NCBI GenBank assembly: GCA_965219415.1
Contig: CBDCNP010000002.1
Span: 256,001-320,000, forward strand
Length of the DNA stretch: 64,000 nt
Source of the DNA: Candidatus Marinacidobacterales bacterium
GTDB lineage: Bacteria; Acidobacteriota; Vicinamibacteria; Marinacidobacterales; DATDRI01
Direction of reading: 5' to 3'
Position 1 is the first letter of the stretch; every line of letters starts with the position of its first letter. Shown one piece after another: positions 1 to 64,000 of this stretch. Position numbers and translations under genes: made by a program. The notes under the pieces were generated by a model. It was not told the DNA's origin. It did no database searches and was given only the letters and a program-made list of their open reading frames with translations.

Positions 1-542
1 ATGTCGCTCGGCAACTGGCGCGCTCCGTAGGAAGCGGCGAGGGCGACCGCAAGCGCTCCTTGTTCGGCACGAGGGTCGGTATGAGTTAGCCGGGTGGACG
101 CTCGCGTGAAACGAGCGATCCCGTCCGTGTCGGCCTGAAAGCAAACTCCAATGATGGGAGACCGCATCGCCGGTCCATTGCCAGCAGAGCGGACGCCACT
201 GCGATCCGGTGGTATCCCCATCCAAAGCTTGAGAAGGGCGCGTAGTGTTCCGAACCCCACCCCGGCGGGAAGCCCGAATAGCCCCCCGCGCAGTCGCCAG
301 GCGAGGCTGCGAACGAATCGTTCCGGATCATCGGAAGCGGCGAGCAATGACTGCGCCACCATCGTGGTGTGCTCGGTGTCATCGCTCATCATCCCGCGCC
401 CGAGGGCGAAGCGGTGACGAAGCGGCCCTTCGCCGTAGATTCGAAGCCCCCGACGGCGAGACAACCCCTCGCGGGGAAGTCCCAGGGCGTCACCCACGGC
501 AGTACCCAACAATGTGCCGGCAATCTCGTCGGTCCGGTTCAC
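1..542 (-). CDS. ADP-ribosylglycohydrolase (DraG/ARH family), 3' end runs off the window
   Basis: Not in the ORF track. Manual translation from GTG at 542 gives VNRTDEIAGTLLGTAVGDALG...MSDDTEHT...SAGNGPAMR...TRLTHTDPRA, i.e. the GDALG, SDDT, GNG.AMR and TH motifs of the family. Confidence 0.85.
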   Translation of the reverse strand, partial: MNRTDEIAGTLLGTAVGDALGLPREGLSRRRGLRIYGEGPLRHRFALGRGMMSDDTEHTTMVAQSLLAASDDPERFVRSLAWRLRGGLFGLPAGVGFGTLRALLKLWMGIPPDRSGVRSAGNGPAMRSPIIGVCFQADTDGIARFTRASTRLTHTDPRAEQGALAVALAASYGARQLPSD

Positions 543-566
543 GGCCGTAAAGCTCGAGGAGCGGGG

Positions 567-1652
567 CTACTCGTCGCTCTGCATTGGGATCTGGACGTTG
601 CGTTCTCGTGCGACTTCCGCGGCACGTTCGTAGCCAGCATCCACGTGACGCATCACGCCGGTGCCGGGGTCATTCGTTAGCACCCGCTCGACCCTTTCCG
701 CACCCTCGTCGGTGCCGTCTGCTACGACCTGTGCCCCAGCGTGTATCGATTTTCCCATCCCCACACCGCCACCATGATGGACCGCGACCCATGCAGCGCC
801 CGATGCAGTATTAAGGAGGGCATTCAATATCGGCCAGTCGGCAATCGCATCCGAGCCGTCCTTCATCGACTCCGTTTCACGATACGGAGAAGCGACGGAG
901 CCAGAATCCAAGTGATCGCGCCCGATGACGATCGGCGCTTTGACTTCCCCAGAACGTACGAGCTCGTTGAAGGCGAGGCCCGCTTTGTGGCGCTCGCCGT
1001 ACCCGAGCCAACAGATACGTGACGGCAAACCCTGAAACGCGACCCTCTCTTTGGCCATCTCCAGCCAACCTTGCAATGAACGGTTATCGGGGAAGAGCTT
1101 GGCCACCGCGCGGTCTGTCGCTGCGATATCATCTGGCTCGCCAGAAAGGGCGACCCACCGAGCTTGCCCTTCAGACTTCCACCCGAATTTCTGCTCGGCG
1201 ATGGCGGCGAACGTTTGGTGCGTACCCTGGAGAATCCCTTGTGTGCCGATGTAAATCCATGAGCCCGCCGTCATCTGCCCATACATCGTGAGACCCGCCG
1301 CTTCTAGCTCCCAAAACTCTTCCCAGGTCGCCCAGTCTGGAACTAGGAGGCTGTTTGCGATGAGTACTCGGGGAGACATCGGATGGGTCCGGAAAACACC
1401 TACCGGCTTGCCAGATTGAACCAAGAGCGTCTCGTCGTTCTCGAGCCGCTGGAGACTTCGCACGATGGCGTCGAAGGCATCCCAAGAACGCGCCGCCTTA
1501 CCCCGCCCACCGTAGACAACGAGCTCGGCAGGGTTCTCCGCCACTTCTGGGTCCAGATTGTTCATCAGGCAGCGGAGCGCCGCCTCTTGAAGCCATCCTT
1601 TAGTACTGAGCGTCGAGCCTCGCGGTGCCCTGATTTCCCGGGGCTCGCTCAT
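567..1652 (-). CDS. hutU: Urocanate hydratase with a large internal deletion (361 aa; central NAD-binding domain absent)
   Basis: N-terminal [39 protein letters not shown] and C-terminal [37 protein letters not shown] are present. The GLGGMGGAQP...DQTSAHD...DYGNNIR block is missing. Confidence 0.92.
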
Positions 1653-3191
1653 CCCAAGTCACCGACGGCTTTTTCGACGGCGGCAAGTAGCTCGCCGTCT
1701 ACGATCATCCTTGCCGCGGCATCGATCTCGCCTGTCAATTCTCGGTCTTCTTCGAGCCGCGGAACCTTCCCACGCAGTGTTTTGGCCGCAACGCACGTTC
1801 CGGGTGCCGCCACCAACGGGGCTCGGTAGTCGATTCCTTGCACCGCGCACAGGACCTCGACCGCAACAACCTGGGAAGCATTCTCCAACACCTCCCAAAG
1901 CTTGCGACCTGCCCCCCAGCCCATCGACACATGATCCTCTTGGCTGCCCGATGTGGGAATGCTCTCGACGCTTGCGGGATGCGAGAGGACTCGGTTCTCC
2001 GCAACCAGAGCCGCGGCGGTGTACTGTGTGAGCATATAGCCAGCATTTACGCCGGGTTTGGGCGAAAGAAACGCCGGCAGACCCGCCGAGCGCTCCGGGT
2101 CGAGAAGGCGATCGGTGCGCCGCTCCGAGATACTTGAAAGCTCGGTGATGGCGATAGTCATGACGTCCAGTGCTAATGCTAGAGGCTGACCATGGAAATT
2201 GCCGGCAGAAACGACCTCGCCTTGTTCGGGGAAGACAATGGGGTTATCCACTACCGCACCCAGCTCTCGTGTAAACATGTCTCGGGCGAAGGACATCCCC
2301 TCGCGGCAAGCCCCGTGAACTTGGGGTACGCAGCGCAAGCTGTAGGCGTCCTGCACCGCGTGACTGAAATCCTCTGCATGACTCGCCACGATCTTCGAGC
2401 CCTTGAGCAATCGCGCGATATTTTTCGCCGACGCGACTTGTCCAGGGTGCGGTCGCAACGCGTGGATTTCGGGTCGAAACGGGCGGGCGCTTCCGAGCAG
2501 TGCTTCCACCGAAAGCGCGCAGGCGATGTCGGCGGCTCTGGTAATGCGCATCGCACGATGTAGTCCGAGTACGCCGAACGCCAACATGCCCTCGGTGCCG
2601 TTCAAAAGGCTTAGACCCTCTTTCGCGCGAAGGCGAATCGGCTTCAGCCCTCGACGGCTGAGAATTTCTGCGGCGGGCGCGACACGCCCTTCGTCCTTGA
2701 GAAGGCCTTCCCCGATTAGCGGTAGCGCTAGATGAGCGAAAGGAGCCAAATCTCCGGACGCGCTCACCGAGCCTTTACCCGGGACGACCGGCAGGAGATC
2801 TCTTTCCAAGAGCTCGACGTAACGTTCCACAAGAAGAGGTCGCGACGCCAGAATATCCTTGGGCAAGGGTCCGAGCTCGGAGCAAGAGCATGGCGCGAAC
2901 CAGCTCATCCGCGATCGGTGTGCCGACGCCGGCGGCGTGGCTCCGAAGTAGATGAACTTGGAGCTCTTCCGACTCCTCTGGTTCGATCCGAGTGTTGGAC
3001 AGCGCGCCGAATCCGGTGGTCACGCCGTAGATCGTTTGACGCTCTTTCAGCACACGTTCGATGACTGCGAGCGAGGGAGCCATGCGACTCGCCAGATCGG
3101 GATGGACCTCGACCTTGGCCTTTCGTTCCGCCACCGCCACGACGTCCTCCAACCCGAGTGGTCCTCCGTCGATGACCACTCGCTCCGGCAC
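1649..3191 (-). CDS. hutH: Histidine ammonia-lyase (one frameshift near 2845)
   Basis: ORFs 2775-3191 ([18 protein letters not shown]) and 1649-2908 ([11 protein letters not shown] with the MIO-forming [26 protein letters not shown]) join into one gene. Confidence 0.93.
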
Positions 3192-3195
3192 GAAT

Positions 3196-4096
3196 TTAGT
3201 CCCGGGCCGCCACGCAGGTGGCGAAGCTCATGAAAACGTAAGCCATGTTCATCAACGTCAAATCGTTCACGTCGGCAGAGGCGTCCACTTCCACAAAGTC
3301 TGCCGCACGGACCTTGGGATGCTGTCCGCAAAGCCAGGCGGCGGTGGCCAACTGCCGCGGCCACATTCCGCCCGGCTGGGAACCGGGGCACGCCGGGGCA
3401 TGGGCTCGATCGAGCACGTCGATATCGAAATCCACATAGATCCATTCACACTGGTGGCCGAGCCCCTCAAGGGCCGCACCGACCACCGGTCCCAAACCTT
3501 GTGCCTCCACGGTTTCCATCGTCGCGATTCGAATCCGTTGCTGGTCGCAATAAGCGCGATGTTCGAGAGAATTGGCGAAAGAGTGAATCCCTATTTGGAT
3601 CACTTGCTCCCCGGGTAAGCCGTCCTCTATGAGTGCCCGAATCGGCGTGCCGTTGGTGGGGCCCAGATCCAGCTCTCGTACGTCATGGTGAGCGTCGAGG
3701 GTAAGGACTCCCACGCGGCCCAGCTGGCCTCGGGACACGCCGCGGACGAGCGGACGGGTGATGCCGTCATCCCCACCTTAGAAACGCGTAAACCGATCCC
3801 TTCGCCAGGCGCCGCGCCGATGCCTCGATCGCTGGTTGATACTCCTCCAGACCAAGGGAACTAACCTGCCAATCCCCGAGGTCAGCCACCGAGAGGCGAC
3901 GCACGTCCACGGCGCGTTCGCTGTGGAAAGTGGAAAAGCGGCCCAGCACGCCTCGAAGCCGGTGGGGTGTCTGGTAGGCCTTGGATGGCGAAAGCGATGC
4001 TACGGACGTCGGCACACCTATCACCACGAGTGCAGGGTTCTTGTCGTTTCGAGCCAACCAGCTGTCGGCACGCGGCCAGGAGGCGTCTTCGTTCAT
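3196..4096 (-). CDS. hutG: Arginase/agmatinase-family hydrolase, probably formimidoylglutamase (frameshift near 3770)
   Basis: DAHHD, NGTP, DFDIDVLD, PGSQPGG and VEVD motifs. It lies directly upstream of hutH, so the gene name rests on context. Confidence 0.75.
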
Positions 4097-4231
4097 CTAG
4101 TTATGGTCGACCTTCCTTCCATCGAGGCGCGATGATGATATTGAGGTAGGAGGCGGGACGCAAATGCTGAGCCCTCCTAGGTTTTCACGATGAACGTTGG
4201 CGAGTTGCGTGGAATAGGAATGCCGCGGCAG

Positions 4232-4348
4232 CTAGTCATAGACGCAGAGGAAATCGTTGAACGCCTCGTCGGCCACGTGCACCGCGAGGGCGAGAGTCAA
4301 GAGGACCCACGCCAAGCCGTGACGAGCGCCAAGGTCCTTAGGACTCAT
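4232..4348 (-). pseudogene. 38-codon N-terminal remnant of an HxxDE/HXXEE-like membrane protein
   Basis: MSPKDLGARHGLAWVLLTLALAVHVADEAFNDFLCVYD*. The start overlaps the MOSC stop; there is one hydrophobic helix plus HVADE, then it ends. Confidence 0.5.
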
Positions 4349-5042
4349 CACAGCACATCTCGTCGGCTGGCTCCTCCTTCCGCTCGATCTCGATTCCGGC
4401 CTTTTCCAGTCGGTCCACGAAGCCCTCGCGCCAACCGGGCGACAGCGCCTCGATGCGAATCGCCCGCTTGCAGTCCTCCAAATTCTTGAGATCGAAGTAG
4501 TACAAGCGGCAGATTTGCTCGACGGTCATTCCTTCGGGATCTTCTTCTACCAGTTGAAGGGAATCCCCCGCCCCCACCTCGCCTTCTTCGAGCACGCGGA
4601 AATAGAATCCGACCCGGCAACTCTGAAGAAAGAGTTTCGGGAACTTAGGATCGTTCATCTTGATACCCAACCGGTAACAAGGCACTCGGGGCTGAGTTAC
4701 CTCGACCGTCGCGTCGCCGACCCGAAAGGTATCGCCCACGTGAATCCGTTCCTCCAACATGCCCTCGACCGTGAAGTTTTCCCCGAACTGCGGATCGCGG
4801 AAATCGTCCCGACCCAGCTCCCGGCTCCAGTGCTCGTAGTTTTCGCGGGTATAGACGCACACCGCTTTGTAGGGGCCTCCGTGCCCTTTGAGATCCACCT
4901 GCTGGTCGCCGTCGAGATTCAACGTCCGTAGCATGACCCGCCCTGCCACCGGCTCTTTGAAAATTCCCGTGGCAACCGACTTGCCCATATACGGGACTTC
5001 TTTACGAAGCGACACGCTGACCGTCAGAAGTTTCATCGTCAC
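4338..5042 (-). CDS. MOSC domain protein (YiiM-like, with C-terminal 3-alpha domain)
   Basis: TGIFKEP, LDGDQQVD..HGG..KAV, FGENFT, QPRVPCYRL, GFYFRVLEEGEV. Confidence 0.9.
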   Translation of the reverse strand: MTMKLLTVSVSLRKEVPYMGKSVATGIFKEPVAGRVMLRTLNLDGDQQVDLKGHGGPYKAVCVYTRENYEHWSRELGRDDFRDPQFGENFTVEGMLEERIHVGDTFRVGDATVEVTQPRVPCYRLGIKMNDPKFPKLFLQSCRVGFYFRVLEEGEVGAGDSLQLVEEDPEGMTVEQICRLYYFDLKNLEDCKRAIRIEALSPGWREGFVDRLEKAGIEIERKEEPADEMCCDES

Positions 5043-5175
5043 ACCCCCTCGGAATGCTACGCCCGGCCGGTGGGCGCGTCAATCTCTCAGAGAAAACCGG
5101 AGAAAACTTGTGTGTCTCTCTAAGGACTTCGGGGACCTCCGATTGCTACACCCTACCTTGGAAAGGAGAACAACT

Positions 5176-6075
5176 ATGCCTAGGTCCTTATGGATTGTAG
5201 CGATCGCCTTTTTTGGATTGGGCGCGGTGGCAGGAAAGCTGGTGCCCGTCCTCGGTGACCAACGACCCGAAGACAAGGAGGCCATTCGGGCCCATATCGA
5301 CAGCTTCTTTCAGGCCTATATTCAGGGAGACCGAGAGACGATTCGAGCCACCCACAGCGAAGATTGGCGAGGTTTTCTGGGGCAGTCTCGCTCCATCATT
5401 CGTGGGATCGACCCCTACATGGAAGCCGCCAATGCCACGCTCGCCCGACCCGGCGGCATGGTCGGTTATCAGATGGACGACTACGATGTTCTCTTCTACG
5501 GCGATATCGCGTTGGTGCCGTACATCGCGTCTCTCGACGTGGAGTTCGGCGGCAAGCGAATCGATTTCAAACCCAAGATCCGGGTGCTCGACGTCTATGC
5601 GAAAGATGACGGCGAGTGGACTCAAATCGCTTCCAACACCGTCCGGCACCCCGAGACGGAAGCCGCGATCCGCCAGCAGCCGGCTCCAGTGAGTCCGCCT
5701 CTGCGCGAAAAGATCTTGGCGGCGAGAGAGACGGTTTGGCGAGCCTGGCTCTCGAATGACCAGAACGTACTCGGCCGAGTCATCCCCGAGGAGACCATCG
5801 CCGTCAGTGCCGGAGAAGAGGCCTGGGGGGATCGAGAAACTATCCTTGCCGGCGCGCGGGCGTTCGCAGAAAACGGCGGGAAACTCGTTAGCCTCGATTT
5901 TCCGTGCACCGAGATCCTGCTCTACGGTGACGTGGCCATTTTGTACACGACCTACGAAATGGAAACCGAAGTAGGTGGCGAAGCTCAGAGCCTGTCTGGT
6001 CGCGGTACCGAGATCTTCGTGCGGCGGAACGGCAACTGGGTCAACTCCGGCTGGCATCTCGATTCCGGGTCGTAA
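5176..6075 (+). CDS. Exported protein with two NTF2-like (DUF4440/SnoaL-like) domains
   Basis: AGGAG RBS before ATG 5176, a signal-like N-terminus, two repeats with LxYGDxA and a C-terminal GRGTEIFVRRNGNWV..GWH. Confidence 0.7.
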   Translation: MPRSLWIVAIAFFGLGAVAGKLVPVLGDQRPEDKEAIRAHIDSFFQAYIQGDRETIRATHSEDWRGFLGQSRSIIRGIDPYMEAANATLARPGGMVGYQMDDYDVLFYGDIALVPYIASLDVEFGGKRIDFKPKIRVLDVYAKDDGEWTQIASNTVRHPETEAAIRQQPAPVSPPLREKILAARETVWRAWLSNDQNVLGRVIPEETIAVSAGEEAWGDRETILAGARAFAENGGKLVSLDFPCTEILLYGDVAILYTTYEMETEVGGEAQSLSGRGTEIFVRRNGNWVNSGWHLDSGS

Positions 6076-6080
6076 GAAAA

Positions 6081-8510
6081 ATGGACGCTCTCTGGCAGGA
6101 CATCCGATTCGCTTGCCGATCCTTCTTGAAAACGCCGAGCTTTACGCTCGTCGTGCTCCTCACCTTGGCCCTTGGCATCGGCGCCAACGTGGCGATCTTT
6201 AGTGCAGTGCATACGGTGTTGTTGAGGCCACTCCCCTACCCGGAGTCGGACCGCCTCGTCGCATTCTGGTCGCGGTGGGAGAACGAGGGGACGTTGCGCG
6301 TCAGCACGTGTGGTGGAGACTTCCGAGAATACCAACGGCAAGCGACGCTCTTCGATGGCATAGCCGGCATCGGCTCCATACGACAGAACGTCACCGGGGG
6401 AGCGGAACCGATTCAGATCCAGGTGGGCTGGGTGACGCGGAACTTGTTTTCTGTCATGAAGGTCGAACCGATGCTCGGGCGTGCTTTCGAACCGGAGGAA
6501 GGCGCTCGATCGCTAGTGTTGAGCTACGGCTTCTGGCAAAGCTACTTCGCCGGAGAACGCGACATTCTGGGGCGCTCGGTCAACCTAGACGGCCAACCCT
6601 TTACGATCATCGGGGTGCTTCCTGCGGACTTCGAGCTTCTCATGGCCGCGAATGCCGGCATCTCGACCGAGATCGAGGCATGGAAACCTCCGGGTCCGGC
6701 CGCCAACCCGACGCGGTGGGAATCCTCCGAAGCTCAACAACTCGACGCTCCACCCCATCGCCCGCATGAAGCCCGGTGTGACCTTGGCTCAAGCACAAGC
6801 GGAAATGGACGGCATCGCAGAGCACTTGAGGAACACGTTGGCCGATCACGCCCGCATGGGCTTTCACGTGAGCGTCGAGCCTCTTCATCGCGAGGTGGTA
6901 GGCCACGTGCGGCCCACGCTATTGACGCTCCTCGGAGCGGTCGGCGTGGTGTTACTCATCGCCTGCGCGAACGTCGCCAACCTACTGCTCGTGCGAGCTC
7001 GAGGACGGCAAAAAGAAATCGCGGTTCGAGCTGCTCTGGGCGGCGCGCCGAGCCGCATTGCTCGACAACTACTTACCGAAAACCTCCTGCTAGGGGCAGT
7101 CGGTGCTGCGGCGGGAATCCTTCTCGGTTACGGGGGCATCCGGTTTCTGCTGGCGCTCCAACCCGCCAAGTTCCCGAGGCTCGAAAGCATCGCCATCGAC
7201 GGCACGGAGTTGGTATACACCGTGGTTGCCTCGGTCCTGGCAACGGTCGTTTTCGGCCTGGTCCCGACCTACCGCACCACACGTTCGAACTTGAACGAAG
7301 CACTGACCGAGCGGAGCCAAGAAGGAAGCTCCGGCGCTCGATCTCGGACTAATCAGCTCCTGATCGTCGCCGAGGTAGCCCTATCGCTGATGCTGCTCGT
7401 CGGCGCCGGCTTGTTGCTGCGGAGCTTCGTGCAACTACAGGAAGTGCGACCCGGGTTCGACACCGACGATCTCCTCACGTTCTCCGTGAGCCTCCCTAGC
7501 ACGCGCTACCCGCCGCCTCATGAGACGGCGGATTTCTTCAAACGCTTCGAGGAACGTATCCAAACGTTGCCGGGCGTGGTCTCGGTTGGTACGGTTTGGC
7601 CCCTTCCCCTCGAAGGACAGATTTGGACCGGTCACTATTCCACTCCCAGAGTAGCGGGTGACGACTCAAAGCCGATGGCCGATTACCGCCTGAGCACACC
7701 TGGCTATGCACCGACCGTCGGGGCCCGACTCGTCGAGGGTCGTTACTTGCGAGAAGACGACGGGGACGTGGTGCTTGTCGACGAGGAGTTCGCCGCGCTG
7801 AACTTTCCATCTGGAACCGCGGTGGGCCAGAAGGTAGAAGTGGCTACCGGGCCGAACTTTCAGGAGTATCGAATCGCCGGGGTCGTCGAGAACATCCGAC
7901 ATGCCGATCTGAAATCCGATGGTCGGGAGACCATTTACCTGGCTGCGCGCGCGTGGACGTGGGCGGATTGGGAGCTCGCCGTCGCGGTGCGGACGAAAAC
8001 GGACCCGATGAGTCTCGTCGCCCCCGTTCGCGAAGAGCTCGCTTCACTGGACCCACAGATCCCCATGGCCAAGATCCGCGCCATGGAGGACTATGTGAGC
8101 GACGCGGTAGCGCCGAATCGATTCGCCCTCATCTTGATCACCATCTTCGCCGCGGTCGCCGTGATTCTTGCGGCGGTGGGCCAGTACGGTGTGATTTCGT
8201 ACACCGTTGCACAACGAACGCGAAAGATCGGAATCCGCTTGGCCTTCGGAGCGCCACCAGCCAGCATCTTTCGCCTCGTCCTCGGCCAAGGATTGGGCTT
8301 GACGACTCTCGGAGTCGCCTTTGGCGTGGTGGGTTCGTTCTTGCTCGGCGGACTCATCTCGAGTCTTCTGTTCGAGGTCACCGCCGAAGATCCGCTTACC
8401 TACGTCGCCACCGCAGGGATTCTGATACTGGGTAGCGCTGGCCGCCTTGCTTTATCCCGGCCAGGCGGGCAACTAGGGTGGATCCCATCATCGCCCTCCG
8501 CTCGGAGTAG
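6081..8510 (+). CDS. Duplicated orphan ABC permease (MacB/FtsX type, ADOP-like); frameshifts near 6720 and 8440
   Basis: WQDIRFA.R, LALGIGAN.AIFS, LLIACANVANLLL, AEVALS, PGFD, YGVISY.V.QRT and the typical end DPIIALRSE* (stop at 8510). Confidence 0.9.
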
Positions 8511-8547
8511 GCCAGGCGGCCAGTGCGCTCCACGCCTTGCTGGTTCG
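8486..8547 (+). repeat. 62-bp direct repeat, copy A
   Basis: catcatcgccctccgctcggagtag...ccttgctggttcg matches 10041-10102 at 61/62 positions. Confidence 0.95.
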
Positions 8548-8558
8548 TGCACAACAGT

Positions 8559-8634
8559 GGGGTCGGATCTAAAACTGGGCATGCGAAGCGCCAGTTGGTC
8601 TGGTGCAAATGTGCCCAAAACTGGATCTGACCCC
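8559..8634. repeat. REP-like imperfect palindrome
   Basis: Arms ggggtcggatctaaaactgggca and tgcccaaaactggatctgacccc are imperfect reverse complements. Confidence 0.65.
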
Positions 8635-8646
8635 CGTATTATTTCT

Positions 8647-10029
8647 GGGTTTACGCGGATTCGTGTGGGTAAGTTCTGACGGAAAAACAGTGTAACTCAT
8701 TGTGTGGAAAAGGTATCGAGTACTTCATCAGGTGCTGAAAAGTGGTCCATTTTTAGGATAAGCTAACCGAGTGAAAAATTCCCAGTCGATCCGCTCGCTG
8801 TTTGCGCTGCCAGGTTTCGTGGTTGGTGCCGGATTGAAGGGTCTATTCGGTGACCGATACGCCCGCGTCATCCAGCTCAAGAGGCGAAAAAAACAGCTGT
8901 GTGCTCTTACTGTGGGCAACGGTGCCGGGGGCGCTATGACACAAGTGTGCCGGGTCCGCGACCTGTCGTTGGCAGGCTGGCGGATCTATCTGGAATACGA
9001 GCGTCGGCGCGTCAACTGTTCTGGGTGCGGCGGTGTGCATGTAGAACACCTAGACTGGCTGGCGAACAACTCGCGCTACACCCAGCGTTTTGCGGCGCAT
9101 GTGGGCAAACTGTGCCGGGATATGCCGAACAAGGCGGTGGCCGAGATGGAACGTCTGCACCACGGTACGGTGAAGGCTCTGGATACGCTCTACATGCAAG
9201 AGCAGGTCGACCGGGCGGGGCTACCGGCGCCTCGGGCCATCGGTGTCGATGAGATCTCCATCCGCAAGGGACATAACTATCGCGTCATTGTCAGCGACCT
9301 GGAGCGGGCGCGTCCCATCTGGGTGGGCGGTGAGGGTCGCAAAGAAACCGACATCGATTTGTTCTTCAAGGCGCTGGGCGGAAAGAAAAGCGCCCGTATC
9401 AAGCTGGCCGCCATGGATATGTGGAAGCCCTTCCGGAACTCGGTGATTCACAACGCGCCTAATGCGCGGATCATCTCCGACAAGTTTCATATCATGCGTC
9501 ATCTGTCAAAGGCCCTCGATGAGGTCCGGCGCGGTGAGTACAAACGCCTCAGCGGCAAGGACCGGTCGTACATCAAGGGGCAGCGTTACACTTTGCTTTC
9601 CCGGCGGGAGAACCTGAGCCTAGACGGGTCGCCGCGCACTCAAAAAGTTGCTCCAGGCCAACCGGCGCCTGAACACCGCCTATATTTTGAAGGAGGCCTT
9701 CGGGCAACTCTGGGATTACCGCACCGAACGCGGCGCTCGCGCCTTTTTCACCCGTTGGAAAGACAGCCTCAAATGGCAACGCCTGCATCCGTACCAGAAG
9801 TTCGCCGGTATGATTGAGTCCCATTGGGATGGTATCGCCTCCTACTGTCATCCGGAGAACAAAGTCAGTCTCGGCCTAGTTGAAGGGGTCAACAACAAAA
9901 TCCGTGTTCTGCAACGACGCGCCTACGGCTATCGCGACGAGGAATATCTCAAGCTGAAGATCGTGGCGACTTTCCTTCCGCTATTACCCAGAAATGCAGT
10001 TTTCAACCCACACGAATCCGCGTAGACCC
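8647..10029 (+). mobile_element. ISL3-family IS, copy 1
   Basis: Terminal inverted repeats gggtttacgcggattcgtgtgggt / acccacacgaatccgcgtagaccc; 8-bp TSD ttatttct at 8639-8646 and 10030-10037. Confidence 0.95.
8771..10025 (+). CDS. ISL3 transposase (2-bp-deletion variant; extra G near 9625)
   Basis: IGVDE, MDMWKPF, DKFH and EGVNNKIRVLQRRAYGYR motifs. Confidence 0.9.
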
Positions 10030-10040
10030 TTATTTCTTTA

Positions 10041-10102
10041 CATCATCGCCCTCCGCTCGGAGTAGGCCAGGTGGCCAGTGCGCTCCACGCCTTGCTGGTT
10101 CG
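10041..10102 (+). repeat. 62-bp direct repeat, copy B
   Basis: Matches 8486-8547 and contains the stop of the CotH gene. Confidence 0.95.
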
Positions 10103-12037
10103 CACACGAGCTTTCACGATCGCGCCGCGACGAACGACGACCTCCTCTCGATCCCCGGCTCCGGTGAATGCACCCGACGCGACCTCCCCGCCGCTGACAC
10201 GCGGGTCTCGACCGTCGAGCGTGAAGTAGAGTGTGCCCCGGTCGTTGGGGTTGACGACGCCTACGATACTGCCAACCGTGCGCGTCAAAACCTGCGGTGG
10301 ATCGATCGCCGGGTAGTAACCCTCCCTTCGCAAGGCGTCGATGAACTGGTCCACGTTGCCCGTCATTTGCGCCACCACCCTCTCGACCTCCGGGACAAAC
10401 GTATCGTCGCGCGTACGAGTCGGCTCGCCGAAAGGCTTTCTCACATCTCCCCACCGCGCCGACTCGGCAACCACGGCATCCGCGATGAAGTCGGTCAGCG
10501 TCCGCCATCGCGCGATCGCGCTGGCATCCGTCAAGGGCCCGTCGTTGAAACAGTGGACGTAAACACGGTCCGCGAATAGGGTCATGAAGTCGGGATTCCT
10601 TCGAAGCGAATGCCATATCCCGACCATGTCGTCCGCATCGACCTCCTCTGTCGCTCTTGCCCGGAAACGTGGATGAACCGACGCCACTGATGTGCCATCT
10701 CGGGAAGCCCAAATTTCTTCGGCATCCCAAATAAAGAACCTCGCCGGGGCCGGTGGGTTGTTACGATTGCCGGCGTACCAATTGTTTTGTGGCCAATCTC
10801 GCATGCCGGAGTACCAACAAAGAATCAGGTAGTCGGCAAACTCCTCGACATCGATATACTCCTGCAGCTGCCGGTAGCGGGAACGCTTCGCCGCGTCTTC
10901 CACTCTCAGCGGTCCACGCAGATAGTCCCAGCGGGACGAATCGCCTTGAAATGGCCCGTTGTGTTTCACCGAAAAAAAATCGTACATGGCGCCACCGTAG
11001 TAGGTTGCTTGAAACCAAGCGTCCGGCCTCTCAGTGACGTTGTACAAACCCCAGTAGAGGCCGTTTAAGTATAGTTGCACGAAGGTACCGTGCGCGCCGA
11101 TGCCTGACATCGAGATCTGCGTGTCCCGCGCCCATTGGTCGCGCGTGTAAGTGGTGCGACCCGGGTGCCAGCGAGTCGCCCAGGAGCGATCTTTCCCCGA
11201 CCTCAGGACGATGCGATCGAAGGTCTTGGCGGCGGACTTACCGTTGAGGGGCGCATCTCGAAAGATACGCGAGTCCCACTTGCCCGCCCCATACTCGCTC
11301 TGGAACTTTAGCTTCAAAGCGCGTTTGACGGCCGACCAACTGTGACTCTCGAGTCCGACATCGACTTGAGTGCTTTTCTGCGGCTTCTCCGGGTAGATCA
11401 GTTCCATCGAAGCGGCTCGCGTGCTGCCTCGCCCTGTGTCTCCCCAATAGACACCGCTTTGCCGCATATCCAAACCCGCACCATCGGTTTCGACCCAACC
11501 AAACAGATCCTCCCTATCCAAAACGATGGAAATGGTGGGAATGGACAGCAGCCCCGCTCCAATCGCCTTGCTGTACCGCGGATCGGAAACCACGTTCGCA
11601 TCCATCCCGTAGTCGAGGGTGACTTTCTCATCCGACTGATAGCTGGTTCTCACCTTGGGGTGCGGAAATCCGGGCACGCTCGATGGCTGGTTTAGTACGT
11701 CCTCGATAAAGATGTACGTATGCGTGTCCACATTGCTCGAAACCAACCCCTCCTTGTACGCTATGGCTCGAAGAGTCGTGGTTCCTTCCACCGAAACGGT
11801 TACCGGGTTGGCATCACCCAACCCCCCGGTCGAGGTGGGCGCACTTCCGTCGAGCGTGTAGCGAATCCTCGCCCCCGGAGTCTTCGAACGGATCAAGACC
11901 GTGACGGGAGACCAGTAAAAACCGCGGTCGCTGCTGAATTGTGTATCCCGGACCGTTTCTCGCTCCGCCACGCCTTGCCCCATCATCAGGAAGGCAGTGG
12001 CGATTACCGTAAACAGACCGGCCGGGTCGTTTCTCAT
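10043..12037 (-). CDS. Secreted CotH-like kinase with flanking chitobiase/Fn3-like domains
   Basis: Signal-like MRNDPAGLFTVIATAFLMM, IRYTLDGSAP and YFTLDGRDPR repeats, LYLNGLYWGLY..TERPD, DWPQNNW, WDAE, ESARWGD. Confidence 0.85.
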   Translation of the reverse strand: MRNDPAGLFTVIATAFLMMGQGVAERETVRDTQFSSDRGFYWSPVTVLIRSKTPGARIRYTLDGSAPTSTGGLGDANPVTVSVEGTTTLRAIAYKEGLVSSNVDTHTYIFIEDVLNQPSSVPGFPHPKVRTSYQSDEKVTLDYGMDANVVSDPRYSKAIGAGLLSIPTISIVLDREDLFGWVETDGAGLDMRQSGVYWGDTGRGSTRAASMELIYPEKPQKSTQVDVGLESHSWSAVKRALKLKFQSEYGAGKWDSRIFRDAPLNGKSAAKTFDRIVLRSGKDRSWATRWHPGRTTYTRDQWARDTQISMSGIGAHGTFVQLYLNGLYWGLYNVTERPDAWFQATYYGGAMYDFFSVKHNGPFQGDSSRWDYLRGPLRVEDAAKRSRYRQLQEYIDVEEFADYLILCWYSGMRDWPQNNWYAGNRNNPPAPARFFIWDAEEIWASRDGTSVASVHPRFRARATEEVDADDMVGIWHSLRRNPDFMTLFADRVYVHCFNDGPLTDASAIARWRTLTDFIADAVVAESARWGDVRKPFGEPTRTRDDTFVPEVERVVAQMTGNVDQFIDALRREGYYPAIDPPQVLTRTVGSIVGVVNPNDRGTLYFTLDGRDPRVSGGEVASGAFTGAGDREEVVVRRGAIVKARVRTSKAWSALATWPTPSGGR

Positions 12038-12086
12038 AGGCTCACCAATGAGGCTAACATACCGATGGCAGATCGGAGAGAAGGGC

Positions 12087-14227
12087 ATGGACGCTGAGTT
12101 CGAAATCGGTGATTGGCGGGTCGACGTGCCAAGAAACCGGCTCTTCCGCTCTGACCATCCCGAGCACTCGGTGCGAATCGAGCCCAAGGCGATGCAGGTC
12201 TTGGTTTACCTCGCCCAGCACGCCGGAGAGGTCGTCGAGAAAGAAACAGTCGTCAAAGAGGTCTGGGAAGGCGCCTTCGTTACCGACGAGGTCCTAACCA
12301 ATGCGATCTGGGAACTACGCAAAGCTCTAGGGGACGACTCCAAGAGCGCGCGGTTCATACAAACCGTCCCGCGCAAGGGTTACCGGCTGATCGCTAACGT
12401 TCAGAAAAACGCACCATTCGCGCCAACGAGCATCGCCAAAATCTGGTCGCCCGCTATTCTCTGGAGCCTACTCGCGGTCGCGTCCATTCTCATCATCTTC
12501 GCGCTACGTGGTCTACAGCGGACGACGCCGCCGCCAGAGGTCGTTGCGCGCTTTCCGGTCGAGATAGAGGGCAACCTAGGCCCTCTCTACGTGCCAGCCC
12601 TGGCGCTATCGCCGGATGCCTCGAACATCATTTACGTCTCGGCCCCCGAAGATGGAGGTCGCCCCCGGCTATATCGGCGAGCGATGGATCAAATGACTTC
12701 CGCCCCAGTGCCCGGCACGGAAGGGGCTCTCGCACCCTTTCTCTCACCGGATGAAACTGGGTGGGCTTTATCGAGGGCGGCAAGCTCCGAAAAGTAAACC
12801 TCCTTGACGGCGGCCCTCCGATGGACCTCTGCGACATCGGCGCGCCTCGCGGTGCTTGGTGGGGCCCCGATGGCTTCATTTATTACACACCGGGAAGCTC
12901 GGGCGGCCTCCGGCGGATCTCGACGGACGGTGGCGAATCAGAAACCGTGACCGAGCTCGAGGAAACGAATGCGGAATGGACGCATCGCTGGCCTCAGGTG
13001 CTCCCGGGCGGGCAAGCGGTTCTCTTCACTGTCGGCGACGAAGACATGTTCTCCGGTTTCGACGAAGCGAAGATCTACGTGCAGTCCCTCCTGAACGATG
13101 AGCGTCGCTTGTTGATCGAAGGCGGCAGCTTTGCGCGCTACGTGCAGGGTCACATCGTGTACGTGCGCAGTGGTGTCCTGATGGCCGCTCGCTTCGATGC
13201 CGAGCGGCTCGAAATCGTGGGGCGGGCTCGTCCCGTGCTCGAGTGGATCAAATGGTTTCCAATCAACGGCACGGCACAGTTCGCGCTCTCGCACGATGGG
13301 TCCTTGGTCTACGTGCCAGGCGGCCCGGAATGGGAAGAGCCACGTCGACTGGTGTGGGTGAACCGACAAGGCGAGTCCAAACCGGTCACCGACGACACCC
13401 GCCTCTTCTATGACCCGGGGCTCTCTCCGGATGGGCGTAAGATTGCGGTGGCGATCGCGCGCGAGGGCAACACCGATCTTTGGTTGCACGACGTCAAGCG
13501 TGATGCCTTGAGCCGTCTGACTGCGTCGGGAGGTGAAGATCTAGGACCCTTATGGACACCGGACGGCCAGCGCATCGCCTATTACTATTCGATGACCGGA
13601 CCGTTTCAGATTTTCTCGCGAGCCGCGGACGGAAGTGGAGAGCCGCAGAAAATCCACGGCGGCGAAAACAGCCAGCGACCCGAATCTTGGTCCCCTGACG
13701 GCAAAGTGCTCGTCTTTTCGGAAAACGATCCCGAGACGGGCTTCGACATTTGGTCCCTTGCCATGGATGACATCGAGGGTAGTAAGCCGGAGCCAATCAT
13801 CAAGACCACGTTCGATGAACTACACGGAAAGTTATCACCGGACGGTCGTTGGCCGGCCGTACGTCTCGAACGAATCCGGGCACCACGAGGTTTGCGTCAC
13901 ACCATTCCCTGGGCCAGGCGCAAGTGGCAAATTTCGACACACGGCGGAGACAACCCCAATTGGACACGCGGCGGAAGGGAGCTTGTTTACATCGACGGCA
14001 GCAGGATGATGGCGGTATCCATCACCACTCAACCGGAACTGGCAGCTACCAAGCCACGTCTTCTATTCGAATGGCGTCAACCTCCGCGCCTCTTCGAGGG
14101 GCTCTACCGTCGTTATTACGACGTGTCATCCGACGGCGAGACTTTCTTGATGGTACAAGGCGGCGAGCGAGAGACGTCCAAGCAACTACATGTCGTGCTC
14201 CATTGGGGGCAGGAGCTCCAGAACTAA
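12087..14227 (+). CDS. Winged-helix (CadC/OmpR-type) DNA-binding domain, transmembrane helix and TolB-like PD40 propeller; frameshifts near 12760 and 13850-13910
   Basis: EPKAMQVL.YL, VWEG..V..EVL..AI.ELRKALGDD...IQTVPRKGYRL, a hydrophobic segment, repeated SPDG/WTPDG. Divergent from cotH across 49 bp. Confidence 0.85.
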
Positions 14228-14243
14228 CAGACCAACGAGTACG

Positions 14244-16427
14244 CTAGCGACCGTCACCAATCAGCACGAACCCCGCCCAGCAATAAGGATAGCGGCGCGA
14301 CTCCCCAGCACTTCCCCTCGCCATGGCCGCTTGAGCCTTGGACAATGCACCCGCAGCGGTGCTCCCCGACGCCAACTCCTCGTAGAAACGACTCATCAAC
14401 TCACGCGTGGCTCGATCTTCGACCGGCCACAACGTCGCGATCACGGTGCTTGCGCCCGACTCGAGGAAGGCCCGAGCCAAGCCGACGACGCCCTCACCGC
14501 GCTGCGGTATGACGCCCACCGTCTCGCAAGCGGCGAGCGTCACCATAGCGCCCGATCGTAGCGGAAGTTCTAGAACTTCGTAACCCGTCAAGACGCCATC
14601 CTCCGGATCTAGTGGAGCGAGTAGACTCTCCTCAAGCGCCCCCCGCGCACCCGTCAACAAGAGGGAGGACTGAAGTGGAGTCACCGGATCCACGCGCGCA
14701 TGCGTGCCGAAGTGCACGATGTCATAGCTGCCGATCCGACGACGGACCGCGGGCTCATTCGCCTCCTCTCCGATCAAAACATGAGACCCGACGAACCAAT
14801 CTTTCAATTCCCTCGCCTCGATCTCCGCCTCGGCGAGGGGACGTCCGGACGCATTGGGTTTCGCGACCACCAACGCCCGGCCTCTCGAAGTCGCGGATCG
14901 ACGGTCGCGCAAACGCACGAACGCCGATGCGCTAGGTTCCAACACCAGCTCGTGTGACTCGCCCAAGTATCGACTTCGCCCGCCTCCCCGTAGAGCCGCC
15001 CACGGCAACGCAAAGAGAATACCGTCGGGAACGATGACCGTCGTGCGAGCATCCGCCAGTAGTTGCCCCACCGGTTCCAAAAGCATGTACGACAAGTTCC
15101 TCTGCGCATCGGAGTAGAGCTCCGTCCATCCCTCGGTAAGCGGGAAAGACGCGGTCGTGTCGCCGCCAAAGATTCGCACCAGACGATCGAGTTCTCTTTC
15201 GTCTACTTCCTTGACCGACCAGCCGGAGAGTCCCTCGGAGTCGAGGACCAGAGTGGCGAGCCATCGGGACGTTACGGTGTAGTGGATGAGAATTGTTCCT
15301 GGCTCGAGAGCGGCGACGACACGGGATAGGGGCTCAGGCTCCCCCACGCCCGGCAAGATCACGTCAACACTCCCCGCCCCACCGCGCGTAACCAACGCTC
15401 CCGATTCGAGTGAGTCGAGTAAGGCCCGCCCGCGCGAACGCTCCAAGAGCCCGAAGGCCGTTTCTGGATCCCGGCGCTCCGCAAGGTGGACCCAGGCCAG
15501 ATCTTCGTAAATGGATCGTCTGGTGGCTAGGAAGCGAGCTCTTTCTTCCTGCGACGGTGAGCTCGCTCTCAGCGTCTCGATCGTCGCAACCGCAACTTCC
15601 AAGGCTTCGATGGCGGCATCCGTGTCACCCTCGGCGAGTGTCAGCTGCGCCCGGCGGCGCGACGCTTCCGCTCGCTCGAGCTCGGTTCCGAAACCCTGCG
15701 CCAGCTCCTCTGCTTCGGTGATGGCCTCCCGAGCCGCGCCATCCTTTCCGTCGGCGAGATGAAGATCTCCCGCGATGAGGAGTGCCCCCAACGGGCCTGT
15801 ACCGCATCTCGATCGGCCTTGCCGCGAGTCAGCGCCAAGACCTCGCCCACCACGGAAAGGGCCTCTGCCGATTCACCTGTATCCGCCGGCCTCCTCGGCG
15901 TCACCCTTCATCCAAGCCGCGTCGCCCAGGAGGTGAAGCGCGCGCAGTTCGCTCCAGCGGTCGCCAAGCCGTCGTGCAGCGTCCAAGGCGGCCTGTGCAC
16001 GGTGCGCCGCGGCGGCCATCGTTTCGTCCTGATAGGCGGTCTCCGCGTCCTGCAGCAAGACCTCAATCTGCAGGACTTGTTTCGCACCCGAGGCACCACG
16101 CCGCTCATACCATTCGGTGAATCGCACCAGCGACGGATCGCCGAGACGCTCGTCGATCGCTAGAGATAGGCGCTCGGCTTGCTCGAACTCTTCCGTGCCA
16201 TCCCGTTCCCTAGCCACCGCGGCGAGCCCCTTGGTCCACAGTTCTTCGACGACCCGTCGCGCGTCCAGCGGATTCGCTTCAACGAGCCCTTCGAGCTCGC
16301 CGTTCTCCGTCAACGCCTCGCGAAACCGCCGCTCCGTCTCGTCCGTCCGCTCGACGAGTAGCACGAGCCCGGCGACAGACACGCCCCACCCCGTGAGCAA
16401 GAGTAGCGGGAGGACTCGAGAACTCAT
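14244..16427 (-). CDS. CHAT-domain (caspase-like) protease with N-terminal membrane anchor and TPR-like helices; frameshifted at about 15790-15880
   Basis: ERSRGRALLD, IVPDGIL..LPW, VHFGTH (catalytic His), LAACET (catalytic Cys), LWPVED, WAGFVLIG. Confidence 0.85.
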
Positions 16428-16491
16428 TGGACAGGCAGGTTAAGGCAGAGTGCCCCGCTACGGCAAGGGGCTAGACTATGCCGACTTCGAA

Positions 16492-18160
16492 CTAAGAGAC
16501 GGGTGTCTCTTTCTTTTCCTTGAGTGGCCCGTCGCGGAGGGACTTAATGACCTTGAGGGCTTCGATCGAGCGGCGATCGGGGATCATCATCTTGAGAGCC
16601 TTGCGAATCAATGCGTCGGCTTGCGCGGCATGCCCCAGCTTGCCCTCGATCAGACCGGCGTAATAAACGGCCAACCCACATTCGGCGTCTAGCCGCACCG
16701 TTTCACTAAGCGCCACCAGACATTTATCCGAGTCTTCCGGCGCATGGAGGAAGCGACAGTATGCAAGCTCCGCCCGGTACTTGCTGTTTCGGGAATCACA
16801 ATCGTAGGCAAGCTCCAGCTGGTGGAGCGCCTCAGTGTGGAGGCCCCGCCTCATGAGAGCGCGTCCCTTCTTGAATTGCAGCTCGGAATCCAAGAACTCC
16901 TTTCGGAGGGCGGTGCGCGACTCCACCTCTTTCCGCTTATTTTCCAGGAGCCGGTGGCGGCGGGCGATCAGCAAGGTCCGACGTCCCGGGTCGCTGAGCT
17001 CCCCGTAGGCCCGCCCTCCCGCCAGGTATAGATCTTGGACCCTCTCCAGCAGATGAGCGAGTTCGTCATTCAAAAACCTCCACGGCGCGAACTTCCGGGC
17101 GAATTCGATGTATTTCTCCTCGACTACATTAGGAGAAGCAGTCTCGTCCGCCACCCCCAGTAGGTCGAAGGCATCGAGCTCTCGATACCGCAAGTAGATC
17201 TCCATCACCTCGTTGGCGACCCCTTCAGAATCTGCCGCTTCTTCCGTGGTCGAAATCCGCGTCCATGCCGCCGCCGATCGAATCGGCTCGGTGTCGGCCT
17301 CCTCTTCGATCTCCTTGTCGACGTCAGGCGGCACTTCGAGTGGCTGGGTTGCCAAAAGGCGCAGTGTGGATTCCCCCGACGCAGTTTCTTTCCTCTTCTC
17401 TCTCGTCTTTCGGGGGTATCCATTCTTCTGGCCTCACTACGCCGATCACCATGAGCGCATAGAGGAATCGGATGAGCTTCTCATCTGGGATCGGCGACTC
17501 GGCTTCGAGTTCCTCGATCGTTTTGCCATCACGAAGTCGATCGATGAGATCTTTTTGGTCCGGAGTGAGACGGATATCCGCCAACCAATAAGGAGGCCTC
17601 AAATCCAGCGAGAGCTTGACCTCTCTCAATGGATCCATCGTGTCCCGAACCTCGTCTTCCAGAGCGAAACGTGATACTCCCGTGACAATCAGCTGCGCGG
17701 TCTTGATCTTGAAGGGCGACTCGACCTGCTCTGGGCCCTGGAGAACCCGAAAAGTACCGCTCCGCCAAGTGAATACATGGAGCAGTTTCCTTGCAAGAGT
17801 CTGCTGCAGAACACGGAAGAGCTCCGAGGGTGTGATCAGGGCGTGCCCGATGAGGATCTCACCCAAGTGCCGCTCGCCCGAGACGCTCTGGTTCAAGCAG
17901 TGCTGGCGCTGCTCGTCGGTGATCATGTTGCGCTCGACCAAAACTTGACCGAGGGTCTCGTGAAGTAGGTTGGAACGGCATTCCACCGGAACACCCTGCT
18001 CGAGGACGACGACTTTGGTCACCGCATTGCGGGCAAGCTCCAAGACGGCCGAGCGGCGAGTCACCGCCATCGCGTGAAGCAGTACCGCGAAAGGGATCTC
18101 GGTCAGATTCCCTTGCGTCACTCGAGCGATGGTCTCGAGTTGTTCGGGCCTCGGGATCAC
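16492..18160 (-). CDS. DUF4388-like domain, J-like domain and TPR protein (frameshift near 17400)
   Basis: GNLTEIPF..LL, SNL..ETLGQVL, LGEIL, FTWRSGTFR, then FDLLGV...YIEFARKFAPW...AYGELSDP, then TPR-like helices. Confidence 0.7.
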
Positions 18161-18238
18161 CCCTACCCCCCCCTGTCCAAGAAATTTCCCAGAATGTCCG
18201 AAAATGTCCGATCTCTTCGGATCTAGATTCGTTTTAGC

Positions 18239-19673
18239 GAGTCAAGCCCATTCTTAGTTGAAACTCTCCACGGCTCACGTTTAAGCGACCTTCTTCTTCG
18301 ATACGGTTGATGTCTCCGCCTCGATCTTCAGTTCCCGCTTGAGAGCTTCGCGAAACTTGGGAAGATGGCGGTAGCCCACCACCTTCCTCAAGCGCGGTTC
18401 GATGTCTACGAGCGCCGTTGCCAACCAGCGCTGGCGTTGGCTCGAGTTCTTCCAGTGGTCGACCTTCGCGCAGCGTTCCTCGACGAGAGCATTGACGGAC
18501 TCAAGGCAGTTCGTCGTCTTGAACGAACGGCCCAGCACCGCGTGCACGCCGAGTCGATGCAACGTCAGCGTCTCCTCGAGGCCTTCCTCCAGGCTGCCAG
18601 CTGCGGATTGGTTCCGCTCTTCTAACTCACCGTGGAGTTGCTCGAGCGCAGTGAGGGCCTCTTCGTACTCCGGCCTGTTGTAGGCCCACTGGAGCCGCTT
18701 GCGCCATGACGCCTGCTCGCCCTTGGACAGGTAGCTCACTACGTTTTCACGTTTGTGCCACTGGCAGCGTTGTATCAGGGCCCGCTTACGGAATGCCTTC
18801 TTGACTGCCGCTTGGAGACCCTTGCCGCCGTCGATGATCACCAGCAGACCCTGGGAGATATCGAGTCCCCGCTCGAGCAGTGAACGCAGGAACGGCGTCA
18901 ACACCTGCACGTTCTCCGTGTCCGTCTCCACGAAGCCCAAGAAGCGTTTTTCCCCGCAAAGCGTGATGCCCAGAGCCACGACCATCGTTGCCTCGGCGAA
19001 TGTCTTCCCATCCAGAAACAGCGCCACCACATCCTCGCCGGTCAGATCCCGTTCCTGCATCTCCCGCAGCTTCGCAGCGCTCGCTTGCACGAACCCTCGG
19101 GACACCGTTGAGCTCGACAGCCCGATGGCGCCCGGAATCGCTTCCGCTGCCGCCTCGTAGTTGCGACAAGAGATTCCGTAGAGAACTCGTTTCAGCAGAA
19201 GATCATTCACCTCACCGCCGTGGCTCACCGCCTCGTAGCAGCGAAGCGGAATCTCTCCTCCCTCGATGCTCCGAACCCGTGGCACACGGATCGGTACCCG
19301 CTGGCCGCCAAGCCCTACCGTGCCCGGGTTGCTTCCGGGACGGCGACCGCGCTCCAGCTCGTCCTTGCGAGAGTATCGCTCTCCCGCCAACGCCTTCACT
19401 TCGTCGTCGAGCAACTCGTGAACGTGCATTAGACCAAGGGGGACCAACCAACGGATCATCTCTACCTTGGCGTCCAGCGCGAGTTCCCCGTAATCCTCGT
19501 GCCTCACCATCTCGACCTCACCCAAACGACGCGACTTCTTGCGTTTCTTGACCGAACGTAGCAGACTTCCCATCTCGGCTCCTTTCTTCGCGGCTTGATT
19601 TTGTTTTGTCCAACGCCATCAAACCACGGGGTTTGGAACCGTTTCAATTCCCAACTAAGATTGGCACACTTTC
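18239..19673 (-). mobile_element. IS256-family element type A, copy 1
   Basis: Ends gagtcaagcccattcttagttg / caactaagattggcacactttc; 8-bp TSD gttttagc at 18231-18238 and 19674-19681. Confidence 0.93.
18281..19573 (-). CDS. IS256 (Mutator-type) transposase
   Basis: FLDG, IIDGGKGL, QRCQWHKRENV, TTNCLES (DDE triad plus CxxH). Confidence 0.93.
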   Translation of the reverse strand: MGSLLRSVKKRKKSRRLGEVEMVRHEDYGELALDAKVEMIRWLVPLGLMHVHELLDDEVKALAGERYSRKDELERGRRPGSNPGTVGLGGQRVPIRVPRVRSIEGGEIPLRCYEAVSHGGEVNDLLLKRVLYGISCRNYEAAAEAIPGAIGLSSSTVSRGFVQASAAKLREMQERDLTGEDVVALFLDGKTFAEATMVVALGITLCGEKRFLGFVETDTENVQVLTPFLRSLLERGLDISQGLLVIIDGGKGLQAAVKKAFRKRALIQRCQWHKRENVVSYLSKGEQASWRKRLQWAYNRPEYEEALTALEQLHGELEERNQSAAGSLEEGLEETLTLHRLGVHAVLGRSFKTTNCLESVNALVEERCAKVDHWKNSSQRQRWLATALVDIEPRLRKVVGYRHLPKFREALKRELKIEAETSTVSKKKVA

Positions 19674-20031
19674 GTTTTAGCTGGTCGGATTGGTTACTAA
19701 GAGTGTACCAGAAGTAGTGGAATCCCTCCAGCGGCAGGTGCATGACGCCTGAGCCCGCGACCGAACCAAAACCCTGCCAAGTTACTGCGAATCAGACACT
19801 TGTGGTATCGACCAAAAAAGAAGATGAGCCTGAACATCCGATACACGTCGTTTCGTGAAAACCTTTGTTTCTACGAATAGTTAAGCCGGCCGGCTCCGTC
19901 GTGCGCCTATCCTTAATGGAGGTCGTTTGTGGAGCCAGGGGTCCCACCAATGGCAGGCATGTTAGAAAACATCAGGACTTCCGCCATCCAGTTCGCGCTC
20001 GACGACGCCCTCACTCTCTAGGGAGACATGT

Positions 20032-20621
20032 ATGGATGACTCCAATCGGGGTGACGTCACCCAGCTCTTGCTTGCATGGAAGAGTGGAAACAACGAGGCG
20101 TTGGACCAGCTGATTCCCATCGTCTACTCGGAGCTTCGGGGCCTTGCGCGGTTGCAACTTCGGGGGGAGCGTCCAAACCACTCCCTTCAGCCCACGGCGC
20201 TGACTCACGAGGCCTTCCTGCGACTCTTTGGGACTCGTCACGTGGGCTGGCAGAACCGCACACATTTTTTCGCCGTCGCGGCGCAATTGATGAGACGGGT
20301 CCTCGTCGAGCATGCAAGGAAGCGGCGCGCCGCTAAGCGCGGTGCCAGTATCACTCGCATCACGCTCGATGAAGGCGCCGTACGTACCAAGCCCATGGAC
20401 GTGGACACATCGCTCTCCACGACGCGCTCACGGAGCTCGAGGCGCTGGACCCAAGACAGTCTCGGATTGTGGAGCTCAAGTATTTCGGAGGATTGGATAC
20501 AGAAGAGACGGCCGAAGTGCTCGGCATATCCCCAACCACCGTCAAGAGGGAGTGGAGGGTGGCGAAGACCTGGCTCCGGCGGTCCCTCAGCCGCTCCGCG
20601 CGCCTGAGCGAGACCCGCTAA
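20032..20621 (+). CDS. ECF sigma factor (frameshift near 20408)
   Basis: [50 protein letters not shown]. The shifted frame gives [46 protein letters not shown]. Confidence 0.9.
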
Positions 20622-20654
20622 AAGAAAAACCCGAGGACGCATTGCGCCCTCGGG
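20621..20654 (-). terminator. Intrinsic terminator of the DUF2911 gene
   Basis: The minus strand reads cccgagggcgcaatgcgtcctcggg followed by tttttcttt. Confidence 0.7.
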
Positions 20655-20672
20655 CTCATAACTCAGGAAAAG

Positions 20673-21260
20673 CTACTTCGCGGCCTTCACGGGTACGCTC
20701 CAGGCGTCCTCGCCCCAAGCCAGCTTCATCACAGCGCCCTCTCCCTTTTCCTTGAGAGCGATCGTGAACATGTCCACGGTGCTGGACGTCTTGGACTCCG
20801 CCATCGGCACCCGCGCCACCTCGCTGTCACCGATCTCCTTGCTGTACGCGAAATGCGGCCATGGCTCGTCCTTGAGCTCGTCCGGAGCCTCGTCCCAAAT
20901 CTTGCCCAGCGGCTGGCCAACGACCTTGTTGACGGCCAACGCGTACTCGCCGTCGGCGGGACAGTACACATAGAGGGAATACTCACCCGCGGGAACCTTC
21001 GTGTCACCGATGTAGATGTCCCCGGAGGTGGTGAGGGTGGTCACCTGTTCCGACCCGGCTCGCCACATCCGGTCTTCGGGAAGCTTGGAAGTCAGTTCGC
21101 TGAAGCTCCGACCGTTGAGGGAGGGCCGACCATACTCGACAGAGACGCTCTCTCCGCCTCCGCCGACCATCGCCTTGGCGGTCTCCCGCGGAGAAGGTGT
21201 TTGGGCGAACGCTACCGTGGCAATCGCGATAGCGGCTACGCTCGATAAAAGAACACGCAT
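20673..21260 (-). CDS. DUF2911 family exported protein
   Basis: Signal peptide, SPR, VEYGRPS..GR, WRAGS...T, VPAGEYSLY. Confidence 0.85.
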   Translation of the reverse strand: MRVLLSSVAAIAIATVAFAQTPSPRETAKAMVGGGGESVSVEYGRPSLNGRSFSELTSKLPEDRMWRAGSEQVTTLTTSGDIYIGDTKVPAGEYSLYVYCPADGEYALAVNKVVGQPLGKIWDEAPDELKDEPWPHFAYSKEIGDSEVARVPMAESKTSSTVDMFTIALKEKGEGAVMKLAWGEDAWSVPVKAAK

Positions 21261-21476
21261 TTATGAACTCCTTTCATTTCTGAAATCTGTTTTTGAGAAA
21301 AACCGAGGTGTCGGCGCTCCAAGCCCCGGGTCATCGTCCTCATTTCAGACCGGGAGTGCAAATGTAAAGTTGTTCAATTAATTGAATAGGTTACGCGAGG
21401 GGTTCCCCTTGGCGCGGCGGGCGATCTGTTACGGGAGGCTGAACTGAGGTAATCTGGCCCGCATGAGAGGTGTGCC

Positions 21477-22565
21477 ATGAAGAAGGTGATGATTCTCATC
21501 GGAACCCGAAAAGGTGGATTCCTCGCCTTTTCCGATCCCGACCGCAAGAAGTGGGATCTAAAGGGTCCCTTCTTCAAAGGCACGCAGGTTCACCATATGA
21601 CCTACGTCGGTGGCGATTTCGGTGCGGTCTGCGCCACGGTGAAGAACGAATGGTGGGGCCCGGACGTTCGAATCTCCAAGGAGCTCGGAGAGACCTGGCT
21701 GGAGCCGAAGAACGGAGTCCGGTTCGCAGAAGGGAGAGAGCTCTCCGTCGCCCGGGTGTGGATGATGAAGGGCGATCAACGAACCGGCGAGCCCGTTCTA
21801 TATGCCGGTGCCGATCCGGGAGCCCTCTTCAAGAGTGACGACGGCGGCCAGAACTGGGAAGAGGTTCGCTCTTTGACGGAGCATCCTACCCGCGACAAAT
21901 GGCAGCCGGGCGCCGGCGGAATGATGGTCCATTCCATTTGCCTCGACCCGGAGAACCGCGATCGGATGTTTGTCGGAATCTCGGCCGCTGGCGCCTTTCG
22001 GACCGACGACGGAGGAAAAACCTGGATGCCCAAAAACAAGGGGGTCCGTACCGATTTCCTGCCCGACAAGTTTCCCGAGGTCGGTCAATGTGTTCACCAC
22101 ATGGAGATGCATTCTTCGAATCCTTCCATCCTGTACCAGCAGAATCACTGCGGTGTCTACCGCTCGGAGAATGCGGGCGATGACTGGATCGACATCTCGG
22201 AAGGACTCCCCTCTCGATTCGGATTCCCCCTGACGGTCCACCCGCACAATGGAGACACTATTTACGTGTGCCCGGCGGAGTCGGATCAAAATCGTATGCT
22301 GCCCGATGGCACCCTGCGTATCTTCCGTAGCCGCGACCGGGGAAACTCGTGGGAAGCGCTCACCGAGGGCCTCCCGCAAACACAGGCGTATCAGCTCGTA
22401 TTGCGAGCCGCGATGGATACCGACACGCTCGACCCGGCCGGCGTTTACGTAGGGATGCAGGGCGGTCAGTTACTTGCTAGCCGCGATGAGGGAGATCACT
22501 GGGAGGTTCTGTTCAACTGGTTGCCGCCGGTCTATTCTGTGCAGACCGCGGTCGTGGAGGTATGA
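21477..22565 (+). CDS. BNR/Asp-box beta-propeller protein (sialidase-like/Ycf48-like)
   Basis: GTRKG, SDDGGQNW, TDDGGKTW, GQCVH, QQNHCGVYRS, GLPSRFGFP. Confidence 0.85.
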   Translation: MKKVMILIGTRKGGFLAFSDPDRKKWDLKGPFFKGTQVHHMTYVGGDFGAVCATVKNEWWGPDVRISKELGETWLEPKNGVRFAEGRELSVARVWMMKGDQRTGEPVLYAGADPGALFKSDDGGQNWEEVRSLTEHPTRDKWQPGAGGMMVHSICLDPENRDRMFVGISAAGAFRTDDGGKTWMPKNKGVRTDFLPDKFPEVGQCVHHMEMHSSNPSILYQQNHCGVYRSENAGDDWIDISEGLPSRFGFPLTVHPHNGDTIYVCPAESDQNRMLPDGTLRIFRSRDRGNSWEALTEGLPQTQAYQLVLRAAMDTDTLDPAGVYVGMQGGQLLASRDEGDHWEVLFNWLPPVYSVQTAVVEV

Positions 22566-22730
22566 CCCTCACCCGGCGTCTGAGTCGGTTGCTACCGGCA
22601 CGACATCTTTTGACGTCCGCAGTTCTCCCAGCCCGCCTACGCCGTCGGATGGTCCTCTACCGATGGCTACGGCGAGGTCTCGCCGAAGCTCTAGCGAATT
22701 CGCGCTAGCGAAGGCGGAAGGGAGAGGGGG
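22566..22730. repeat. Structured intergenic repeat (CCCTCACCC...CTCCC/GGGAGAGGG type) with nested hairpins
   Basis: Shares ccctcacccggcgtctg-N14-ggcacgNcNtcttttgacgNcc...ctccc...gggagaggg with 52068-52141. It lies between convergent genes. Confidence 0.75.
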
Positions 22731-22753
22731 TAACGGAAGGAAGCCAACCTTTT

Positions 22754-24148
22754 TCAGCGGCCTAAGGCGGCCAGCATTTCCTCGACGGTCGTGAACTTGA
22801 CCCGCGGCCGCCCTTCTTCGTTGCCCTTACCAACCTCTATTTCGTCCAGCTTCTGCCAATCCTTCCACGAAACGAAGTTTGGTTTGCGCTCCCGCAGGAG
22901 CCTTTCGGCAGCTGCCGGCTCAGCCTCCGCCGGCGTCAGCGTGGAGCCGCTTGCGAGATCTTCCATCATGCAGTTCACGGTCTCCAACGCGTCAGGCTTG
23001 TTGGTGCCAATGACCCCACTGGGACCCCGTTTGATCCACCCTGCGGTGTAGAGTCCGGTAACGGGCTCTTTCGACTCGGGCTCGATCACTCTCCCCTTTT
23101 CGTTGAGTATCACCCCCCACTTCTCGCTGAACGGGACACCGGAGAGCGGCACGCCCCGGTACCCTACCGAGCGAAACACGAGACCGACCGGCAGCTCTTC
23201 GAAGGTTTCCGTCTCTCGAGGGCGGAGAGTTCCTGTCTCGGTGGCGTAGAGCTCGTTCTTGACAATCTTCATACTAGCGACCTCACCGGCGTCATTGCCG
23301 ATTAGCTCTACCGGTGAAACGAGAAAGCGTAGGATGAGCCTTCGGGGCTTCCCCGACTCCTTGCGAGCCGCATACTCTTGAAGGATTTCTACCTTCCTCG
23401 CCGCCGACTTCTCCTCTTCCACCGATTGCTTACTAAGAGCATCCAGCTCGGCTTCCTCGGGCAAGACGACGATGTCCGCGCCAGGCATCTCGCCGAGCTC
23501 CTTGATCTCGGGATTCGTGAACGCAGCCTGCGCCGGACCTCGTCGACCGAGCATGTAGACTTCCTTGATCCGGCTCCCACGTAATTCCTTCTCGGCATAA
23601 TCCGCGATATCGGTCTCAGCCAGCTCCTCCGAAGTGCGGCACAGGATCCGAGCCACGTCCACTGCCACGTTTCCGACTCCCACCACCGCCGCCCGTTCCT
23701 GTGACAAATCGAACTTGCGATCCCGATAGTCGGGGTGCCCGTTGTACCAAGCAACGAACTCGGTCGCGGCGTGACTCCCCTCGAGGTCCTCTCCCGGAAC
23801 GCCGAGGCTCCGGTCGGTCTGAGCCCCGGTCGTGAAAACGACCTGGTGGTAATGAGCTCTCAAATCATCCAGCGTAATATCCGTACCGAATTCAACGTAA
23901 CCGTAGAAACGAAACCTGGGATTCGCTGCGGTGCGGTCGTAGGCCTTGGAGACCGACTTGATCTTCTGATGATCGGGTGCAACGCCTCCGCGCACCAAGC
24001 CGAACGGGGTAGGGAGTCGATCGTACATGTCGACCTCGATCGTTACGTCCTTCTGTTTGAACAGATGCTCAGTCGCATAGAAGCCGGTGGGCCCGGCGCC
24101 AACGATCGCTACACGAAGTGGGTTGCTTTCGGTTCCAATTTCTGCCAT
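22754..24148 (-). CDS. Ferredoxin-NADP+ reductase (FprA/adrenodoxin reductase type)
   Basis: GAGPTG, PFGLVRGGVAPDH, WYNGHPD, GVGNVAVDVAR, RRGPAQAAFT, GWIKRGPSGVIGTN. Confidence 0.93.
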   Translation of the reverse strand: MAEIGTESNPLRVAIVGAGPTGFYATEHLFKQKDVTIEVDMYDRLPTPFGLVRGGVAPDHQKIKSVSKAYDRTAANPRFRFYGYVEFGTDITLDDLRAHYHQVVFTTGAQTDRSLGVPGEDLEGSHAATEFVAWYNGHPDYRDRKFDLSQERAAVVGVGNVAVDVARILCRTSEELAETDIADYAEKELRGSRIKEVYMLGRRGPAQAAFTNPEIKELGEMPGADIVVLPEEAELDALSKQSVEEEKSAARKVEILQEYAARKESGKPRRLILRFLVSPVELIGNDAGEVASMKIVKNELYATETGTLRPRETETFEELPVGLVFRSVGYRGVPLSGVPFSEKWGVILNEKGRVIEPESKEPVTGLYTAGWIKRGPSGVIGTNKPDALETVNCMMEDLASGSTLTPAEAEPAAAERLLRERKPNFVSWKDWQKLDEIEVGKGNEEGRPRVKFTTVEEMLAALGR

Positions 24149-24172
24149 CTACGCTTTCCTTGAGGTCGGGGT

Positions 24173-24592
24173 TCAGATCTGATCGTCCAACGTTTCCAAC
24201 TCACCCTCGTATTCGTCTCTTTGTGCCTTCACTACGTCACCGATCGAAACGATCCCCACCAGCTTGCCCTGATCCATGATCGGCAAATAGCGAAAGCGTT
24301 TTTCGGTCATGGTGTGGAGCACCGGGCGCAAGGCGTCCTGAGGCACGCCAATGTGCACATCGGTGGTCATGAGGTCCTCGACGGTTTGAGAGAAGACTTG
24401 TTCGTTCTTGACCGCGGCCCGCACGATATCTCGTTCGGATAGAATCCCGACAGGTTGCCCTGCTTCGTCCACGGCGACCAAGGCGCCTATGTTGTGCTCG
24501 GCCAGCAACGCAATGGCCTCCCGAATCCGTCGCTCGGGACGGACGGTGATGACACCCGTCCCCTTCTTAGCCAAGATGGCTGCAACGTTCAT
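24173..24592 (-). CDS. CBS-pair protein
   Basis: IGALV, GILSERDIV, GIVSIGDVVK. Confidence 0.9.
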   Translation of the reverse strand: MNVAAILAKKGTGVITVRPERRIREAIALLAEHNIGALVAVDEAGQPVGILSERDIVRAAVKNEQVFSQTVEDLMTTDVHIGVPQDALRPVLHTMTEKRFRYLPIMDQGKLVGIVSIGDVVKAQRDEYEGELETLDDQI

Positions 24593-24617
24593 GTGACACC
24601 TCCGGTAGGTCTTCTTT

Positions 24618-25088
24618 CTACCTTACACCCCCACTCCTGACCGCGACACCATGTCGATAGACGAGCTCGCCCCCCCGGCCAGTAGTCTCGAAAAGCAGCC
24701 ACTGTCCTCCAACCGCGAGCGCAAGCGCGATGAGGCGTAGCCGACTGCGGCTTAGCACCGGTTTCTGGCGGTCCCGCCACGCGACTTCGACGCGAAGTAT
24801 CGCGATCCCTATGAAGGCCACGATAGTGGCAAAGGCCCAATCCCCGTGGTTCGCGATCAGTTGCTCGACCTCCGAAGAAACCCCCTCTGCCTGGACGGCG
24901 GCGAGTTTTCCCGCGACGACCGCAGCCCCCGCCCCCAGCATTCCGAAGCCGTAGAGCGCAACTGCAGCCCGGTCCAACCAAACGAACCGGCGCATCACGA
25001 TGCACGCCACGTCGAAAAGCAGTGCCGCCAGGAAGAGTGCGATCGGATAGTGAACTAGCAGCGGGTGCAGGTTCGGCACAGATTCCAA
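24618..25088 (-). CDS. DUF2231 family membrane protein
   Basis: NLHPLLVHYPIAL, four hydrophobic helices, GGELVY.HG. Confidence 0.8.
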   Translation of the reverse strand: MESVPNLHPLLVHYPIALFLAALLFDVACIVMRRFVWLDRAAVALYGFGMLGAGAAVVAGKLAAVQAEGVSSEVEQLIANHGDWAFATIVAFIGIAILRVEVAWRDRQKPVLSRSRLRLIALALAVGGQWLLFETTGRGGELVYRHGVAVRSGGVR

Positions 25089-25237
25089 AGGGATTTTCCT
25101 GACTGAGTCTAGGTGGGAGATACCGGCCGATCGATGTCGTGAGTCAAGCCCATTCTTAGTTGAAACTCTCCACGGCTCACGTTTAAGCGGACTGGGCCTG
25201 CTTCGTTTCAGTGGACACCTAACGAACGGAGAGGTAT

Positions 25238-25549
25238 ATGGGTGTTCAGATGGCAGAAAAAAAGAAACGTCGGCAGTTCACGAAGGAATTTCGAGCAGAG
25301 GCAGTGCAGCTGGTTCGGGAGAGCGGCAAGGCAGTGAGCGTGGTAGCCCGGGATATCGATGTGACGGAGACGTCGCTTTATGCCTGGGTGAGGCAGGACA
25401 GGATCGACCGTGGTGAAGGCGGTCCCGGAACCCTGACGAGCGAGGAACTCGAAGAACTGCGTGGCTTCCGAAAGGAAGTTCGGGAGCTTCGGATGGAGCG
25501 TGACTTTCTAAAAAAAACGGCGGCGTACTTCGCGAGCATGAAGAAATGA
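25238..25549 (+). CDS. IS3 OrfA (HTH)
   Basis: RRQFTKEFRAEAV, ELRMERDFLKK; A8 run at 25510-25517 is a typical IS3 frameshift window. Confidence 0.9.
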   Translation: MGVQMAEKKKRRQFTKEFRAEAVQLVRESGKAVSVVARDIDVTETSLYAWVRQDRIDRGEGGPGTLTSEELEELRGFRKEVRELRMERDFLKKTAAYFASMKK

Positions 25550-26415
25550 AGTTCGCAGCGATTCGGATCCAAAGCGAGGAGTTCCACGTTTCGTGGATGT
25601 GCCGGCTGCTCCAGGTTTCTCGGAGCGGCTACTATGCGTGGCTGAGGCGGAAGCCCAGCCGCCGTGAACGAGATGACCTGCGCCTGTCCGTAAAAATCGT
25701 TGCGTTCTTCCGAGCCAACCGCGGAGTTTACGGAAGTCCTCGTGTTGTGGACGAACTCCGTGCGGATGGTGAGTCTGTTGGGCGTCGGCGCGTTGCTCGC
25801 ATCATGAGAGAGAAAGGCCTGTGCGCGCGCCTGCCGAGACGTTCTCGGAAGACGACGGATTCGTCGCACTCGCGCCCCGTAGCTCGAGACCTCGTGCAGC
25901 GCCAGTTCTTGCCGAAGACCCCCAACGAAGTCTGGGCTGCGGACATCACCTACATCCGAACGTGGGAAGGCTGGTTGTATTTGGCCGTGGTCATGGACCT
26001 ATTTTCGAGGCGCGTGATCGGTTGGGCGGTGGCGAATCATCTTCGCCGCAGAGCTCGCTGTCTCGGCGCTTCAGATGGCGGTGCGTCACCGACGACCACC
26101 GCGTGGGATGGTTCATCATTCGGACCGTGGCGTGCAGTATGCGAGCAGAGACTACCGCGCGTTCTTGCGACGCCACGGAATCGAGTGCAGCATGAGTCGA
26201 AAGGGCGACTGCTGGGACAATGCCGTCGTCGAGAGTTTCTTCGGCACGCTGAAAACCGAATCTCTCTACCGACTCGTTCTGCCGACTCGAGCGCAGGCGC
26301 GATGGGCTACCGTCGACTACATCACCAATTTCTTACAACCCGAGGCGACGGCACTCAACGCTCCGGAACGTCAGTCTCATCGAGTTCGAACTTAGACTCT
26401 TGGAAGCAAACCGGT
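25546..26415 (+). CDS. IS3 OrfB (DDE integrase core), frameshifted; last codons cut off by the inner IS
   Basis: [45 protein letters not shown]. The tail (FA*) lies after 27791. Confidence 0.88.
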
Positions 26416-27783
26416 GGATGTGTCCCGAGGTCCGTGGAAAAAGAACGGCGCCCTCCACTCCGTCATCAGAGTATCGTATCAGGCGGCAACCTCCGCGTGT
26501 TCGAGAACCTCGCTCAGACGTTGGTAGCCGTCGATGCGTCGTAGTTGAATCTGGCCAGAGGCGATAAGCCCAAACAGCAAAGCGACCGCAGACTCCTCGC
26601 TGGAGAACGACGCTTGAGTTTTCGTCCGGCGTCGAAACTCGAGGTTGAGATTCTCCAGAGCATTGGTCGTTCGAGTCGATTTCCACATGGCACGAGGGAA
26701 TTCGTAGAAGGTCAGCAGCTGATTACCGGCCTCCTCTAGGCTTCGGACGACGGCCGGCGCGAGAGGCGTCCACTTGGCGACGAGCTCGTCATAGGCTTTG
26801 CGAGCATCGATCCCGTTCTTGGCGTAGACGATCCGGTTGTAGTCACGCCGGAGCTCACGGCGTGCGTGCGCCGGGCAATGTTGGAGCAAGTTGGCGCGCT
26901 TGTGCTCGGTACATCGCTGCAACCGGCACCCCGGCCACTTCTCCAGCGCTTTCGTCAGCCCCTTGTGGCCGTCGCTGATCACTAGCTTGGGAGCCCGGAG
27001 TCCTCGAGCCTGGAGTCCCTTCAGCACGGAGCCCCAATGCGTCGAGGCTTCGCTCACCGCCAGACGCAATGACAACAGACGTTTGTGCCCGTCTGGCGCG
27101 ACCCCGAGCGCGGCCAGTACGGGTACGCTGATCACACGTTTCGCCATCCGCACTTTCAGGTGGAAGCCGTCCAGGTAAACGATCGCGTAGACCTCCTCGC
27201 TGAGAGCACGGTTCTGCCATTCCTCGAAGCGCTCCTTCAGTCGGCTAACCACGCGAGACACCGCGCTCTTCGATAGGTGCTCCTCACCGAGCAGTGGTTT
27301 CAGCGCTTTGTGGACCCGGCGGCTATTCGCGCCCGACAAGTACGTCCCCAAGAGCGCCTCGTCGACCTCACGAGTCCGGCGCGCGTACCGGGGCAACAGC
27401 TCGCTCCTGAACTCTGTCGTTTCTCCCGTTTCCTCGTCTCGCACGCGGGCTCGTGGCACCCGGAGCTCGCGAGTTCCCACCGACGTCGTCACGCGACGGG
27501 TTTCGGCTCCGTTGCGATATCCACGGCGGTCTTCCGCACGCTCGTAGCTACAACACCCCAGCGCTTGGTCGACTTCTTCCTCGAGCACAACCTCGATCGC
27601 CTCCAGTACCCGCATACGCAGCCGAAGTTGGACGAACTCCCGGTACTCGCTTACAGACTCCTTCAATATGGGTGGTAGGCTTCTTCATGGCGTAATCCTC
27701 CTCCTCGCCTTTCCAGGCGCGGTTTCGTTTTGCTTAACCGGAGGTTACGCCATTCTTATTTCCACGGGAAGCGGGACGGATCC
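26416..27783 (-). mobile_element. IS256-family element type B inserted in the IS3
   Basis: IR ggatgtgtcccgaggtccgtggaaaaagaacggcg versus ggatccgtcccgcttcccgtggaaataagaatggcg; 8-bp TSD aaaccggt at 26408-26415 and 27784-27791. Confidence 0.92.
26479..27688 (-). CDS. IS256 transposase (RBS and ATG at 27688 are out of frame with the 27666 ORF)
   Basis: GYRNG, VYLDG, ISDGHKGL, QRCTEHK, TTNALENLN. Confidence 0.9.
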
Positions 27784-27827
27784 AAACCGGTTTGCATAGT
27801 CAACTTGTCCACCAAACCGGAGCAAGC

Positions 27828-29117
27828 TCAGACCTTCTTCTTCGATACGGTTGATGTCTTCGCCTCGATCTTCAGTTCCCGCTTGAGAGCTTCGCGAAGC
27901 TTGGGAAGATGGCGGTAGCCCACCACCTTCCTCAAGCGCGGTTCGATGTCTACGAGCGCCGTTGCCAACCAGCGCTGGCGTTGGCTCGAGTTCTTCCAGT
28001 GGTCGACCTTCGCGCAGCGTTCCTCGACGAGAGCATTGACGGACTCAAGGCAGTTCGTCGTCTTGAACGAACGGCCCAGCACCGCGTGCACGCCGAGTCG
28101 ATGCAACGTCAGCGTCTCCTCGAGGCCTTCCTCCAGGCTGCCAGCTGCGGATTGGTTCCGCTCTTCTAACTCACCGTGGAGTTGCTCGAGCGCAGTGAGG
28201 GCCTCTTCGTACTCCGGCCTGTTGTAGGCCCACTGGAGCCGCTTGCGCCATGACGCCTGCTCGCCCTTGGACAGGTAGCTCACTACGTTTTCACGTTTGT
28301 GCCACTGGCAGCGTTGTATCAGGGCCCGCTTACGGAATGCCTTCTTGACTGCCGCTTGGAGACCCTTGCCGCCGTCGATGATCACCAGCAGACCCTGGGA
28401 GATATCGAGTCCCCGCTCGAGCAGTGAACGCAGGAACGGCGTCAACACCTGCGCGTTCTCCGTGTCCGTCTCCACGAAGCCCAAGAAGCGTTTTTCCCCG
28501 CAAAGCGTGATGCCCAGAGCCACGACCATCGTTGCCTCGGCGAATGTCTTCCCATCCAGAAACAGCGCCACCACATCCTCGCCGGTCAGATCCCGTTCCT
28601 GCATCTCCCGCAGCTTCGCAGCGCTCGCTTGCACGAACCCTCGGGACACCGTTGAGCTCGACAGCCCGATGGCGCCCGGAATCGCTTCCGCTGCCGCCTC
28701 GTAGTTGCGACAAGAGATTCCGTAGAGAACTCGTTTCAGCAGAAGATCATTCACCTCACCGCCGTGGCTCACCGCCTCGTAGCAGCGAAGCGGAATCTCT
28801 CCTCCCTCGATGCTCCGAACCCGTGGCACACGGATCGGTACCCGCTGGCCGCCAAGCCCTACCGTGCCCGGGTTGCTTCCGGGACGGCGACCGCGCTCCA
28901 GCTCGTCCTTGCGAGAGTATCGCTCTCCCGCCAACGCCTTCACTTCGTCGTCGAGCAACTCGTGAACGTGCATTAGACCAAGGGGGACCAACCAACGGAT
29001 CATCTCTACCTTGGCGTCCAGCGCGAGTTCCCCGTAATCCTCGTGCCTCACCATCTCGACCTCACCCAAACGACGCGACTTCTTGCGTTTCTTGACCGAA
29101 CGTAGCAGACTTCCCAT
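27828..29117 (-). CDS. IS256 type A transposase (429 aa; stop supplied by the IS3 end)
   Basis: Near-identical to 18281-19573. Confidence 0.92.
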   Translation of the reverse strand: MGSLLRSVKKRKKSRRLGEVEMVRHEDYGELALDAKVEMIRWLVPLGLMHVHELLDDEVKALAGERYSRKDELERGRRPGSNPGTVGLGGQRVPIRVPRVRSIEGGEIPLRCYEAVSHGGEVNDLLLKRVLYGISCRNYEAAAEAIPGAIGLSSSTVSRGFVQASAAKLREMQERDLTGEDVVALFLDGKTFAEATMVVALGITLCGEKRFLGFVETDTENAQVLTPFLRSLLERGLDISQGLLVIIDGGKGLQAAVKKAFRKRALIQRCQWHKRENVVSYLSKGEQASWRKRLQWAYNRPEYEEALTALEQLHGELEERNQSAAGSLEEGLEETLTLHRLGVHAVLGRSFKTTNCLESVNALVEERCAKVDHWKNSSQRQRWLATALVDIEPRLRKVVGYRHLPKLREALKRELKIEAKTSTVSKKKV

Positions 29118-29266
29118 CTCGGCTCCTTTCTTCGCGGCTTGATTTTGTTTTGTCCAACGCCATCAAACCACGGGGTTTGGAGCCGTTTCAATTCCCAACT
29201 AAGATTGGCACACTTTCGATGTCGTCATCATGGAGGTCCAAACCCCGCCGGTCCGCCAAATAAGAA

Positions 29267-30647
29267 GGGTTTACGCGGATTCGTGTGGGTAAGTTCTGAC
29301 GGAAAAACAGTGTAACTCATTGTGTGGAAAAGGTATCGAGTACTTCATCAGGTGCTGAAAAGTGGTCCATTTTTAGGATAAGCTAACCGAGTGAAAAATT
29401 CCCAGTCGATCCGCTCGCTGTTTGCGCTGCCAGGTTTCGTGGTTGGTGCCGGATTGAAGGGTCTATTCGGTGACCGATACGCCCGCGTCATCCAGCTCAA
29501 GAGGCGAAAAAAACAGCTGTGTGCTCTTACTGTGGGCAACGGTGCCGGGGGCGCTATGACACAAGTGTGCCGGGTCCGCGACCTGTCGTTGGCAGGCTGG
29601 CGGATCTATCTGGAATACGAGCGTCGGCGCGTCAACTGTTCTGGGTGCGGCGGTGTGCATGTAGAACACCTAGACTGGCTGGCGAACAACTCGCGCTACA
29701 CCCAGCGTTTTGCGGCGCATGTGGGCAAACTGTGCCGGGATATGCCGAACAAGGCGGTGGCCGAGATGGAACGTCTGCACCACGGTACGGTGAAGGCTCT
29801 GGATACGCTCTACATGCAAGAGCAGGTCGACCGGGCGGGGCTACCGGCGCCTCGGGCCATCGGTGTCGATGAGATCTCCATCCGCAAGGGACATAACTAT
29901 CGCGTCATTGTCAGCGACCTGGAGCGGGCGCGTCCCATCTGGGTGGGCGGTGAGGGTCGCAAAGAAACCGACATCGATTTGTTCTTCAAGGCGCTGGGCG
30001 GAAAGAAAAGCGCCCGTATCAAGCTGCCGCCATGGATATGTGGAAGCCCTTCCGGAACTCGGTGATTCACAACGCGCCTAATGCGCGGATCATCTCCGAC
30101 AAGTTTCATATCATGCGTCATCTGTCAAAGGCCCTCGATGAGGTCCGGCGCGGTGAGTACAAACGCCTCAGCGGCAAGGACCGGTCGTACATCAAGGGGC
30201 AGCGTTACACTTTGCTTTCCCGGCGGGAGAACCTGAGCCTAGACGGTCGCCGCGCACTCAAAAAGTTGCTCCAGGCCAACCGGCGCCTGAACACCGCCTA
30301 TATTTTGAAGGAGGCCTTCGGGCAACTCTGGGATTACCGCACCGAACGCGGCGCTCGCGCCTTTTTCACCCGTTGGAAAGACAGCCTCAAATGGCAACGC
30401 CTGCATCCGTACCAGAAGTTCGCCGGTATGATTGAGTCCCATTGGGATGGTATCGCCTCCTACTGTCATCCGGAGAACAAAGTCAGTCTCGGCCTAGTTG
30501 AAGGGGTCAACAACAAAATCCGTGTTCTGCAACGACGCGCCTACGGCTATCGCGACGAGGAATATCTCAAGCTGAAGATCGTGGCGGCTTTCCTTCCGCC
30601 ATTACCCAGAAATGCAGTTTTCAACCCACACGAATCCGCGTAGACCC
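29267..30647 (+). mobile_element. ISL3-family IS, copy 2
   Basis: Same IRs as copy 1; 8-bp TSD aataagaa at 29259-29266 and 30648-30655. Confidence 0.95.
29391..30643 (+). CDS. ISL3 transposase (2-bp-deletion variant; missing G near 30026)
   Basis: Near-identical to copy 1. Confidence 0.9.
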
Positions 30648-31076
30648 AATAAGAAAGGATGCCTTTATCCTTCATCCGTCGGGCAAATTCCGAACTATCG
30701 GCGAAGCTTTCTCGGCTCGAGCCGTTTGCTGGCCTGTTTCGTTGTCTCTATTTTCCGTCGCAGCCCAGGAGATAAATAGAGAGAAAAGTGTCACCGCGGT
30801 CAAGCTCTCGCTGATACCGGGCAAGCTTGTTCTCAAATGCTTCAACTGCGTGTTTACACCCATTTCCGCCTTCCCTATTAGGTTTAGGGCAACAGACACT
30901 CAACATCCACTTTAGCACTCATCTGAACATCAATCACTTACGGCGATGGGACTGAATGGAAGGTCTCCTTATCTCCTTCTGGCACCCAAATCACGCGGTT
31001 GCTCACCATCCGGCGTGGTCAGGGGCTCCTTCCAAGGGAGCCCCGAATAGTTTCGAGACAGGCTTCCGCCCTGACG

Positions 31077-31508
31077 TCAATGGGTGGCCGCGGCCCCCCC
31101 CCAGGGGGGTGGCATCTCGAACGTCGGCGAGTGATCGGGAAGGCCACTACCATGACAGTTGCGGCATGTTCGCTCAGTGGGATCGACCAAACCGGCCTCT
31201 CGGACTTTGTCGGGGTCAATCATGATCTCCGCGAGCCAGTAGTTGCCGCCGGCACCGTGACAAGACTCGCATTGCACTCCGGGGAAAACCGCCGGCCCGG
31301 TGGTATGACAACGAAGGCAACTCGGGGAGGGACTTTCGACACCGAGGCTATCGGTAGCCCGGGCGTGTGCGGTCGCGCGCCAACTCACATAGGTGGAGCG
31401 GTGACAGAGCTTGCAGCGCTCCGCGCCGACGAAGGCGGTCTCGTTAACGCCCAAACAAAGGAGGGAAGAGACCACAATGAGGCAACGAGTGGTGAAAGCA
31501 TTCGACAT
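31077..31508 (-). CDS. Small tetraheme cytochrome c (c554-like)
   Basis: Signal-like N-terminus and four CxxCH motifs (CKLCH, CLRCH, CESCH, CRNCH); GAERC..CH, W..T.HA, GVQCESCHG. Confidence 0.85.
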   Translation of the reverse strand: MSNAFTTRCLIVVSSLLCLGVNETAFVGAERCKLCHRSTYVSWRATAHARATDSLGVESPSPSCLRCHTTGPAVFPGVQCESCHGAGGNYWLAEIMIDPDKVREAGLVDPTERTCRNCHGSGLPDHSPTFEMPPPWGGAAATH

Positions 31509-31644
31509 CCTTTTCCTTGTGATCGCTTAGCACGGCTGAACCCGAGACGTCAAGACGTCGAGTCAGCCATCGAGATAGTCGAAAAGAGGAGCGCGACCTC
31601 CTCCCCTCGGCATCCGTCTGCCCGATTCGAACGTTTCGGAGTCC

Positions 31645-32841
31645 TTATTCGGCAAGGTGGAAGACGATTCCCAGTCCATAACGTTTGCCCCGCTTCACCA
31701 GTCGCATCCCATGGCGAAGCCCGATCTTTCGTCGCTTGCCGGCTTCGGTTGCGAAGCGCTCCCGGGTAGCAAAGATGACCAAATCCCCTCGCGTGACCGC
31801 CATCTCCCGAACTTCACCGTTCGGCATTTCGTCCAGCAGAACGAACTCTCCGCCATCGAAATCTCTACCCCGCTGGCTGAGCACAACCAACACTTGGTAC
31901 GGGAAGAAAACCTTTCCGTAGATGTCTCGATGGGGATGGTTCAAGCCTCCGCTGCCGTAACAAAGAATGATCGAGGAGCTACGTTCTTGACCCGCCCGGC
32001 GACACCGGCGCCAGAAAGCGTGCAGCGTTGGCGGGTAGGGTTCTCTAGCGCCGATGCCCGCGTTGTTCGCAAACGGTCGCAGCCGTTCGTACAGTGCCGA
32101 TCGGAGGGCCGCCGCCGGTTCCGAGAGTGGCTCCCGAAAATAGTAATAAGTACCGACTCCGTAGCCCTTAGGAGCCATGTCCACACGACGCTCGAACCGC
32201 TTCTCATCCGCGGCCGCCTCGAGAATCGTGCTGCAGTCCGACGAAGACAACAGCGCCTCGATATGAACATAGCCGAAAGACATCAAAGAATCGCCCACTG
32301 CAACCCAATCGAGCCGCGCCATGCGGCGCAGCAGGCGTTGGGCCGCCACCCCTGCGTCGGGTGAGCTGGACCCCGTGCCAAAAGGAAGTGGCTCGGGAAC
32401 CGCACTCGCCCCGTCTAGATGGACGAATCCACGCGCTTGCGCGACCACTTCGCTCGGGAAGCCTTCCGCCCGCTCCGGTGACAGCGTTGCGAGCCTTCGG
32501 TCGGAAGCCGATGCGAACCTACGACCCGTGTAGTTTCCAACCCAGGATCGCCCGACCCTTCGTGCCCAGTCGGCGATGCTCTCCCCTTTCCGAGGCCGCG
32601 CTCCTTCTCGACGCAATTGTCGAAGCTGCATGACGGCGCGGGCGGTGTCCTTGGTCAGCGTGCCATTCGAGGCCACGACCCGGTGCCACGGAACGAGTGA
32701 GCGGAGTCCGCATTGCCCCATCGCTCGCCCCGCGGCACGAGCGGCCCCGGGGCGCCCGGCCATGGCCGCTAGCTCCATAAACGAGCGTGTCTCGCCCTTA
32801 GGGATCTGCTTAGCCGCTTCCAGGTAAGGATTGAACCGCAT
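31645..32841 (-). CDS. Fusion of an alkyltransferase-like (ATL) domain, a Cys-less Ada-like domain and a 2OG-Fe(II) oxygenase (DUF2086/Oxygenase-NA type)
   Basis: IPKGETRSF.ELA..AGRPGAARAAG...PWHRVV; WVGNYTGRRF...F.SE..AQARGF; LDW, G.G.Y.YF, HRDIYG..FFP.Q, DFDGGEFVL, RHG, RYGLGIVFH. Confidence 0.8.
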   Translation of the reverse strand: MRFNPYLEAAKQIPKGETRSFMELAAMAGRPGAARAAGRAMGQCGLRSLVPWHRVVASNGTLTKDTARAVMQLRQLRREGARPRKGESIADWARRVGRSWVGNYTGRRFASASDRRLATLSPERAEGFPSEVVAQARGFVHLDGASAVPEPLPFGTGSSSPDAGVAAQRLLRRMARLDWVAVGDSLMSFGYVHIEALLSSSDCSTILEAAADEKRFERRVDMAPKGYGVGTYYYFREPLSEPAAALRSALYERLRPFANNAGIGAREPYPPTLHAFWRRCRRAGQERSSSIILCYGSGGLNHPHRDIYGKVFFPYQVLVVLSQRGRDFDGGEFVLLDEMPNGEVREMAVTRGDLVIFATRERFATEAGKRRKIGLRHGMRLVKRGKRYGLGIVFHLAE

Positions 32842-32969
32842 TTCCGACTCGACCGCGTCCAATACCGCCGACTCTCGGGCAACGCCGCAGAAGAACCGGT
32901 GGTATTCAACGCAGCTCGCGAAAAAGAAACAGCAAGCAAGGGACCGGAAGTATTTGTCGCGAGCTGTAT

Positions 32970-34196
32970 TTACTCCGGCCTCTCCCCTAGCACGACGTCC
33001 ACAGTCATCGACTGACCGTCGCGCAACACCGTCAGCGTCACGGTCTCACCCACGCGAGTCTCGGTCTCGAGATAAACGTTGACGCCACGGTAGTCCTTGA
33101 CCGGCTCTCCGTTGATGGCGGCGATGACGTCACCGCCGATGGGCACCCTCACGTTTCCCAATCTCACCACCTGACGCCCACCCCGTAGCCCCGCCCCGGC
33201 GGCCGGCCCCCGTCGAATCACTTCCGCGATCAACACTCCCCCGTCGGGTGGAATCATGGCGCCGACTCGATTCAGCACCTCGGCATGTGCGGGGCCAAGG
33301 TCCATCAAAGTGATGCCGAGCCAGGGGTGCGGGTAGCGGCCGCGGGCGATGAGCTCTGGTACGACGCGCGTTACGGTCGTCGTTGGAATGGCAAAGCCGA
33401 TTCCGGCGGAAGCACGGCTCGGGCTATAGATCATGCTGTTCACACCAACCACGTTCCCCGCCAGGTCCAAAAGGGGCCCCCCGGAGTTGCCAGGATTGAT
33501 CGCTGCATCGGTCTGAATGATCTCGCCTATGAAACTATAGCGCCTACCTGGGCTTTGGATGATCCTCCCCAGCGAGCTGACGACACCCGTCGTCAGAGTG
33601 CGATCGAGACCGAAAGGGTTGCCGATGGCCACGACGAAACGACCGACCCGAAGCTCATCCGAATCACCAAGACGAAGGACGTGCAAGCGTTCGGGAGTGA
33701 CATCAACCTTGACCACGGCGAGATCATTAGAAGGGTCGGCGCCCCCTATTTGCGCGCGGACGACGGAACCATCCGGAAAGGTGACATAGAGCTCGTCGGC
33801 CCGTTCCACGACGTGATAGTTCGTGACGATATGTCCGGTCTGGTCCCATACGAAACCCGAACCCGAGCCTTCTTGGGGAATGGCGTTCCGAAAGAAGTCG
33901 TAGGAGATCGATCGACTAGTAATGTTAACGACTCCGGGGCTCGCCTTCTCATAAACCGCGATGACCTTGACCTCGAGGTCATGGAGCGTGCCAGCAGCGA
34001 CACTTGGATTTGGATCCGCCTGTTCGCTGGCAGGCACTACCCCCGCCGACGCAGTTTGGACTGCGGGCTCAACGGTACTTGCAAGGGCATCGTCCTCACC
34101 GGGGGTGCTTGCGGGCTCTTGCCACTGGCAGGCAAAGGCACCTGCCCAGGATAGCAAGAGAATGCCGGCGCCCGACCGCACCCGTGAAACTCTCAT
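32970..34196 (-). CDS. HtrA/DegP-like serine protease with PDZ domain, probable lipoprotein
   Basis: GSGSGF, TNYHVV, DLAVVK, GNPFGL, IQTDAAINPGNSGGPL; AFAC lipobox-like motif. Confidence 0.93.
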   Translation of the reverse strand: MRVSRVRSGAGILLLSWAGAFACQWQEPASTPGEDDALASTVEPAVQTASAGVVPASEQADPNPSVAAGTLHDLEVKVIAVYEKASPGVVNITSRSISYDFFRNAIPQEGSGSGFVWDQTGHIVTNYHVVERADELYVTFPDGSVVRAQIGGADPSNDLAVVKVDVTPERLHVLRLGDSDELRVGRFVVAIGNPFGLDRTLTTGVVSSLGRIIQSPGRRYSFIGEIIQTDAAINPGNSGGPLLDLAGNVVGVNSMIYSPSRASAGIGFAIPTTTVTRVVPELIARGRYPHPWLGITLMDLGPAHAEVLNRVGAMIPPDGGVLIAEVIRRGPAAGAGLRGGRQVVRLGNVRVPIGGDVIAAINGEPVKDYRGVNVYLETETRVGETVTLTVLRDGQSMTVDVVLGERPE

Positions 34197-34276
34197 TGAT
34201 TCCAATGGCTCATCTCAGCAGCTAGTTCAGCACGCGTAGGGTAGCACAGGGGGATCTGGGTGAGAAACCCTCAGTA

Positions 34277-34308
34277 CCCTCGCCCTACCCTCTCCCAGAG
34301 GGAGAGGG
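34277..34308. repeat. Minimal CCCTC.CCC...CTCTCCC/GGGAGAGGG hairpin repeat
   Basis: ccctcgccctaccctctcccagagggagaggg has the same scaffold as the copies at 22566 and 52068. Confidence 0.6.
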
Positions 34309-34416
34309 AATAGATGCTCGCCTCCGGCTCGCACGACCAAAAGCGATTTGAACGAACGCGTTCACTCCGTTACATTCGGCCCAACCTGAGGAAGCGAAAG
34401 GAGCTAGTCCAGAAAA

Positions 34417-35394
34417 ATGAGAGCATTAATCGTCGTACTATCGATACTCGTTGCGTCGATCGAAGCGGCCGGCCAAGAGCGACCTGAAACCGCCCAGTAC
34501 CGTGGGCCTGCCGGTGATGCCGAACATCTGAGTTTCGTTCACGTAAACGGGGTTCGCTTGGCCTACCGTATGGAAGGCGCCGGTTTTCCGGTCATCTTCG
34601 TCCACGGAGAAGGTTACTCACACGAGCTCTGGACGGAGCAAATCGAGGCTTTCGGGCGAAAGCACCTCTTCCTCAGCTACGACCGCCGCGGGCACGGACA
34701 GTCCGAAGACCCGATTACCGGGTACTCCGAAATCGCCCATGCCGAAGATTTGAAGGCTCTGATGGCGCATTTCGGAATGAGAGAAGCACATTTCGTGGTG
34801 AACTCCAGGGGAGGCGCCGTCATCACGCAGTTCTTGCGCATCTACCCGGCAAGAGTCCGCAGCATCACTTTTGCGGACGCCACCATCGCGCTGGCTGAGA
34901 TCTCCGAGGCATTCAAGCCTGCGGTGGAGCGCCTCAAGGGCCCGCCACCCTCGCTAGAGGAGGCCGTGCGCGGTCGTGAAGGAGCCAAGAAGTCGTCCTT
35001 CACCAAGGTGGCTCAATCCAAGGACGAAACCCGAGCCGTCCTCGAGCGGATGGTCGATCAATACAGCCCGCGCGTTGCCATGAATCCACAGAGATCCGAC
35101 CAAACCTCCCCGACACACATCGGCCCTTGGAACCGTCGCGACTTTCCGGATATGTCGAAAATCTATCAACCGATGCTATTGGTCGTGGGCGAGCTCACCG
35201 ATATTTTCTTCATCGAAGGGGCCCAAGAAGCCCACCGTCTCTGGCCCAATACCCGTTACCACATGATTCCGGGAACGGACCACCTTCTGGCGCTCGAGGC
35301 CCCGGACGTATTCAATTCATTGGTACTCGACTTCCTCGCCGAGGTGGACGCACAGGTCGCGACCCGTGACGAGTGGGTGGGACAGGTTCCCTAG
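34417..35394 (+). CDS. Exported alpha/beta hydrolase
   Basis: Signal peptide, VIFVHG, YDRRGHGQS, nucleophile elbow VNSRGG, LVVGELTD, DHLL..E.P..FN. Confidence 0.85.
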   Translation: MRALIVVLSILVASIEAAGQERPETAQYRGPAGDAEHLSFVHVNGVRLAYRMEGAGFPVIFVHGEGYSHELWTEQIEAFGRKHLFLSYDRRGHGQSEDPITGYSEIAHAEDLKALMAHFGMREAHFVVNSRGGAVITQFLRIYPARVRSITFADATIALAEISEAFKPAVERLKGPPPSLEEAVRGREGAKKSSFTKVAQSKDETRAVLERMVDQYSPRVAMNPQRSDQTSPTHIGPWNRRDFPDMSKIYQPMLLVVGELTDIFFIEGAQEAHRLWPNTRYHMIPGTDHLLALEAPDVFNSLVLDFLAEVDAQVATRDEWVGQVP

Positions 35395-35528
35395 TCGAAT
35401 TTCATCGAAACGGTTTCTACCCCGCCCGATGCGGTGAGTCGCCCGCGCTACAATAGGAGAGAGGGGCCGGGGAGGCGGCGACGCAGGCTAGTAGTCTTCG
35501 CCAGAGCCTAACACCAGCTCGAGCCAGC

Positions 35529-36643
35529 ATGAACCGCCGGGAATTCCTGAAGCTTGGAACAGCCTTGGCCCTGACACCGGCCATCGTTCCTGCCAACGCG
35601 CTGGGATCGTCCCGCCTGGTACTGCCAGCTCTTCCACGGGTGAACGGTGGATCAATGTCCAACCGCTAAGGCGTATGGGCCAAACGCCGGTGACTCCCGA
35701 TGTCGACGTTCCCCTCATCCAGCCCGAGCTGGTCGATCTTCAAATGCAAACGGTTTACGAGTTGGGGTTCGAGTGGCTTCGGATCACCATCTCTTTCGAT
35801 CGGTTCGGTCCGGACTTCGTGGCGGCCATACCCTACGTGCGCGCGGCGCGTGCCTTAGGCGTGAACGTCTTAGGAATCCTTGGCCAATTCGAGGGACTCG
35901 ACTTACTTCGCCAGCTGTCTCGCTCTAGCAGGCGCGAAGAAGTGCTCCGGACCTATCTCACGATCTTCAACGATTTCGTTCCACCCGCCACGAACGCCGT
36001 AGAGAGCCCAGGGCTCTTTGCACTGCAAGTCTTGAATGAGCCCACCAACTTTTCTGGCATCTCACCCCGAACCTATGTTCGCGAGTTTCTCGCGCCCGTC
36101 TACGAGGAACTGAAGAACCAAGATCCTCAACTGACGGTCGCCGCCGCGGTGGGTAACGCCGATGGAATTCTGCGCACTCACTCCATGCTAGAAGTTGGCG
36201 TCGAGAACCATTGCGATCGCCTCGCGTACCATGTCTATGATCCGCGTTGGATCCCACAATTGGCGGACAGGGCCGCCCGGCCGATATGGGTGACGGAGTC
36301 GGGTGTTGCCGGACCAGAGCGGCATCTGAGCTGGATAACCCAAACTTTCGACGATATTCGGAGCGGCATCGACGGCGTCGAGGAAATTTTCTATTTCGAT
36401 CTCTTCGACGCCGAGCCCAACCGCTTTCGACTCATCAATATCGAGCGCGGCCCGGACGGGGAATTTCGTGAGATTGTAGAATCGCCGGCCGCCGTCTCGC
36501 ACCTCGTGTCGCAAGTCGCGGAAGCGGCGAACAACCAACCGCGCGCCGCCTACCGCGATCTCATCCACGACATTACGCGCTACTTCCCTACCGAAGAAGA
36601 CCTCGCGGTGATCGCGGAAACATCGTTTGGGCAAGAGCCTTGA
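35529..36643 (+). CDS. Tat-exported clan GH-A-like glycoside hydrolase (frameshift near 35650)
   Basis: MNRREFLKLG twin-arginine signal at 35529, out of frame with ORF 35675; LGFEWLRI, VLNEP (acid/base), AYHVY, IWVTESG (nucleophile). Confidence 0.65.
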
Positions 36644-38030
36644 CGATCTTGACGGCCGCCGCGCTGGGAATGCTCCTGGCCGCGGACTCGGATCCCGAGT
36701 ACCCGCTGGGAAGCCTTCGCTTTCCGTCGCTGACCAAGCCGGCGGAGCCTGTTAAGCTGACCGAGTTCAGCTACGCGTTCTCGGAGAACGGAGCCACAGT
36801 ACAACGATTCGAAGCACGGATACGGTTGAAGGCTTTCGCCTTCCTCTCCGGTGAGGTCTTCAATCAGCGACGCGGGATCGCCTTCACGACTCAACGCATC
36901 GACCTCGGGCTGACCGAGGCGAGAGGTCGCTACGTCATCGAAGGCGGATACCGAGCCGCCAAGTGGTTGGTCCGAGCGCGAGCGGAGCGCCGGCCGACCC
37001 CCGCTTCCTCCAGCGACCCCGGATGGATCCTAGATACCCGAGGGGCGCTCCGTTTCAATCCCGACTTCGAGCTTTTGTTGGAGTTCCTTGAAGACACTGG
37101 CTCGGAACCTTTTCTGGAAACGAGGCCGCTACGACGAGGTGCGTTGGGTTTCTTGTACCAACGTGGCACCGGAGTGGACATTTCCGCAAACGTTTCGGCG
37201 TCCCGGGTTCGCACCGAAGCGGGTATCGAGACCGATCGTCAAGGTGTGAATCTTGGCGCCATCGTATACCACGATCATATGCAGGTAGACTCCGCATTCG
37301 CATATTCGCGCTCCACCGGACGGCTCGCCGCCTCGGAAGGGTTCGCCTCGGTCGCCTTGTCGGGCGAGCTTGGACCGTACTTCGTAGGGCGCGCTTCCAC
37401 CGCCCAACGCTGGCAACCTGGCATCAAAAGGTTCGAGAACGATACCCGGTTGGGCATCACCTTCTTCGGACGCCGGCACCGTTTCTTTCACGGTGGCAAA
37501 GTCGGTCCGCAAGTGCTGGCGTTGACCCGGAGAGCCTTTGAGTTGGGCTACAACGAGAGGCGGGTCTATAGCATCGATGGCCTCTCCTCCGACTCCGGGA
37601 AAGGCTCGCGCTATCGGCGATGCGAGAGGAGCTGGCGAACGATCTGGATGATCTCTACCGAGCGGAGGTCGCCGATCGCAACGTTCCCCAAGCGCGATTC
37701 GAGATCGCTCGGCGAACCAACGAAATCGATGGCGTGCGTTCCTGGATCTACCGGGTATTCGTCGGCGTCCCTTGGCGAGTCAATTGGCCTTTTGTCCGGA
37801 GCGAAGAATCCGTCAACTTCGTTGGTGTGGAATACACGCAAGAAGAGTTCGCGTTCCTGCCGGACCTTCAATCGGTGGCCCACGAGATCCAGGCCGTCGT
37901 CGCGCTGAACCGAGAGATGGACGCAAGCTTTCGCTGGACGTTACCGGCTCGAAGTCCGACCGAGATCGTCTTGTTCATTCCGCGCCGAAGTCGCTTCGAG
38001 TTGGAGTTCGCCTACGCCTTCGGGCGCTAA
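36640..38030 (+). CDS. Probable outer-membrane beta-barrel protein (frameshift near 37585)
   Basis: Signal-like start, alternating beta-strand pattern, C-terminal FELEFAYAFGR. The start overlaps the stop of the GH-like gene. Confidence 0.5.
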
Positions 38031-38907
38031 CCGCCATGTGCTTTTTCGATTGCCTTCCGGATGCCTCCACCGTCTGGTTCGCTCTCATCTCGATGATCTC
38101 TTTCCCGATGCGGATCGTTTTCTCGGGCGGGCTCATATCCACGCCGTTAATGACGAAGAGCCCCTTGTCTAGGCGTTGCTCCATGCGTACGAGCTCTGGG
38201 TCGACCGCCATCAAGATAGAGCTGATCCCGTACTCGTCGTGGATCCCCTCGAACTCTTGCTCGATCCCCTGATCCTCCACGAACTTCAGGACGCCGGGAT
38301 AGTCGTAGTACTCTGGAATGTAGTGAACTCGGGGCTCACCCTCCCACTCCGCGTTTAGCTTTGCCGCGACCGCTTTCATGCCTTCCTGATTTCCACCGCT
38401 ATCACCGATCAATACGATGTTTCGGAAGCCGTGCGGCTTGAAGCTGGAGCACACGTCGATCAACACGTTTCGGAAAGTCTCTTCCCGTAGGCTGACAGTT
38501 CCCGGGTAGCGCATCGACCGGCTGGGTGGATCGTGATCTCCTTCCGGGACGAGCTTGATGATCGGGGCGACCAGGGCGTTTCCCAGCTTGCGCGCAATGA
38601 CCTCGGTGACGGCCCCTAGAATGTAGTTGTGCTTTCCGGTTACGACCCACGGTCCATTCTGCTCGACGCCTCCCGTTGCCACGATAACCGTGGTTTTGCC
38701 TCCCCGGATCGCATCCCGCACTTCGAGCCAGGTCATCTCCTCGATGAAAACGGTATCGAGAGCGTCGATCGGCCTTGGCTTGTCGGGGTCGGGAGGAACG
38801 ACACGCTGCGCGTTCACGCGCAGCGGACCCACGAAAATTAGCACGACTCCTAGCACCAGAACTGCCCGGATGAAGAAACTCATTTCGGCCTCCTTTCGGA
38901 GAGCCAT
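38027..38907 (-). CDS. Creatininase-family amidohydrolase with signal peptide (3' frameshift)
   Basis: EEMTWLEV, GGVEQNGP...GKHN, YPGTVSL, GDSGGNQ, GIHDE. Confidence 0.88.
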
Positions 38908-38987
38908 ACTAAACCCAAGTGCCCGGGGGTGATACGATCAACAGGGGAGCTAGCGGAGAACTAGTCCCGCTCCATGCTGGAGCGGGA

Positions 38988-39711
38988 TTAGGCGGAGAGA
39001 CGGTCGGCGGCCGACAAGACCAGTCCGCCCTGTTCTTCCAGCATCACGATGCCGCTCATCAGGAATCCGAGCAGGGCCCGCGCCGTGGTTTCCTCAGCGA
39101 GAGGACTTAGGTTGAAGACGGATCGGATCGGCTCCTGCCCGTCCAATCGTGACAGTATGAGGGGCTTCCTCCGACGAGAGCTTGAAATCACCCAACTCGC
39201 TCGACGCTTGGGTGTTCAACACACATCTCCGATCGTCCGACAACATCTCGTCGACGTGCCGCCCGATATCGGGGGTAAGCCGGGCGGCCTCCACGATGAC
39301 CTCGGCCACCGTTATCGGCGTCTCGGTGACCGCCGGTACGTCTTGCAAATTCTTGAAACTTACCCGCTGCGGCGGTTTCACCAGGACGCCACGTGCCAGC
39401 TCTTGCACTTGAAGGCGAACGAACTCGGCAATTTCTTGGTGTTGGATGACTCCGAGATCCGCGAGGGCTTCACCGAGTCGTTTCCCGTGCCGCACGAATA
39501 CGGATGCGTCTTTCAGGTGCTCCTCGGTGATCCTTCCCTGCCGCACCAAGACTTCTCCGAGGCGGTCGTTATTGCTGTCCGACTTCGCGGATACGATGCG
39601 GCCGCATCTGAACAAGACGGCGCGTTGAGCCTGGTCCGTGTTGTAGTCGAACGAACCGGTTCGGCTCTCGGTGGCGATCTTTTTGTAGGCTGCGACTATT
39701 TTTCGATTCAA
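38988..39711 (-). CDS. Stand-alone DUF4388-like protein (frameshift near 39165)
   Basis: RTG, F..GRIV.A.S....RLGEVLVRQGRIT, GKRLGE.L, ILSRLDG. Confidence 0.7.
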
Positions 39712-39937
39712 GATCGTCCCTGTTCAGAGGTGATGTCGAACACCTGCGCGGTTCTGCAAGTCCGTTGCGCCTCTTCTATTTTGGGACAAAGATCGCATTT
39801 ACGTAGTGATCTGGGATACGTCTTTTTTGGCACCGGTGAGGGTGTTTCCCCATCATCGCCGTCTGGCTCCGTTGAGATTGGCACCGAGCTGTTTTGACGG
39901 CCGCCGCGCCGACCGGGCGACCCCTAGAGGAGGTCCC

Positions 39938-40075
39938 TCACTTGGCCTCCATCAGTTTCTCGAGGCCTTCGGTCGACCGGGGAAGCAGCTCCGTCAACAC
40001 CTCGGCACCATCCTTGGTAACCAGCACGACATCTTCGATGAAGACCGCGATCTTTTTGTCGTGGTTGTAAAGGAA
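39938..40075 (-). pseudogene. C-terminal 45 codons of an M24 (aminopeptidase P/prolidase) peptidase
   Basis: Manual translation gives FLYNHDKKIAVFIEDVVLVTKDGAEVLTELLPRSTEGLEKLMEAK*; IEDxVLVTxDGxEVLT is the typical M24 end. There is no start. Confidence 0.75.
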
Positions 40076-40606
40076 ACTTATTGACGTAGAAGTTCGTGTC
40101 GGTGATCCAAATCCTCACATACCGACCAGAGACCACCGGGTCGGCATCGAAGTCGTACCACGTGCCCGCCTGGGGCAACGAAGTTCGCTTCGGTATGTAC
40201 GGTCGTGAAGTTAGCATCGGGCTGGTTACCGACTTGGATCTCGAAGCCCTTGGGAAAAAGCAACGGATTTTCGCTGGGCGACGCCAACAGTCGCACCCGC
40301 CCGACTTCGAGCTCAGACCCGAGGTCGATGGTGACAAACTCGGTAGTGACGCTGGCCTTGGAAGTACTTTGCCACTTGGTAGCGGAATCACCGTCGACGA
40401 TGTTCGCCTTGTCGCCTCCGTTACTCGTCCACTCGCTCGAGGCGGCAATCGCGGTAAGTCCAGATACGTTGGTCAACCCCGACGGAAGCTGCGCGGTGAG
40501 CGTCGTAGGGGGCGCCGGCTGCGTGTCGACCTCGAGGACCATCGGCAGGGAAAAGGCACCGGGGATTGCCGCGGCGTCCCGCGCCTGGACTCTCCATTGA
40601 TAGATA

Positions 40607-41990
40607 GGGTCTACGCGGATTCGTGTGGGTTGAAAACTGCATTTCTGGGTAATGGCGGAAGGAAAGCCGCCACGATCTTCAGCTTGAGATATTCCTCGTC
40701 GCGATAGCCGTAGGCGCGTCGTTGCAGAACACGGATTTTGTTGTTGACCCCTTCAACTAGGCCGAGACTGACTTTGTTCTCCGGATGACAGTAGGAGGCG
40801 ATACCATCCCAATGGGACTCAATCATACCGGCGAACTTCTGGTACGGATGCAGGCGTTGCCATTTGAGGCTGTCTTTCCAACGGGTGAAAAAGGCGCGAG
40901 CGCCGCGTTCGGTGCGGTAATCCCAGAGTTGCCCGAAGGCCTCCTTCAAAATATAGGCGGTGTTCAGGCGCCGGTTGGCCTGGAGCAACTTTTTGAGTGC
41001 GCGGCGACCGTCTAGGCTCAGGTTCTCCCGCCGGGAAAGCAAAGTGTAACGCTGCCCCTTGATGTACGACCGGTCCTTGCCGCTGAGGCGTTTGTACTCA
41101 CCGCGCCGGACCTCATCGAGGGCCTTTGACAGATGACGCATGATATGAAACTTGTCGAAGATGATCCGCGCATTAGGCGCGTTGTGAATCACCGAGTTCC
41201 GGAAGGGCTTCCACATATCCATGGCGGCCAGCTTGATACGGGCGCTTTTCTTTCCGCCCAGCGCCTTGAAGAACAAATCGATGTCGGTTTCTTTACGACC
41301 CTCACCGCCCACCCAGATGGGACGCGCCCGCTCCAGGTCGCTGACAATGACGCGATAGTTATGTCCCTTGCGGATGGAGATCTCATCGACACCGATGGCC
41401 CGAGGCGCCGGTAGCCCCGCCCGGTCGACCTGCTCTTGCATGTAGAGCGTATCCAGAGCCTTCACCGTACCGTGGTGCAGACGTTCCATCTCGGCCACCG
41501 CCTTGTTCGGCATATCCCGGCACAGCTTGCCTACATGCGTCGCAAAACGCTGGGTGTAGCGCGAGTTGTTCGCCAGCCAGTCTAGGTGTTCTACATGCAC
41601 ACCGCCGCACCCAGAACAGTTGACGCGCCGACGCTCGTATTCCAGATAGATCCGCCAGCCTGCCAACGACAGGTCGCGGACCCGGCACACTTGCTTGTCA
41701 TAGCGCCCCCGGCACCGTTGCCCACAGTAAGAGCACACAGCTGTTTTTTTCGCCTCTTGAGCTGGATGACGCGGGCGTATCGGTCACCGAATAGACCCTT
41801 CAATCCGGCACCAACCACGAAACCTGGCAGCGCAAACAGCGAGCGGATCGACTGGGAATTTTTCACTCGGTTAGCTTATCCTAAAAATGGACCACTTTTC
41901 AGCACCTGATGAAGTACTCGATACCTTTTCCACACAATGAGTTACACTGTTTTTCCGTCAGAACTTACCCACACGAATCCGCGTAAACTC
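40607..41990 (-). mobile_element. ISL3-family IS, copy 3 (inverted)
   Basis: Same IRs with one mismatch; 8-bp TSD gatagata at 40599-40606 and 41991-41998. Confidence 0.95.
40611..41866 (-). CDS. ISL3 transposase, apparently intact (short leader ORF plus -1 frame main ORF)
   Basis: ORF 41591-41866 and ORF 40611-41738 overlap just after CGA AAA AAA (41744-41750); zinc finger CSYC...CSGC. Confidence 0.9.
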
Positions 41991-44900
41991 GATAGATATT
42001 GCTCGCCGGCAATGCAGAGGACGGCGTGAATGACGTGGCCGCGGTGATGACGTCGATGGGAGTTCCCCCGCTCGTAACGTTGTCCACCACCAACCGGTAG
42101 CTGGCGGCGTCCGTCACCGCGCTCCACTGAAACGTCGGCGTGGTGTCATTGGTCGCGCCGACGATCGGGCTAACCAGATTCGGGGCCGGGAGCACTCCCA
42201 CGCAGCCATTGAGAGAGACATCGTCCACGAAAAAGTTGGTCCCAGTCGGTGAGCCGGTAGTCGTCGACTCGAACCGTAAGGTGTGGGTCCCCCCGTCGGC
42301 GTAGGCGTCCACGTTCACCACTACCTGGGCGTAGCCGCTGCCATAGGTCGGATCCCCCTCCAGCACCGAGAAGACCTCCTGCCCGTCGATGAGGACCCGC
42401 ATCTCATCCACGCCGTTCCCGCTGGAGATGTTGATCCAAAGGTAGAACGATAGGGATGCCGCCCCGAGCGGAATGCTGACGGTCTGCTCGACCGAGCCTT
42501 GTTCTGGGACGCTGATACCGCCGAACCAGATCCACCAGTCGCCGGTTCGCGCCGCGGTCACAAGGCAGGTGCTAGGGTCGCAAAGCGGGGTCCCAAAGTT
42601 GGTCGAGACCTGCGTCCAAGCGGGGCTCGCGGCGCCTCCTTCGAAGCTGCCATCCGCAACTCTCTCGCTGCACTGATCGGCGGTAGTGAAAGACCAAACC
42701 GGTCCAGACACGTCGGGGCCCACGGAATCCCGACTGACTACTCTCCAGTAGTACGTGGTGGTGAATTCGAGTTGGGCGGGGGAGTAGCTGCTCTCGGTCT
42801 GGTTGCTCGAGACGAGCGGCGGGTTCGACGACGTCCCAAAGTAAACGTCATAGGTCGCAGCTCCGGCGATCCAGGATAGCGTTGGAGTGTGAACTACGTC
42901 GACCGCCCCGTCGACCGGTGAAGGCGCACGAGGAGTGATGTTGCCCTGAAGCAAATCGACCCAAAACGCCCCTCGGCCATGCGTGAAGGCAAAGAGTCTG
43001 GTTTGTGAAGCATCGAGCGCAAGCGTTTCCGTAACCACATTGGCGAAGCCGGTGTTCTCGACGGCCCAAGTTGCGCCCGCGTCGATGGAAGTGAAGACAC
43101 CGAGATCGGTCCCGACATAGAGGTGGCTTCCCACTGGAGCCGCCACCGGGTCGACCACGATGGAATGAGACGGTACGTCGGGGATGCCGGTGCTTCCTGA
43201 GCCATCGAGATCGCCCCAGCTCGCGCCGCCCGTTGGTGCTCTTCCACACGTGTATGCCGCCGAACGTCGAGTAGGTGGCGTACGCCGTCATCTCGTCCTC
43301 GGGATGAAACGCGAGGGACGACACGAATCCGCTCCTGGGCCGGTTGGACGGCCAGTCTGTCGTGGATGACGCGCCCAGAGCCACGTCGGTCCGATGGATG
43401 CGCCCATTTGTGAGCCCGACCAGAACGCGGTTGGGGTTCGTGGGAGACACCGCCAGGGCACTCACGGTGCCCCCGAGCTGGGTGCTCGCCTGGGTCCAGT
43501 TGGACGCTCCATTCACGGTGCGCCAGACGAAACGACCTCCCGTCCACAACCTCTGGGAGTCGCTCGGATCCATAATGAAGGGCGTGATGAAGAGGCCGGA
43601 ATCGCTGATGCCGTTGGTGGGGCTCGAAAAGCTCGCCCCGCCGTTGGTGGATTTCCTAATCGCCCAGCCCTGGAATTCCGCATAAAGGATATTGGTGTTG
43701 GTGGGGTCGACCGCCACGTAGCCACCGTCTCCGCCCATAATCGGCTGCCAATTCTGCGGGCCGCCGGTATCGTTGCCGCGGATGGTGCCGTTGTCCTGTG
43801 TGCCACCGAAGTAGGTTTGTCCGTTCGGATACGGGGCGCCGTGGTCGAACTGGGTGACCCCGTAGTTGTTATTCAAAGAGGACCAGGTTCACATCCGAGC
43901 TGGGGCCCGAGCACACATTGAGGTCGGTCCCCGCTCTGGCATCCAGAGTGCGGTAGATGCCGCCGTCGTTTCCCGCGAAGAGCGTCTTGTTGCTCACTCC
44001 ATCGTAGCCAGGGTGAAAGGCGAGCGCGTGTTGATCCACGTGGGAGTTCCGGCCGGCATAACCCCAGTTCTGCCCGCCATCATCGGAACGGAAGAGATCG
44101 ACCCCACCGGTCCACACGACGTCCGAGTCCACTGGATCCACGGCGATGACGTTGTCGTACCAACCCTGGTTGAAGAAGCTTCCTGCACAAAGGGCGAACC
44201 AACTGTTTGTCAGAAGCATCCGGTTCATGGATGTCGGGTCGTTATTCCGCACCCGAGCCGTCCAAGAGACGCCCCCGTCGGTGGAGCGAAAGACCGCGTG
44301 AAGACCGTAGATCACGTCCTGGTTGGATGGTGCGATCCCCAACGAAGTTCGCCCCAAGCCGGTCTCGGTCAATGATGCCGACCACGCACCGCCACCACCA
44401 GCATCCGGATTACGGTACACCGTCGCGTCAGTGAACGTACCCCCGCAGGAAGCGAAAACCACGTCGTTCGCCGAGTCAGTACGAATCACGAGATCCAGGC
44501 AGCCGTTCGACGTCCCGGGGACAAGCACTTGGGACCAACTGCCTCCCCCGTCGAGGGAGCGCCAGACCCCGGTCCTCGTCGCCGCGTACACCCGCTGCGA
44601 GCTGTTGGGGCTCACCACCACGTCGTTCACATAGTGGAAGCTCGAGTTGTTGGTGGAGGCGAGGTGGTTCCAGCTCGCCCCGCCGTCAGTCGTCTTGAAG
44701 ATCCCCGCGCCACGGACCGCGTCACCGTTGAAAACGCCCTCGCCCGTTCCGGCGTAGAGCACGCTTGAGTTACTCGGGTCCATGGCCAGCGATGCCACCG
44801 CCAAGTTTGCCATCAGGTCATCGAGAGCCGACCAAGATGAGCCCCCGTTGGTCGTCTTCCAGACTCCCCCGGCGACGCCGCCGGCGTACATAACGTCGGC

Positions 44901-45877
44901 ATTTCCTGGATCGATGACCAGCACGCGGGTGCGCCCTCCGACGTTGCCGGGACCGAGCTCCTCCCAAGTGGAGAGCGCTTGCATCGCGGAGGCAGTCATC
45001 CCTGCCGGAGCCATGAGGTCCGACGCCGTGGAGTAAACGGACATATTTCTCATTTGCCTTCGAGCGCTCAGGTAGCGCTCCACCGGAACCGCCGTCTCCC
45101 CTACCGGTGCCCGCTTCGCTCGGTAGTACTCTTGCGCCTCCGCCGGTTTATCGAATCGAGCCTTTCCCTTGACGAGCTTGCGCTCGCGGCTCGCCGGCTT
45201 GGCAACGGGGAGCGCCGACGATACGCTGATAACGCCCCCGCGACCCGGCCCGTGAGGCGGATGGGTAACGGCAAGAGCGCAAAGGATTCCATACGCGAGA
45301 ACTATGAAGCCCGATCGGCTACCTTTGGTCATCTAGAGTTGCAGCTCTCTCGAGAGGGGGATTTCCTGCTCGCCTCCGCGGGTGACGCCAGAAACCGCAG
45401 GGGCAATCGATTTCCACGTAAATCCATTTTCGTCCTTCCGAGGGGTTGGGATCCTAACGGGCAGATCCCGTGCCACGATCTGACCACCCGCCCTCGTATC
45501 GCTTCTCAACGAGGTAACTCCGGTTTGTCGCTAAGTTTATAGAACTAGGAAGCTTGTTGACACAGCTCGCACGTCGACTTTTCTCATCGCGCCGGGCGTT
45601 TGCCCTCACTGAGGCGATTCCCTGACACTTGTTACAAATTTCGTCGCTCTCAACTCATTGCAAACAAGTGATTTCGATCACATGCAGGAACGCATGTGTT
45701 TCTTGGGGAGCTGAGATGATGTCGTCGATGTCGGCCAAGCCCCCCCTCCGGGACACCGTTGCTCGGGCAACTCGTTGGCGCTGGATTGGCGGCGCTCTTT
45801 GTGACAGGATAGCCCCCGCAGTTCGTCTATGAAATCACGGCGCGCCGTGTGCGCCCGGTCGTAGAAACGCTGGAGGG

Positions 45878-46468
45878 ATGACCTTGAAAATTCAATCACT
45901 CTTATTGTCGCTTGGGTTGCTGCTCGTTCCATTCGCCGTTCATGGGCAAGAGGAAGTCGAAGGTGAGGCCGAGGCTGCGCCCACAGTGGAACCCTTGGTG
46001 GGAGCCGTTACCGGCGGCCAGCTTCGCGAGGTTCGTCGCCTGTTGAAAGACGGCGCGGACGCCAACGGGTCCACCGAGGGTGGGTCGCCGCTGCTCCTAT
46101 ACGCGTCACTTCATGGTCTCGAGAACGTTGCGAAAGCGCTCATCGAGGCCCAGGCCGACCTGAACGCTCAGAACCGGGCCGGCGCGACCGCTCTGATGTA
46201 CGCCGCGCAGTTCAAGCACAACGGTATCGTGGAAGCGCTCATTGAAGGCGGGGCCGATATGAACGCTGGGGATAGCGTGGGTTGGACGCCGCTCATCTAC
46301 GCGGTGGTGGGAGGAAACGCCGCGGCTATCACGGTCCTCCTCGAGGCAGGGGCAGACGTGAATGCGACTGGCCTGTTTGGTCGGAACGCAGCGCAAATCG
46401 CGGAGACTCGAGGGAACGCCGACGTCATCGCAGCTCTCAACCCACCGCCGCCGCCGCCCGGTTCGTGA
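45878..46468 (+). CDS. Exported ankyrin-repeat protein
   Basis: Signal peptide; G.TALMYAA, GWTPLIYA and LLEAGADVN repeats. Confidence 0.92.
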   Translation: MTLKIQSLLLSLGLLLVPFAVHGQEEVEGEAEAAPTVEPLVGAVTGGQLREVRRLLKDGADANGSTEGGSPLLLYASLHGLENVAKALIEAQADLNAQNRAGATALMYAAQFKHNGIVEALIEGGADMNAGDSVGWTPLIYAVVGGNAAAITVLLEAGADVNATGLFGRNAAQIAETRGNADVIAALNPPPPPPGS

Positions 46469-46499
46469 GAACCGGTGGCGACCCCGGTTGTACTTCGTA

Positions 46500-47684
46500 T
46501 CAAAAGAATACGCTGACCGAGAAATAGGCGGTTGTGGCAGCGAGTCCGTACTCGGACGGCAGGCCGCCGCCAGGGGTTGGCTCGTCGTCACCAACCCCGA
46601 CGAAAACACCACCTGTCACGGTGGCTTCATCGCTCGCCGAATAAACGACGCTCGGCGACAGCAGTGAGCTCGGGTCGTTGAGGTTCAACAACCACAGGAA
46701 CGACAGGCTCCACAAGGGGTTGAGCTGGAACTGGGCCTGGCTCGCGATCTCGTCCCGACCCAGAACCTGAAGCTCTCCCCTCTGAAACGCGAGAGACGTC
46801 AATACGTCGGTGTATTCTTTCGGACTCGCAGCGCCAAGACCATCACGCTGATACTCGACCACCACGTAGAAGTCGCGCTTGAAGACATCGAAGCGACGAT
46901 CCACTCCGATCGTTCCGCGAAAGACCGTGTCACCCTCTTCCCGCAGTAACACCGCCTCGCCTCGGATCGCGGCGGGACCGAGCGACCCGGCCGCGCCCCC
47001 GGCCACGGTGGGTTTCTGGTAAAGTGCACCTCCCCAACCCGACAGCTCCCAATTCTTCCAGGTGGTGAGCCCTCTCGCGACGGCGGTGACTTCGGTCCCG
47101 GCCTGCTCGAAATCCGTAGCTCGCACGACGAAATCCAGTTGGCTGAGAGGTCCGGGGAATGCCTGGGCTCGAACCGCATCGACCCCCGCCCGAAACTCAC
47201 GAAACGGATCGGCAGGACTAAACGGTGAGAACGGATCCGCCGGTGTGAGAAAGAGCGTAGTCGCCCAGGAGATGGCTTGCCGACCAACCTCCAGGTCGAA
47301 CGCTGGGCTCGGATTCCAGCCGAGCGACAGACGGTCGAAACGGTGTTGCCACAGAACGTGGGTGCTTTCCTCGATCGTCCATTGAAGAGGGAGCCACTCC
47401 CCTCCGCCAGGAACCGAGCCAACGAAAAAACCCGGTAGGGCCTTTCCCTGTCGAAGGGTGAACAATTGCTCATAGGCCACGTCCAAGTTAAAGTCCCCGA
47501 ACACCGGGTCGGACATGATGCGAAGCCGGTTGAAATCGCTCAACGCACTTTCAGAGATCTCTGTGGACTCGCTCCACAAAGGAACGTTTTGATAGTGGGC
47601 GGTGAGAGGTAGTGACTGCCCCAGGGCGTCACCGACACCCAGGAAAACAACAACCGCAAGCGGGACCGCGGTGCGGCGCGTCAA
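46500..47684 (-). CDS. Outer-membrane beta-barrel-type protein of the ABC operon
   Basis: Signal peptide, HRFDRL, VGRQAISW, GVDAVR, terminal FSVSVFF. Confidence 0.65.
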   Translation of the reverse strand: MTRRTAVPLAVVVFLGVGDALGQSLPLTAHYQNVPLWSESTEISESALSDFNRLRIMSDPVFGDFNLDVAYEQLFTLRQGKALPGFFVGSVPGGGEWLPLQWTIEESTHVLWQHRFDRLSLGWNPSPAFDLEVGRQAISWATTLFLTPADPFSPFSPADPFREFRAGVDAVRAQAFPGPLSQLDFVVRATDFEQAGTEVTAVARGLTTWKNWELSGWGGALYQKPTVAGGAAGSLGPAAIRGEAVLLREEGDTVFRGTIGVDRRFDVFKRDFYVVVEYQRDGLGAASPKEYTDVLTSLAFQRGELQVLGRDEIASQAQFQLNPLWSLSFLWLLNLNDPSSLLSPSVVYSASDEATVTGGVFVGVGDDEPTPGGGLPSEYGLAATTAYFSVSVFF

Positions 47685-48403
47685 TTCTTGGGCTCGAGCT
47701 GGCGCCGTTCATCCGCGTCGATCGCACCGTCGACGAGGCGAATGAGCCGGCGGGATCGTTCCATCACTCGCGGATCGTGAGTCGCAAACACAAAAGTCGT
47801 ACCTAGCTCCTGGTTGAGCTCTTCCATGACCCCGAGCAACGCGTCGCTCGCCGACGAGTCGAGATTGGCCGTCGGTTCGTCGGCAAGCACCAGGACCGGC
47901 TCACCCACAACCGCCCGAATGACCGCCACTCGCTGCTGCTGGCCGCCTGAGAGTTTTCCGGGTCGACGATCCTCGAGACCACTGAGACCGGTGCACTCGA
48001 AGAGTTTGTGGACGCGCCGTTCCCGATCACTGGTCTCCATGCCGCGCAGAAGAAGCGGGAACTCGGCGTTTTCTTGCGCGGTAAGGACGGGGAGCAGGTT
48101 ATAGGCTTGGAAGATGAACCCCACGTGCTCGAGGCGCAGCGCAGCCAGCTCGCGATTCGACATCTTCGTAATGTCCCGCTCCGCTACCCAAACACTACCC
48201 CTCGTCGCCTTGGTCAATCCACCTATGAGATTCAGTAACGTCGTCTTGCCTGATCCGGACGGTCCTGCCAAGGCGGTGAACTCCCCTGCCTCGATGGTGA
48301 GTGAAACATCACGGACCGCCTCTACCCGCTCGGCCTCCTGCTCGAAGATCTTCCAGAGGTTCTCCGTCCGGACCGCGGCACTTCCTCTCTTCGTCTTACT
48401 CAT
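47681..48403 (-). CDS. ABC ATP-binding protein (LolD/MacB-like)
   Basis: GPSGSGKT, LSGGQQQRV, LADEPTANLD, THD. Confidence 0.95.
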   Translation of the reverse strand: MSKTKRGSAAVRTENLWKIFEQEAERVEAVRDVSLTIEAGEFTALAGPSGSGKTTLLNLIGGLTKATRGSVWVAERDITKMSNRELAALRLEHVGFIFQAYNLLPVLTAQENAEFPLLLRGMETSDRERRVHKLFECTGLSGLEDRRPGKLSGGQQQRVAVIRAVVGEPVLVLADEPTANLDSSASDALLGVMEELNQELGTTFVFATHDPRVMERSRRLIRLVDGAIDADERRQLEPKN

Positions 48404-48406
48404 CGT

Positions 48407-49684
48407 CTATCTCTCGAACTTCATCGCCTCCGTTACGTCGATGTGCATCGCTCGGTACGCTGGATAGAGCGACGCCAACGACCCGATCGCCAGCATGAAC
48501 ACCATGGCTTGAACAATCCGCGCCACGCGGAAGAGGGGAACGATTACCGGATCCATGACCACACCCGAAAAGCTCCAATCCTCGTCCCACATCCCGCTAA
48601 TATCGAGGCCGTCGCGCCAGAAATACCAGGTAATGAAAAGGCCCAGGGCAATGCCTAGGATGCCACTCACCACAGTGAGAAATAGACCTTCGATGAGCAC
48701 GAGCCGGCCCGTCTGTCCTGGCGTCAAACCCAGCGCTTGAAGGACTCCGAACTCACGATAACGATGCAAGACCGACATCAAAACGGTGTTCACGATTCCC
48801 AGTGCAATGATCGTGAATAGAATTCCCTGAAACATGTAGTTGCCGAAGTCGTCGATCTTGACCGCCGCGTCGAGCTCGGGCATCGCCTCGCGCCAACCCA
48901 TGACCGTCAGCGACCCTTGCTCGATGGGGGCGGCCAGCTGCCGACTAAGAACCCGGGTAACTCGCGGCACGGCGCCGCTGACATCGAGGAGCAGCGCAAG
49001 AGATGTGATGTCATCTCCTGAGCCCAACCAGGCACCGGCGGTAGTGAGCGGGATGTGCATCAACGAATGATCGACCTCCGGTATCCCGGTTCTAAAGATA
49101 CCGACCACTCTGAGTAGCAGACCCGCGATATCTCCTTCCGCGTCTTGGGCCGTGACTACCAGACGCGAGCCGAGACGGAGCTCCAGGCTCTCGGCGAGTC
49201 CCGCGGCTACATAGGCGGCTCGATTGTCATCGTCCTGCAGGTAGCGGCCTTCGGCGACCTTCTTGTCAAGGATGGAGAAGCTCGACTCCGAGCTTGGGTC
49301 CACGCCCACGATCTGAACCGGGCGCGCACCAGCGGGAGAGCTTGCCAGACCGCTGATCGTCAGCTGCGGCGACACCGCGGCAACGTGCTCGGAAACGTCG
49401 GCGGCGGCGATCGCCGCCTCTGCCACCGCGCGTGCGTCGGCCGGAAGACGGTCCTCGATCTTCCGGCTGGTCTTGAAGCCTGGGGCTTGAACAGAGACGT
49501 GGCCACCGGCCATCCGCACCGCGGACTCGATCCAAGCTTCGTGCGTTCCGTCTCCTAATGGCAGGCTGATCATCAGTAGTGTTCCCCCGACGATCATGGC
49601 CGCCGCCGTCAAAAGTGTTCGACGGACGTGCCTCCGAAGATTGCGAAACGCCAGCTGCGTCAAGACCCGGCCCTGGCTCTTCAC
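48407..49684 (-). CDS. ABC permease (LolC/E, FtsX-like)
   Basis: AFRNLRR..RRTLLT, IVNTVLMSV..R.REFG, YPAYRA. Confidence 0.92.
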   Translation of the reverse strand: MKSQGRVLTQLAFRNLRRHVRRTLLTAAAMIVGGTLLMISLPLGDGTHEAWIESAVRMAGGHVSVQAPGFKTSRKIEDRLPADARAVAEAAIAAADVSEHVAAVSPQLTISGLASSPAGARPVQIVGVDPSSESSFSILDKKVAEGRYLQDDDNRAAYVAAGLAESLELRLGSRLVVTAQDAEGDIAGLLLRVVGIFRTGIPEVDHSLMHIPLTTAGAWLGSGDDITSLALLLDVSGAVPRVTRVLSRQLAAPIEQGSLTVMGWREAMPELDAAVKIDDFGNYMFQGILFTIIALGIVNTVLMSVLHRYREFGVLQALGLTPGQTGRLVLIEGLFLTVVSGILGIALGLFITWYFWRDGLDISGMWDEDWSFSGVVMDPVIVPLFRVARIVQAMVFMLAIGSLASLYPAYRAMHIDVTEAMKFER

Positions 49685-49691
49685 AGTCTCT

Positions 49692-50948
49692 TCATAGTCC
49701 GGACAGGGTATCGGCCGGCGGAACGCGGGAGGCTCGCGCAGCCGGATAGAGGGCGGCGATCAACGCGGTAGTCAGGAGTGCCACTCCAGCCCATGCCGCC
49801 ATCGGAAAATTGTATTCGACCCTCAAGGTGGGTCTCATCAGCGCCCCGAACATCGTGAACTCGCCGTAAATCCAACTGAGATCGGGCGGGGCGTTGTGCC
49901 ACCAAAACATGATGGGAAACGTAATCGCGGCTCCCACCAAGAGACTCAAGAGACCGAGGGCAATCGCCTCGGCGACGACGGTGAGCAATACCGCCCCCGG
50001 ACCGCTCCCCAGAGCCAGCATCACCGCGAACTCGCGGCGACGCTCGAACGTCGTCATGAGCATGGTGTTGGCAACACCAAAGACCGCTATGGCGAACACG
50101 ATAAGAATGACAATGAAGTACCACGCTTCCACGAGCTGAACGTACTCCAGCATTTCAGGGCGCAGCACGTTCCACGGTACGATCTCCAAGGGTGGGCCGG
50201 CCGCAAGCTGTCTTTCCAACCGGACCGCTGCCTCCTTAGCCAACCAAGGGTTGGTGGTCCGGGCAGCTATTTCGTGGATGCGAGCGGAATCCAGCGCGAC
50301 CAGAGTCTGCAGGGAATCCAATGGAAGCAACGCGTACGACACGTCGAGCCCGGCCAAGCCCGTCCGATAAATCCCTGTAACGGAAAAGAGATCATTTCCC
50401 ATCGAGCCGTCGGCTCCGGGAGCCACCAAAACCACCTCATCTCCGAGCTCGACAGCGAGCTGCTTAGCCATCTCGGACCCGATCAGAATCTCGTTTCTGC
50501 CGGAGGATGGAACGCGACCACTCGTCAACCCGGTCAAGATTCGGCTCACGTTCGGCTCGCGGTCGGGGTCGATGCCCATGAGCATGCCCGCCGAGGTGGA
50601 GTCACCAGAGCTCACGAGTCCACCCGCATACACCCGGGGCGCAGCGGCTTCGATGGCTGGATCGTTGGTCACGGCACGAAGAATTTCCTCGACGTCCGCG
50701 CCACCACGCCCGCCGATGGTCTCGTAGAGACTTCGCTCCGGCCGGTAGTCGAGGGAATGGACCTGCAGTTGCCCGGTGATAAGAGCGGTCCCATTCTCCA
50801 CCATCTCGGCCTTGAGGCCGTCGGCCCAGCCGACGATGAAAACGACGGCGAAGTAGCCGACCGCAAGCCCCAATGCGGTAATGAAGGTACGCCTTCGGTT
50901 GCGGCCGAGATTCCGCCAGCCGATGAGCAGCCACGGAGCTTGGAGCAT
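49692..50948 (-). CDS. ABC permease (LolC/E, FtsX-like)
   Basis: WRNLGRNRRRT, VANTMLM..FER.REF, YPAARA. Confidence 0.92.
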   Translation of the reverse strand: MLQAPWLLIGWRNLGRNRRRTFITALGLAVGYFAVVFIVGWADGLKAEMVENGTALITGQLQVHSLDYRPERSLYETIGGRGGADVEEILRAVTNDPAIEAAAPRVYAGGLVSSGDSTSAGMLMGIDPDREPNVSRILTGLTSGRVPSSGRNEILIGSEMAKQLAVELGDEVVLVAPGADGSMGNDLFSVTGIYRTGLAGLDVSYALLPLDSLQTLVALDSARIHEIAARTTNPWLAKEAAVRLERQLAAGPPLEIVPWNVLRPEMLEYVQLVEAWYFIVILIVFAIAVFGVANTMLMTTFERRREFAVMLALGSGPGAVLLTVVAEAIALGLLSLLVGAAITFPIMFWWHNAPPDLSWIYGEFTMFGALMRPTLRVEYNFPMAAWAGVALLTTALIAALYPAARASRVPPADTLSGL

Positions 50949-51053
50949 GTTTGTTCCCTTAATCCCTCTCCGCTAGGAAGACTGCGGGCGTCACGCAGCG
51001 TCGTGCCGTTATCACTGGAGTCAGACGCCGGGTGAGGGAAAAAGAAACCACCG

Positions 51054-51806
51054 TCATCGTCGGCGTTTCAGCGACTGCAGCGAGAAGAAGGGTTCCTGGA
51101 TGTCGATGTCGAACTCTAGCTCACCGTACCGAATCGTGGTTCTCTCGTTGGGCTTGTCCTCCGGGTGCATGTCCATTACCGCGGGGACCAGACGCCCGCC
51201 CATTTTTCGGAAATCACTGTAGGCCAGCGAGCGCACGAGCTCATCATCCTCATCGTAGTAGCGTGCCCAGAGGGGCATGAAGTCTGCTTTGCGAACCCGG
51301 AACTCGATGTGCCCCCACACCACGGGTGCTTCTGGTTTCGGCGTCAGCTTGAAATCCCAGACCTCTACCCCGTCACGATCCCCTTCGAAGGCGACCTCGA
51401 TGTCGTAGTCTCCGACTAAAGTACTCTCCTTCACGAGGTCGTCATTGGTGAAATGAGAGCCCATCCAGGACCCCATCATCATCGATGCCGGGATCTTGAT
51501 CGTGCGATCCACCTTCGGAAGGTAGTTCCAAATGTCATCGCCCGCCTTGAGAGTGCCGGTGCCGGCCTCTTTGGCGGGGCTGACAATTTTCACTAGAGAG
51601 TACTCGGTGCCCAACGACCAGAGCTCCATCTTCAAACTACGTTCCCAGTTCTCGGTCACGACTTCCATCGTGGCAACACCATGACTCGAATCACCGCGCA
51701 GAATCCGATCGACGCGGTCGATGATGTCGCGGGGAGAGTCTTGGCCGTTGGCTGCGCCTGCCCCAAGAAGAAGAAGGAGAGCCAGCATTCCTCGCATACG
51801 CTTCAT
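51054..51806 (-). CDS. Outer-membrane lipoprotein-sorting (LolA-like) protein
   Basis: Signal peptide, PAKEAGT..LK, WNYLPKVDRTIKIP, SWMGSHFTNDD. Confidence 0.85.
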   Translation of the reverse strand: MKRMRGMLALLLLLGAGAANGQDSPRDIIDRVDRILRGDSSHGVATMEVVTENWERSLKMELWSLGTEYSLVKIVSPAKEAGTGTLKAGDDIWNYLPKVDRTIKIPASMMMGSWMGSHFTNDDLVKESTLVGDYDIEVAFEGDRDGVEVWDFKLTPKPEAPVVWGHIEFRVRKADFMPLWARYYDEDDELVRSLAYSDFRKMGGRLVPAVMDMHPEDKPNERTTIRYGELEFDIDIQEPFFSLQSLKRRR

Positions 51807-52067
51807 TGGTAACTTCCCATAAGTATTAGCGGCCGTTTCCTTCGCGCCACCTAGGTCCAAGCTATTGTTGCCATGACGAATACTTCCGGAAAGAAAAGAA
51901 GAGAACTAACATTCAGTGAGCTATCGACGTCAGCAACCCTACACGATAGCGGGGACGCCACTAGGTTGCAAGCCGCCGCAACGATTGGAGTGTGAACGGG
52001 GCGGCGGAGCGGATATCATGGAGCTTCGCGGGATGCAGTTGAAATAGAGGAACAGGAGACTACGATT

Positions 52068-52141
52068 CCCTCACCCGGCGTCTGGCCACGTCGAGAGTGG
52101 CACGCCGTCTTTTGACGCCCAACTCTCCCAAAGGGAGAGGG
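52068..52141. repeat. Structured intergenic repeat, second long copy
   Basis: ccctcaccc-ggcgtc...gacgcc-caa-ctctccc-aaa-gggagaggg. Confidence 0.75.
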
Positions 52142-52167
52142 CTTAAAGGACGAGGAGACTATTTATA

Positions 52168-53184
52168 ATGGGACCCACCGTATGGGTATGGCTTCAGTTC
52201 GCCTTCTGCGTCCTTCTGATCGGGGTGGCGGGAAGCAGGCTTTGCCGTTACGGAGACGTCATCGCCGAGAAGACCGGGCTCAGCGGCACTTGGATCGGGG
52301 TGGTCATGTTGGCCACGGTAACCTCCCTACCTGAGCTCGCCACCGGGATAAGCGCCGTCTCGTTCGCCAACACGCCAGATCTCGCGGTGGGAGACGTGCT
52401 GGGAAGTTGCGTCTTCAATCTCTTCATTATCTTCATCCTGGATTTCCTGCATCGCAAGGAATCCATCTATACCCGCGCCAGTCAAGGACACATACTCTCG
52501 GCCGGCTTTGGCATCATGATGCTCGGTTTCGCAGGCTTCAGTCTTCTGGTCTCCTCTCAGGGACAGGTGGTACGCATCAGCCACGTGGGTCTCTATTCTC
52601 CGCTTATTCTGGTCCTCTACGTTCTGGCGATGCGAACGGTATTCCGCTACGAGCACACCTCGAGAAAGGAATCCACCGAACAGGTCGCCGAGGTGTACGG
52701 TCACCTTTCGTTGCAGCACGCAGTGATCGGGTACTCGGTGGCGGCCGCGGTCGTCGTGGGAGCGGGCACCTGGCTGCCGTTCGTTGGGCAAGAAATCGCC
52801 CACCTGATGGATTGGGAGACAACGTTTGTTGGCACGTTGTTCGTCGCCTTCGCGACATCAGTGCCCGAAATGGTCGTTACCCTGGGCGCGCTGCGTCTCG
52901 GGGCCCTCGACATGGCCTTGGGCAACATCCTCGGCAGCAACTTGTTCAACGTTGCCATCCTGGCGGTGGACGATATGTTCTATCTCCCCGGTCCACTCTT
53001 CGATCAAGTTTCGTCCATTCACAGTGTCTCTGCAGTTTCAGCCATCATGATGTCTGGGATTGCGATCGTTGGCTTGCTGTACAGGCCTAAGACGAACTTG
53101 TTCCGCAAGGTGGGATGGATCAGCCTCTTCTTGTTTCTCGTCTACTTGCTGAACTCCTACGTTGTCTACCTATTCGAGAGTTGA
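52168..53184 (+). CDS. Sodium:calcium antiporter (CaCA/YrbG family)
   Basis: Two alpha repeats: TSLPE...GDVLGS..FN and TSVPE...GNILGSNLFN. Confidence 0.92.
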   Translation: MGPTVWVWLQFAFCVLLIGVAGSRLCRYGDVIAEKTGLSGTWIGVVMLATVTSLPELATGISAVSFANTPDLAVGDVLGSCVFNLFIIFILDFLHRKESIYTRASQGHILSAGFGIMMLGFAGFSLLVSSQGQVVRISHVGLYSPLILVLYVLAMRTVFRYEHTSRKESTEQVAEVYGHLSLQHAVIGYSVAAAVVVGAGTWLPFVGQEIAHLMDWETTFVGTLFVAFATSVPEMVVTLGALRLGALDMALGNILGSNLFNVAILAVDDMFYLPGPLFDQVSSIHSVSAVSAIMMSGIAIVGLLYRPKTNLFRKVGWISLFLFLVYLLNSYVVYLFES

Positions 53185-53205
53185 GTATCGTGGAGGGGTG
53201 GGCTT

Positions 53206-54342
53206 ATGAGCGATGAGAAAAAAACAACCGAGGACACCCGTCGCCCTAAGGTGGTGTTTTACTCGTTCCTACTCCTCCTCTTCTTCGTCTTCTTCCTCGC
53301 GTTCCTCGTTTTTCGACACTTCTTGGTAACCGTCGCGGTTTCCGCGTCGGTGGCCGCGCTGCTCGGTCCGGTCTACGACCGGCTTACTCGCGCCCTGCGC
53401 GGCCGGAGATCCCTCTCTGCGGCACTGATGGTCGCTCTAACCACACTCGTCATACTCGTGCCTCTTCTGACCTACACCATTTTGCTGAGCAGTCAGGCGG
53501 TGGATTTCTACGAATGGGTTCGCCCGAAGCTGGAAGCCGATGCACTCCGGCAACTTTGGAGCCAGGCTCTACCGACTCGTTACCCATGGGTGCTCAAAGT
53601 GCAGGAAGCGTTCCAATTGACAGAGCTCGATCAGGAGCGTTTGGTGGAGCTCCTCTCACCGGCGCTCAGCCAACTCGCTTCAGGGGCGAATCGCATCATC
53701 CAAGGGGCGGTCGCGGGAGTAACCTCGACTCTACTCTATCTAATACTGTTTCTCATCACGCTTTTTTTCATCCTGCGCGACGGAGAAGCCCTAGCGGGAG
53801 AACTCAAGGGGGTTTCCCCCGTGTCGCCGGTGCAATCCCACGAGATATATGAGCGCCTGACGAAAACCGTCAAGGCGGTGCTTTATGCGATGGTCGTGGT
53901 TCCGGTGGCGCAAGGACTACTAGCGATGCTCGGTTTCAAGATCTTCGACCTCCCTTCGCCGCTGTTCTGGGGAACGATGTTGATCTTCGCCGCGATCATT
54001 CCGGGGATCGGCTCACCGTTGGTTTGGATTCCCGCCACGGTGTATCTCTTTGTGGCTGGGCCTCTGTGGCAAGGGATCGGGATGCTTCTCTACGGAACGT
54101 TCGTCATCAGTACGTCCGACAACATCATCAAGCCAATCCTTCTTCACGAGACGGCCCAGATTCACCCGCTCCTCGCCTTCTTCTCGATTCTGGGCGGCAT
54201 CCTTTCTTTTGGACTCATCGGCTTCCTCGTGGGGCCGGTGATTTTGTCTCTCATGCTCTCCGCCATACGAATTTATCGGATGAATATTCTGCGAGCCCCT
54301 TCGGGGGTGATGATTCCCCCCGCCGAAGCACCGGCCAAATAG
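53206..54342 (+). CDS. AI-2E family transporter
   Basis: FFILRDG, IPGIGS.LVWIP, DNIIKP, HPLL.FFSILGG, GFLVGP. Confidence 0.92.
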   Translation: MSDEKKTTEDTRRPKVVFYSFLLLLFFVFFLAFLVFRHFLVTVAVSASVAALLGPVYDRLTRALRGRRSLSAALMVALTTLVILVPLLTYTILLSSQAVDFYEWVRPKLEADALRQLWSQALPTRYPWVLKVQEAFQLTELDQERLVELLSPALSQLASGANRIIQGAVAGVTSTLLYLILFLITLFFILRDGEALAGELKGVSPVSPVQSHEIYERLTKTVKAVLYAMVVVPVAQGLLAMLGFKIFDLPSPLFWGTMLIFAAIIPGIGSPLVWIPATVYLFVAGPLWQGIGMLLYGTFVISTSDNIIKPILLHETAQIHPLLAFFSILGGILSFGLIGFLVGPVILSLMLSAIRIYRMNILRAPSGVMIPPAEAPAK

Positions 54343-54492
54343 CGTCATCTGAGGTTAGAAAGCGTAAGAGAACTCGGCGGTCGCCACTTTCTCCACTGCA
54401 ACCGCAAACTCTCTGAATGCAGTACTATCGCTAGAGGTTCTTGCGACGATACGGCCCCGATCATAAAATGCGCCGCGAGACAAGAAACGATC

Positions 54493-55143
54493 ATGTTGCA
54501 CTACGTCATCGAGAAGCTCTCCAACCATCCGGGTCTCTTCCTCTTTTGTCGCGGACTCTTCGAGGCGAACTTCCGAGCCATTCGGCGCACGATCCACGAG
54601 CAGCTACCCGACCAGGAGGGCCGTAGGGTACTCGACGTGGCGTGTGGGCCGGGAGCTTTTTCCGAGCTATTCCCCGCGGAAACCTACGTGGGGGTGGACA
54701 TGAACCAACGCTATATCGACTACGCCCGGCTTCACTATAAGGGAACGTTCCACGTAATGGACGCGAGGAAGCTCGACTTCGAAGCGGACACCTTCGATGA
54801 TGTGCTCGTCTACGGCCTTCTTCACCATTTGAACGACGAGGATGCGCGAGCGGTCCTGGACGGCATCGCCCGTGTTCTGAAACCGGCCGGCCGAGCCCTG
54901 ATCATCGAGGACGTTCCTACCGAATCACGTCTCAACTTGATAGGACACCTACTGCATCGCATAGAGAACGGCCACTTCATCCGCACCGCCGAGGAGTACC
55001 GCACCTTGTTGGGAGGTCACCTCCAGAAGCAAGGCGAGCAGTTCTTCCGCAGTGGCTTCTGCGATTACTACATGGCGAGTCTTACGAGCGACGGAGTTCC
55101 ATCATCTGCTCCTGCCGCCGCTCAGGCCACACCCTCTCCATGA
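54493..55143 (+). CDS. Class I SAM-dependent methyltransferase
   Basis: VLDVACGPG, YVGVD, DARKLDF...FD, LHHL, RVLKP.G. Confidence 0.9.
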   Translation: MLHYVIEKLSNHPGLFLFCRGLFEANFRAIRRTIHEQLPDQEGRRVLDVACGPGAFSELFPAETYVGVDMNQRYIDYARLHYKGTFHVMDARKLDFEADTFDDVLVYGLLHHLNDEDARAVLDGIARVLKPAGRALIIEDVPTESRLNLIGHLLHRIENGHFIRTAEEYRTLLGGHLQKQGEQFFRSGFCDYYMASLTSDGVPSSAPAAAQATPSP

Positions 55144-57119
55144 AGGCCGAGGTTCGACGCTCGGGCCTTTTGCTGCTTGCAGCATCGATACTCTTCCTTC
55201 TCGCCTATCAGGTCCCGACCGACCTCTTTTTCGACTTCGGACCCAACGACGGTGATTACGTCACCGGCTTCCGCGAAGACTTCGAGATCGATGAGCCAAC
55301 TCTGATCCATTGGTCCCTCCGACGTGGACGGGTACGACTTCCCGTCATCCTGCCGAAGGGACCCTTCGAAGTCTCCTTTCGCTATAAGCGTCACATCGCA
55401 CTGCCCGCCGAAACCGCTCTATTCGTCGCCAACGAGCAGGTCGATCGCTTCCCGGTGCCGCAGCAAGATTTTCAAGTTCGCACAGTCACCGTCTCAGAGA
55501 ACGCGCGACCCTGGACTCCACTCGACATTGTATTTCTCTCCCGATCCTCCGACCCCAGGCCCCTCGGCCTGGCTCTCGACTGGCTGCGGATCCTACCTTC
55601 CGGTCCGGTGCTACCGGCGCCGGTCGCTTTCCTTTATTTGCTGGGAACGGTTCTCGGCTTGTACGTGTTTCCTCGTCTCATCGGGTTCTCGTCAAGAGCG
55701 TCGCTCGGCATCGCGATGGGAGGAACCGTCGCCCTTGCCATAGGAACTGCCTTTCACAAGCTTGCCTGGCTTCAGGCTTCCACGCAGTTGGGACTCCGTC
55801 CACACGTCATTTCGTTCATCGTGATTGCCTTCTTCTCAGTGCGCCGGCGAAATCGGGATTCCGCGTTCTCACATCCGCTGGCCCGGTGGGCGATGCTGGC
55901 GTTCTACCTGGGAACGACGGTACGTCTGCTCGCCTTGTTCCATCCCGACTTCTACTACCCCGACGTGCGAACCCATGCCAAGTTTGTCTCCATCATTTGG
56001 ACCGAAGGCCTCGCCAGCTTTTTCATGGATCACATTCCGAACCAGCATCGTCATCTACTGGGGCTTCAGCGGGTAGGTGCAGATTGGAAGGCATTCCCCT
56101 ATCCTCCGCTGCTGTATCTCTCTATCTATCCTCTGAGTCTTCTTCGGCTCCCGGTCGAGGATTGGATGAAAATCGTGCCCACCGTGCTTTCCGGCATCGA
56201 GGGCCTCATCGTCTACGTGATGGCGCTACGACTCGGCGCATCGTCCCGCGCCGCGGTAGCGGCGAGTTGGATTCACGCAACCGCACCGCTTCTTGCGTTT
56301 CGCCTCACCGTGGCGTCCTACGCGGCACTCTTCGGCCACTCTTGGGACATGCTGGTGGCTCTCTATCTGCTCTTTCGATTCGGACAGATGGAGCGAGCCA
56401 GAGTCGGAATAGGCTTGGCGCTACTCGTCGCGCTGTCGATCCTTTCGTACGCCGGTAGCGTCCTCGTGCTGGGCCTCTTCGTGCCCGCCTTCGCTGTCAC
56501 AGTGGCGTTCCGATACCGGAACAAGATCGATATCCGGCGCGCGATACGCGTCAGCCTCTGGGCCTTGGTGGGTGCCTTGGCAGCTATCGTCGCTTTCTAC
56601 AACCAGTACATCCCGGAGCTACTGCCTCAAGGTTTGAGTCAAGCTTCCCAAACCGCATCCGAGGGTGCCTTGATCGAGCTCCGCGTCACACCAATCGCCG
56701 CATTCCAGATGACCGTTCACCGACTTTTTCTATTCTACGGACCGTTGTTCGGTCTTTTGGTCTTCGTCGGATGGTACGTGGCGCGCGGACACCTTACTCA
56801 TCGCCTAGCCTTTCCTCTCGCACTCGGGACGGTCTTCACGTTCCTTGGGCTCAACTTCTTGCGTGCAGGACTCGGGGGAACTCACATCTTCCAGTTCACC
56901 AAGGACGATTTGGTGTTGTTGCCAATGGCGGCGATCGTGCTCGGCAACCTCATGGACGTCGCAGCCAATCGGTCTCGAGCGGGAAAGATTGTTGCGGTGG
57001 GCCTTCTTGCCGGGTGGGTAGGATGGGGCTCCGTCGCTCTCGCACGCGACGTCCAATCGCGTTTTGTCAGACCCGACTATCCACCTTCGGCGTCGGCTAC
57101 GGCTTTTCCCCCGAAGTGA
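55140..57119 (+). CDS. Polytopic membrane protein, GT-C glycosyltransferase-like
   Basis: Periplasmic beta domain, more than ten hydrophobic segments, and an external loop with YYPDVRTH and FPYPPLLY. The start overlaps the methyltransferase stop. Confidence 0.55.
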   Translation: MKAEVRRSGLLLLAASILFLLAYQVPTDLFFDFGPNDGDYVTGFREDFEIDEPTLIHWSLRRGRVRLPVILPKGPFEVSFRYKRHIALPAETALFVANEQVDRFPVPQQDFQVRTVTVSENARPWTPLDIVFLSRSSDPRPLGLALDWLRILPSGPVLPAPVAFLYLLGTVLGLYVFPRLIGFSSRASLGIAMGGTVALAIGTAFHKLAWLQASTQLGLRPHVISFIVIAFFSVRRRNRDSAFSHPLARWAMLAFYLGTTVRLLALFHPDFYYPDVRTHAKFVSIIWTEGLASFFMDHIPNQHRHLLGLQRVGADWKAFPYPPLLYLSIYPLSLLRLPVEDWMKIVPTVLSGIEGLIVYVMALRLGASSRAAVAASWIHATAPLLAFRLTVASYAALFGHSWDMLVALYLLFRFGQMERARVGIGLALLVALSILSYAGSVLVLGLFVPAFAVTVAFRYRNKIDIRRAIRVSLWALVGALAAIVAFYNQYIPELLPQGLSQASQTASEGALIELRVTPIAAFQMTVHRLFLFYGPLFGLLVFVGWYVARGHLTHRLAFPLALGTVFTFLGLNFLRAGLGGTHIFQFTKDDLVLLPMAAIVLGNLMDVAANRSRAGKIVAVGLLAGWVGWGSVALARDVQSRFVRPDYPPSASATAFPPK

Positions 57120-57142
57120 AGGAGCAAGGGGACGCAGATCGC

Positions 57143-58514
57143 GAGCTACCCTCAGAAGGTGTGGAAATAAAGTAAAGGCGGAGTAACCTTCCGCGTCACG
57201 AAACACGGCGTGAAGGGGCCAACGGAAGGAGACACCGCCATGAAGGAAAAGACCACAAGACGACGGAGCTCGTCAAGGGTGGCTTGGGAGTCGCTGGAGA
57301 AGTGGGCGAGGCTCGAGATCCAGGATTGGGTGCAGGAGCTGATGGTAGCCGAAGTCACGGAGCTTCTCGGGCGTGAGAAATCGGAGAGACGGAAGCCCGT
57401 GGACACAACGGCGGGCTATCGAAATGGATACGGTAAGCCTCGAAAGCTGACGATGAGCGTGGGCACGGTGACGGTTCGCCGGCCGAGAGTACGGGACGTG
57501 GAGGAGAGGTTCGAAAGTCGAGTGCTTCCGCTGTTCAAGCGTCGGAGCGAAACGGTGAGCGAGTTGATTCCGGAGCTGTACCTGCATGGACTAGCTCACG
57601 GAGATTTCGATTTGGCGCTCCGCGGGCTTCTAGGGGAGGACGCTCCACTTTCTCCCAGCACGGTGTCGCGGCTGAAACAGAAATGGCAGGGAGAGTACGA
57701 GCAGTGGCTAGCTCGCCCACTGGACGAACTCGAGCTCGTGTCCCTGTGGGTAGATGGCGTGTACGTGAAGGCCGGCCTTGAGAAGGACAAGGCGGCGGTG
57801 CTAGTTGCGGTTGGTGGCCTGTCCGACGGGACGAAAATCGTCCTGACGCTGGAGGCCGGGCATCGAGAATCCGAAGCGTCATGGTCGTCGCTGCTACGGA
57901 GACTGAAGAAGCGCGGTCTGAGATGTCCCCGTTTGGTGATCGGTGACGGTCATCTCGGCATCTGGGCCGCGACCCGAAACGTATTTCCAGAAGCTGAGGA
58001 GCAGCGGTGCTGGAACCACCGAATCCTCAACGTACTGGACCGGATTCCGAAAAGGGACCAGGCGCAGGCCAAGCCGCTGTTGACGGCGACCCCCTACCCC
58101 ACCAGCCTGCAGGAGTGCGAGACGAAGAAGGCCAAGTTCCAGGATTGGTGCTTGCGCAAGGGTCTTCCGGGGGCCGCGCACGTGCTCGACGAGGACTGGG
58201 AGCGGATGGTCAGCTTCTATTCCTTTCCCAAGCCTCACTGGCAACACCTTCGCACGAGCAACGTCGTGGAGTCACCGTTCGCTGCACTGAGATTGAGAAC
58301 GGATGCGGCCAAAAGGTTCAAGAAAGTCGAGTCCGCCACTGCGACAATCTTCAAACTGCTTCTGGTTGCGGAGAAGAATTTTCGCCGGCTCAACGCACCG
58401 GAGCTGATGCGAGAGGTTCACCTGGGCGTTCGATTTGAAGATGGAGACAGGGTAACGGAGTCGTCGAAGGTTGCTGCTGCCTGAACTTTTTTACACACCT
58501 ATTGACAAGAGCTC
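57143..58514 (+). mobile_element. IS256-family element type C
   Basis: IR gagctaccctcagaaggtgtggaaa versus gagctcttgtcaataggtgtgtaaa; 8-bp TSD cagatcgc at 57135-57142 and 58515-58522. Confidence 0.92.
57240..58484 (+). CDS. IS256 transposase
   Basis: GYRNGYG, WVDGVY, IGDGHLG, QRCWNH, RTSNVVES. Confidence 0.93.
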   Translation: MKEKTTRRRSSSRVAWESLEKWARLEIQDWVQELMVAEVTELLGREKSERRKPVDTTAGYRNGYGKPRKLTMSVGTVTVRRPRVRDVEERFESRVLPLFKRRSETVSELIPELYLHGLAHGDFDLALRGLLGEDAPLSPSTVSRLKQKWQGEYEQWLARPLDELELVSLWVDGVYVKAGLEKDKAAVLVAVGGLSDGTKIVLTLEAGHRESEASWSSLLRRLKKRGLRCPRLVIGDGHLGIWAATRNVFPEAEEQRCWNHRILNVLDRIPKRDQAQAKPLLTATPYPTSLQECETKKAKFQDWCLRKGLPGAAHVLDEDWERMVSFYSFPKPHWQHLRTSNVVESPFAALRLRTDAAKRFKKVESATATIFKLLLVAEKNFRRLNAPELMREVHLGVRFEDGDRVTESSKVAAA

Positions 58515-58627
58515 CAGATCGCCGCTACCTTGTCATGCAATGAACTGAAATACTCTCACAACAACTGGACCCAAGAATCGGGAGGGTCATCATTTACCTG
58601 TCCCTCCGGTGGATCTTTCTACCTGAG

Positions 58628-58990
58628 CTAGTCATCATCGCCACGGTATGAACATCCGTCTACACATGTCTCCGCGATATCGATTCGTATCAGCCCCGCC
58701 AGCTGTGACTGGAGTCGTACCCAGATCCACCGGACGATGTTCTCCGATGTTGGATTTTCTAAACCGGGAATTTCGTTCAAATAGGAGTGATCCAGCAAGT
58801 CTAAGATTGGCTTGAACGCCGCCTTTATGTCTGCGAAATCCATAACCCAGCCTGCCTTCTCGTCAACCTCCCCGGCCGCGTGGATTGTTAATTGGAATGA
58901 GTGTCCGTGCAAACGCTTACACTTATGACCATCAGGGACGTGTGGAAGCCGGTGCGCCGCTTCAAAACGGAATTTCTTGTGGATTTCCAT
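58628..58990 (-). CDS. queD: 6-carboxytetrahydropterin synthase
   Basis: FEAAHRLP, CKRLHGHS, MDFAD, LDHSYLN, LENPTSEN, ET. Confidence 0.92.
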   Translation of the reverse strand: MEIHKKFRFEAAHRLPHVPDGHKCKRLHGHSFQLTIHAAGEVDEKAGWVMDFADIKAAFKPILDLLDHSYLNEIPGLENPTSENIVRWIWVRLQSQLAGLIRIDIAETCVDGCSYRGDDD

Positions 58991-59006
58991 GTTCTAGTCA
59001 CGATGC

Positions 59007-59195
59007 TTATGATCGGAGCCCGAATAGCTTTACCAGTTCGTCTACGATTTCACTTATACTCCGTATTTTACGACCGACGTACGAAACAGTGGGGTCGCCG
59101 ACAAAACCGCTTACTAGAAGCGCCAGCTCACTGGATGTGAAGTCGGGATCTGCTTCTACAAGAGCACGCCTCAGAAAGTCTGTTAGAGGGGTTCT
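59007..59195 (-). pseudogene. C-terminal fragment of an unknown gene upstream of queD (upper boundary approximate)
   Basis: ...TPLTDFLRRALVEADPDFTSSELALLVSGFVGDPTVSYVGRKIRSISEIVDELVKLFGLRS*. Third codon positions are AT-richer, as in queD. There is no credible start. Confidence 0.45.
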
Positions 59196-59448
59196 GAAAG
59201 CGGCTGGCTGTAAAGAGGACAGCATTCGAATCCGTCTCGGAAATCCGGATGGCGCCCACGCCACCTCGACCTGTCGCATGAGCGGCTCCGACTCCGATGG
59301 CGTCGTTGATCGCAACTTGCAGGTTCACGGCACGGACAGTCTCTACGTGTGCTCCAACGCCGTTTTTCCCAACGTGGCTGCAGCGAATCCCACCCTAACG
59401 GTGGCAGCGCTCGCTGTGCGGCTAACCGAACATATTGACGCGGCATGA
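59190..59448 (+). pseudogene. C-terminal fragment of a GMC oxidoreductase (start approximate)
   Basis: VLKAAG..., AHATSTCRM, GVVD.NLQVHG..LYV...VFP..AANPTLT..ALA.R. There is no FAD-binding N-terminus. Confidence 0.8.
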
Positions 59449-59485
59449 CTCGTTGCCCCATGGTTGGCGAGAGGGAGGATCATTC

Positions 59486-60058
59486 ATGCCACTGACACGG
59501 GACAAAGCTTGGCAACACCTTTGTGAATGGACCCAGACGGATTCGCTCCGCAAGCACGCACGGGCGGTGGAAATTGTCATGCGGCAAGCCGCACACCGCT
59601 ACGGGCCGGGTGTGGATGGGGAAGAGAAGTGGGGGATCGCCGGCATGTTGCACGATGGGGACTACGAGCAGTGGCCCGAAGATCATCCCAACCGCATCGT
59701 CGCCTGGCTCCGTGAGCGCGGTGAAGAGGAGCTCGCCTACGCCATCTCCGCTCACCATACGAAGTGGAACGTTCCCTACAAGAGTCAGCTCGATCGCAGT
59801 CTCCTCGCCTGCGACGAGCTCACCGACTTCATCGTTGCAAGCTGCCTCGTCCGCCCGGATGGCGTCCACACGATCGCCCCGAAAAGCGTCCGGAAGAAAC
59901 TCAAGGACAAGGCGTTCGCTGCCAAGGTCGAGCGCGCGGAGGTTCACGCTGGTGTCGAGTTGCTCGGCGTGGATCTGTCCGAGCATATTCAGTTCATCAT
60001 CGATGCTCTGAAGCCGCACGCCGAGGAACTCGGAATCGGCGGAAGGGGTGCCGCCTAG
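59486..60058 (+). CDS. HD-domain metal-dependent phosphohydrolase
   Basis: GGAGG RBS; LRKH...VE, GMLHDGDYE, AI..H, ACDEL, K.KDKAFAA. Confidence 0.88.
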   Translation: MPLTRDKAWQHLCEWTQTDSLRKHARAVEIVMRQAAHRYGPGVDGEEKWGIAGMLHDGDYEQWPEDHPNRIVAWLRERGEEELAYAISAHHTKWNVPYKSQLDRSLLACDELTDFIVASCLVRPDGVHTIAPKSVRKKLKDKAFAAKVERAEVHAGVELLGVDLSEHIQFIIDALKPHAEELGIGGRGAA

Positions 60059-60071
60059 CAACTAGCCGGCG

Positions 60072-62102
60072 CTAGTTCTTTCGCCTTCGCTCTAGCAATT
60101 GCCCGAGCCATGCGGCGGCCAGAATCAGGAAAAAGTAGGCCGGCATGACGAACCTTGGCGCCCGACCGGACGCGAAGTTCTGGATGTAGGCGAACGGAAT
60201 GAGATGCCCCAAATAGGCAACCAACAGAAACCGCATAGGTGTCACCGAGCATAGCAGCAAGCCGGCGACACCGGCGGCGAGAACCGCGACCCCGAACAGT
60301 GGAAACTCACTCAAGCCGCTCCAAAATTTCGTCAGCGGCAAAATAGTCAGTCCGCGCAAATTGCCCATCAGCAGTTCGCCCATTTCATGGAACTCGGTGA
60401 CATAGCGGTACAGGCTTACCTCCCCCAAACTCGCGGGATTCTCTGTACCCTCCGCCCTCAACCAGAATTGTGTGTGAAAGCTGATCGCATAGAAGGGATC
60501 CCCGTGCACCCGGTAGCAGTTGACCAAGTAGGGCGCCACGAGCACGGTCATCGTGAACACGGCGACTCCCAGCATCGGCCATCCGCTCTGCTTTCGTTTC
60601 TCCCAGGCCCCCAATACCAGGATGGGCAGAACGAGACTCAGACCGCTGAGTCGAATCAAGCACACCACGGCCGCTAGAACTCCAGATATCACCGGACGCA
60701 AAACGGGGTGGCCTCGATCCCGGCCGAAGACGGTCGCTACAAAGAGGAGAAGAAAGAACACGTACGCGCTCAACCGATAACCACTCGGCGCCTCGAAGAT
60801 CAACCACTCGTGCAGAACCAGCGGTACCAGCATGGCTACCGCCCACCACCGACCCACCATGGGAATTGCCAACAGGAACGCGAGGGGCAAGACGGCGATC
60901 GAAAAGAAGAGACTCTGCAGGAGAATCCCGATCTCTCGTCTGCCGGCGAGCGCGACGAAGAACTTCACCAAACCGACGTAAACCGGCTCCCGAAACGACG
61001 CGTCGTAGAAACTACCGAGGCTCATCGCCTCGGCTCCGTCAAGATAGCTTCGGACATCCGCGCGATAGGGATCTTCTGCGAAGTTCGCGCGATAAAAGGC
61101 GTGGTAATCGGGCAGAAGAGGCCGGAGGCTCTGTTGAACGGTATTCGCCCATGGGCTCGTGTCCACGAGCTGGGAGCGAACAAGGAGCGCATCGAAACGC
61201 AGCATCGCGCCGAAACCGACGAGCAGCACGGCGGCGGCGGTCGGAACCCAACGAGCCGCTCGGTCGGCGGAAAGCCTCTCCTTCCAGAATTGCCGGGACT
61301 CGCCGGCGAAAATAACGAGCGCGAAAAACACGCTCCATCCGATGAGACAGACGATCAACGAAATGCCGGCTGCGATCTCCTTCCTTCGCAACGTGCGGGC
61401 GGTCAGCCGGTCCGCCTCGCCAGCCAGGTAATGATCGAGCGGAAGCAGTGCCATAAAGGAGGGTTGTGACCAACGCAGGTGCAGCCGCGCCGGCCCGTCG
61501 ACCTGTTCGAACCTCAGTGCGAGGCGGTGCACACCCTGCTCGAGAAATGTGTCTTCGCGCGAAGAGCCGGCTGAACGAGCCAGCCTCTTCCCATCCAAAC
61601 GAAGCACGCAGCGATTGTCGCAGTCCAGTTCGAATCGATAGACGCCGGCCCGCGGCGCAAAAAGCCAACCTGCGATCTCGAGCCGTACATCGCGCCGACG
61701 CCCCGCGATTCGGTTCAGATATTTCCGGCTATCGATGGTTAGCGAATCGATGCGCCGGTTGGCCTCTACTTCGGTTCTGCTCTCGGTTACCCTGGAGACC
61801 GTAGCAGGAAGCGACGACGCAGGTTCGACGATGCTTGCGCGCCACCAGGCCAGGGGCCAAGCGATGACGATGAGCGCGGTCGCGACGATGGCGAGAGGGA
61901 GAGGGCGAGGCTCGCTACTGGAACGTGGAACCAAGAAGAAGGCCAAGAAACTCAAACCGAACAATGGCCGGAGGCCAATGGACGGAAACGAAAAGGAGCC
62001 TAGGCTGGCGCCTTGATCACCGAGAAGCCGGATAGTGGCGATGCCGGTAAGTACTGAGAGGAGGACTAGACCGCGCTTGCTTCGGGGAAGAGGAAGAAAC
62101 AA
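60072..62102 (-). CDS. PA14-domain polytopic membrane protein, GT-C-like
   Basis: PA14-like APRAGVYRFELDCD...LDG...G.H.L.LRFEQ..G...L.L.W, then a loop with DPYRAD..Y and FYDASFREP, then many transmembrane helices. Confidence 0.6.
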   Translation of the reverse strand: MFLPLPRSKRGLVLLSVLTGIATIRLLGDQGASLGSFSFPSIGLRPLFGLSFLAFFLVPRSSSEPRPLPLAIVATALIVIAWPLAWWRASIVEPASSLPATVSRVTESRTEVEANRRIDSLTIDSRKYLNRIAGRRRDVRLEIAGWLFAPRAGVYRFELDCDNRCVLRLDGKRLARSAGSSREDTFLEQGVHRLALRFEQVDGPARLHLRWSQPSFMALLPLDHYLAGEADRLTARTLRRKEIAAGISLIVCLIGWSVFFALVIFAGESRQFWKERLSADRAARWVPTAAAVLLVGFGAMLRFDALLVRSQLVDTSPWANTVQQSLRPLLPDYHAFYRANFAEDPYRADVRSYLDGAEAMSLGSFYDASFREPVYVGLVKFFVALAGRREIGILLQSLFFSIAVLPLAFLLAIPMVGRWWAVAMLVPLVLHEWLIFEAPSGYRLSAYVFFLLLFVATVFGRDRGHPVLRPVISGVLAAVVCLIRLSGLSLVLPILVLGAWEKRKQSGWPMLGVAVFTMTVLVAPYLVNCYRVHGDPFYAISFHTQFWLRAEGTENPASLGEVSLYRYVTEFHEMGELLMGNLRGLTILPLTKFWSGLSEFPLFGVAVLAAGVAGLLLCSVTPMRFLLVAYLGHLIPFAYIQNFASGRAPRFVMPAYFFLILAAAWLGQLLERRRKN

Positions 62103-62133
62103 GCAAGCATATTGTCACAGTCGGAAAAGGGAT

Positions 62134-63421
62134 TCAAAGCGCGCTCGATCCAAATAGTTCCGGCAGGGGCTTCCCGGTGTCGGTGACCTGAATCGGTCTT
62201 CCGAGAGCAGAAAAGTTCATCCCCTCGGGGTCGATTCCGAGCGCGTGGCAGAACGAAGCGAACAGATCGGACACCGTGACCGGCCGCTCCCGAATCTCGT
62301 GGCCGTCGATGTCGGTGGCACCAACGACCTGCCCCCCTTCCACTCCACCCCCCGCCAGGGCAACGCTCCATGCTTTCGGGTAATGGTCTCGCCCACCGCG
62401 ATTGTTGATGCGAGGGGTGCGGCCAAACTCTCCCATCCAAACCACCAGGGTCGACTCCAGAAGCCCACGCTCTCGCAGGTCACGAATCAAACTGGACATG
62501 GCGGGGTCCAGCGTGGCCATGAGCGACCGCGTGGTCTCGAAATTGTTTTGATGGGTGTCCCAGCCACCAAGCTCGACCTCGACGTAGCGAACGCCGCGTT
62601 CCACGAGCCGCCGAGCCGCCAGGCAGCCCCGGCCGAACGCATTCAGGCCGAAGGATTCTCGTAGACGTTCCTTCTCGAGCGAGACGTCGAAGGCGTCGAT
62701 AGACCGGCTACGCATCAGTTTGGATCGCCTTGTCGACCGTCGCCCAGTGCCCCTCGGCTTCCCCACCGCGGTGCGACGATTGAAACCTGGTTTCGAGCTT
62801 GGAGAGCAGGGCGAGTCTCTCATCGAAACGAGCTCGAGTGGCACCTGACGGGAGTTCGAGGTTTTCGATGGGTCGCGACGGGTCTCTCACCACGAAAGGA
62901 GCAAAGTCCACTCCTAGCAGACCCGAGCCCGCCGAAGGCCCGTTGAGGCTGACGAAAGGTGGTAACTCCATCTCCTTGCTCGCAAGCTCTTGCGCAACGA
63001 CGGCCCCCAAGCTCGGGTGTCGGGTCGCGCCCTGCGGCGGGTAACCGGTGTGAGCGAGATAACGAGCGCGCTGATGATTCCCCTCGCGAGAGGTCATCGA
63101 ACGGATGACCGCCAGGTCGTTCATCTCGAAAGCAACCTTCGGCAGATGCTCCGATATTCGGATGCCATCGACGGTGGTCTCTATGCCCCTGAACTCCCCA
63201 CCCGTCGGCCGTCCAGGCTTGGGGTCCCAGGTGTCCAACTGACTGGGTCCTCCCGCCATCCACAAGACGATGCAGGAGCGAGCCTTTCCCGCAGCCGGCT
63301 GAGCGAAGACAGATGACAGCCCCAGCCACTGCGTTAGAGTGAGCCCGAAGCTTGCGCTGACACTTCGTCGTAGAAACTCGCGGCGGCTCCCCGCCTCATA
63401 CGTAAAAGCGTCCTCGCTCAT
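62134..63421 (-). CDS. DUF1501 family protein with Tat-like signal (frameshift near 62720)
   Basis: SRREFL, LWMAGGPSQLDTWDPK, HPSLGA, CLAARRLVERGV, GWDTH, GEFGRTP.IN..GGRDH. Confidence 0.92.
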
Positions 63422-63431
63422 CGTGACACCC

Positions 63432-64000
63432 CTAGGGTTCAGTGAATGAAAAAAACTCGCTCGTATTGACCAACGCCCACAAGACATCTTGGTACGCCTG
63501 CCGGCGACTCTCCCCTTCGCGGATTAGCCGCCCGACATCCGTTCTCTCCGCGGGGCTCGGGTATCTGGCGAGGGTGCGGAGAAAGAGCTCCTTCACGACG
63601 ACTCCCTGCTCCGGCGGGAAATCGCGCCCGCGGCGCGCGCCCTTCGACCCGGCGCCCCTGCTCATTCTCGTGAGAGGTCCATTCAGCATGGCGAGCGCCT
63701 GCGGGATCGTCCCTTGCGCGACATCCTCATCGCTCACCGTGTCGGTATCGAACAAAAAGACGAAGCGGCGAAAGAACCGGTCCTTGTTTTCTCGGAACTC
63801 CGGCGACCGAGCGTGCCGCTCTAGTTTGAGGAGCGTAACCAGGGAGTTGAAGAGTTGTTCCGGCGACATCCGCCGCAATGAAGATGCGGCGAACAGCTCA
63901 CGCTCTGGCGGCTCACCGTGGTACTCCGAAGAGAGCCGATACGTTCGCGTTCCGGTAAGGACTCGAAAGAGGCGACGCAGGTCGTAGCCGTGAGAGCTGA
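63432..64000 (-). CDS. DUF1553 (PSD1)-type protein, 5' part outside the window
   Basis: The frame is open to the window edge: HGYDLRRLFR...TY.LSS, RRMSPEQL, QAL.MLN, LFLRTLARYP, D.LWALVNTSEF. Confidence 0.85.
   Translation of the reverse strand, partial: SSHGYDLRRLFRVLTGTRTYRLSSEYHGEPPERELFAASSLRRMSPEQLFNSLVTLLKLERHARSPEFRENKDRFFRRFVFLFDTDTVSDEDVAQGTIPQALAMLNGPLTRMSRGAGSKGARRGRDFPPEQGVVVKELFLRTLARYPSPAERTDVGRLIREGESRRQAYQDVLWALVNTSEFFSFTEP

Follow-up and report, generated by a model that had tools for sequence, protein, structure and literature searches.

To our knowledge, alkylation damage to DNA is directly reversed by two chemistries: (i) suicide transfer of the alkyl group to a cysteine, as performed by Ada, Ogt, and MGMT; and (ii) the AlkB-type oxidation of N-alkyl groups. 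The first of these spends one protein per lesion, and we know of no enzyme that removes O6-alkylguanine or alkyl-phosphotriesters catalytically. For one family of oxygenases, PF09859 (Oxygenase-NA), action on damaged DNA was reportedly predicted by Iyer et al. in Cell Cycle in 2009. The Pfam description of this family states that it is predicted to act in the oxidative repair of damaged DNA, and no known substrate was found for any PF09859 member in the literature searched. A further group of proteins, the canonical alkyltransferase-like proteins (ATLs) such as S. pombe Atl1, E. coli Atl/YbaZ, and V. parahaemolyticus Atl (vpAtl), consists of a single domain of the AGT C-terminal type with a helix-turn-helix (HTH), an arginine finger, and a Trp at the acceptor Cys position, as does the N-terminal part of the protein described here. 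According to a review (PMC10779285), the ATLs known so far are small, occur unfused, and pass lesions to nucleotide excision repair; it also describes archaeal AGT-EndoV and ATL-EndoV fusions in which a lesion-recognizing domain is joined to another DNA-repair activity.

The ORF examined here lies within a window of 64,000 nucleotides (the whole stretch of DNA that was analyzed) and differs from the known ATLs in that its ATL-type domain is fused to two more domains. With the archaeal EndoV fusions it shares the pairing of an AGT/ATL domain with a second repair activity; however, those fusions have an endonuclease as partner and are without an N-Ada-like module, whereas here the partner is an oxygenase and an N-Ada-like module is present. 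An endonuclease partner leads to a cut in the backbone, while an oxygenase partner makes direct reversal possible. Both repair folds of E. coli Ada are also found (the N-Ada fold and a match to C-Ada), but they occur in reversed order, with the AGT-type domain first, and without the AraC-type HTH, the Zn(Cys)4 site, and the acceptor Cys, so that neither methyl transfer nor a methylation switch is possible. We consider it reasonably probable that the product of the ORF is a self-sufficient enzyme for DNA alkylation damage in which a PF09859 oxygenase is combined with two inactivated Ada-derived modules, and that it probably clears alkyl damage from DNA over repeated cycles. A repair role of the PF09859 family has already been predicted (Pfam); no paper on the fusion of the oxygenase to ATL and N-Ada-like modules was found in the literature searched.

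The open reading frame and its N-terminal modules

The features of the locus are as follows.

31645..32841, minus strand: whole ORF, 398 aa plus stop codon (31645-31647)
32602..32841, minus strand: ATL-type (alkyltransferase-like) domain, aa 1-80, from Pfam PF01035 and ungapped alignments
32737..32739, minus strand: R35, candidate arginine finger in GAARAAG, aligning with the AARAVG Arg of AGTs
32677..32691, minus strand: PWHRV motif, aa 51-55, with W52 at the position of the AGT alkyl-acceptor Cys
32416..32592, minus strand: middle module, aa 84-142 (about 60 aa), predicted fold alpha-beta-beta-alpha-beta-alpha
32356..32415, minus strand: Pro/Gly/Ser-rich linker, aa 143-162, pLDDT 68-79, with gapped, length-variable columns among homologues
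31648..32355, minus strand: Fe(II)/2-oxoglutarate (2OG) oxygenase domain PF09859 (Oxygenase-NA), aa 163-398, including an N-terminal helical extension
31924..31932, minus strand: H304-R305-D306, HxD iron ligands, with H304 and D306 each found in 92 of the 93 fused homologues
31711..31713, minus strand: H377, distal iron ligand (in RHG, aa 376-378), kept in 91 of 93 fused homologues
31681..31683, minus strand: R387, candidate binder of the 2OG C5-carboxylate by the usual layout of 2OG oxygenases, kept in 91 of 93

In the ORF listing of the window, the minus-strand open frame covers 31645..32862 (405 aa) when an upstream TTG is included. With the ATG at 32841 as start and the TTG at 32862 as the alternative, the protein has 398 aa; the shorter frame is the better call because the closest homologues likewise start with MRFNPY. 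The first-pass annotation, which gave no strand, had described a single intact frame of about 398 aa and had named, among the findings that would count against its reading, an interruption between the domains and a lack of full-length homologues. The frame was confirmed on the minus strand, with no stop or frameshift between the domains; contigs from three studies span 31500-33000 with zero indels. Full-length homologues were found at 73-81% identity to the ORF, and 93 fused homologues were present among the 120 homologous proteins listed, a number that far exceeds chance expectation. The annotation was not aware of an earlier description of this architecture, and our literature searches likewise found no paper describing or testing an ATL-oxygenase fusion (the work of Iyer et al. 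lay outside that search); however, at least 93 protein clusters already carry the fusion, some under source names such as 'alkylated DNA nucleotide flippase Atl1' or '2OG-Fe(II) oxygenase'. In a phylogenetic tree the oxygenase domains of the fused proteins formed one clade with a support of 100, which indicates that the fusion arose once. A nested subclade within it has lost the middle module, which is present in the 73 long forms among the 93 fused homologues. The full-length predicted model was compact and confident (pLDDT 92.4, pTM 0.89).

These data bear on whether the ORF is instead a fusion in decay or without function, left behind by an ada-oxygenase operon whose domains have been inactivated. 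Such a relic could account for the loss of both acceptor sites, for the copy with an internal TAA in one same-genus genome and the copy in two pieces in another genome, and for the IS elements located 1-5 kb from the ORF in the window. It is at odds with the near-invariant catalytic and DNA-binding residues of the 93 fused homologues, with the confident predicted models, and with the frame being intact in the contigs of three studies, and we regard it as hardly credible.

The ATL-type domain was matched by Pfam DNA_binding_1 (PF01035) at aa 7-80 (E-value 4.6e-20; 71.7 bits versus a cut-off of 27). As this match begins at residue 7, and the N-terminal AGT domain (Methyltransf_1N, PF02870) had no Pfam match in the ORF, only the C-terminal type of AGT domain is represented. 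In ungapped phmmer alignments, W52 shares a column with the Cys in M. tuberculosis OGT (VPCHRV) and with the Trp in vpAtl (PWFRV), and F21 (GETRSF) aligned with the OGT Tyr of GETRSY. Thus, the nucleophilic Cys of PCHRV, by which suicide methyltransferases of the AGT/Ogt type are recognized, is replaced by Trp. Among the 93 fused homologues, the W52 column was occupied by W in 84, R in 5, V in 2, H in 1, and C in 1; Phe was found at the F21 position in 75; and R35 was kept in 92 with a gap in the remaining one. In the ORF itself, the HTH with its recognition helix is retained alongside this Arg finger. The ATL fold, Trp-for-Cys replacement in PWHRV, Arg finger, and Phe-for-Tyr replacement that had been read from the ORF at first pass were all borne out by the PF01035 match and these alignments. 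Ungapped alignments were obtained with vpAtl (2kif, E-value 1.3e-10), Atl1 (3gva, E-value 7.9e-10), and hAGT, and the domain also matched C-Ada (1sfe, E-value 1.7e-7). A true AGT, the M. tuberculosis OGT, scored equally well (E-value 1.3e-10), and we suspect that the domain may derive separately from an Ada/Ogt-type AGT.

The middle module was related to Ada by its predicted fold. Foldseek analysis of the module (AF2 pLDDT 93.3) placed 1u8b, 1zgw, and 1wpk, all of them N-Ada, as the top 3 of 350,542 chains (E-values 0.86-4.3). A VIA structural comparison aligned 57 of 62 residues with 1u8b_A (Z 6.0, rmsd 3.0), followed by 1eyf_A at Z 5.0 and the next, unrelated fold at Z 2.7; assignment of the predicted fold to the Ada Zn/methyl-phosphotriester domain type is supported by this modeling. 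The four Cys Zn ligands that define N-Ada/PF02805, including the methyl-acceptor Cys, are missing, as aa 84-142 have zero Cys and the module of the 73 long-form homologues has 0 (in 45), 1 (in 23), or 2 (in 5) Cys and never more. Sequence models gave a different picture: (i) no Pfam match to the module was found even at an E-value of 10; (ii) the Ada_Zn_binding (PF02805) model had no match on it in the genome-wide search; (iii) its profile returned noise and no Ada when run against PDB sequences; (iv) hhalign comparison with 16 genuine Ada_Zn domains was weak (P 5.2e-4, Prob 31%); and (v) its profile found 41 matches in 1.84 billion proteins, with Ada_Zn_binding present in 0 of the 16 that were scanned with Pfam. 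The earlier description of a Cys-less Ada-like module is therefore supported because the predicted fold matches N-Ada alone and the module is without Cys. The architectures of related loci and clusters described below (L076 and an ESM Atlas cluster) speak for the same description, but no HMM does.

The oxygenase domain and its structural neighbors

Pfam Oxygenase-NA was matched at aa 230-396 (E-value 3.6e-44; 150.7 bits versus a cut-off of 26.2). The true start of the domain is near aa 163, as alignments to stand-alone homologues begin at about aa 170 and structural matches cover aa 160-398. Residues H304, D306, H377, and R387 were invariant in a mixed alignment (A2), and together with the Pfam match they agree with the full Oxygenase-NA dioxygenase carrying HRD...RHG...R that the first-pass annotation had claimed. 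The checks proposed there gave (i) HMM matches to DNA_binding_1 and Oxygenase-NA but not to Ada_Zn_binding; and (ii) by structure prediction, the confident full-length model and the module fold that matches N-Ada. When the fused homologues are considered as a whole, the conservation of the ligands (91-92 of 93), R35 (92 of 93), and Trp (84 of 93) indicates that the binding and catalytic parts are under selection and that alkyl acceptance is not.

No solved structure of a PF09859 member was found by sequence, and no Pfam match to AlkB (PF13532) was found in the ORF at an E-value of 1. The closest solved folds were 6t8m and 6n1f (both Z 15.3), 4iw3 (Z 14.9), 4nhx (Z 14.8), and 4nhk (Z 14.7), and the best Foldseek match was 4j25 (E-value 1.8e-8). 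These nearest folds (Z 14.7-15.3, at 10-18% sequence identity) are those of prolyl hydroxylases, PHD, P4H (EF-Tu), OGFOD1, and Tpa1, and AlkB-family chains scored lower (E. coli AlkB Z 12.3 and ALKBH6 Z 12.8). That the nearest solved folds act on proteins was counted against the reading of a DNA alkylation-damage enzyme. The ranking of these enzymes as top structural neighbors, together with a borderline score for 2OG-FeII_Oxy_3 (PF13640) of 26.2 bits that falls just below the 27-bit cut-off, would fit a damage-sensing regulator, in which the modules sense alkylated DNA and the substrate of the oxygenase is not DNA but a protein (e.g., one acting in repair or translation), whose hydroxylation serves as a signal. 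However, the gap in Z is small among 2OG oxygenases (15.3 versus 12.3-12.8 for the AlkB family), no conserved partner gene was found beside the fused gene, and the operon partners of PF09859 are DNA repair genes. Enzymes of the prolyl-4-hydroxylase, PHD, OGFOD1, and Tpa1 type act on proteins, whereas no protein-substrate context was seen here, and a role as protein hydroxylase seems to us quite improbable.

Stand-alone PF09859 relatives and their operons

The PF09859 family is widespread, and a scan of species genomes identified at least 592 stretches that encode PF09859 relatives. The stand-alone proteins (about 240 aa) share the Pfam family and the invariant ligands with the fused forms; however, the fused forms make up a separate, divergent clade (support 100) with PF09859 E-values of 1e-26 to 1e-45, compared with about 1e-87 for stand-alone genes of the same order. 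The loop EQRPRxQSR, which is invariant in the stand-alone forms, is not conserved in the fused clade, so that the fused enzymes may differ in substrate handling.

An AGT-domain gene was located within 4 kb in 28 of the 80 loci with stand-alone PF09859 relatives. One AGT-domain ORF per locus was scanned with Pfam and classified as full Ada (14), Ada_Zn+AGT (1), AGT+Ada_Zn (1), or AGT-only/Ogt-like (12); these ORFs were mostly on the same strand as the oxygenase gene and overlapped it or were immediately 5′ of it. In locus L076, an AGT domain with its Cys and a four-Cys Ada_Zn domain are encoded by one gene that overlaps the start of the oxygenase gene; the domain order is that of the ORF here, but the active sites are present. 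Within the host's order, PF09859 was found to adjoin alkB in four genomes, and the gene order was ada-PF09859-alkB in both of the same-order loci inspected (L117 and L119). The link to DNA alkylation repair that had been claimed for the ORF is strengthened by this occurrence of stand-alone relatives in ada/ogt and ada-PF09859-alkB operons. In the ESM Atlas, the nearest cluster (92 members) was 100% annotated as Ada_Zn_binding plus Oxygenase-NA, which we treat as a lead only. No genuine fusion of Ada_Zn with the oxygenase was present among the 80 loci. Long Ada-oxygenase 'fusions' were mostly singletons, and the two inspected (P0189 and P0190) contain out-of-frame stretches; they were therefore counted as evidence of adjacency and not of true fusion.

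AlkB is also an Fe(II)/2OG oxygenase with HxD...H...R that occurs in ada operons, but it belongs to a separate family. The presence of PF09859 and alkB in shared operons rules out AlkB as a stand-in explanation and suggests that the roles of the two are probably non-redundant. As the stand-alone relatives coexist with active Ada and AlkB, the substrate of the family need not be O6-alkylguanine, and it may be something that no fused module is known to recognize. Adjacent locus tags of ada and alkB are given for E. coli in PMC3788762. For Caulobacter, a 2OG dioxygenase gene that is co-operonic with an Ada_Zn+PF01035 gene is presented in PMC10957082 as the strongest MMS-induced gene, and ccna_00745 is not mentioned in the supplements of that paper. 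The PF09859 model has matches in the Caulobacter control genome, from which we infer that ccna_00745 probably belongs to PF09859 and that the family probably includes Caulobacter's strongest methylation-induced gene.

The same operons could be read in terms of the repair of repair proteins, with PF09859 oxygenases stripping the S-methyl group from the alkylated Cys of Ada/Ogt and thereby regenerating these proteins or ending the adaptive response; in the fused form, alkylated AGT/Ada supplied in trans and bound to DNA would be the target to which the inactive ATL and N-Ada-like modules recruit the oxygenase. The nearest solved folds hydroxylate proteins, the stand-alone genes either overlap an ada/ogt gene whose Cys is intact or come right after one, and the host genome (completeness 96%) retains Ada and two Cys-bearing AGTs, all of which favor such an activity. 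However, 92 of the 93 fused homologues have lost the acceptor Cys and each module of the 73 long forms holds no more than 2 Cys, so that the fused proteins do not carry in cis the substrate that this reading requires. DNA targeting accounts better for a pattern in which precisely the substrate residues have gone and those for DNA flipping have stayed, and we consider the repair of alkylated Ada/Ogt an unlikely function.

Proposed activity and gene neighborhood

If the ORF encodes a self-contained alkylation-damage enzyme, as we favor, both halves of Ada would be ancestral to its modules and the suicide acceptor residues would have been lost in each, with the first module being an AGT-type domain turned ATL and the second an N-Ada-type domain without the four Zn-binding Cys. 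The reaction would proceed as follows: (i) once bound to duplex DNA, the ATL domain flips out an alkylated base, and the N-Ada-like module touches the backbone and ties the ATL domain rigidly to the oxygenase; (ii) with a lesion held at or beside the ATL and N-Ada-like modules, its alkyl carbon is hydroxylated by the oxygenase; and (iii) the hydroxyalkyl product splits to give an aldehyde and restored DNA. Unlike Ada/Ogt, each protein could undergo many turnovers. The most attractive guesses for the substrate are O-alkyl lesions of the types recognized by the ancestors of the two modules, i.e., O6-alkylguanine/O4-alkylthymine and alkyl-phosphotriesters, with N-alkyl bases that AlkB does not handle as possible alternatives; the O6-alkyl reversal suggested in the first-pass annotation would thus be one among several candidate activities. 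Canonical ATLs hold the flipped base within the ATL pocket, which was counted against this mechanism.

A more specific proposal is that this protein and PF09859 represent a third class of direct alkylation reversal, a catalytic oxidative O-dealkylase in which the dead modules present the lesions of their ancestors. The ATL pocket would present O6-alkylguanine/O4-alkylthymine and the Cys-less N-Ada module would present alkyl-phosphotriesters; the iron center would hydroxylate the alkyl group and release it as an aldehyde; and a turnover enzyme would thus replace the stoichiometric Ada chemistry in this lineage. We offer this proposal tentatively and judge it doubtful on present evidence. If it is true, a long-unknown Ada-regulon oxygenase of many bacteria gains a substrate.

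The fusion can be viewed as a natural label: both of Ada's lesion-recognition folds are attached to the oxygenase, and the acceptor residues alone have been removed. This points to alkylated DNA as the target of the enzyme and narrows the list of candidate lesions. Were the favored reading of an alkylation-damage enzyme correct, it would provide a new repair pathway, an account of an unassigned member of the adaptive response, and a non-suicidal protein for handling O6-alkylguanine that may be useful in biotechnology and in studies of resistance to alkylating agents. Should the substrate be an ordinary AlkB-type lesion, the protein would still be a tidy case of inactivated repair domains that target an enzyme.

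No match to PF13532 AlkB was found anywhere in the host genome, at its 96% completeness; this gene content, with Ada and two Cys-bearing AGTs but no AlkB match, was counted in favor of an alkylation-damage enzyme. No repair genes were found beside the fused gene, and the neighborhoods of 8 relatives revealed no conserved repair partner; neighbor genes without a repair context were counted against the reading of an alkylation-damage enzyme. The gene context also informs whether the oxygenase is an enzyme like TET/JBP that creates or edits a modified DNA or RNA base, with the ATL domain serving only as a base-flipping clamp. ATL-type domains flip bases and some 2OG oxygenases modify them (TET/JBP), consistent with such an activity, but no methyltransferase, glycosyltransferase, or restriction context was found around the fused genes and PF09859 occurs in ada/alkB operons. 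We view nucleic-acid modification of this kind as very unlikely. A promoter scan of 31000-34400 found no sigma-70-like site, and terminator-like sites in this region were at chance level. The fused gene is adjoined by a PilZ gene in 4 loci of one family, and the synteny of protease and hydrolase genes around it was observed within the genus only.

Reading frame and surroundings of the fused gene

The gene was found to be a single open frame on the minus strand, matching the uninterrupted ~398-aa frame proposed in the first-pass annotation. The frame and its Pfam domains are as follows:

31645..32841, minus strand: whole ORF, 398 aa from ATG, within an open frame of 31645..32862 (ORF listing and translation)
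aa 7-80: DNA_binding_1 (PF01035), Pfam E 4.6e-20
aa 230-396: Oxygenase-NA (PF09859), Pfam E 3.6e-44

The start was taken at 32841 since the closest homologues in the alignment also open with MRFNPY. Contigs from public runs of three studies spanned region 31500-33000 unbroken, with no inserted or deleted letters and with 5-6 substitutions in two runs, which rules out an assembly artefact as the source of the frame. Of the three models suggested for an HMM scan, PF01035 and PF09859 matched, whereas Ada_Zn_binding (the N-Ada domain) did not, and aa 81-229 gave no Pfam match even at E 10. A 2OG-FeII_Oxy_3 match fell below threshold, and the sole NCBIfam match on the ORF was the ogt superfamily model. 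The neighbouring features of the window include:

26479..27666 and 27828..29117, both minus strand: two Mutator-family transposases
29391..30065 and 30032..30643: ISL3 transposase in two overlapping frames
31077-31508, minus strand: small protein resembling cytochrome c554, with four CxxCH motifs (Pfam E 3.8e-7), flanking the ORF
32970-34205, minus strand: trypsin-like/PDZ (HtrA-type) protease flanking the ORF

This places the insertion-sequence cluster (26479-30643) downstream of the ORF, at a distance of 1-5 kb. Synteny of the ORF with the protease and with an alpha/beta hydrolase was seen in a same-genus genome and not farther. In four sister-family genomes (loci L110, L112, L114, and L116) a small PilZ-domain gene directly adjoins the fused gene, followed in two of them by a DUF4388 gene; this neighbourhood is probably lineage synteny.

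The ATL-type domain and the Cys-less middle module

Searching PDB sequences with phmmer, aa 9-80 were found to align gap-free to M. tuberculosis OGT and V. parahaemolyticus Atl (2kif; E 1.3e-10 each), S. pombe Atl1 (3gva; E 7.9e-10), human AGT, and C-Ada. In these alignments W52 of the PWHRV motif was positioned opposite the OGT catalytic Cys and the vpAtl Trp, F21 opposite the Tyr of GETRSY, and R35 opposite the Arg of AARAVG, columns which we take to be hAGT Cys145, Tyr114, and Arg128, respectively. Across 93 fused homologues the Cys column was occupied by W in 84, R in 5, V in 2, H in 1, and C in 1 (the protein P0058); R35 was retained in 92, and position 21 carried F in 75 proteins and Y in nine. 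Pfam detected no N-terminal AGT domain on the ORF. Because the Cys column is mostly W, R35 is kept, and the N-terminal AGT domain is absent, the domain is assigned as an ATL by all sequence criteria examined, and the AGT/ATL fold with PWHRV, an Arg finger, and Phe in place of Tyr is as originally described.

The middle module was likewise proposed to be Ada-like and Cys-less, and structure prediction agrees with this proposal. The full-length AlphaFold2 model was confident (pLDDT 92.4, pTM 0.89; 27 homologues), with residues 89-136 predicted as helix-strand-strand-helix-strand-helix, and the module modelled alone (aa 81-142; 19 sequences) reached pLDDT 93.3. A Foldseek search of 350,542 PDB chains with this model returned 8 rows, the top three of which were N-Ada structures 1u8b, 1zgw, and 1wpk (TM 0.59-0.63), matches that are weak alone because their E-values are 0.86-4.3. 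In an independent VIA-align scan of 48,161 representatives, the best match was 1u8b_A (Z 6.0, rmsd 3.0, 57 of 62 residues), followed by 1eyf_A (Z 5.0) and then by a row at Z 2.7; the matched 1u8b range, chain residues 2-69, is the Zn/methyl-phosphotriester repair subdomain. Sequence gives the kinship little support: with 16 genuine Ada_Zn domains as the target, hhalign reached Prob 31% and P 5.2e-4 across 25 columns, in the expected register of strand 3, helix, and G-F-(R)-P. A profile search with the module recovered no Ada among PDB sequences, and among 1.84 billion representatives it recovered 41 proteins, 16 of which were scanned with Pfam and lacked Ada_Zn. From the pattern and the hhalign register, Ada Cys38/42/69/72 would sit opposite A110, D114, L142, and A145. 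The module has no Cys in the window's protein and at most two in each of 73 homologues of the long form (ATL, module, and oxygenase), which excludes a Zn(Cys)4 site.

Genomic and architectural context supports the N-Ada assignment. At L076, a Methylomirabilota MAG locus, a single gene encodes an AGT (PCHRV) and then a four-Cys Ada_Zn domain (Pfam E 7.8e-8) and overlaps the start of an oxygenase gene; its domain order is that of the window's ORF, but its sites are live where those of the ORF are not. The nearest ESM Atlas cluster (score 0.81) is a family of 312 aa with 100% annotation as Ada_Zn_binding plus Oxygenase-NA, and serves as no more than a lead. Taken with the fold matches, the middle module is very probably a degenerate N-Ada domain.

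Full Ada from two species of Cupriavidus and from a Rhodoferax (L015, L021, L081) also showed Cys loss: Pfam recognizes their Ada_Zn domains with three of four (both Cupriavidus) or all four (Rhodoferax) Zn-ligand Cys replaced. Such domains are naturally occurring intermediate stages on the way to an N-Ada without Cys. Four proteins (P0131, P0138, P0145, P0148) with long, acidic, low-complexity, eukaryotic-looking N-termini carry an ATL (PWWRV/PWHRV) and the same middle module without the oxygenase, and the pair is thus a unit in its own right. One fused protein, P0136, is 520 aa in length with Lys-rich inserts.

The oxygenase domain and origin of the fusion

The oxygenase domain was delimited to aa ~163-398, since stand-alone homologues (~240 aa) align from ~aa 170 and structural matches cover aa 160-398. 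It is the PF09859 dioxygenase that had been called, with H304, D306, H377, and R387 unchanged throughout an alignment that combines fused and stand-alone forms. The PDB held no sequence relative. The nearest folds to the model were those of prolyl hydroxylases and related enzymes, namely 6t8m and 6n1f (Z 15.3), the P4H/EF-Tu structure 4iw3 (Z 14.9), OGFOD1 (Z 14.8), and Tpa1 (Z 14.7), with AlkB-family folds scoring lower (ALKBH6 Z 12.8, E. coli AlkB Z 12.3); the domain is predicted to be a standard double-stranded beta-helix oxygenase and not an AlkB. In PF09859 proteins that stand alone, the GGEF motif is followed by a basic loop of invariant sequence, E-Q-R-P-R-x-Q-S-R, and in the fused clade this loop is variable and non-basic; judged from the alignments, it may be a DNA-contact loop made redundant once binding modules were fused.

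Full-length homologues were found, with 93 fused proteins (73 with the middle module and 20 without) among the best 120 from a search of 5.8 billion proteins. In a maximum-likelihood tree (quick search) of 104 oxygenase domains, with long-form and plain stand-alone rows thinned by half, a fused clade of 59 rows separated from 45 stand-alone rows with support 100; four of the 59 had no detectable ATL and are probably truncated. All 20 short forms, which lack the module, form a single nested clade (support 96) within a group including long forms. Rooted on the side of the stand-alone forms, the tree gives a single fusion event that included the module, followed by one loss of the module.

Within the window's order the fused form was present in 12 of 55 genomes, including G000 (the genome containing the window), and the stand-alone form in four further genomes. 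Across a phylum-wide sample of 301 genomes, a full-length match was detected in G000 only and the oxygenase part alone in 15 others. A copy in another genus of the same family (G304:C1:7072-8265) is 100% identical to G000:C3:287648-288841; shared sequence between the assemblies, or mis-binning of one of them, could account for this, the G000 assembly being 8.05 Mb with 8.45% contamination. A same-genus copy (G305:C1:161415-162509; 72% identity) is interrupted by an in-frame TAA and matches from aa 27 only, and at G350:C181:4670-5777 the gene is broken into two neighbouring parts, aa 3-182 and aa 186-398; pseudogenes, a split form, or errors of sequencing could explain such copies.

Repair-gene context and candidate activity

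A contig scan of one genome per species identified at least 592 stretches encoding relatives, and among the best 80 of these an AGT-domain ORF lay inside the 4-kb flanks at 28 loci, mostly on the same strand and overlapping or directly upstream of the oxygenase (one such ORF per locus was scanned with Pfam). These comprised 14 full Ada (Ada_Zn, AraC HTH, and AGT), 12 Ogt-like or AGT-only, one Ada_Zn+AGT (L066), and one AGT+Ada_Zn (L076); PCHR[VI] was present in 27, with L048 missed by the pattern. All four stand-alone genes of the window's order directly adjoin a strong PF13532 alkB. At L117 and L119 (G343:C15, G337:C14) ada (Ada_Zn, AraC HTH, and AGT), PF09859, and alkB follow one another in that order with overlapping stops and starts, and coordinates indicate the same operon on G344:C9 and G345:C510. 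One adaptive-response operon thus houses two different 2OG oxygenases, with PF09859 an adaptive-response gene that goes together with AlkB and does not replace it. G000 itself encodes one Ada, two Cys-bearing AGTs, the window fusion, and an ATL-like fragment; PF13532 was not found in this genome (96% completeness) and gave a weak match in one of the 12 fused-form genomes, which are kin and not independent. A Caulobacter study (PMC10957082) describes ccna_00745, a predicted 2OG dioxygenase, as the strongest MMS-induced gene, co-operonic with cada1 (Ada A-box Zn domain and PF01035). PF09859 matches within the Caulobacter control genome, L066 holds the same gene pair, and ccna_00745 is presumably the Caulobacter PF09859 gene.

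In the mechanism we propose, the ATL and N-Ada-like modules would bind alkylated DNA, the oxygenase would hydroxylate the alkyl group on the DNA, and the product would decompose to restore the DNA. DNA is the suggested substrate because selection has retained the residues that flip bases and bind DNA and has eliminated precisely the alkyl-accepting ones, a pattern that fits targeting. The same pattern does not fit the regeneration of alkylated cysteines in cis. The rival readings are that the oxygenase S-demethylates the proteins Ada/Ogt, that it hydroxylates a protein as a signal, that it modifies bases, or that the fusion is decaying. What the analysis shows is a layout of assigned domains and single origin that conserves its ligands, has lost both acceptor sites, and belongs to a family found in ada/alkB operons. 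On balance we lean toward an enzyme of oxidative DNA-alkylation repair that is guided by inactive Ada modules, and hold the narrower proposal of O6-alkylguanine and/or phosphotriester reversal to be rather unlikely. Plant alkaloid O-demethylases provide a chemical precedent for O-dealkylation by 2OG oxygenases. The feature is real and makes the PF09859 substrate question directly testable.

The window's protein may be likened to an ATL joined to an AlkB-like activity, and by sequence it belongs to the ATL class and to PF09859. Identity as an AGT was rejected (W at the acceptor Cys position), as were Ada_Zn_binding membership (on sequence and ligands) and AlkB identity (no PF13532 match on the ORF). 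Pfam, in describing PF09859, already predicts that the family acts on damaged DNA; Iyer et al. 2009, reportedly the source of this prediction, may mention an Ogt fusion. The suggestion that the architecture is undescribed held only in part: the fused members bear source names of 'Atl1' or '2OG-Fe(II) oxygenase' and the architecture is therefore already in databases, but the passages considered from a 2023 review of AGT/ATL proteins list fusions to EndoV and to a histone-like domain with no oxygenase partner (PMC10779285). Four points are, we believe, new: the identification of the middle module as a Cys-less N-Ada domain, the Ada-derived layout with both of its halves inactivated, the origin of that layout in a single event, and the ada-PF09859-alkB operons as its context.

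The ATL-like fragment of G000 (LPWHRVV; match 592592-592717 within L005, G000:C3:591092-594217) covers only PF01035 model positions 20-63. Two stop codons lie ahead of this fragment, which could represent a stand-alone ATL that was truncated or put out of frame.
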